Assembly: GCA_900552555.1 (NCBI GenBank)
Contig: URZW01000003.1
Location: forward strand, 40,680 to 104,679
DNA from: an uncultured Clostridium sp.
Lineage (GTDB): Bacteria > Bacillota > Clostridia > TANB77 > CAG-508
Length of the DNA stretch: 64,000 nt
Direction of reading: 5' to 3'
The translations under genes were made by a program, and so were the position numbers. Shown one piece after another: positions 1 to 64,000 of the stretch. The notes beneath the pieces were generated by a model. The model did not search any database and was not told where the DNA came from. It worked only from the letters and a program-made list of their open reading frames with translations. Positions within the stretch are counted from its first letter, which is position 1. Each line of letters starts with the position of its first letter.

Positions 1-10727: not shown

Positions 10728-11747
10728 ATGTCAGTAAAAGTAGCCATTAATGGATTTGGACGTATAGGACGTCTAGCATTTAGACAAATGTTTGGAGCAG
10801 AGGGATATGAAATCGTAGCAATAAACGACTTAACAAGTCCTAAAATGTTAGCTCATTTATTAAAATATGATTCAGCACAAGGAAGATATGAAAAAGCTGA
10901 AACAGTAGAAGCAGGAGAAGATTCAATAACAGTAGATGGAAAAACAATCAAAATATATTCAGAAAAAGACGCTGCAAACTTACCATGGGGAGAAATAGGA
11001 GTAGATGTAGTTCTAGAATGTACAGGATTCTATACATCTAAAGATAAAGCACAAGCACACATTGATGCAGGAGCTAAAAAAGTTGTAATTTCAGCACCAG
11101 CTGGAAAAGATTTACCAACAGTAGTTTATGGTGTAAATGAAAAAATATTAACACCAGAAGATAAAATAATATCAGCAGCATCATGTACAACAAACTGTTT
11201 AGCACCAATGGCAAAAGCATTAAATGATTATGCACCAATTCAATCAGGAATAATGACAACAGTTCATGCTTACACAGGTGACCAAATGGTATTAGATGGA
11301 CCACACAGAAAAGGTGATTTAAGAAGAGCTAGAGCAGCAGCTGTTAACATTGTACCAAATACAACAGGAGCAGCAAAAGCTATCGGACTAGTTATACCAG
11401 AATTAAATGGAAAATTAATTGGTTCTGCACAAAGAGTTCCAGTACCAACAGGTTCAACAACAATATTAGTTGCAGTTGTTAAAGGAGAAAACATTACAGA
11501 AGAATCAATAAATGCAGCAATGAAAGCTCAAAGTAGCGAATCATTTGGATATACAGATGAATACTTAGTATCTTCAGATGTTATAGGAATGAGATATGGT
11601 TCATTATTTGATTCAACACAAACTATGGTAACAGAAATCGGAGACGGTTTATATCAAGTACAAGTTGTTTCTTGGTATGATAATGAAAATTCTTATACTA
11701 GCCAAATGGTTAGAACAATTAAATATTTTGCTGAATTAGGTGAATAA
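10728..11747 (+). CDS. gap: Glyceraldehyde-3-phosphate dehydrogenase, type I
   Basis: NGFGRIGR Rossmann motif, the catalytic [10 protein letters not shown], and the conserved C-terminus WYDNE. RBS AAGGAGG. Confidence 0.9.
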
Positions 11748-11757
11748 TATAAGTTAA

Positions 11758-11790
11758 GAGCAAGGCAGTAATATTGTCTTGCTTTTTATA
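11758..11790 (+). terminator. Rho-independent terminator of gap
   Basis: AGCAAGgcagtaatattgtCTTGCT followed by TTTTT. Confidence 0.7.
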
Positions 11791-12075
11791 AATTTATAGA
11801 ACAAATGGCGACTTGATGCAAATGAAACATTAAAAATGCCCCTTTTAATTAGTTGTTTTTGTCGAATTTTGCGGTCGATTTTTTATATAAATTTTATGAT
11901 TTATATTTACAAATTTATAATACTGTGATATACATAATACAGCTGTATAGATATATAGTTTTGATTCAAATTTTTAAATTAACTTTTAATCGAGTAGATT
12001 CCCATAAAATTAAATAAAATTTAAGTATAATTAACGGAGAAAAATTTTAAAAAATAAACTTTGAAATAAATATTG

Positions 12076-12105
12076 ACTTTTAAAATTTTTAATATTATAA
12101 TATTT
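12076..12105 (+). promoter_or_regulatory. Putative sigmaA promoter (TTGACT-17-TATAAT)
   Basis: TTGACTtttaaaatttttaatatTATAAT lies about 95 nt upstream of the 12199 ORF. Confidence 0.4.
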
Positions 12106-12198
12106 TTACAAAAATAAATTATAAATATTTTAAATTGTTTGTCTAAAAAGTAAATATTTCTATATAGCGAGTATTTAATGGAAGGAGGTATGTAAATA

Positions 12199-12537
12199 AT
12201 GGAGGAAAAAATATTAAAAGAACTTGAGAATATTAATGTACAACTTAAGGAGATGAACCAGAGATTTGATGGAGTTGATCAGAGATTTGATGGAATAGAC
12301 CAAAGGTTTGAAAAAATAGATCAAAGATTTGAAGAAATAGATCAAGGGTTTGACAAAAAATTAAATGAAACTATAGCAGCAATATCTAAAGATGTAGGAA
12401 AACAAATTGAAGAATTATGTATTAAAATTGAAAAAAGGGATAATAGAGAACACTCTAAAATATTAAATGAATTAGAAGAGCATAAAAGAAGAACTAAAAA
12501 AGGTATAGAAACATTTGAAAAAATACTTGCTTGTTAA
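12199..12537 (+). CDS. Small coiled-coil protein with tandem DQRF heptad repeats
   Basis: Good RBS (GGAGG). Five tandem 21-bp DNA repeats at 12256-12360 encode (V/I)DQRF(D/E)x(I/V). Confidence 0.5.
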   Translation: MEEKILKELENINVQLKEMNQRFDGVDQRFDGIDQRFEKIDQRFEEIDQGFDKKLNETIAAISKDVGKQIEELCIKIEKRDNREHSKILNELEEHKRRTKKGIETFEKILAC

Positions 12538-12722
12538 GTTATATTTAAAAAGTATGTAACCATAGTAACATGAAATTAACAAAATTTTTCCAAAAACCTT
12601 GATAAATCCAAGAAAATATAGTATACTATTCAAGGTAAACCTTTTACTTAGCTTTTCAAGCGAAGCACCAAAGCTAAAAGCTCAGTTGAAGGAGTAAATA
12701 AAAATAGGAGGTGTAACGAAAA

Positions 12723-12986
12723 ATGACAAAGGAAAGAAAACAAGAAATCATTAACACATATAAAAGAGAAGAAAAAGACACTGGTTCACCAGAAGTACAA
12801 ATCGCTCTTTTAACAGAAAGAATTAATGAATTAACAGAACACTTAAAAGTACATGTTAAAGATAATCACTCAAGAAGAGGATTATTAAAAATGGTAGGTA
12901 AAAGAAGAAACTTATTAAACTACCTAGCAAAAAAAGATGTACAAAGATACAGAGACATCGTTGAAAAATTAGGATTAAGAAAATAA
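12723..12986 (+). CDS. rpsO: 30S ribosomal protein S15
   Basis: 87 aa, with [28 protein letters not shown] structured leader lies upstream. Confidence 0.9.
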
Positions 12987-12996
12987 TTTCATAAAA

Positions 12997-13037
12997 GAGC
13001 CTATGCAAAACAAAAGATTTAGCATAGGCTTTTTGTG
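12997..13037 (+). terminator. Rho-independent terminator of rpsO
   Basis: AGCCTATGC...GCATAGGCT followed by TTTTT. Confidence 0.7.
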
Positions 13038-13438
13038 GAAAAATAGCAAACAGGGACATTCAAAAATTGGTTGAAAATTCAAGAATATTTAATCAATTTA
13101 AATAATTTTCTGTAAGTTAAAAAAGAGCCGGAAATTTAGGTAAGTAGCTTGTATAATGTACTGGGCAAGCTTAGCGAATGCTAGAAATAAAATCCAGAAT
13201 ATTATAGAGGTTACAATCTAAATGAGGCTCAAAAAAAGAGGGAATATGAGGATACCACAGCAAATCCCTCAAAAAATTTAATAAAAAAGGGAAGAATTGT
13301 GTACTGGACTCAAATTAATAATAAAAGTGAATTCATGTACTGATCCATAAATCCCTCAATTCCTAAAAGGAGGAAAAAACAATGTTTGAATTTATTAAAA
13401 AATGGTGCAAAAAAGAAGAAAAAGGAGAGAAAAATAGT

Positions 13439-15559
13439 ATGTTTAAAGTATACGAAACAGAATTAGCAGGAAGAAAACTAACAATAGAAACAGGAAAATT
13501 TGCAGGACTAGCAAATGGAAGTGTAACAGTAAGATATGGAGACACAGTTGTAATGGTAAACGTTACAGCATCAAAAGAACCAAGAGATGGAATAGACTTT
13601 TTCCCACTATCAGTAGATTATGAAGAAAAATTATATTCAGTTGGAAAAATACCAGGTTCATTCCAAAAAAGAGAAGGAAAACCAAGTGACAAAGCAATAT
13701 TAACATCAAGAGCAATAGACAGACCACTAAGACCATTATTCCCAAAAGACTTCAGAAACGATGTAGTTGTTGTTGCAACAGTTCTTTCAGTAGAACAAGA
13801 CAACTCACCAGAAGTAGCAGCAATGATAGGTGCATCAGCAGCACTATCAATTTCAGATATCCCATTTGGTGGACCAACAGCAGCAGTAAATGTTGGATTA
13901 GTTGATGGTAAAATAGTTATAAACCCAACAGAAGAACAAAGAAAAGTATCTGACTTAACATTAACAGTAGCAGGAACTGAAGAAAAAATAGCTATGATAG
14001 AAGCAGGAGCAAACGAAGTTCCAGATGATGTTATGTTAGAAGCAATTAAAGAAGGTCATAAAGAAATCAAAAAGATTTGTAAATTCATTGAAAAAATGAA
14101 AGAAGAAATCGGAAAACCAAAATTTGAATACAAATCATTTGCAGTTGACCATGATGTATATGAATTTATAGAAGCAAACTTTGCAGAAGATGTAAAACAA
14201 GCACTTCAAGAAGCAGATAAAGAAACAAGAGACAACAATGTAGCAGCAGTATCTGACAAAATTGCAACAGCATATGCTGAAAAATTTGGAGAAGAAGCTG
14301 CAGAAGAACATAAAGCTGATATTGGAGAAGCAATTTACAAATTAGAGAAAAAGACAGTAAGAGATATGATATTCTATGAACATAAAAGAGTTGATGGTAG
14401 AGCAATAGACGAAATCAGACCATTATCATGTGAAATAGATTTATTACCTCGTGTACACGGAAGTGCATTATTTACAAGAGGTCAAACACAAGTACTTTCA
14501 GTTACAACATTAGGAATGATAAGCGAAGAACAAACATTAGACGGAATTGATACAGAAGAATCAAAAAGATATATGCATCAATACAACTTCCCAAGCTACA
14601 GCGTAGGTGAAGCAAGACCACCAAGAGGACCAGGAAGAAGAGAAATAGGACATGGAGCATTAGCAGAGAAAGCATTAGTTCCAGTACTACCTTCAAAAGA
14701 AGAATTCCCATATGCAATAAGAGTTGTATCAGAAGTATTATCATCAAATGGTTCAACATCACAAGCAAGTATATGTGGAAGCACATTATCATTAATGGCA
14801 GCAGGTGTACCAATTAAGAGACCAGTTGCAGGTATATCAACAGGACTTGTAACAAATCCTAATGACGAAAATGACTATGTAATGTTAACAGATATCCAAG
14901 GACTAGAAGACTTCTTCGGAGATATGGACTTCAAAGTTGGTGGAACAGAAAAAGGTATAACAGCAATCCAAGTTGACATCAAAGTTGACGGATTATCATA
15001 CAAAATTATTGAAGAAGCATTTGCTAGAACAAGAGCAGCTAGAAAACATATCTTAGAAGATGTAATGGCACCAGTAATTTCAGAGCCAAGAAAAGAAATA
15101 TCAAAATATGCACCAAGAATAGTATCAACAAAAATAAAAGTTGAAAAAATCAAAGATGTAATCGGAAAAGGTGGAGAAACTATAAACAAAATAATTGATG
15201 CAACAGGTGTTAAAATAGACATCGAAGAGGATGGACAAGTAATGATTTATTCAAATGATTCTGAAAAAGCTAACGAAGCATTAGATATGATAGAAGACAT
15301 TGTTAGAGATGTAGAAGTTGGTGGAATTTATCTTGGAACAGTTACAAGAATAATGAACTTTGGAGCATTTGTAGATCTAGGAGTAGCTGGAAAAGAAGGT
15401 TTATTACACATTTCTAAAATTTCTAAAGAGAGAATTAAGAAAGTTGAAGATGTTCTTCATGTTGGAGATAAAGTAACTGTAAAAGTTACAGATATAGACG
15501 ACCAAGGTAGAATTAATTTAACAGCAATTTTATCTGATGATAAAGAAGATAAAGAATAA
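13439..15559 (+). CDS. pnp: Polyribonucleotide nucleotidyltransferase (PNPase)
   Basis: N-terminus MFKVYETELAGRKLTIETGK, two RNase PH domains, KH and S1 domains (GTVTRIMNFGAFVDL). RBS AAGGAGAG. An alternative in-frame start at 13382 also has a strong SD. Confidence 0.9.
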   Translation: MFKVYETELAGRKLTIETGKFAGLANGSVTVRYGDTVVMVNVTASKEPRDGIDFFPLSVDYEEKLYSVGKIPGSFQKREGKPSDKAILTSRAIDRPLRPLFPKDFRNDVVVVATVLSVEQDNSPEVAAMIGASAALSISDIPFGGPTAAVNVGLVDGKIVINPTEEQRKVSDLTLTVAGTEEKIAMIEAGANEVPDDVMLEAIKEGHKEIKKICKFIEKMKEEIGKPKFEYKSFAVDHDVYEFIEANFAEDVKQALQEADKETRDNNVAAVSDKIATAYAEKFGEEAAEEHKADIGEAIYKLEKKTVRDMIFYEHKRVDGRAIDEIRPLSCEIDLLPRVHGSALFTRGQTQVLSVTTLGMISEEQTLDGIDTEESKRYMHQYNFPSYSVGEARPPRGPGRREIGHGALAEKALVPVLPSKEEFPYAIRVVSEVLSSNGSTSQASICGSTLSLMAAGVPIKRPVAGISTGLVTNPNDENDYVMLTDIQGLEDFFGDMDFKVGGTEKGITAIQVDIKVDGLSYKIIEEAFARTRAARKHILEDVMAPVISEPRKEISKYAPRIVSTKIKVEKIKDVIGKGGETINKIIDATGVKIDIEEDGQVMIYSNDSEKANEALDMIEDIVRDVEVGGIYLGTVTRIMNFGAFVDLGVAGKEGLLHISKISKERIKKVEDVLHVGDKVTVKVTDIDDQGRINLTAILSDDKEDKE

Positions 15560-15588
15560 GTTTTATAAATTATATTTGAATTTTTGAG

Positions 15589-15618
15589 GTGATATTGTTG
15601 ATTCAATATCACTTTTTC
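15589..15618 (+). terminator. Rho-independent terminator of pnp
   Basis: GTGATATTGttgattCAATATCAC followed by TTTTTC. Confidence 0.7.
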
Positions 15619-15637
15619 TATGTTATAGTTTAAAGTT

Positions 15638-16057
15638 GGATAGAAAGTAAAAAAATTTATATTCCTAAGTAGATATATTATTTATAAGTATGAAAATTTG
15701 ATTGAAGTGAAAAATAGAGAATCTTATATAAAAAAATGAGGAATGCTCACGGAAAAAATATATATGTATATGGTTTTAGAATTTTTTCGGTTTCAATACG
15801 CAACATAAGAATTTCTAAAATAAATTAATGGCACCTTTCCACTAAAGTGAACTCTTTCCATTAATTTATTTAAGAAATTCTAATATTGCTCCAATTACAT
15901 TCAAAAATTCTAAAACCATATACATATATATTTTTGGCCTGAGTTAGAGAGTCTAGTTTTTTTATATTAGATTTTCTTTTTGAACGTAATGAATAGTTCA
16001 TACTTATAAATAATATATCTACTTAGGAATATAGAGATTTTTACTTTCTAACCAATT
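15638..16057. repeat. 420-bp imperfect palindrome (long inverted repeat centred near 15845)
   Basis: Outer arms 15638-15693 and 15998-16057 are near-perfect reverse complements. Inner matching blocks are 15754-15787 with 15903-15935, and 15809-15832 with 15858-15881. Confidence 0.75.
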
Positions 16058-16223
16058 AGTAGTATTATCCTTAATGAACTGCAAATTTTCTATTGCTAAA
16101 ATCTTATAATTAATGTATAATATATTTGACAAAAAACAACAGAACAAAGGATAAAATATTAAAAGAATTTAGCTTTAAATTTTTTTTTAAAATTCTGTAC
16201 CTTGAAGAAAGGAAAAGCAATAT

Positions 16224-17598
16224 ATGAAAAAAATAGGAAATATCATATCATGGATAATAATTATTATTATATTAATATTAGCCTTGAATTTTTATAGCAA
16301 GAATAATTTTAATGAATATGTAAGAAGTGAAATGAACTTACACACATCAGAATTTAAAAGAGATAGCGAAGTAAAATATTCAAAAACAAATAGTTATAAA
16401 ATAACATCAAACAATGAAAATGATGCAACATTCTATAAAAAAGTAAAGGTACAAAAAAATATGCCATATAAAGTAACATGTATGGTAAAAACAGAAAATG
16501 TAAAACCAGAAGGAGACATATCAGGAGTAGGAGCACAAATATCAATAATAGGAACAACAGAAAAATCAGTGGCAATAACGGGAACACAAGATTGGCAAAA
16601 AATAGAAATGATATTTAATTCAAAAGATAGAGAAGAAGTGGACATAGGATTTAGACTAGGTGGATATTTAGGAAAATGCATAGGAACAGCATGGTTTAGT
16701 GATTTTACATTTGAAGAAGGAACAATAAGTCAAAATAATAATTGGAAATTTGCATGTTTCATTTTTGAAAATACAGATGTTGTTTTAAATGGAAAAGAGA
16801 TAAATATATCAATGTCAGAAACAGATATTAACGATATAAGAGACACAATAAAAAGATTTGGAGCAAATATAAAAGATTTATCGGGAAATAAAATGACAGC
16901 TGATTATGATACATATATAGTAAAAGACCCAATAACCAAGCTATCATATGATGAAGAATTTGGATATTATGTTGCAGCAGAAGATGTTGAAGATTCAATA
17001 AAAGATGTTGTAAAACAAAATGAGTATGATCATATTTTTGTAATTATCAGATTAGGAAATGAAGAATATAGAAATGATATTCAGGTGAATGATTGGATAG
17101 GTTTGCGGTTCTATGGATTATTATGGAATAGGATATTCTAATATTAGACTACCAAATTCATCAAAAAGTTATATATATAAATATGATTCAAGAGTAAATA
17201 CATTTCCGGAAGAAGTATTTTTACATGAATTTTTGCATTCTTTGGAAAGAACAGCAGAAGAATATGGATATACAATACCAGCACTACATGATAACGAAAA
17301 ATATGGATATAAAAATCAAAATATAATAGGACTTAAGAATTGGTATATAGATTATATGAACAAAACAATAAAAACATCAAATGGAAATATAGGGTTACCT
17401 GCAGAGGTGTATACATTAAAACCAGCTAAAAATTTGGATTTTAAATATTCATATAATATTGATGAATTTCATGAGCCACAAAATGCATTGGAACAAATAA
17501 AACAATTATTTAAAAATATAGTATATAATGTTAAAAACATAGGAAGTTTGTTTAAAGAAAATGTTAATCAGAATTTAGAAGTTAATACAGAAAATTAA
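16224..17598 (+). pseudogene. Secreted/TM-anchored protein with C-terminal HExxH motif, split by a +1 frame change near 17113-17141
   Basis: ORF 16224-17141 (N-terminal TM) and ORF 17113-17598 (FLHEFLHSLE zinc-peptidase-like motif) overlap in different frames. Both frames carry YG-rich sequence at the junction. Confidence 0.4.
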
Positions 17599-17667
17599 AA
17601 ATATATAAATATTTAAATTAAATTATTAACTATTGTTAAAAAATATAATTAAAAAATACAGAAAAGA

Positions 17668-18707
17668 GTGAAAAAAATGAAAGTAACAGATTTTAATTAC
17701 AACTTACCAGAAGAATTAATAGCACAAGTACCACTAGAAAAAAGAGATGAATCAAGACTAATGGTTCTAAATAGAGAAAAACAAACAATAGAACACAAAG
17801 TATTTAAAGACATAATAGATTATTTAGAACCAGGTGATTGCTTAGTCAGAAATAATACAAAAGTTATACCAGCAAGAATTTATGGAAGAAAAGAAACAGG
17901 AGCACATGTAGAATTCTTATTATTAAATAACATAGAAGGAGATATTTGGGAAAGTATTGTAAGACCAGGAAATAAGCTTCATGTTGGAACCAAAGTAATA
18001 TTCGGAGATGGACTACTAGAAGCGGAAATATTAGATATAATGCCAGGTGGAACAAGAAAAGTGGAATTCCATTATAAAGGAATATTTAATGAAATATTAG
18101 ACCAAATAGGACTAATGCCATTACCACCATATATCCACGAAGAACTAAAAGACAATGACAGATATCAAACAGTATATGCAAAATATGAAGGCTCAGCAGC
18201 AGCACCAACAGCAGGATTGCACTTTACACCAGAATTATTAAAGAAGATAGAAGAAAAAGGTGTTAAAATCGCAAATGTAACATTACATGTTGGAATTGGA
18301 ACATTTAGACCAGTAAAAGAAGACGAAGTAGAAAAACACGAAATGCATTCCGAACATTTTTATATTAAGCAAGAAGATTGTGATAAAATAAATGAAACAA
18401 AAAAAGCTGGAAAAAGAGTAATATCAGTAGGAACAACATCATGCAGAGTGTTGGAAACAATTGCAGATGAAAATACTGGAATGGTACAACCAACAGAGGG
18501 AGATACTCAAATATTTATTTATCCAGGATATAAATTTAAATGTATAGATGGATTAATAACAAACTTCCATTTACCACAATCAACATTATTAATGCTAGTA
18601 TCAGCATTAGCTGGAAAAGATTATATAATGAAAGCATACAACGAAGCTGTAGAACAAAGATATCGTTTCTTTAGTTTTGGAGATGCGATGTTTATCGAAG
18701 GGATTTA

Positions 18708-18708
<1 letters not shown>
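17668..18708 (+). CDS. queA: S-adenosylmethionine:tRNA ribosyltransferase-isomerase
   Basis: N-terminus [17 protein letters not shown] and the motif [10 protein letters not shown]; 346 aa. Confidence 0.9.
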
Positions 18709-19983
<1,275 letters not shown>

Positions 19984-20075
19984 CCAAATCGCTAATTTAA
20001 TTTGTACAAATTATAAATATTAGATGTAATAATCGGTATAATTTGTAAACTTATAAGTAAGGAAGGGGAATACAA

Positions 20076-21530
20076 ATGAATTTAATTGATGAAGAGTTAC
20101 AACCAAAGAAAAAAGATAATTCTAAAAAAATGGCAAAGATAATATTAATAATAATATCACTATTAGTAGTTGCGATTATAGGAACTGTTATAGCAATAGC
20201 ATATATACAAGAAAAAACATTTAAATTATATGTAAATGGAAGTCTAAATGAAAAAGTAAAACAAATGATGGTATTAGATGATGATGGAACAATATATTTT
20301 CCAATAAAAGATATAGCAGCATATTTAGGTTATGAAAGCTATAATGGAGAATATACAGATAAATCAGAAGACCAAAGTAAATGCTATGTGCAAGATGATG
20401 ATGAAGTAGCAAACTTTGCTTTGAATTCAAATAAAATTTATAAATTAACATTAGAAAATAGTGATGGAAATTACGATTACTACTATGCTAAAAAACCAGT
20501 AAAAGCTATGAATGGAAAATTATATGCAACTTCAGATGCGATAGAAAATGCATTTAATATATCATTTTCATATAATGCTGATAATCAAAGAGCATATATA
20601 TATACAATGCCATATTTAATTCAATCATATTCATCAAGAGTATTGGATTATGGATATGAAACAATAAGTGATAATTATACAAATGAAAAAGCGGTTCTTA
20701 ATGATATGTTGGTTGTAACAAAAAATCAAGGAAAAGTTTATGCTGTAATAGATGTAAAAGGTAATACTATAATAGAAGCTAAATATGACAATATAGAATA
20801 TTTACCAAATTCGGGAGATTTTTTAGTACAAAGTAATAATAAAGTTGGAATTATATCAGCTAAAAAAGAAACAAAAATTCAATTGTTATATGACAGTCTA
20901 GAATTAATAGATAGTGACACAGGTTTATATTTGGCAAAAAAAGATAATAAATACGGAGTTATAGATTCAAAAGGAAATATCAAGATTTATATAGAATATG
21001 ACCAAATAGGAATAGATAATACAAAATTTGAACAAAACAACATAAAAAACAGATATTTATTAGATAATGGAATGATTCCGGTACAAAAGGATAAATTATG
21101 GGGAGCTTTTGATAAGAACGGAAAGCAAGTCTTGGATTTTGAATTTGATAGTTTTGGATATATTGCAACAAGTAATAAAGATGCAATTAATTTACTGTTA
21201 ATACCAGATTATAATATTTTAGTAGCATGTCAAAATAAAAAATATGCATTAATAAATTCAGCAGGTGAAATGATAATAAGACCAGTTCTTGATGATGCAT
21301 ATATGACAATAAATTCTGGAAAGAAATATTATTATATGAATGCAAATGATAGAAAAATTAATATAACAGAATTTTTAGATGAACAAGGACCAAGTAATAA
21401 TAGTAATAATTCAACAACTGAAAATAAGACAGATGAAAATTCTACAAGTGAAACAACAGATCAAACTCAGACAGGAGAAACTTCATCAACAGATGATGGA
21501 TTTGTTACTGTAACTAATACAGAAGAATAA
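20076..21530 (+). CDS. WG-repeat (KWG) containing membrane-anchored protein
   Basis: N-terminal TM, repeated YGVID/WGAFDKNGK WG-type motifs, and a C-terminal S/T-rich tail. Confidence 0.55.
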   Translation: MNLIDEELQPKKKDNSKKMAKIILIIISLLVVAIIGTVIAIAYIQEKTFKLYVNGSLNEKVKQMMVLDDDGTIYFPIKDIAAYLGYESYNGEYTDKSEDQSKCYVQDDDEVANFALNSNKIYKLTLENSDGNYDYYYAKKPVKAMNGKLYATSDAIENAFNISFSYNADNQRAYIYTMPYLIQSYSSRVLDYGYETISDNYTNEKAVLNDMLVVTKNQGKVYAVIDVKGNTIIEAKYDNIEYLPNSGDFLVQSNNKVGIISAKKETKIQLLYDSLELIDSDTGLYLAKKDNKYGVIDSKGNIKIYIEYDQIGIDNTKFEQNNIKNRYLLDNGMIPVQKDKLWGAFDKNGKQVLDFEFDSFGYIATSNKDAINLLLIPDYNILVACQNKKYALINSAGEMIIRPVLDDAYMTINSGKKYYYMNANDRKINITEFLDEQGPSNNSNNSTTENKTDENSTSETTDQTQTGETSSTDDGFVTVTNTEE

Positions 21531-21536
21531 AAATAA

Positions 21537-21580
21537 TATCCTAATAGGTGCTTATTATGCTCTTATTAGGATATTTTTTA
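21537..21580 (+). terminator. Rho-independent terminator
   Basis: ATATCCTAATA...TATTAGGATAT, an 11-bp stem, followed by TTTTT. Confidence 0.65.
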
Positions 21581-21654
21581 ACTTAATAAAGAATATTTTT
21601 ATACTATTTGAATATACATATATATAGTAAACCAAAGAAACAAGGAGAATATGT

Positions 21655-22875
21655 ATGTTTAATGTAACAGTATTAAAAATGAGAGATATAGTAAAATATC
21701 TTGTAGGAATTATGATAATAATAGGAGTTATTGCATATACTACAAGATTTTTTGCGTATAAGCCAGGAAATAAAGAGAATGTATTAGAAAAAACTAATAA
21801 TACCAGTGTAGGAAAATTGCAAACAATGAAAATGGGGAGCTTAACAAGTTGCTTTGAAAAAACATTACCAGTTGTTGCAGATAATAACGAAAAAAATAAT
21901 AAAGAAAATATAAGTAAATCCAATAATAATTATTTAGAGGGATTTTTAAAAACAGAAATAAGTGCTATAAAAGGTATTGAAGAAACGGAAAAAAATAATG
22001 ATACAAAACAAGAAGCGGAGCAGGCAACATCTAATCAAGATGGCAAGGAAGTAAATAATGGAAATAAAGATGGAAGTGAACAGACAAATTCTGAGCAAAT
22101 TATATTAGCAAGTCAGGATGCTGTAAAAACAGAAGTTGTTACACAAAATCCAATATCTGAAAATGCTAATGTACAATATGGAAGTGTAAAAATAAAAAAT
22201 CAAACAACATATAATTTAACAGAAGATATATTAAATCCAGATATAAAAATAGATAATAAAAATGTTGTGATATTCCATACACATAGTTGTGAAAGTTACA
22301 CACCAAGTGAAAAATATCAATATACGCAAACAGGAAATTATAGAACAACAGATAAAAATTATTCTGTAATTAGAGTTGGAACAGAACTAGAAAATTATTT
22401 AAAACAGTATAATATAAATGTAATACATGACACTTCATATCATGATTATCCATCATATACTGGTTCATATACTCGTTCTTTACAAACAGTGGAAAATATT
22501 TTAAAAACAAATCAATCTGATATTATAATAGATTTACATAGAGATGCTGTAGGTTCTAGACCAGATTATGCTCCAACTGTTAAGATTGGAGATGATTATG
22601 CTGCTCAAATTATGTTTGTTATTGGTACTAATGAGGGTGGTTTGTGGCATCCAAATTGGCAACAGAATTTGAAGTTTGCTATTAAAGTTCAACAAAAAGC
22701 AGAGGAGATGTATCCAGGGTTATTTAAGCCTATTATGCTTACAAAATCTAGATATAATCAACACACAGGAAAGTATGCTAATATTATGGAAATTGGTTCG
22801 ACTGGGAATACTCTCGATCAGTGCTTGACTAGTATGAAGTATTTGTCTGCTGTTATGAATGAGGTTTTGAAATAA
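21655..22875 (+). CDS. spoIIP: Stage II sporulation protein P (SpoIIP)
   Basis: N-terminal TM. C-terminal domain with VVIFHTHSCESY and IIIDLHRDAV, typical of SpoIIP. RBS AAGGAGAA. Confidence 0.75.
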   Translation: MFNVTVLKMRDIVKYLVGIMIIIGVIAYTTRFFAYKPGNKENVLEKTNNTSVGKLQTMKMGSLTSCFEKTLPVVADNNEKNNKENISKSNNNYLEGFLKTEISAIKGIEETEKNNDTKQEAEQATSNQDGKEVNNGNKDGSEQTNSEQIILASQDAVKTEVVTQNPISENANVQYGSVKIKNQTTYNLTEDILNPDIKIDNKNVVIFHTHSCESYTPSEKYQYTQTGNYRTTDKNYSVIRVGTELENYLKQYNINVIHDTSYHDYPSYTGSYTRSLQTVENILKTNQSDIIIDLHRDAVGSRPDYAPTVKIGDDYAAQIMFVIGTNEGGLWHPNWQQNLKFAIKVQQKAEEMYPGLFKPIMLTKSRYNQHTGKYANIMEIGSTGNTLDQCLTSMKYLSAVMNEVLK

Positions 22876-22906
22876 AACTGAGTGAGAGAGGCTCAGTTTT
22901 TTTATG
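22875..22906 (+). terminator. Rho-independent terminator of spoIIP
   Basis: AAACTGAGtgagagagCTCAGTTT followed by TTTTT. Confidence 0.7.
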
Positions 22907-22928
22907 TTATATATTTTTTTTAAAAGTG

Positions 22929-22957
22929 TTGACAAAAAATTTTCTTAAGAATATAAT
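22929..22957 (+). promoter_or_regulatory. Consensus sigmaA promoter (TTGACA-17-TATAAT) of the metal-efflux operon
   Basis: Perfect -35 and -10 hexamers with 17-bp spacing. Confidence 0.6.
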
Positions 22958-22964
22958 AGAATTA

Positions 22965-22986
22965 CATATGAATAGTTATTCATATA
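22965..22986 (+). promoter_or_regulatory. ArsR/CadC-type operator (inverted repeat ATATGAATAgtTATTCATAT)
   Basis: 9-2-9 perfect palindrome just downstream of the -10, and upstream of the ArsR-family gene. Confidence 0.55.
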
Positions 22987-23009
22987 ATCAAATGAAAAGA
23001 GGGTAGAAT

Positions 23010-32811: not shown

Positions 32812-32871
32812 ATATTACGTAATACGTAATACGAATGCGACAAGGTACAAAAAAAGAAAGGAAGTGATTAG

Positions 32872-33096
32872 ATGGAAAAGATATTAGAAGAAATTAATTC
32901 AAAATTAGAAATACTATTAAATAAAAAAGATGATTTTGAATTATTAACTGCTGAACAAATATCAGAAGAAACAGGAATACCAATAAATAATGTAAGAAAA
33001 CTTTTTAATGATAAAGATATGGCAGTTCAAACGTATACAAAACCAAGATTAGTAACAAGAAAAGCTTGGAATGAATTTATAAGTGAAAGAAGGTGA
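32872..33096 (+). CDS. Small DNA-binding (excisionase/HTH-like) protein
   Basis: 74 aa; TAEQISEETGIPINNVRKLFND is HTH-like. Confidence 0.35.
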   Translation: MEKILEEINSKLEILLNKKDDFELLTAEQISEETGIPINNVRKLFNDKDMAVQTYTKPRLVTRKAWNEFISERR

Positions 33097-33102
33097 AAAC
33101 AA

Positions 33103-33228
33103 ATGAAAAGAAAACTAGATACAAATAAAATATACAACTTTATTGGACGAGCAGTAGTATATAGCAGTTTATACATAGCAACAGTAGCATTTTCAGTATG
33201 GGGATTTTTACAAGGAATGACTTATTAA
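33103..33228 (+). CDS. Small hydrophobic protein (41 aa)
   Basis: RBS AAGGTG; one TM-like segment. Confidence 0.3.
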   Translation: MKRKLDTNKIYNFIGRAVVYSSLYIATVAFSVWGFLQGMTY

Positions 33229-33245
33229 AATAGGAGGAAAAGATA

Positions 33246-33416
33246 ATGGATGAAAAGACAAAAAGAAATGAATTATTAATTACATTAGCAGATGTAAATA
33301 ATTTAATCAAAGACATAGAAGATGAACAAAAATATAATGCCGAGTCAGTAATCAACTTGAGGAATCAATTACTAACGGCATATTCATTAAAGGTACAAAT
33401 ATTAAATAACTTGTAA
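33246..33416 (+). CDS. Phage ORFan (56 aa)
   Basis: RBS TAGGAGGAAAAG. Confidence 0.35.
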   Translation: MDEKTKRNELLITLADVNNLIKDIEDEQKYNAESVINLRNQLLTAYSLKVQILNNL

Positions 33417-33451
33417 TTCTTTGATAAAAAATAATTAGATGGAGGGAAAAG

Positions 33452-33685
33452 ATGAAAATAAGTTTTAAAAATATTAATAAAAGAAACTTGAAAAAAAGAA
33501 AAGAATTAATAGAAGAATTATTAGAAAAAGACTTTTCAAGCATGGAATTTAATCAAGAAAATTTAGAAAAAGCGAAGGAACTTGCAAAAAATTACAAAGA
33601 AGCTACTTCAAACGATTGGAGTACTAGACCAGTTGAAATAATAATAGCAAATTCTGAGGGGACAGAACTTGCTACGATTAGGTAA
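33452..33685 (+). CDS. Phage ORFan (77 aa)
   Basis: RBS GGAGGGAAAAG. Confidence 0.4.
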   Translation: MKISFKNINKRNLKKRKELIEELLEKDFSSMEFNQENLEKAKELAKNYKEATSNDWSTRPVEIIIANSEGTELATIR

Positions 33686-33687
33686 TA

Positions 33688-33891
33688 CTATTTACTTAGT
33701 AGTTTAATAGATTTAACAATATCAGATAAAGAATAGTAATATTGTGTAGCAATATCTTCTAAATCTTGTTGTTGTGAAGAAGTAAAATCACTATTTTTGA
33801 TTATGTCTTTAATTTCTTCTTTGTAACTTTCAATATTACTTTCAAGATAGTTATATATATCTGATTTTGAAGATATATTTTTAAGATTCAT
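33688..33891 (-). CDS. Phage ORFan on the opposite strand (67 aa)
   Basis: RBS GAGGTGA. It is convergent with the early operon. Confidence 0.4.
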   Translation of the reverse strand: MNLKNISSKSDIYNYLESNIESYKEEIKDIIKNSDFTSSQQQDLEDIATQYYYSLSDIVKSIKLLSK

Positions 33892-33960
33892 GTAATCACC
33901 TCACTTTCTAAGTGAGAGTATAACTTATTTTACAAAATTTTACAAGAAAGGAGTAAAAAC

Positions 33961-34125
33961 ATGGGAAACAAGAGAGTAACATCATTATATATAAGACTAA
34001 ATGACAATAGATTAATAGACATTGAACAAGACAAATTTAGGCAAAGACTAGATAGACTACATTCTAACTGGAGTAAGTTAATACAGAAAAATAAAAAAGA
34101 ACTAGACGTCGGCAAAACATACTAG
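33961..34125 (+). CDS. Phage ORFan (54 aa)
   Basis: RBS AAAGGAGTAAAAAC. Confidence 0.35.
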   Translation: MGNKRVTSLYIRLNDNRLIDIEQDKFRQRLDRLHSNWSKLIQKNKKELDVGKTY

Positions 34126-34350
34126 TTCAGAAACACTTAAATATATGAATCTATTGTTATTATAACATTTTTAGCAATAGAAATCAAGAGGTGTAAAAAT
34201 GGTTGTAAAAGATTTAAGTAATAGTTTTCATCCATGCCCAAAACGGGCAATGTAATTTAACAAAGAAAAAGTTAGCAGATAAGCCTAAAAAAAATATTAA
34301 AGAAAATCAGAAGAAGCGGCACAGATGATGTAGTAACTGACTTTTGCATT

Positions 34351-34626
34351 ATGCCGAAAAGCACAAAATATAGTACGAAAAGAACTAATAAATATTGCGA
34401 AAGACATGAAGCTTATTATTCAAAAGCATATAGAAATAAAAGTATTAAAGACGGTCTGATTGTGTTTTTAACAGAAGAAGATCATAGAGGCACAAACGGG
34501 GTACATGGGAAAAACGGTGATAAGTTAAATAGATATTTAAAGAAAGTAGCACAAAAGGCATGGATGGAATACTACAAAAAAACAGAAGAAGATTTTATAG
34601 AAAGATATGGAAAAAGTAATTTTTAG
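34351..34626 (+). CDS. Phage ORFan (91 aa, basic)
   Basis: ORF with no recognised motif. Confidence 0.35.
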   Translation: MPKSTKYSTKRTNKYCERHEAYYSKAYRNKSIKDGLIVFLTEEDHRGTNGVHGKNGDKLNRYLKKVAQKAWMEYYKKTEEDFIERYGKSNF

Positions 34627-34638
34627 GAGGATAAAAAC

Positions 34639-34779
34639 ATGGACAAAGAAGAAAAACTAAAAGAAAAAAGAGAAGAGATTATTAAGTTTTTGAAAGAAGA
34701 AAAAATAACAGCACATGATTGGGATTGGATGATAGTTAAATACATAAATCAAAAATATGAAGGATGTACATTGCAATAG
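34639..34779 (+). CDS. Phage ORFan (46 aa)
   Basis: RBS TAGGAGGATAAAAAC. Confidence 0.3.
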   Translation: MDKEEKLKEKREEIIKFLKEEKITAHDWDWMIVKYINQKYEGCTLQ

Positions 34780-34790
34780 GCAATGTACTG

Positions 34791-34994
34791 TCACACAGAG
34801 GTTATCCACTGAATTTGGGAAATATGAATATGATACATTTTGTCATCATGAATCAATCTAAGAAATTGATTAGTTGTTGATAGATTTTTCTTAGATAAAA
34901 AGTCATTTACAAATATTTCTGATGTTTCATCTTCAATATAGTCATTATCACCAAGTTCAGTCCATACACCTTTTAAATTGGCGTAAACTACCAT
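34791..34994 (-). CDS. Phage ORFan on the opposite strand (67 aa, acidic)
   Basis: Internal ATG preceded by AAAGGCGGTGATTAT. Confidence 0.4.
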   Translation of the reverse strand: MVVYANLKGVWTELGDNDYIEDETSEIFVNDFLSKKNLSTTNQFLRLIHDDKMYHIHISQIQWITSV

Positions 34995-35052
34995 ATAATC
35001 ACCGCCTTTCAAAGTGATTATATCATAATAACAGAAAAGGAGAAATAGAAAA

Positions 35053-35808
35053 ATGGACAATCCGAATTATTATGCAATAATACCCGCAAAAGTAAGGTAT
35101 GATGATAGATTAAGAGCAAATGAAAAATTGCTATATGGAGAAATATCAGCATTATCAAACAAAGACGGTGAATGTTGGGCTAGTAATTCATATTTTGCAA
35201 AAGTATATCAAGTTACAACACCGGCTATAAGCAAGTGGATAAGTGATTTGGAAGAATGTGGATATATATCCGTAGAGTATATTAGAAAAAATGGTTCTAA
35301 AGAACTAGAAAAAAGAATCATACATTTAAACGAGGTATTAACAAATGTTAATGGGGGTATTAACAAAAAATTAAGGGGGTATTCACAAAAGTTTAAAGAG
35401 AATAATACAAGTATTAATAATAAAAAAGAAGAAGAAAGGAATTTTCAAAAAGAGCTAAAAGACGTTATTGAATTTTATGAGAATAATATAACACTAATAA
35501 CAGCGTTTATTTTAGAAGACATGGAAAACTATTTAAAGTCAGGACTGTATGCAGACTTAATTATCGAAGCAATGAAAGAAGCGGTTTCTAGAAACAAAAG
35601 AAATTGGAAATACGTAACTGGAATATTAAATGACTGCATAAACAACAAAGTGTATACAGTAAAACAATTTAAAATCAGACAAGAAGAATTTAAATCAAAT
35701 AAAACACAAACACATCAAAGCAATAGAACAAAAGAAAAAGTTGAATATGACGAAGTAGAATTTTCAAACGAAGAAGAATATAAAGAAAAGATACTAGGGA
35801 AAGGATAA
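35053..35808 (+). CDS. Phage replication initiation/helicase-loader protein (DnaD-like domain)
   Basis: N-terminal winged-helix-like domain and a C-terminal DnaD-type region (ITLITAFILEDMENYLKSG...AMKEAVSRNKRNWKYVTGIL). Confidence 0.6.
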   Translation: MDNPNYYAIIPAKVRYDDRLRANEKLLYGEISALSNKDGECWASNSYFAKVYQVTTPAISKWISDLEECGYISVEYIRKNGSKELEKRIIHLNEVLTNVNGGINKKLRGYSQKFKENNTSINNKKEEERNFQKELKDVIEFYENNITLITAFILEDMENYLKSGLYADLIIEAMKEAVSRNKRNWKYVTGILNDCINNKVYTVKQFKIRQEEFKSNKTQTHQSNRTKEKVEYDEVEFSNEEEYKEKILGKG

Positions 35809-35811
35809 AAA

Positions 35812-37059
35812 ATGTATGATGAAGAAATAGAAAAAACAGTTTTATACTACTTAATATTTGAGAAAGAACAAATAAATGTAAACGAAGATGACTTTTTTTT
35901 TCAAAAACATAAGCAAATAGTAAAAGCAATAAATGAACTAAAAAGTAAGAAACAAGAAATCAATATATTAAGTGTAAAAAATAAAATAAAAGGTAAAGAC
36001 ACTGAAGTATTAAAATATATAAGTATTATAGCAGAAAGTAGATTTGGTAGTTCAATAGAATATGCTTATAAAGAACTAAAAAGATTAAGTAAAAAAAGAA
36101 AATTATTGGAATTAAGCAAAGAAATACAAAAAGATATTGAAGAAGAAACAGAGCCAGAAATATACATAGAAAAGAAAATAAAAGAACTAACAGAAATAAA
36201 TCAAGATGGAGAAAAAGAAAAAACATTTTTAGACATAGTTTGTGAAACATCAGATGTAATTGAAAAGAAAAGATTACAAGGAACAGAATATGATTATAAA
36301 TATTTTACAGGAATATTTGATTTGGATAAGGCAACAAACGGGTTGCATGAAGAAGAACTTACAATAGTCGGAGCAAGACCAGGTGTCGGAAAAACAACTT
36401 TTGCATTACAAGTTGCACATAAAATTGCAAAAAAAGGTATATCAGTAGCAATTGTAAGTTTAGAAATGTCAGAAACACAAATAGTTCAAAAACTAATTTC
36501 AAAAGTGTCAAATGTTGATAGTAACAAGTTAAGGACAGGAAATTTAAATATACTTGAGCAAGAAAAAATAGCAATAGCAGAAGGAGAAATATCGGATTTA
36601 CCATTTTTTATAAATACAAGAGCTAGAAGTATACAAGAAATAGAAACATATGCTAGAAGACTAAAAAATAAAAATAATCTAGGGTTGTTAATTATAGATT
36701 ACATACAATTAGTTAAAAGTAAAAATAGATTTAATAGCAGAGAACAAGAGGTAGCAGAAATATCAAGAAGCTTAAAACTATTAAGCTTAGAATTAAAAAT
36801 ACCAATCATTGGACTATGTCAGTTAAATAGAAATGCTGCAAGAACAGAGCCTACATTAGCAGATTTAAGAGAAAGTGGAGCAATAGAGCAAGATGCTGAC
36901 AATGTAATTTTTATATACAAAGAAAATGAAAATGAAGAACCACAGCTAGTTGAAAATGTGATAATAGATTTGCAAAAACAAAGAGCAGGAGGACTTACAA
37001 AAGTAACAGTAAGATTTGACAAAAAAGTAAGTGAATTTAGAAATTTGATTAGGAGATAA
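35812..37059 (+). CDS. Replicative DNA helicase (DnaB-like)
   Basis: Walker A GARPGVGKTTFAL, IDYIQLV, and the RecA-like C-domain (LAD LRESGAIEQDADNVIFIY). Confidence 0.85.
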   Translation: MYDEEIEKTVLYYLIFEKEQINVNEDDFFFQKHKQIVKAINELKSKKQEINILSVKNKIKGKDTEVLKYISIIAESRFGSSIEYAYKELKRLSKKRKLLELSKEIQKDIEEETEPEIYIEKKIKELTEINQDGEKEKTFLDIVCETSDVIEKKRLQGTEYDYKYFTGIFDLDKATNGLHEEELTIVGARPGVGKTTFALQVAHKIAKKGISVAIVSLEMSETQIVQKLISKVSNVDSNKLRTGNLNILEQEKIAIAEGEISDLPFFINTRARSIQEIETYARRLKNKNNLGLLIIDYIQLVKSKNRFNSREQEVAEISRSLKLLSLELKIPIIGLCQLNRNAARTEPTLADLRESGAIEQDADNVIFIYKENENEEPQLVENVIIDLQKQRAGGLTKVTVRFDKKVSEFRNLIRR

Positions 37060-37175
37060 TGCTTATGAAAAAAGTGATTAAAGAAACAGATTTTCAAAAT
37101 GTAAGTAATATAGAAAAATGTAAATTGATATTACAAATTATAAAAGGACAAGCAATTTACACAAAAGGGGGATAA
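37059..37175 (+). CDS. Phage ORFan (38 aa)
   Basis: ATAATG overlap with the dnaB stop codon. RBS AGGAG. Confidence 0.3.
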   Translation: MLMKKVIKETDFQNVSNIEKCKLILQIIKGQAIYTKGG

Positions 37176-37179
37176 AAAG

Positions 37180-37462
37180 GTGAACAATATAACAAAAGAA
37201 ACAAGGAAAGAAAGTTATAAAAAATTAGAATTAAAAAAGAAAAGCAAATTAATATATGACAACTTAGATGGAGAATATACAGCAAGAGAATTGGCAAATA
37301 AATTGTATAAGAAGCGGATTAACAAGAACGGCAGAAAGACAAGAAACAGCACCACGATTAACTGAATTAGTAGAGTACGATTTAGTAGAAGTAGTCGGCA
37401 AGAAATTTGATTCAATAAGCAACTGTAATGTAGCAGTTTATAAAAGAAAAGGAGAAACGTAA
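37180..37462 (+). CDS. Small basic protein region: two overlapping ORFs (37180-37365, 37268-37462), possibly one frameshifted HTH-like gene
   Basis: Both frames give plausible peptide. The second frame reads LTRTAERQETAPRLTELVEYDLVEVVGK. Confidence 0.3.
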
Positions 37463-37463
37463 A

Positions 37464-37790
37464 ATGTTAAAATTATTTAAAAATTTGAATAAAAAATCAG
37501 AAGTAAAAATATGTGAATATGCACAAAAGAACATAAATGAATTATCAAGAATTATAAATAGACCTCACGAAGGTGAAATAGTTAGAATAGAAAACATTAA
37601 AATAAATAAAAAATTCAAGTCTCCGCAAGATGAAAAGTTAAGAAAAAGATTGGAGTATTTTGGTAAACACAATTATTTTAGAAGTACAATTATTTTAAAT
37701 AATAAAAATTATCTTGTTGATGGATATACAACATATTTATTAGCAAAAGATATGAAATTTGATTATATAACAATATTAAGAGAAAAATAA
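37464..37790 (+). CDS. Phage protein, possibly ParB/Srx-like nuclease domain
   Basis: 108 aa; LVDGYTTYLLAKDMKFDYITI weakly resembles the ParB N-terminal motif. Confidence 0.35.
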   Translation: MLKLFKNLNKKSEVKICEYAQKNINELSRIINRPHEGEIVRIENIKINKKFKSPQDEKLRKRLEYFGKHNYFRSTIILNNKNYLVDGYTTYLLAKDMKFDYITILREK

Positions 37791-37849
37791 AATATTTGAA
37801 AAAGTTTATACAAATTTGGAATTAAGAATAATAAAATAAAAACCCTCAC

Positions 37850-37948
37850 TTAGGAGGGCTGAGCACTTATTATGATAAATGCTACAAATAATGAAAACAA
37901 TAAAACTGTAAGATGAGCTAATAAAAAGCCTTTAATGAAATCTTTCAT
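37850..37948 (-). CDS. 32-aa hydrophobic peptide, type I toxin-like (MKDFIKGFLLAHLTVLLFSLFVAFIIISAQPS)
   Basis: Strong RBS AAAGGAGGCAG 6 nt upstream of the ATG. One TM helix after a charged N-terminus. Its 3' end overlaps a plus-strand hairpin (CCCTCACTTAGGAGGG). Confidence 0.45.
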   Translation of the reverse strand: MKDFIKGFLLAHLTVLLFSLFVAFIIISAQPS

Positions 37949-38134
37949 ACTGCCTCCTTTAGTGGGGTGTAGAGATACTAAAGTATCTCAAAAAATTATT
38001 AAGTTAAATAAATTATAGCACTATATTAAATGAAAGTCAAAAAAGGCAATACAAACAGATTATATAAAAATTAAATGGAAGGAACATAAGAGATGATTGA
38101 AGTAAACGAATATGTGAAAACAGATTTAAAGTAG

Positions 38135-38596
38135 GTGAAGAAGATGAATAGAGAGATAAAGTTTAGAGGAAAAATGATACCAGAAAATGAATGGATTTTT
38201 CGAACAATATTAAGAATACCAGCTCCACCTGTATGTTTTGGAAAAAGTGAAACAGATAAATACTATATACAGTTTCCAGACCCAAGATATATGCCAGACT
38301 GGAATATGCCATATAAAATGGTACAAGGAGAAGTAAATGCAGATACAATAGGACAATACACAGGACTAGACGATAAAAACGGAAAAGAAATATACGAGGG
38401 AGATGTAGTATATTGTCAAACAAAATATGGAAAGGCAAAGGCAATAATTAAATTTATAGATGGCAAATTTGCAGCATATTGGAATAGTGCACTTACGCAT
38501 CCAGAAAATGGACATCATATTGCTTGTTATGAAATAAACAAAAGATTTGAAGTAATTGGAAATATATACGATAATCCAGAGTTATTAGGAGGCTAA
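38135..38596 (+). CDS. YopX-family phage protein
   Basis: C-terminal hallmark EVIGNIYDNPELL and the motif GKEIYEGD. Confidence 0.75.
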   Translation: MKKMNREIKFRGKMIPENEWIFRTILRIPAPPVCFGKSETDKYYIQFPDPRYMPDWNMPYKMVQGEVNADTIGQYTGLDDKNGKEIYEGDVVYCQTKYGKAKAIIKFIDGKFAAYWNSALTHPENGHHIACYEINKRFEVIGNIYDNPELLGG

Positions 38597-38601
38597 TAGA
38601 T

Positions 38602-38721
38602 ATGTTAAAAATAAGAGATGATGTAGATTTAAAAGAACTTGAAAAGTTTGGGTTTAAACCAGATTATTATATAGATGACAAAGTATATGTTAAAGAATTT
38701 AAAAAGCGGATTATTTTATAA
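38602..38721 (+). CDS. Phage ORFan (39 aa)
   Basis: RBS TAGGAGGCTAATAG. Confidence 0.3.
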   Translation: MLKIRDDVDLKELEKFGFKPDYYIDDKVYVKEFKKRIIL

Positions 38722-38979
38722 AGAGTATATTATTATTTGGTTTAAAGATAGAGAAATACAGATTAGAAATAATGGGCAAATATTATTAGAAACATTATAC
38801 GATTTAATCAAAGCAAATTTAGTAGTAAAGGAGTAAATATGGAAGAGCCAATAGACTGTGTAAAAATAATTATAGATTATTGTAAAGAAAATTATAATAA
38901 ATGTGAAAATTGCGAGATAGACCATATATGCGAAAAATATTTTGTTAGAGAACCTAGGAAATGGAGGAGTAAATAAGAT

Positions 38980-39177
38980 ATGTTATTTTGTGAAAAGGAA
39001 GATTGTAAATTTAGAAGTAAAACAAAGTGTAAAAACTTTACGATAGGTGGCAAACCAGCTTATAAATGTAAAGCTAAACATACTCTTATTAGTTTTTATG
39101 CTGATGGTTCTAGTGATACATTTATACCTGCTGATAATACTTGTACTTGTTTAACATATCGTAAGAGAGAGGAGTAA
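38980..39177 (+). CDS. Phage ORFan, Cys-rich (65 aa)
   Basis: RBS GGAGGAG. Confidence 0.35.
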   Translation: MLFCEKEDCKFRSKTKCKNFTIGGKPAYKCKAKHTLISFYADGSSDTFIPADNTCTCLTYRKREE

Positions 39178-39184
39178 ATAAGAT

Positions 39185-39442
39185 ATGAAAATAAGAGAAT
39201 TAAAAATAACAAGCAAGATAGCTGATAAACATAAAAAGACAATGAATGCTTTGTATATTATTACTTACATATTATTATTTCCATTTGTAATATTAGATTA
39301 TTTGTCAGATTTTTTAGAATGGCTATGCAATAAAATGTCATGGTTTAGAACTGATATTGTATATACAACATTTAAAATTATATACAAGAAAGAAATTATA
39401 GCAGATATGCAAAAGAGAGGTGTTTTAAGTGAAAGAAAATAG
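39185..39442 (+). CDS. Phage membrane ORFan (85 aa)
   Basis: RBS GAGGAG; one TM segment. Confidence 0.35.
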   Translation: MKIRELKITSKIADKHKKTMNALYIITYILLFPFVILDYLSDFLEWLCNKMSWFRTDIVYTTFKIIYKKEIIADMQKRGVLSERK

Positions 39443-39839
39443 TATAGAAGAAGATATAAAAATGATAGAAATATTAAAAAACAAAAACCTTTACATAAAC
39501 ATTAAACCGAAAAGTAGTATATGTATTGATTGTATAAACAAAAACAAAAACAAACATATAGAAGCAGAAGTAGTAATTAATGAAAAATTGGAAGAAGCAA
39601 TAAACTATATTTTATCAGATTATAAAAGAGTATTAAAAGAGAATGAAGAATTAAAAAAATTCCATATACAAGATAATAAACATTTGGATTTTATAATGCA
39701 GCATAGTATTCCAGTTCAAAAAGTAAAAGACAAGATAGAAGAATATAAGAAAATGTTACTAAGTTGCAATAGATTTTCTGATGTTGACAGAATAAAAGCA
39801 ATTAATGAAAGAATATTAGAGTTACAAGAACTACTATAA
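39429..39839 (+). CDS. Phage ORFan (136 aa)
   Basis: ORF ending in a ...ELQELL tail, followed by the repeated junction sequence (see findings). Confidence 0.4.
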   Translation: MKENSIEEDIKMIEILKNKNLYINIKPKSSICIDCINKNKNKHIEAEVVINEKLEEAINYILSDYKRVLKENEELKKFHIQDNKHLDFIMQHSIPVQKVKDKIEEYKKMLLSCNRFSDVDRIKAINERILELQELL

Positions 39840-39854
39840 GGGAGAAAATAAAAA

Positions 39855-40112
39855 ATGGAAGAAAAATATATAAATAAAATATTGAATTTTTCAGATGAAA
39901 ATATATGTACTGAAAAAGAATTAATTATAAATAAAGAACAAGCAAAGAAAATTATTAAAGAATTACAAGAAGATTACACACCAAATGCAATAATAAAATT
40001 AAAAATTGCGGAATACAAACAAAGAAAAGCAAAATGTGATGATATAGAAACTGAAATTAGATTAGATGTGAAAATAAGAGCATATGAAGAACTACTAGAA
40101 GGGAGAAAATAA
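39855..40112 (+). CDS. Phage ORFan (85 aa)
   Basis: RBS AAGGGAG. Ends ...ELLEGRK, followed by the repeated junction sequence. Confidence 0.4.
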   Translation: MEEKYINKILNFSDENICTEKELIINKEQAKKIIKELQEDYTPNAIIKLKIAEYKQRKAKCDDIETEIRLDVKIRAYEELLEGRK

Positions 40113-40231
40113 AATGAACGGAAATGATAATGGATTCATAAAAAATAGAAATAAAGAAAAACAAAGGCAAAAAAACATAATAGAATATCAAAGAAAATTT
40201 TTAAATAAGAAAATGAAAAGAGGTAATAGAA

Positions 40232-40468
40232 ATGAGTAAAGTAATATGTCCGAATTGCGGAAGCGAAAAATTAACATATTTTAAAGAATTTTGTACTATA
40301 AGATATTATTTACTAGACAAAAATAACAATCCAACTAAAAAATGTACAAAGAAAAAAGAGGATTCTTGCAATATGCCAGAGAATTGGCAATGTTTAGATT
40401 GTGGTTATATATTCGGCGGTACAGCAAATATACAATATGCTTATAAGGGAGGACTAAACAATGAATGA
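40232..40468 (+). CDS. Zinc-ribbon protein (78 aa)
   Basis: CPNCGS...CLDCGY. RBS AGAGGTAATAG. Confidence 0.4.
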   Translation: MSKVICPNCGSEKLTYFKEFCTIRYYLLDKNNNPTKKCTKKKEDSCNMPENWQCLDCGYIFGGTANIQYAYKGGLNNE

Positions 40469-40586
40469 AGAAGAAGCAAAAAAACATTAGAGTATGGAAT
40501 AAAACTAGGAAGAAGGCAAGCTTTACAAGAGCTACTAGAAGGGAGAAAATAAAACAAGCAATAAATAAGAAAGTAGAGGAATTAGG

Positions 40587-40997
40587 ATGGAAATAAAAGA
40601 AAAAAGTTTAGATTTAAAATTAAATAAAGGACATGCAGTATGTTTTGATTTTGATGGTGTAATACATAAATATTCAAAAGGTTGGCAAGATGGAAGCATA
40701 TATGATGAATATAATAAGGAAGTAGTAGACTTAATGTTATTATTACAAAAATTAGAAATACCAATATTTATATGTTCTACAAGAGAACCAATACAAATAA
40801 TAAATTGGTGGAATAAACAAGGATTTTGGTGTGAAGCAATAAGTATAAGTAATGACAAAACATTTTGGAATGATTTGAAATATATAGGTGTAACAAATAG
40901 AAAATTACCAGCACAATTATATATAGATGATAGAGCATATAAATATACTGGACAAACAGTAAAACAGTTTATATTAGATAACTCAGAGGAGGACTAA
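40587..40997 (+). CDS. HAD-superfamily phosphatase-like protein
   Basis: DxDG motif (CFDFDGVIH). 136 aa. RBS AGAGGAATTAGG. Confidence 0.5.
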   Translation: MEIKEKSLDLKLNKGHAVCFDFDGVIHKYSKGWQDGSIYDEYNKEVVDLMLLLQKLEIPIFICSTREPIQIINWWNKQGFWCEAISISNDKTFWNDLKYIGVTNRKLPAQLYIDDRAYKYTGQTVKQFILDNSEED

Positions 40998-41000
40998 CAT

Positions 41001-41339
41001 ATGACAAAAGAACAAGCAATAGAAAGACTAAAAAAATTAGATTATTTACTTGATGATGTATATAGTACAGGATTAGTTGAAGATGAAGAAAGAAACAAAT
41101 ATCAAGATGCAATAGAAACGGTTTTGCCTATGCTAGAAGAAAAAGACAAAACAATTTCAAGTAAAGACAAAATAATAGATTTAATGGCAAATCATATAGC
41201 AACAAGTGATAGTGACTTATGCGAGTATTTAGATATAACAACTAAATGTAAATATTATGCAGGAGACAATGGAAAAACTTGTGATAACTGTATAAAACAA
41301 TATTTTGAAAATAAAGCAAAAGAATTATTAAATAAATAA
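41001..41339 (+). CDS. Phage ORFan (112 aa)
   Basis: RBS GAGGAGG. Confidence 0.4.
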   Translation: MTKEQAIERLKKLDYLLDDVYSTGLVEDEERNKYQDAIETVLPMLEEKDKTISSKDKIIDLMANHIATSDSDLCEYLDITTKCKYYAGDNGKTCDNCIKQYFENKAKELLNK

Positions 41340-41438
41340 AAGAGAATACTACATCTAAAGAGTTTCTAAAGAGAATCTAAAGAGATGTAGTATGAAAGAT
41401 AAAAATAATATATAGACATGTAAAAAGGAAGTGAAGAT

Positions 41439-41933
41439 ATGAATATAAAAGAAAAAATTGTTGCACTAATACCAAAAAAACAAGAAAGTGTAAAAGAAAT
41501 TAAGGTTCCTGATTTAAAACAATACTTAGTAAACGGTTATGAAGAAATAAGACAAGTAAAAAAGGAAAATATAGAACTAGAAAATCAGTTGGAAGAAGAA
41601 AAGAAAAATAAGCAACTATACGAAGGAGCTTTAGTAACATTATCAGAATTTCAACAAAGAGATAAAGATAACAAGAATGAAATTGATAGACTTAAAAATA
41701 AGATAAAAGAAAAAGAGCAAGAAATAAATAATATAAATTCACAACTTAATACATATAAAATTAGACAAATTGAATATGACAAAAGAGAGAAGAATTTAAA
41801 AAATGAAATAAATGAGAATGTAAAAAGAAAAATAAATATATTAAAAGACGATATATGTAACAAGATAAAAAATACTAAAGGAAACTTAAGCAAAGACAAA
41901 GTTATAGACATTGTATATAAAGAAGTGGAGTGA
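41439..41933 (+). CDS. Coiled-coil phage protein (164 aa)
   Basis: RBS AAAGGAAGTG; K/E-rich heptads. Confidence 0.4.
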   Translation: MNIKEKIVALIPKKQESVKEIKVPDLKQYLVNGYEEIRQVKKENIELENQLEEEKKNKQLYEGALVTLSEFQQRDKDNKNEIDRLKNKIKEKEQEINNINSQLNTYKIRQIEYDKREKNLKNEINENVKRKINILKDDICNKIKNTKGNLSKDKVIDIVYKEVE

Positions 41934-42130
41934 TACAAATGACTAAAACAATAAAAAATCTATTAAAAGCAAAAGAATTAATAGAGAAAAAACTAGATTT
42001 AAACAATAATTTACTTGAAACAATAAAAGTGTTGAGACAAGATGAAAACAGTCTAAAAGAAGAAAATGAAGCTTATGAGATAGCATTAAAACTAATTAAG
42101 AAAAAGATAAAAGAAGAATATAATAAATAA
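41930..42130 (+). CDS. Phage ORFan (66 aa)
   Basis: Translationally coupled to the preceding gene (ATGA overlap). Confidence 0.35.
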   Translation: MIQMTKTIKNLLKAKELIEKKLDLNNNLLETIKVLRQDENSLKEENEAYEIALKLIKKKIKEEYNK

Positions 42131-42142
42131 GGAGGGGCACTA

Positions 42143-64000: not shown

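Follow-up and report, generated by a model that had tools for sequence, protein, structure and literature searches.

Bacterial MITEs that form a single hairpin include Correia/NEMIS in Neisseria, ERIC/IRU in enterobacteria, RUP in pneumococcus, and bcr1 in the Bacillus cereus group. Eukaryotic Foldback (FB) transposons consist almost entirely of inverted repeat, with arms that are built of tandem sub-repeats and evolve in concert, and PATEs derived from IS200/IS605 make no target duplication, adjoin a short specific motif, and carry a subterminal hairpin of their own at each end. Prokaryotic MITEs, generally shorter than 500 bp, have terminal inverted repeats, fold into stable stem-loops, insert into AT-rich intergenic targets, and, when young, are bordered by direct repeats (PMC10969869). 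Among them, QMITE2 of Coxiella folds as one long hairpin, and a known small repeat with terminator-like hairpins occurs beside gene ends (PMC10969869).

The locus described here lies in a stretch of 64,000 nt (the window) from an uncultured gut Clostridium, the genome of which has about 28% GC and a strong GC skew. Upstream are rpsO and pnp, and downstream are two unknown genes, queA, and tgt. An earlier note, made by eye, had claimed a 420-bp imperfect palindrome immediately after pnp, with near-perfect outer arms and matching inner blocks, and this structure is real: the arms align on computation, and a global alignment of the two halves makes the palindrome slightly larger than claimed, 464 bp from tip to tip (15622–16085), with a 13–16-nt indel near the ends. 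A repeat search of the region 3' of pnp, the kind of self-comparison that the note had proposed, returns three nested inverted arm pairs (Table 1) and no direct repeats. The overall identity of the arms is only ~78%. The outer 59 nt (15636–15694 vs 15997–16055) hold about four mismatches, as read from the arm alignment, both quoted 33-nt blocks are exact on each arm (0 chance matches expected) and absent elsewhere in the window, and the third quoted block is off by one base, as the note had it. Both strands are predicted to fold into a single long hairpin, with energies of −175 and −163 kcal/mol where shuffled sequences average −72 and −65 (z about −20 on either strand). The 464 bp are AT-rich, neighboring window bins having 25–31% GC, and the longest ORFs inside reach 43 aa or less; look-ups of the window's own small ORFs find none on record as a called gene. 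The best explanation, to which we assign a probability of roughly 0.8, is that this segment is a recently inserted non-autonomous DNA transposon, a foldback-type MITE, belonging to a family without a match in the libraries and literature searched.

Table 1. Features of the pnp locus and related repeats, numbered from the first base of the window
Feature	Position	Strand	Basis or remark
pnp (polynucleotide phosphorylase)	13382–15559	+	ORF list; Pfam RNase_PH/PNPase/KH/S1 recorded for identical product
pnp intrinsic terminator, stem-loop GAGGTGATATTG..CAATATCAC plus T-run	15586–15619	+	Terminator scan; same in filled and empty strains
Left target-site duplication copy TTTTCTAT	15614–15621		Empty-site comparison
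Probable inserted element, AT-rich ORF-less imperfect palindrome (foldback-type MITE)	15622–16085		Absent from sister strains and outgroups; homologues elsewhere
Left terminal inverted-repeat tip GTTATAGTTTAAAG	15622–15635	+	Degenerate form of consensus GTTACAGTTCAGTAAG
Outer arm pair	15636–15734/15957–16055		99 nt, 79%
Left outer arm	15636–15694		Pairs with 15997–16055; holds exact 37-nt block TATATTCCTAAGTAGATATATTATTTATAAGTATGAA
Left arm module A (..AAAAAAATGAGGAATGCTCACGG)	15695–15753		~86% conserved among copies (alignment, regional identities)
Middle arm pair	15746–15786/15903–15943		41 nt, 93%
Block 2, left arm	15754–15786		Exact reverse complement of 15903–15935; partner-concerted change in other copies
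Left spacer a, internal loop	15787–15808		Unpaired with right spacer b'; L062 has a' on the right instead
Inner arm pair	15800–15831/15858–15889		32 nt, 91%
Block 3, left arm	15809–15832		Pairs with 15858–15881; most conserved part of the family (90–95%)
Asymmetric apex	15833–15857		Conserved CAC/GTG mini-stem; variable loop (TAAA, TT, TCTC)
Block 3, right arm	15858–15881		Repeat search, family alignment
Right spacer b'	15882–15902		Family alignment
Block 2, right arm	15903–15935		Exact partner of 15754–15786
Right arm module B'	15936–15996		Degenerate in window; A' replaces B' in L061, L063
Right outer arm	15997–16055		Repeat search, arm alignment
Right terminal inverted-repeat tip (reverse complement TTTGCAGTTCATTAAG)	16070–16085	−	TTACAGTTCAGTAA with 2 mismatches; adjoins right target duplication
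Right target-site duplication copy TTTTCTAT	16086–16093		Last T is first base of −35 hexamer
Downstream-gene promoter TTGCTA-17-TATAAT	16093–16121	+	Promoter scan, 10/12 match
Downstream gene, 305 aa	16224–17141	+	Same product in strains with and without the element
Separate 170-bp palindromic MITE-like element, terminal motif ACAGTTCAGTAA	25507–25680		Same terminal motif as 464-bp element
Solo terminal motif (CTACTGAACTGTAAC)	27431–27446	−	Same tip motif

The pnp site is polymorphic for the element, being filled in one clonal lineage and empty in other strains and in related species. Same-species contigs were gathered from public assemblies by exact matches to PNPase and to the 305-aa downstream protein. 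Empty strains, which have an identical PNPase, read terminator-TTTTCTAT|TGCTAAAAT, and the window reads TTTTCTAT-(464 bp)-TTTTCTAT-TGCTAAAAT, so that the insert is bordered by an 8-bp target-site duplication that is perfect when checked against the empty sites; in the eight assemblies used for this comparison, the BLAST segments overlap by exactly 8 nt. The empty reading ...CAATATCACTTTTTCTAT|TGCTAAAATCTTATAAT is found in about ten same-species assemblies, the spacers of which measure 263–264 nt, or 394 nt in one of them (L002). On flanks ...CACTTTTTCTAT|TGCTAAAATC, the window lineage differs by the 464 bp and a second TTTTCTAT, giving ...CACTTTTTCTAT(GTTATAGTTTAAAG...GAACTGCAAA)TTTTCTAT TGCTAAAATC in the window and its clonal group (about 8 samples, with 0–2 differences per 2.6 kb from the window). 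The element lies precisely between the terminator of pnp and the −35 box of the following gene, and the T-run of the terminator forms part of the duplicated target. Through the duplication, the T-run is restored on the left and the −35 box regains its first T on the right, so that the terminator and promoter motifs both stay intact.

Several other features of this neighborhood were recorded. In L002, of the same species, positions 6220–6360 hold a distinct 131-bp hairpin-forming insertion upstream of the pnp terminator, with ends TTGATAATATATTGTTTT / AAAACGATATATTATCAA; small insertions have a hot spot in the pnp 3' spacer. Directly after the pnp stop, at 15560–15580, the window haplotype bears a second indel or replacement: 21 nt (GTTTTATAAATTATATTTGAA) stand there in place of about 90 unrelated nt in other strains. 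A related species (L040, 3792–3849) has an insert of ~110 nt in the pnp 3' spacer relative to its sister L041, with a weak resemblance to module A' of the palindrome family (58 nt at 74%, E = 0.001, below the nhmmer threshold); it may be a decayed partial family copy in the same intergenic region. Farther downstream, the 305-aa and 161-aa genes (16224–17141 and 17113–17598) overlap by 29 nt in every strain and could be two genes or one frameshifted gene; the only domain match of the pair is a weak CBM_6. The queA–tgt spacer is filled by a 144-bp imperfect palindrome (18700–18843; 57-nt arms, 86%) in all strains examined.

Relatives of the element were sought through the spurious ORFs that gene callers place across its arms. 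A profile of two translated arm sequences yielded two peptides, an exhaustive search with one of these yielded three more, and a profile of four led to 19 ORF clusters, all from ENA metagenomes. Homologous copies are present in the contigs of these clusters (L059–L073; nhmmer E-values 1e-46 to 1e-114), in roughly ten distinct, unrelated intergenic contexts from gut metagenomes. These include the 3' side of a P-type ATPase terminator in a ~90%-identical relative (L060), the region upstream of and inside the start of a murE-like gene (L059), the spacer between transketolase and M20 peptidase (L064), and sites after a glucosamine-6-P isomerase gene (L065) and beside SLT/polA (L063); two further copies adjoin insertion sequences of the IS30 (L061) and IS3 (L072) families. 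Full copies elsewhere measure about 465–483 bp, and several copies of the family sit just after gene terminators. The ORFs across them lie in differing frames and strands and are broken by indels, leaving no conserved ORF. Four central-deletion variants and three arm-truncated variants (L059b, L073, and P0013) are also present, as is expected for unstable palindromes. The idea in the earlier note that the palindrome is a fossil of an inverted duplication is not supported, given these homologues at unrelated loci and the absence of the segment from sister strains and from the related species examined.

The family is spread through uncultured, low-GC gut Clostridia and is apparently not yet described. 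Exact arm-block scans of genome, metagenome, and viral contig collections gave no match; scans with a gapped palindromic-tip pattern and with 16–18-mer tips gave chance matches only, the 19 loci that they pointed to having neither partner ends nor further similarity. BLAST of the element, of the L065 copy, and of the small MITE at 25.5 kb against phage and plasmid collections found no match, and a search of the literature for the tip sequence and for Clostridium MITEs turned up nothing relevant. The element is present once in the 64-kb window, with no copy in about 270 kb from 33 related species, and the copy number per genome may be low, unlike that of classic MITEs.

Some copies are associated with other sequences. 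An IS30-family transposase gene (NF033563, 101.6 bits) abuts the palindromic copy in L061 (3272–4588), and an IS3-family element splits the copy in L072 (1194–2548) at module B'; family palindromes may attract other insertion sequences. In P0013, an ENA contig of only 707 nt, an ORF consists of an N-terminus with YADFE and, fused to it, an arm of the element that is cut short at block 2. We take this N-terminus to be reminiscent of protein-primed family B DNA polymerases, but it has no Pfam match, and a link between such polymerases and the family was dropped.

The copies have terminal inverted repeats in common. Both ends of the L065 copy carry the consensus tip GTTACAGTTCAGTAAG perfectly, and recognizable variants end the L061 copy and six others. 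In the window, the tips begin exactly at the boundaries set by the empty-site comparison, and an 11-nt tip, GTTATAGTTTA, is identical between the left end of the element and an end of L061; the window tips are degenerate, about 10 of 14 positions agreeing between the two ends. L064 is bordered by a 10-nt direct repeat, a length reached in 11 of 5000 shuffles, and in the flanks of L065, 6 of 8 target-duplication positions match; clean target duplications are seen in two copies only, those of the window and L064. The same tip motif recurs in the window on a separate 170-bp element and as a solo end (Table 1), which suggests one transposase serving several non-autonomous families; judged by its termini, the 170-bp element is probably served by the transposase of the 464-bp element. 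Searches of the window, of about 90 fetched loci, and of phage, plasmid, and viral-contig collections turned up neither a transposase nor an autonomous element the ends of which match. IS30- and IS3-family elements make target duplications of 2–4 bp, and the genes of these families beside two of the copies have ends unlike those of the palindromes, making them unlikely partners. The IS30-family gene beside L061 was rejected as the mobilizing enzyme because it adjoins only one copy and its duplication size is wrong.

Elsewhere in the window, two paralogous genes (25746–26303 and 26337–26870, minus strand) without a Pfam match lie between the 170-bp element and the solo end. A MITE-like palindromic repeat of 136 bp with 33–41-nt arms (TGTCCATTTGGGGACGGTTCT...) is present twice, at 4923–5058 and 6648–6783, the second copy overlapping the annotated start of an RNase J-like ORF. 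A tRNA-Thr (30110–30185) is followed by a tyrosine-integrase gene (30274–31467, minus strand) and an inverted-repeat pair (31566–31613/32802–32849), with the local GC skew reversed; the region from 30110 to 32849 looks like an integrated element.

Given these observations, a course of events can be proposed. On the evidence of the empty sites, the element entered the AT-rich TTTTCTAT, where the U-tract of the pnp terminator abuts the −35 box, and duplicated 8 bp. A putative DDE-type transposase encoded elsewhere in the genome would bind the tips and make staggered cuts of 8–10 bp in trans. The insertion would have been close to neutral, since both the terminator and the promoter motifs remain intact. 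The earlier note had offered the composite ends of a lost mobile element as one possibility; mobility is upheld, but the whole palindrome, with its terminal inverted repeats and 8-bp duplication, is itself best read as a small non-autonomous transposon and not as the ends of something larger. Against the MITE reading stand the failure to find a matching transposase, the single copy in the 64-kb window, the degenerate window tips, the small number of clean target duplications, and a pattern of conservation that is inverted relative to textbook MITEs.

This last point is best seen in the conservation profile of the family. The inner ~310 bp are 70–95% identical between copies, whereas the outer ~70–90 bp on each side, apart from the tips of ~15 nt, are only about 40% identical. 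The outer arms are largely unalignable between copies (about 40–55% pairwise identity); within one copy, they are nevertheless 70–95% complementary. Changes tend to occur on both arms together. Between the window and L060, 15773G>A is accompanied by 15916C>T, 15779G>T by 15910C>A, and 15693A>T by 15998T>A, and the homology of the two copies ends at the mirror-image positions 15671/15672 and 16019/16020. Block 2 differs heavily among sub-families, with the same changes on both arms. Such mirror-symmetric, concerted evolution of the arms is one unusual feature of the family. In the proposed mechanism, gene conversion from arm to arm, or the correction of mismatches in a hairpin or cruciform intermediate, could preserve complementarity within each copy as the copies drift apart; alternatively, transposition could select for the formation of a hairpin.

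The same data bear on a refinement of the MITE reading that we consider improbable, though it fares best among the alternatives. According to it, the conserved core of ~310 bp is the mobile or functional unit and the outer arms are repeatedly rebuilt by copying one from the other, by fold-back synthesis or conversion in a hairpin intermediate; the family would then move or renew itself by a hairpin-based mechanism and not by simple cut-and-paste. Outer arms that are about 55% identical between copies but complementary within each of them, homology breaks at mirror-symmetric positions, and mirrored changes in block 2 are what such copying would leave, and the three arm-truncated copies that end at block 2 suggest a shorter unit. 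However, ordinary gene conversion between close inverted repeats yields the same pattern, and the truncated copies may be deletions or chimeric short contigs. Moreover, the asymmetries between the arms (spacers a/b' and modules A/B') are kept in most copies, a symmetric version being found in L062, L061, and L063, and such persistent internal loops mean that homogenization is incomplete. A slightly broader proposition, that the arms are regenerated via a single-stranded hairpin intermediate or that the core is a selected DNA or RNA hairpin with a cellular role, is a little less improbable but still unlikely; regeneration of this kind would explain the mirror breakpoints, the copy-specific yet matching outer arms, and the conserved asymmetric core.

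Selection on pairing is also the essence of a second alternative, in which mobile DNA happens to carry a structured RNA with a function, be it one long hairpin, a pair of sRNAs, or a terminator or insulator module that moves. RNAalifold gives a structure of 105 pairs for six full-length copies, with 93% of cells paired. In 18 pairs both sides have changed, whereas column shuffles yield 6.7 ± 1.9 such pairs (0/500 reaching 18) and slid controls 1–4. At the apex, the mini-stem is kept but the loop varies, and one sub-family has an additional GC-rich hairpin there. Terminator-like modules face outward on both arms, module B' of copy L059a reading CTGAGTGAGAGAGGCTCAG and then a T-run, and a promoter scan finds a putative sigma-70-like TTGAAT-16-TAGAAT on the minus strand (15904–15877). 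Strong as this covariation is, some copies (L062, L061, and L063) have other sequence in place of the promoter-like spacer or the terminator-like module, and presence or absence of the element among near-identical strains is accompanied by no linked change in the neighboring genes. Rfam 15 gives no match at the gathering score and none that is real at E up to 10, with chance-level hairpins at E ≥ 0.14. Mismatches of the wobble type show no strand bias (5 vs 4, 5 vs 5, and 17 vs 10, the last in the predicted plus-strand structure), and with G·T and A·C mismatches equally frequent, there is no sign that one RNA strand is under selection. It is simpler to suppose that the DNA arms evolve in concert, by conversion or via a hairpin intermediate, and a functional RNA is distinctly improbable. 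The narrower idea in the earlier note, an attenuator or long non-coding RNA in front of the gene at 16224, is not supported, nor is a leader of that gene: in addition to the Rfam and mismatch results, its conserved promoter comes only after the element, the gene is present in strains and species that lack the element, and the promoter motif TTGCTAAA...TATAAT stands without it at seven loci of related species. A type I toxin–antitoxin or small-peptide gene was likewise rejected, as no ORF is conserved and an apex indel shifts the frame.

A further hairpin with a T-run, which reads as an intrinsic terminator, follows the spoIIP-like gene at 22878–22912 (ACTGAGTGAGAGAGGCTCAGTTTTTTTATGTTA). By reading, about 30 of 33 nt match the B' module of L059a, and this segment is either a captured terminator or a copy remnant.

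A third alternative reverses the direction of the event: the palindrome would be ancestral at the pnp site and lost elsewhere by slipped-strand deletion between the 8-bp repeats. Long palindromes with short direct repeats on either side are well known to be prone to deletion, and strain distances alone do not settle gain versus loss, since filled and empty strains differ at 25–36 positions per 2.6 kb and empty strains differ from one another at up to 29. What decides the matter is the outgroups, 33 loci of related uncultured gut Clostridia found via the 305-aa protein, down to about 75% protein identity. In related species with pnp adjacent, the T-rich tract after the terminator abuts TTGCTAAA..N..TATAAT, contiguously in L021 (TTTTCTATTGCTAAAATC) and L028 (TTTTTCTATTGCTAAAAT) and in looser forms in about seven others. 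None of the 19 related-species pnp spacers inspected holds the element, and nhmmer found no copies in about 270 kb from the 33 related species. Because these relatives keep the T-tract contiguous with the promoter and lack the element, the empty state is ancestral and the insertion derived. Loss would also require a base-exact deletion in every lineage and would leave unexplained the homologues with the same tips at unrelated loci; an ancestral palindrome is accordingly very unlikely. The insertion of the transposon is best read as recent and as having taken place in a single strain lineage of this gut Clostridium.

An assembly artefact, whether a collapsed inverted repeat, as the earlier note had feared, or a chimeric one, is scarcely credible: five short-read assemblies do break within the palindrome, as is expected at such a repeat, but the 664-nt spacer from pnp to the next gene is complete in four independent assemblies (100% identical in three from ENA, one mismatch in the fourth), which excludes it, both junctions run into normal flanks, and arms that are only about 78% identical are unlike any hairpin artefact. 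Also rejected were an IS200/IS605-type element, on account of the target duplication, and an integron attC, a telomere-resolution site, or a single-strand origin, all of the wrong size or context.

With the transposon reading, an odd 420-bp palindrome becomes a defined, datable insertion event, and the MITE family to which it belongs can be defined by its sub-families, its conserved core, its target duplication, and its tips. As a kind of element it is fairly ordinary, and the practical value of the definition is modest: it may serve MAG annotation, strain typing, the explanation of contig breaks in short-read assemblies, and the search for the transposase. Less ordinary are arms that co-vary as strongly as those of a structured RNA, outer arms that are replaced symmetrically, and a center that is better conserved than the ends. 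To our knowledge, hairpin-based regeneration of the arms as a means of transposon maintenance or movement has not been described for bacterial MITEs. If a hairpin intermediate, and not plain conversion, were responsible, this would be relevant to the question of how bacteria retain palindromic mobile DNA when long palindromes are known to be unstable.

Compared with the known systems, the element is closest to the hairpin MITEs. It is small (464 bp), AT-rich, intergenic, and devoid of a transposase or any other conserved coding capacity, it has family-wide terminal inverted repeats, a target duplication, a site polymorphism, and a stable stem-loop, and its copies lie at unrelated loci. It differs from them in standing at the large end of the size range and in having the inner core, not the termini, as its best conserved part; against the named hairpin MITEs, it is further set apart by an apparently low copy number and by the absence of a sequence match in phage, plasmid, and Rfam libraries. 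It resembles the small repeat with terminator-like hairpins in its module B' and in the position of several family copies just after gene terminators, but the scan finds only the terminator of pnp in this region and the sequences are unrelated. PATEs are likewise non-autonomous with prominent hairpins, whereas the two ends here are inverted repeats of each other and an 8-bp duplication is made. REP/BIME, which are high-copy, GC-rich stem-loops of 20–40 bp, are unlike a 464-bp, AT-rich element with a single copy in the window. Finally, the element shares with FB an almost wholly inverted-repeat structure and arms that evolve in concert, although FB belongs to another domain of life, shows no homology, and carries tandem sub-repeats that the window element lacks.

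Follow-up and report, generated by a model that had tools for sequence, protein, structure and literature searches.

[quoted passage not shown] AapA1 is a worked example of SD sequestration through such a 5'-3' interaction (PMC5416894). Prophages of Clostridioides difficile carry type I toxins as well, i.e., CD0977.1-RCd11, CD0904.1, and CD0956.3 (PMC7699646). The moron, another kind of accessory phage gene, is recognized by three traits: it is additional DNA that separates genes lying side by side in related phages, it brings its own promoter and terminator, and it deviates in base composition (PMC3594210). Prophage genes for small hydrophobic peptides are routinely overlooked.

The window analyzed here (the whole 64,000-nt stretch of DNA) begins with low-GC (27.7%) bacterial host genes, among them those for FtsK, PNPase, and a P-type ATPase, and continues into a prophage that has a tRNA, an integrase, a split repressor, and DnaD-like and DnaB genes, with the structural genes after them. 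The host PNPase of the window was also seen in human and bovine gut metagenome contigs. Inside the prophage, we found a small cassette whose predicted RNA resembles a type I toxin message in its design, and whose peptide may be toxic.

The Peptide Gene and Its Setting

The minus strand of 37850..37948 is a 32-codon ORF whose product in the allele of the window (V1) is MKDFIKGFLLAHLTVLLFSLFVAFIIISAQPS. The sequence AAAGGAGGCAGT-ATG stands directly at the 5' end of the ORF, and the ribosome-binding site is AAAGGAGG, with the AGGAGG of the SD at 37953-37958 of the minus strand. The gap that holds the ORF measures 344-353 bp and runs between a gene for a 108 aa protein (37464-37790) and yopX (38135/38144-38596; Pfam YopX match, E=3.6e-22), both on the opposite strand. 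The 32-aa gene is thereby antiparallel to the plus-strand early operon, and it lies on the same strand as the lysogeny module. A preliminary description of this DNA had proposed a minus-strand ORF with a strong SD, alone in a gap of about 345 bp and antiparallel to its neighbors; the ORF is real and its setting is borne out, and the further proposal of a small prophage gene that stands by itself and encodes a hydrophobic peptide with one membrane pass is supported. The label "ParB-like" for the 108-aa gene did not survive, since Pfam gave no match and the PHROG ParB-like match has an E value of 0.06. Relatives of this neighbor were not found in viral contigs.

Residues 8-28 of the peptide have a mean Kyte-Doolittle hydropathy of 2.6-2.9 in alleles V1 and V2, which places it among small single-TM proteins, and it is predicted to cross the membrane once, N-terminus in, with about 21 hydrophobic residues. 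The N-terminus is charged, and the C-terminus, SAQPS, is uncharged and has no Lys-rich tail. Hydrophobicity alone is no evidence for the ORF because the minus strand is T-rich (the phage plus strand is 45% A), and 33 of the 111 small minus-strand ATG ORFs of the prophage (30%) are TM-like. Of all hydrophobic ORFs of 20-70 aa on the two strands of the 64-kb window, however, it alone has a correctly spaced GGAGG-class SD, and the arrangement of ORF, SD, promoter, and terminator is beyond chance. A holin, expected beside an endolysin in the lysis cassette and with a charged C-terminal tail, is not indicated, given the location in the replication/early region between the DnaB-helicase module and yopX and the uncharged SAQPS end. 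A plus-strand ORF of 27 aa (37935-38018) has no SD.

Promoter, Terminator, and Predicted Transcript

A Sigma-70/SigA-type promoter upstream of the ORF agrees with the consensus at 11 of 12 positions and has the TG of an extended -10 in addition, with a predicted start near 38005 (coordinates of all features are collected in Table 1). Its -35, TG, and -10 are invariant across alleles, and only two spacer positions vary. At the other end, the terminator reads AGCCCTC-CTAAGT-GAGGGTT and then TTTATTTTAT in the DNA of the minus strand; its loop contains the UAA stop codon of the ORF, and its 5' arm is an anti-SD (CCUCC). The consensus scan found this one terminator-like site where 0.2 were expected. 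With promoter and terminator both on the strand of the ORF, this is a complete minus-strand gene, bracketed by an 11/12 promoter and an intrinsic terminator and predicted to be an independent transcription unit. The RNA is predicted to be about 165-175 nt long and to consist of the 5' stem-loop, the strong SD, the 32-codon ORF, and the terminator, starting about 70 nt short of the SD of the next gene and ending 1 nt past the upstream stop codon.

The 5' stem-loop is altered in allele V2, where its 5' arm reads GAGGUAC (A to G) and pairing is kept only through an RNA G.U wobble. The hairpin is therefore more likely to be an RNA element than a palindromic DNA operator.

The preliminary description had noticed that the stop codon lies within a hairpin, which is correct, but it took the hairpin for a plus-strand feature that could end a convergent antisense RNA, whereas we find it to be the ORF's own minus-strand terminator. 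In its minus-strand form, the hairpin has a 7-bp stem of -9.7 kcal/mol and then UUUUUAUUUUAU; in its plus-strand form, a G.U pair becomes a C.A mismatch, the stem shrinks to 5 bp and -8.2 kcal/mol, and UGAGCACUUAUU follows, so that the stronger stem and the U-tail are found on the minus strand only. The plus strand of 37838-38140 has no run of at least four T.

Table 1. Features of the cassette and its boundaries, in coordinates of the window (strand "." where none applies)
Feature	Coordinates	Strand	Details
Accessory insert, moron-like cassette, 239 bp	37838..38076	-	Promoter, leader, ORF, and terminator inside
Left boundary repeat, imperfect 8-nt direct	37830..37837	.	AATAAAAT; from alignment of filled and empty sites
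Right boundary repeat	38069..38076	.	AATTAAAT; identical to the empty-site sequence
Fossil DUF1064 3' end	37783..37839	+	..KIFEKVYTNLELRIIK*; constant left anchor in every insert copy
Promoter, Sigma-70/SigA-type (predicted)	38012..38040	-	TTGACT, 17 nt, TGC-TATAAT (extended -10)
5' stem-loop of leader (predicted)	37972..37989	-	GAGAUAC-UUUA-GUAUCUC, 7 bp, -8.1 kcal/mol
C-rich leader element and Shine-Dalgarno	37952..37968	-	ACCCCACU-AA-AGGAGGC; 5' partner of the predicted long-range helix
32-codon ORF, predicted single-pass hydrophobic peptide	37850..37948	-	Start, stop, and length kept in V2 and V3
Internal hairpin, codons 21-30 (predicted)	37860..37886	-	In all predicted folds; within the nucleotide-invariant 3' block
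Rho-independent terminator (predicted)	37831..37860	-	AGCCCUC-CUAAGU-GAGGGUU + UUUAUUUUAU

Predicted Occlusion of the Shine-Dalgarno Sequence

The transcript was folded from its predicted start (~38005) to the end of the U-tail, both ends being predictions themselves, and gave an MFE of -41.9 kcal/mol (z=-4.3), with none of 200 shuffles as stable. The predicted fold contains a long-range helix of 15 bp between the leader at 37952-37968 (ACCCCACU..AGGAGGC, SD included) and the segment 37842-37859, which comprises both terminator arms and the stop codon, and it is better by 4.8 kcal/mol than the best fold that retains the terminator hairpin. This closure is predicted in all alleles (P ~0.93), for any start between 37992 and 38020, and with either 3' end tested; it is lost when the 5' end is about 47 nt longer.

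Opening the region from the SD to the AUG in the full-length RNA is predicted to cost 11.4-11.8 kcal/mol (~11.7), compared with 4.1 +/- 2.1 and a maximum of 8.4 kcal/mol for 27 strong-SD genes of the window in the same geometry, a control that uses arbitrary 175-nt windows instead of real transcripts. In nascent RNA, in 3'-trimmed RNA, or with a swapped terminator, the cost falls to 5.5-8.0 kcal/mol. Swapping in an unrelated GC-rich terminator in silico took the SD opening from 11.7 to 7.8 kcal/mol, and in silico 3' trimming lowered the occlusion of the SD and did not abolish it. All four features of a type I toxin mRNA, i.e., a sequestered SD, a 5' stem-loop, a 3' terminator, and a 5'-3' interaction, are predicted for this RNA by the folding models.

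The most conserved parts of the cassette include both sides of the helix. Alleles V1 and V2 differ at none of the 58 positions of 37831-37888 and at none of the 17 positions of the leader helix, compared with 12 of 63 in codons 1-20 and 5 of 48 in the left flank. No covariation was found in the long-range helix among the natural alleles, the four changes all being uncompensated: three leader singletons (contigs L072, L081, and L083) and a recurrent U-to-G change at 37842 (L050, L070, and L081). The leader singletons cluster oddly within the 8-nt C-rich element. Among all windows, a duplex like that of leader and terminator (-21.3 kcal/mol) is rare (18 of 42,652), and among 49 leaders that contain GGAGG this one comes first narrowly, followed by -20.2 and -18.7 kcal/mol. 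With so narrow a lead, the pairing is largely that of a strong SD with a CCUCC stem.

An Optional Insert with Variable Neighbors

The insert is missing from ten syntenic contigs (L006-L015) that carry a 90%-cluster variant of the 108-aa gene, and there the flanks abut. In five contigs whose 108-aa gene is identical (L001-L005), the gap is conserved at 99.7-100% identity; the insert was found at the same identity in L016-18, L059, L060, and L066, and diverged alleles of it occur in 14 further contigs. The imperfect 8-nt repeat at the boundaries may be due to chance in AT-rich DNA. We also considered a MITE-like element with terminal inverted repeats and rejected it, as the inverted-repeat partner of the terminator is the leader and thus internal.

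On the terminator side, the stop codon of the DUF1064 remnant lies 1 nt from the terminator stem. In L016-18 and in most contigs with V2 or V3, a DUF1064 gene (Pfam E=2e-36), intact or truncated, is the left neighbor, and the cassette follows such an intact or truncated gene in 7 viral-contig and 13 metagenome loci. On the promoter side, genes of at least five unrelated kinds adjoin the cassette: two YopX variants, the MIEVNEY.. family, MEEQINLF.., MKDWTGNN.., and a methyltransferase-like gene. Since the insert is absent from relatives and stands beside at least five different genes, the cassette behaves as a phage moron. It is extra DNA between otherwise adjacent genes (239 bp, with the empty site in L006-L015) and has its own predicted promoter and terminator. 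Its base composition is not deviant, with 26.8% GC in the cassette vs 27.4% in the prophage and the same strand composition. Expression from the repressed prophage would be expected, judging by the constitutive type of the promoter and the strand shared with the lysogeny module.

Alleles and Database Searches

Three alleles were found, all of 32 aa; besides V1, these are V2 (MKNIIKGFLLACLVVLSFSLFVAFIIISAQPS) and V3 (MKDIIKGFLLACLVVLSFSLFVAFIIISAQPS). Between V1 and V2, the ORF has 11 nucleotide changes, all in codons 2-20; nonsynonymous ones (about 7) outnumber synonymous ones (about 4, among them a doubly synonymous TTA to CTG), and 5 residues are altered. The last 12 codons are invariant across alleles. 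Indels among the alleles fall within the T-run of the leader or 5' to the -35 element, with none in the ORF. When 11 random substitutions were simulated, the ORF stayed intact in 42% of cases, and 4.9% of the intact ORFs had five or fewer residue changes. The comparison of alleles thus lends modest support to selection on the protein.

Neither the metagenome scan nor two further viral scans yielded alleles beyond V1-V3. The exact V1 peptide is absent from a collection of ~15 billion proteins and has no gene record, and the gene tables of five cassette-bearing contigs call no gene in the gap. Only one allele has a protein record among the ~15 billion sequences, and in a phmmer search against 1.84 billion representative proteins the sole match to V1 was V2. 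For the peptide, Pfam, NCBIfam, and PADLOC, all at E up to 10, retrieved nothing relevant, nor did PHROGs; among 50,697 phage records, tblastn of the peptide had no match, and the gap DNA matched only an unrelated YopX in a Vibrio phage. A degenerate MKDFIKGF pattern retrieved 16 chance matches inside unrelated proteins in a scan of the genome collection, and the leader pattern alone gave 13 unrelated matches in viral contigs. A lipoprotein signal (LLAC in V2) was considered and rejected, as just four hydrophobic residues precede the Cys and V1 has His at that place. We would class the peptide gene as a new orphan among the small-hydrophobic-peptide genes and morons of prophages, toxin-like in its predicted design and with a putative function.

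Search for an Antitoxin

The preliminary description had envisaged a convergent antisense RNA ending at the hairpin, which we did not find, and had likened the architecture of the peptide to that of Fst/TxpA/Ldr-type toxins. No plus-strand promoter of at least 9/12 and no plus-strand terminator lies inside the unit, and no similarity was detectable to the toxin families searched (Fst/Ldr, TxpA/BsrG, Hok, Ibs, TisB, CD0977.1-like, and Hol-Tox) or to other families. Two plus-strand promoter-like sites, both 9/12, are TTTATA-16-AATAAT at 37805-37832 and TATACA-19-TAAAAT ending at 37837; they belong to the DUF1064-derived flank that is common to cassette-less phages, and 10 such sites were found where shuffles led us to expect 7.8. 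The plus strand of the cassette has no terminator and no run of at least four T and therefore probably encodes no discrete small RNA. Neither at gathering score nor with E values up to 10 did an Rfam family match, and no trans-complementary RNA partner was found in the 64-kb window. The gene is single-copy and without tandem repeats. We do not file the cassette as a type I system because no antisense gene was found, the charge polarity of the peptide is opposite to that of Gram-positive type I toxins (PMC7699646), the tail is missing, and the gene is single-copy. The type I toxin-like reading is supported for the predicted design of the mRNA, and it is not supported for the proposed antisense partner or for membership in a known family.

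Proposed Function and Alternatives

The reading that we favor, tentatively and at a little less than even confidence, is that the cassette is a moron of temperate phages of a low-GC gut Firmicute, with a message locked by its own terminator, that it encodes a membrane-active peptide, harmful at high dose, for maintenance or defense, and that lytic read-through silences it. The near-consensus constitutive promoter would supply the minus-strand RNA in abundance (about 165-175 nt) from the repressed prophage. After its release, the RNA would refold, with both terminator arms pairing to the C-rich leader and the SD, and would be translated poorly, a design also seen in type I toxin mRNAs such as hok and aapA1. 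The peptide, probably membrane-active and toxic at high dose, would in this way be kept at a low or conditional level in the repressed prophage, and that level would constitute the maintenance or defense function. Because the terminator works on the minus strand only, the early operon should read through the cassette in lytic growth; such read-through would be a perfect full-length antisense RNA and might silence the gene, taking the role of an antidote with no dedicated small RNA. As the early operon is off in a lysogen, the antisense so proposed would be lacking at the very time when the gene is expressed, and RNA folding would be the sole restraint on a peptide that is truly lethal. It is for us a doubtful proposition that the cassette is an antitoxin-less variant of type I, with the terminator as its anti-SD lock, early-operon read-through as its sole antisense, and the peptide as a stand-by membrane poison. 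If so, peptide synthesis would follow the state of lysogeny or lysis and not a dedicated small RNA, and the poison would be freed by breakage of the lock, e.g., through 3' trimming or RNA damage upon superinfection.

That the peptide is a harmless small membrane protein is distinctly possible, if on the unlikely side. It would then be a moron for lysogenic conversion or superinfection exclusion, like HK97 gp15 and much smaller, which blocks the DNA entry of other phages or modulates a host membrane complex, low translation being the tolerable level. The moron anatomy, the presence/absence polymorphism, the strand common with the lysogeny genes, and the outcome of the antitoxin search all agree with this, and phage exclusion by a small moron product of the inner membrane has a precedent (PMC3594210). 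Known exclusion proteins are, however, several-fold larger, PADLOC and PHROGs gave no match, and a harmless moron would leave unexplained both an SD occlusion above that of all 27 other strong-SD genes of the window and the nucleotide invariance of the 3' third. The invariant block 37831-37888 is what one would expect if both strands were functional, as in a canonical type I pair in which a constitutive antisense sRNA from near 37840 overlaps the 3' end of the mRNA and curing kills. Prophage type I systems are known to stabilize prophages (PMC7699646), the mRNA has the predicted toxin-like design, and the weak 9/12 plus-strand sites lie where Gram-positive systems have them (arrangement: PMC8594479). 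We nevertheless hold such a pair to be improbable, since those sites are part of DUF1064 coding sequence that occurs in cassette-less phages too and are near the shuffle expectation, the cassette's plus strand offers no terminator or T-run, and a single-copy gene without tandem repeats has no match in Rfam or among the toxin families.

The same 3' third, conserved at the level of nucleotides and not of codons, could also be taken to mean that the RNA is the product and the ORF incidental or secondary, a quite improbable reading in which transcriptional interference, or dsRNA formed with transcripts that read through, would damp or delay yopX and the downstream genes and so stabilize lysogeny or time the lytic program. 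A convergent near-consensus promoter inside the operon, the highly structured RNA (z=-4.3), and a weak dN/dS signal speak for it; yet the transcript overlaps no coding sequence or ribosome-binding site of a neighbor and is therefore complementary only to the insert itself, and one would hardly expect an incidental ORF to have a full AGGAGG-N4-ATG and to keep its 32 codons in three alleles. Short hydrophobic pheromone precursors are similar to the 32-aa peptide in size and layout (an MK-charged start and a hydrophobic body), and its last 12 codons are invariant across alleles. A secreted signaling pro-peptide of the SHP/PrgQ/Phr type, in which the charged N-terminus and hydrophobic core would serve for export and a short C-terminal product would be released, e.g., by cleavage after ..ISA, is nonetheless very unlikely: in none of the contexts, at least five, is a receptor or regulator gene of TPR/RRNPP/Rgg type adjacent, the neighbors being DUF1064, YopX, the methyltransferase-like gene, and unknowns, the insert carries the peptide gene alone, and no precedent is known for a product of three residues.

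Should the peptide be membrane-active, as we tentatively favor, it would add an orphan family to the maintenance and defense repertoire of human-gut temperate phages, and the cassette would be a compact case of a terminator used as a translational lock. If it is harmless, the cassette would still be a clean and very small example of a moron. Since filled and empty sites occur naturally, what the cassette does to prophage stability, induction, and superinfection is directly testable.

Comparison with Known Systems

The systems most like the cassette in message design are aapA1/IsoA1 of Helicobacter pylori and hok/sok of plasmid R1, in which a hydrophobic peptide of about 30-50 aa is likewise encoded by an mRNA whose 5'-3' closure hides the SD (PMC5416894). 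The closure here is a predicted one, of 15 bp and about 4-5 kcal/mol extra to open. Unlike in the cassette, the antisense RNAs of aapA1 and hok are mapped, and the SD of the toxin mRNA becomes free through 3' processing. Their hosts are Gram-negative, no sequence similarity exists, and in the cassette the anti-SD is the terminator arm itself.

Ibs peptides of E. coli are very short and hydrophobic and lack a charged C-terminal tail, which indicates that such a tail is not obligatory for type I toxins. Unlike the cassette, the Ibs/Sib systems encode peptides of 18-19 aa that lie wholly under a full-length antisense Sib RNA, and they are present in multiple copies. No Sib-like RNA was found with Rfam, and the peptide has no similarity to Ibs.

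Among systems of Gram-positive bacteria, the prophage toxins of C. difficile were, like the present gene, unannotated; they too encode hydrophobic peptides (theirs of 34-47 aa) behind an AGGAGG in prophages of a low-GC gut Firmicute (PMC7699646). In these toxins, unlike in the cassette peptide, the N-terminus is hydrophobic and the C-terminus rich in Lys; each phage carries several homologous copies, and antisense RNAs from promoters of their own oppose them (PMC7699646). The Bacillus subtilis systems bsrG/SR4 and yonT/SR6 (SPbeta) and txpA/RatA (skin) are also small membrane peptides of prophage-like elements. Their antisense RNAs overlap the 3' end of the mRNA (PMC8594479, PMC5848175), which corresponds to the most conserved part of the cassette, but these are discrete small RNAs with their own promoter and terminator, and none is predicted for the cassette.

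As a moron, the cassette is comparable to HK97 gene 15, which is likewise extra DNA between adjacent genes with its own promoter and terminator, and whose small inner-membrane product is expressed from the prophage (PMC3594210). Classic morons deviate in GC and the cassette does not; with its 239 bp and 32 aa it is also much smaller, it is situated in the early region on the strand opposite to its neighbors, and its mRNA is predicted to occlude itself. Set beside these systems, the cassette contains nothing categorically new, and its anatomy is unusually clean.

Genes flanking the cassette

The cassette, a minus-strand insert encoding a hydrophobic peptide, lies between a 108-aa gene and yopX, and the sequence on either side of it carries traces of other genes. 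Directly upstream of yopX is a 13-codon ORF, which is the truncated N-terminus of a 106-116-aa gene beginning MIEVNEYVRT; this gene comes after the cassette in four related contigs (L004, L016, L017, and L066), and the short ORF appears to be a deletion scar. On the other side, the similarity of phages with the DUF1064 context to the window begins sharply at 37783 (plus strand), 8 bp before the 108-aa gene reaches its stop codon. We therefore place a recombination junction at the end of that gene, where most of a DUF1064 gene has been replaced by the 108-aa gene.

Immediately to the left of the 108-aa gene, two overlapping ORFs match successive stretches of the profile of one phage family, phrog_1123, the 61-aa ORF covering positions 10-60 and the 64-aa ORF positions 58-97. 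Because the 61-aa ORF is 87% identical to a 76-aa gene called at the equivalent position in L006, a related contig with the empty site, this split may be conserved (as a frameshifted or a two-part gene) rather than a sequencing error.

Features around the cassette and elsewhere in the prophage (window coordinates)
Feature	Position	Strand	Remarks
tRNA gene	30110-30182	+	adjoins integrase
Repressor ORF, 83 aa	31785-32036	-	S24 peptidase-like by analogy (L003 gene table)
Repressor ORF, 93 aa	32149-32430	-	HTH-like by analogy (L003 gene table)
Acidic ORF, 67 aa	33688-33891	-	within plus-strand early region
ORF, 61 aa	37180-37365	+	phrog_1123 match
ORF, 64 aa	37268-37462	+	+1 frame, overlaps 61-aa ORF; phrog_1123 match
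ORF, 13 codons, MIEVNEYVKTDLK*	38094-38135	+	own SD
tRNA gene	42890-42962	+	within prophage, between early and late genes

Sources of the cassette copies and leader variation

The cassette copies on viral contigs (L016-L018, L041, L044, L047, and L050) all come from a single IMG/VR dataset, 3300045988; those from metagenomes come from several independent assemblies. Among copies of the V2 allele, all three singleton substitutions (in L072, L081, and L083) fall within the 8-nt C-rich leader element ACCCCACU, at the equivalent of window 37965-37968, and none of the three is accompanied by a compensating terminator change. That they cluster in this way could be due to relaxed or diversifying selection acting on how strong the lock is (the predicted pairing of leader and terminator), or to assembly noise.

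Other minus-strand ORFs and tRNA genes of the prophage

No confident family was found for the acidic 67-aa ORF. Since many relatives have a 67-aa minus-strand gene called at the equivalent place, it may be a second accessory gene on the opposite strand. In the window the repressor (31785-32430) appears to be split into two separate minus-strand ORFs; other relatives have one HTH+S24 protein of 214-219 aa. Of the two tRNA genes, the one next to the integrase is a likely attachment site.
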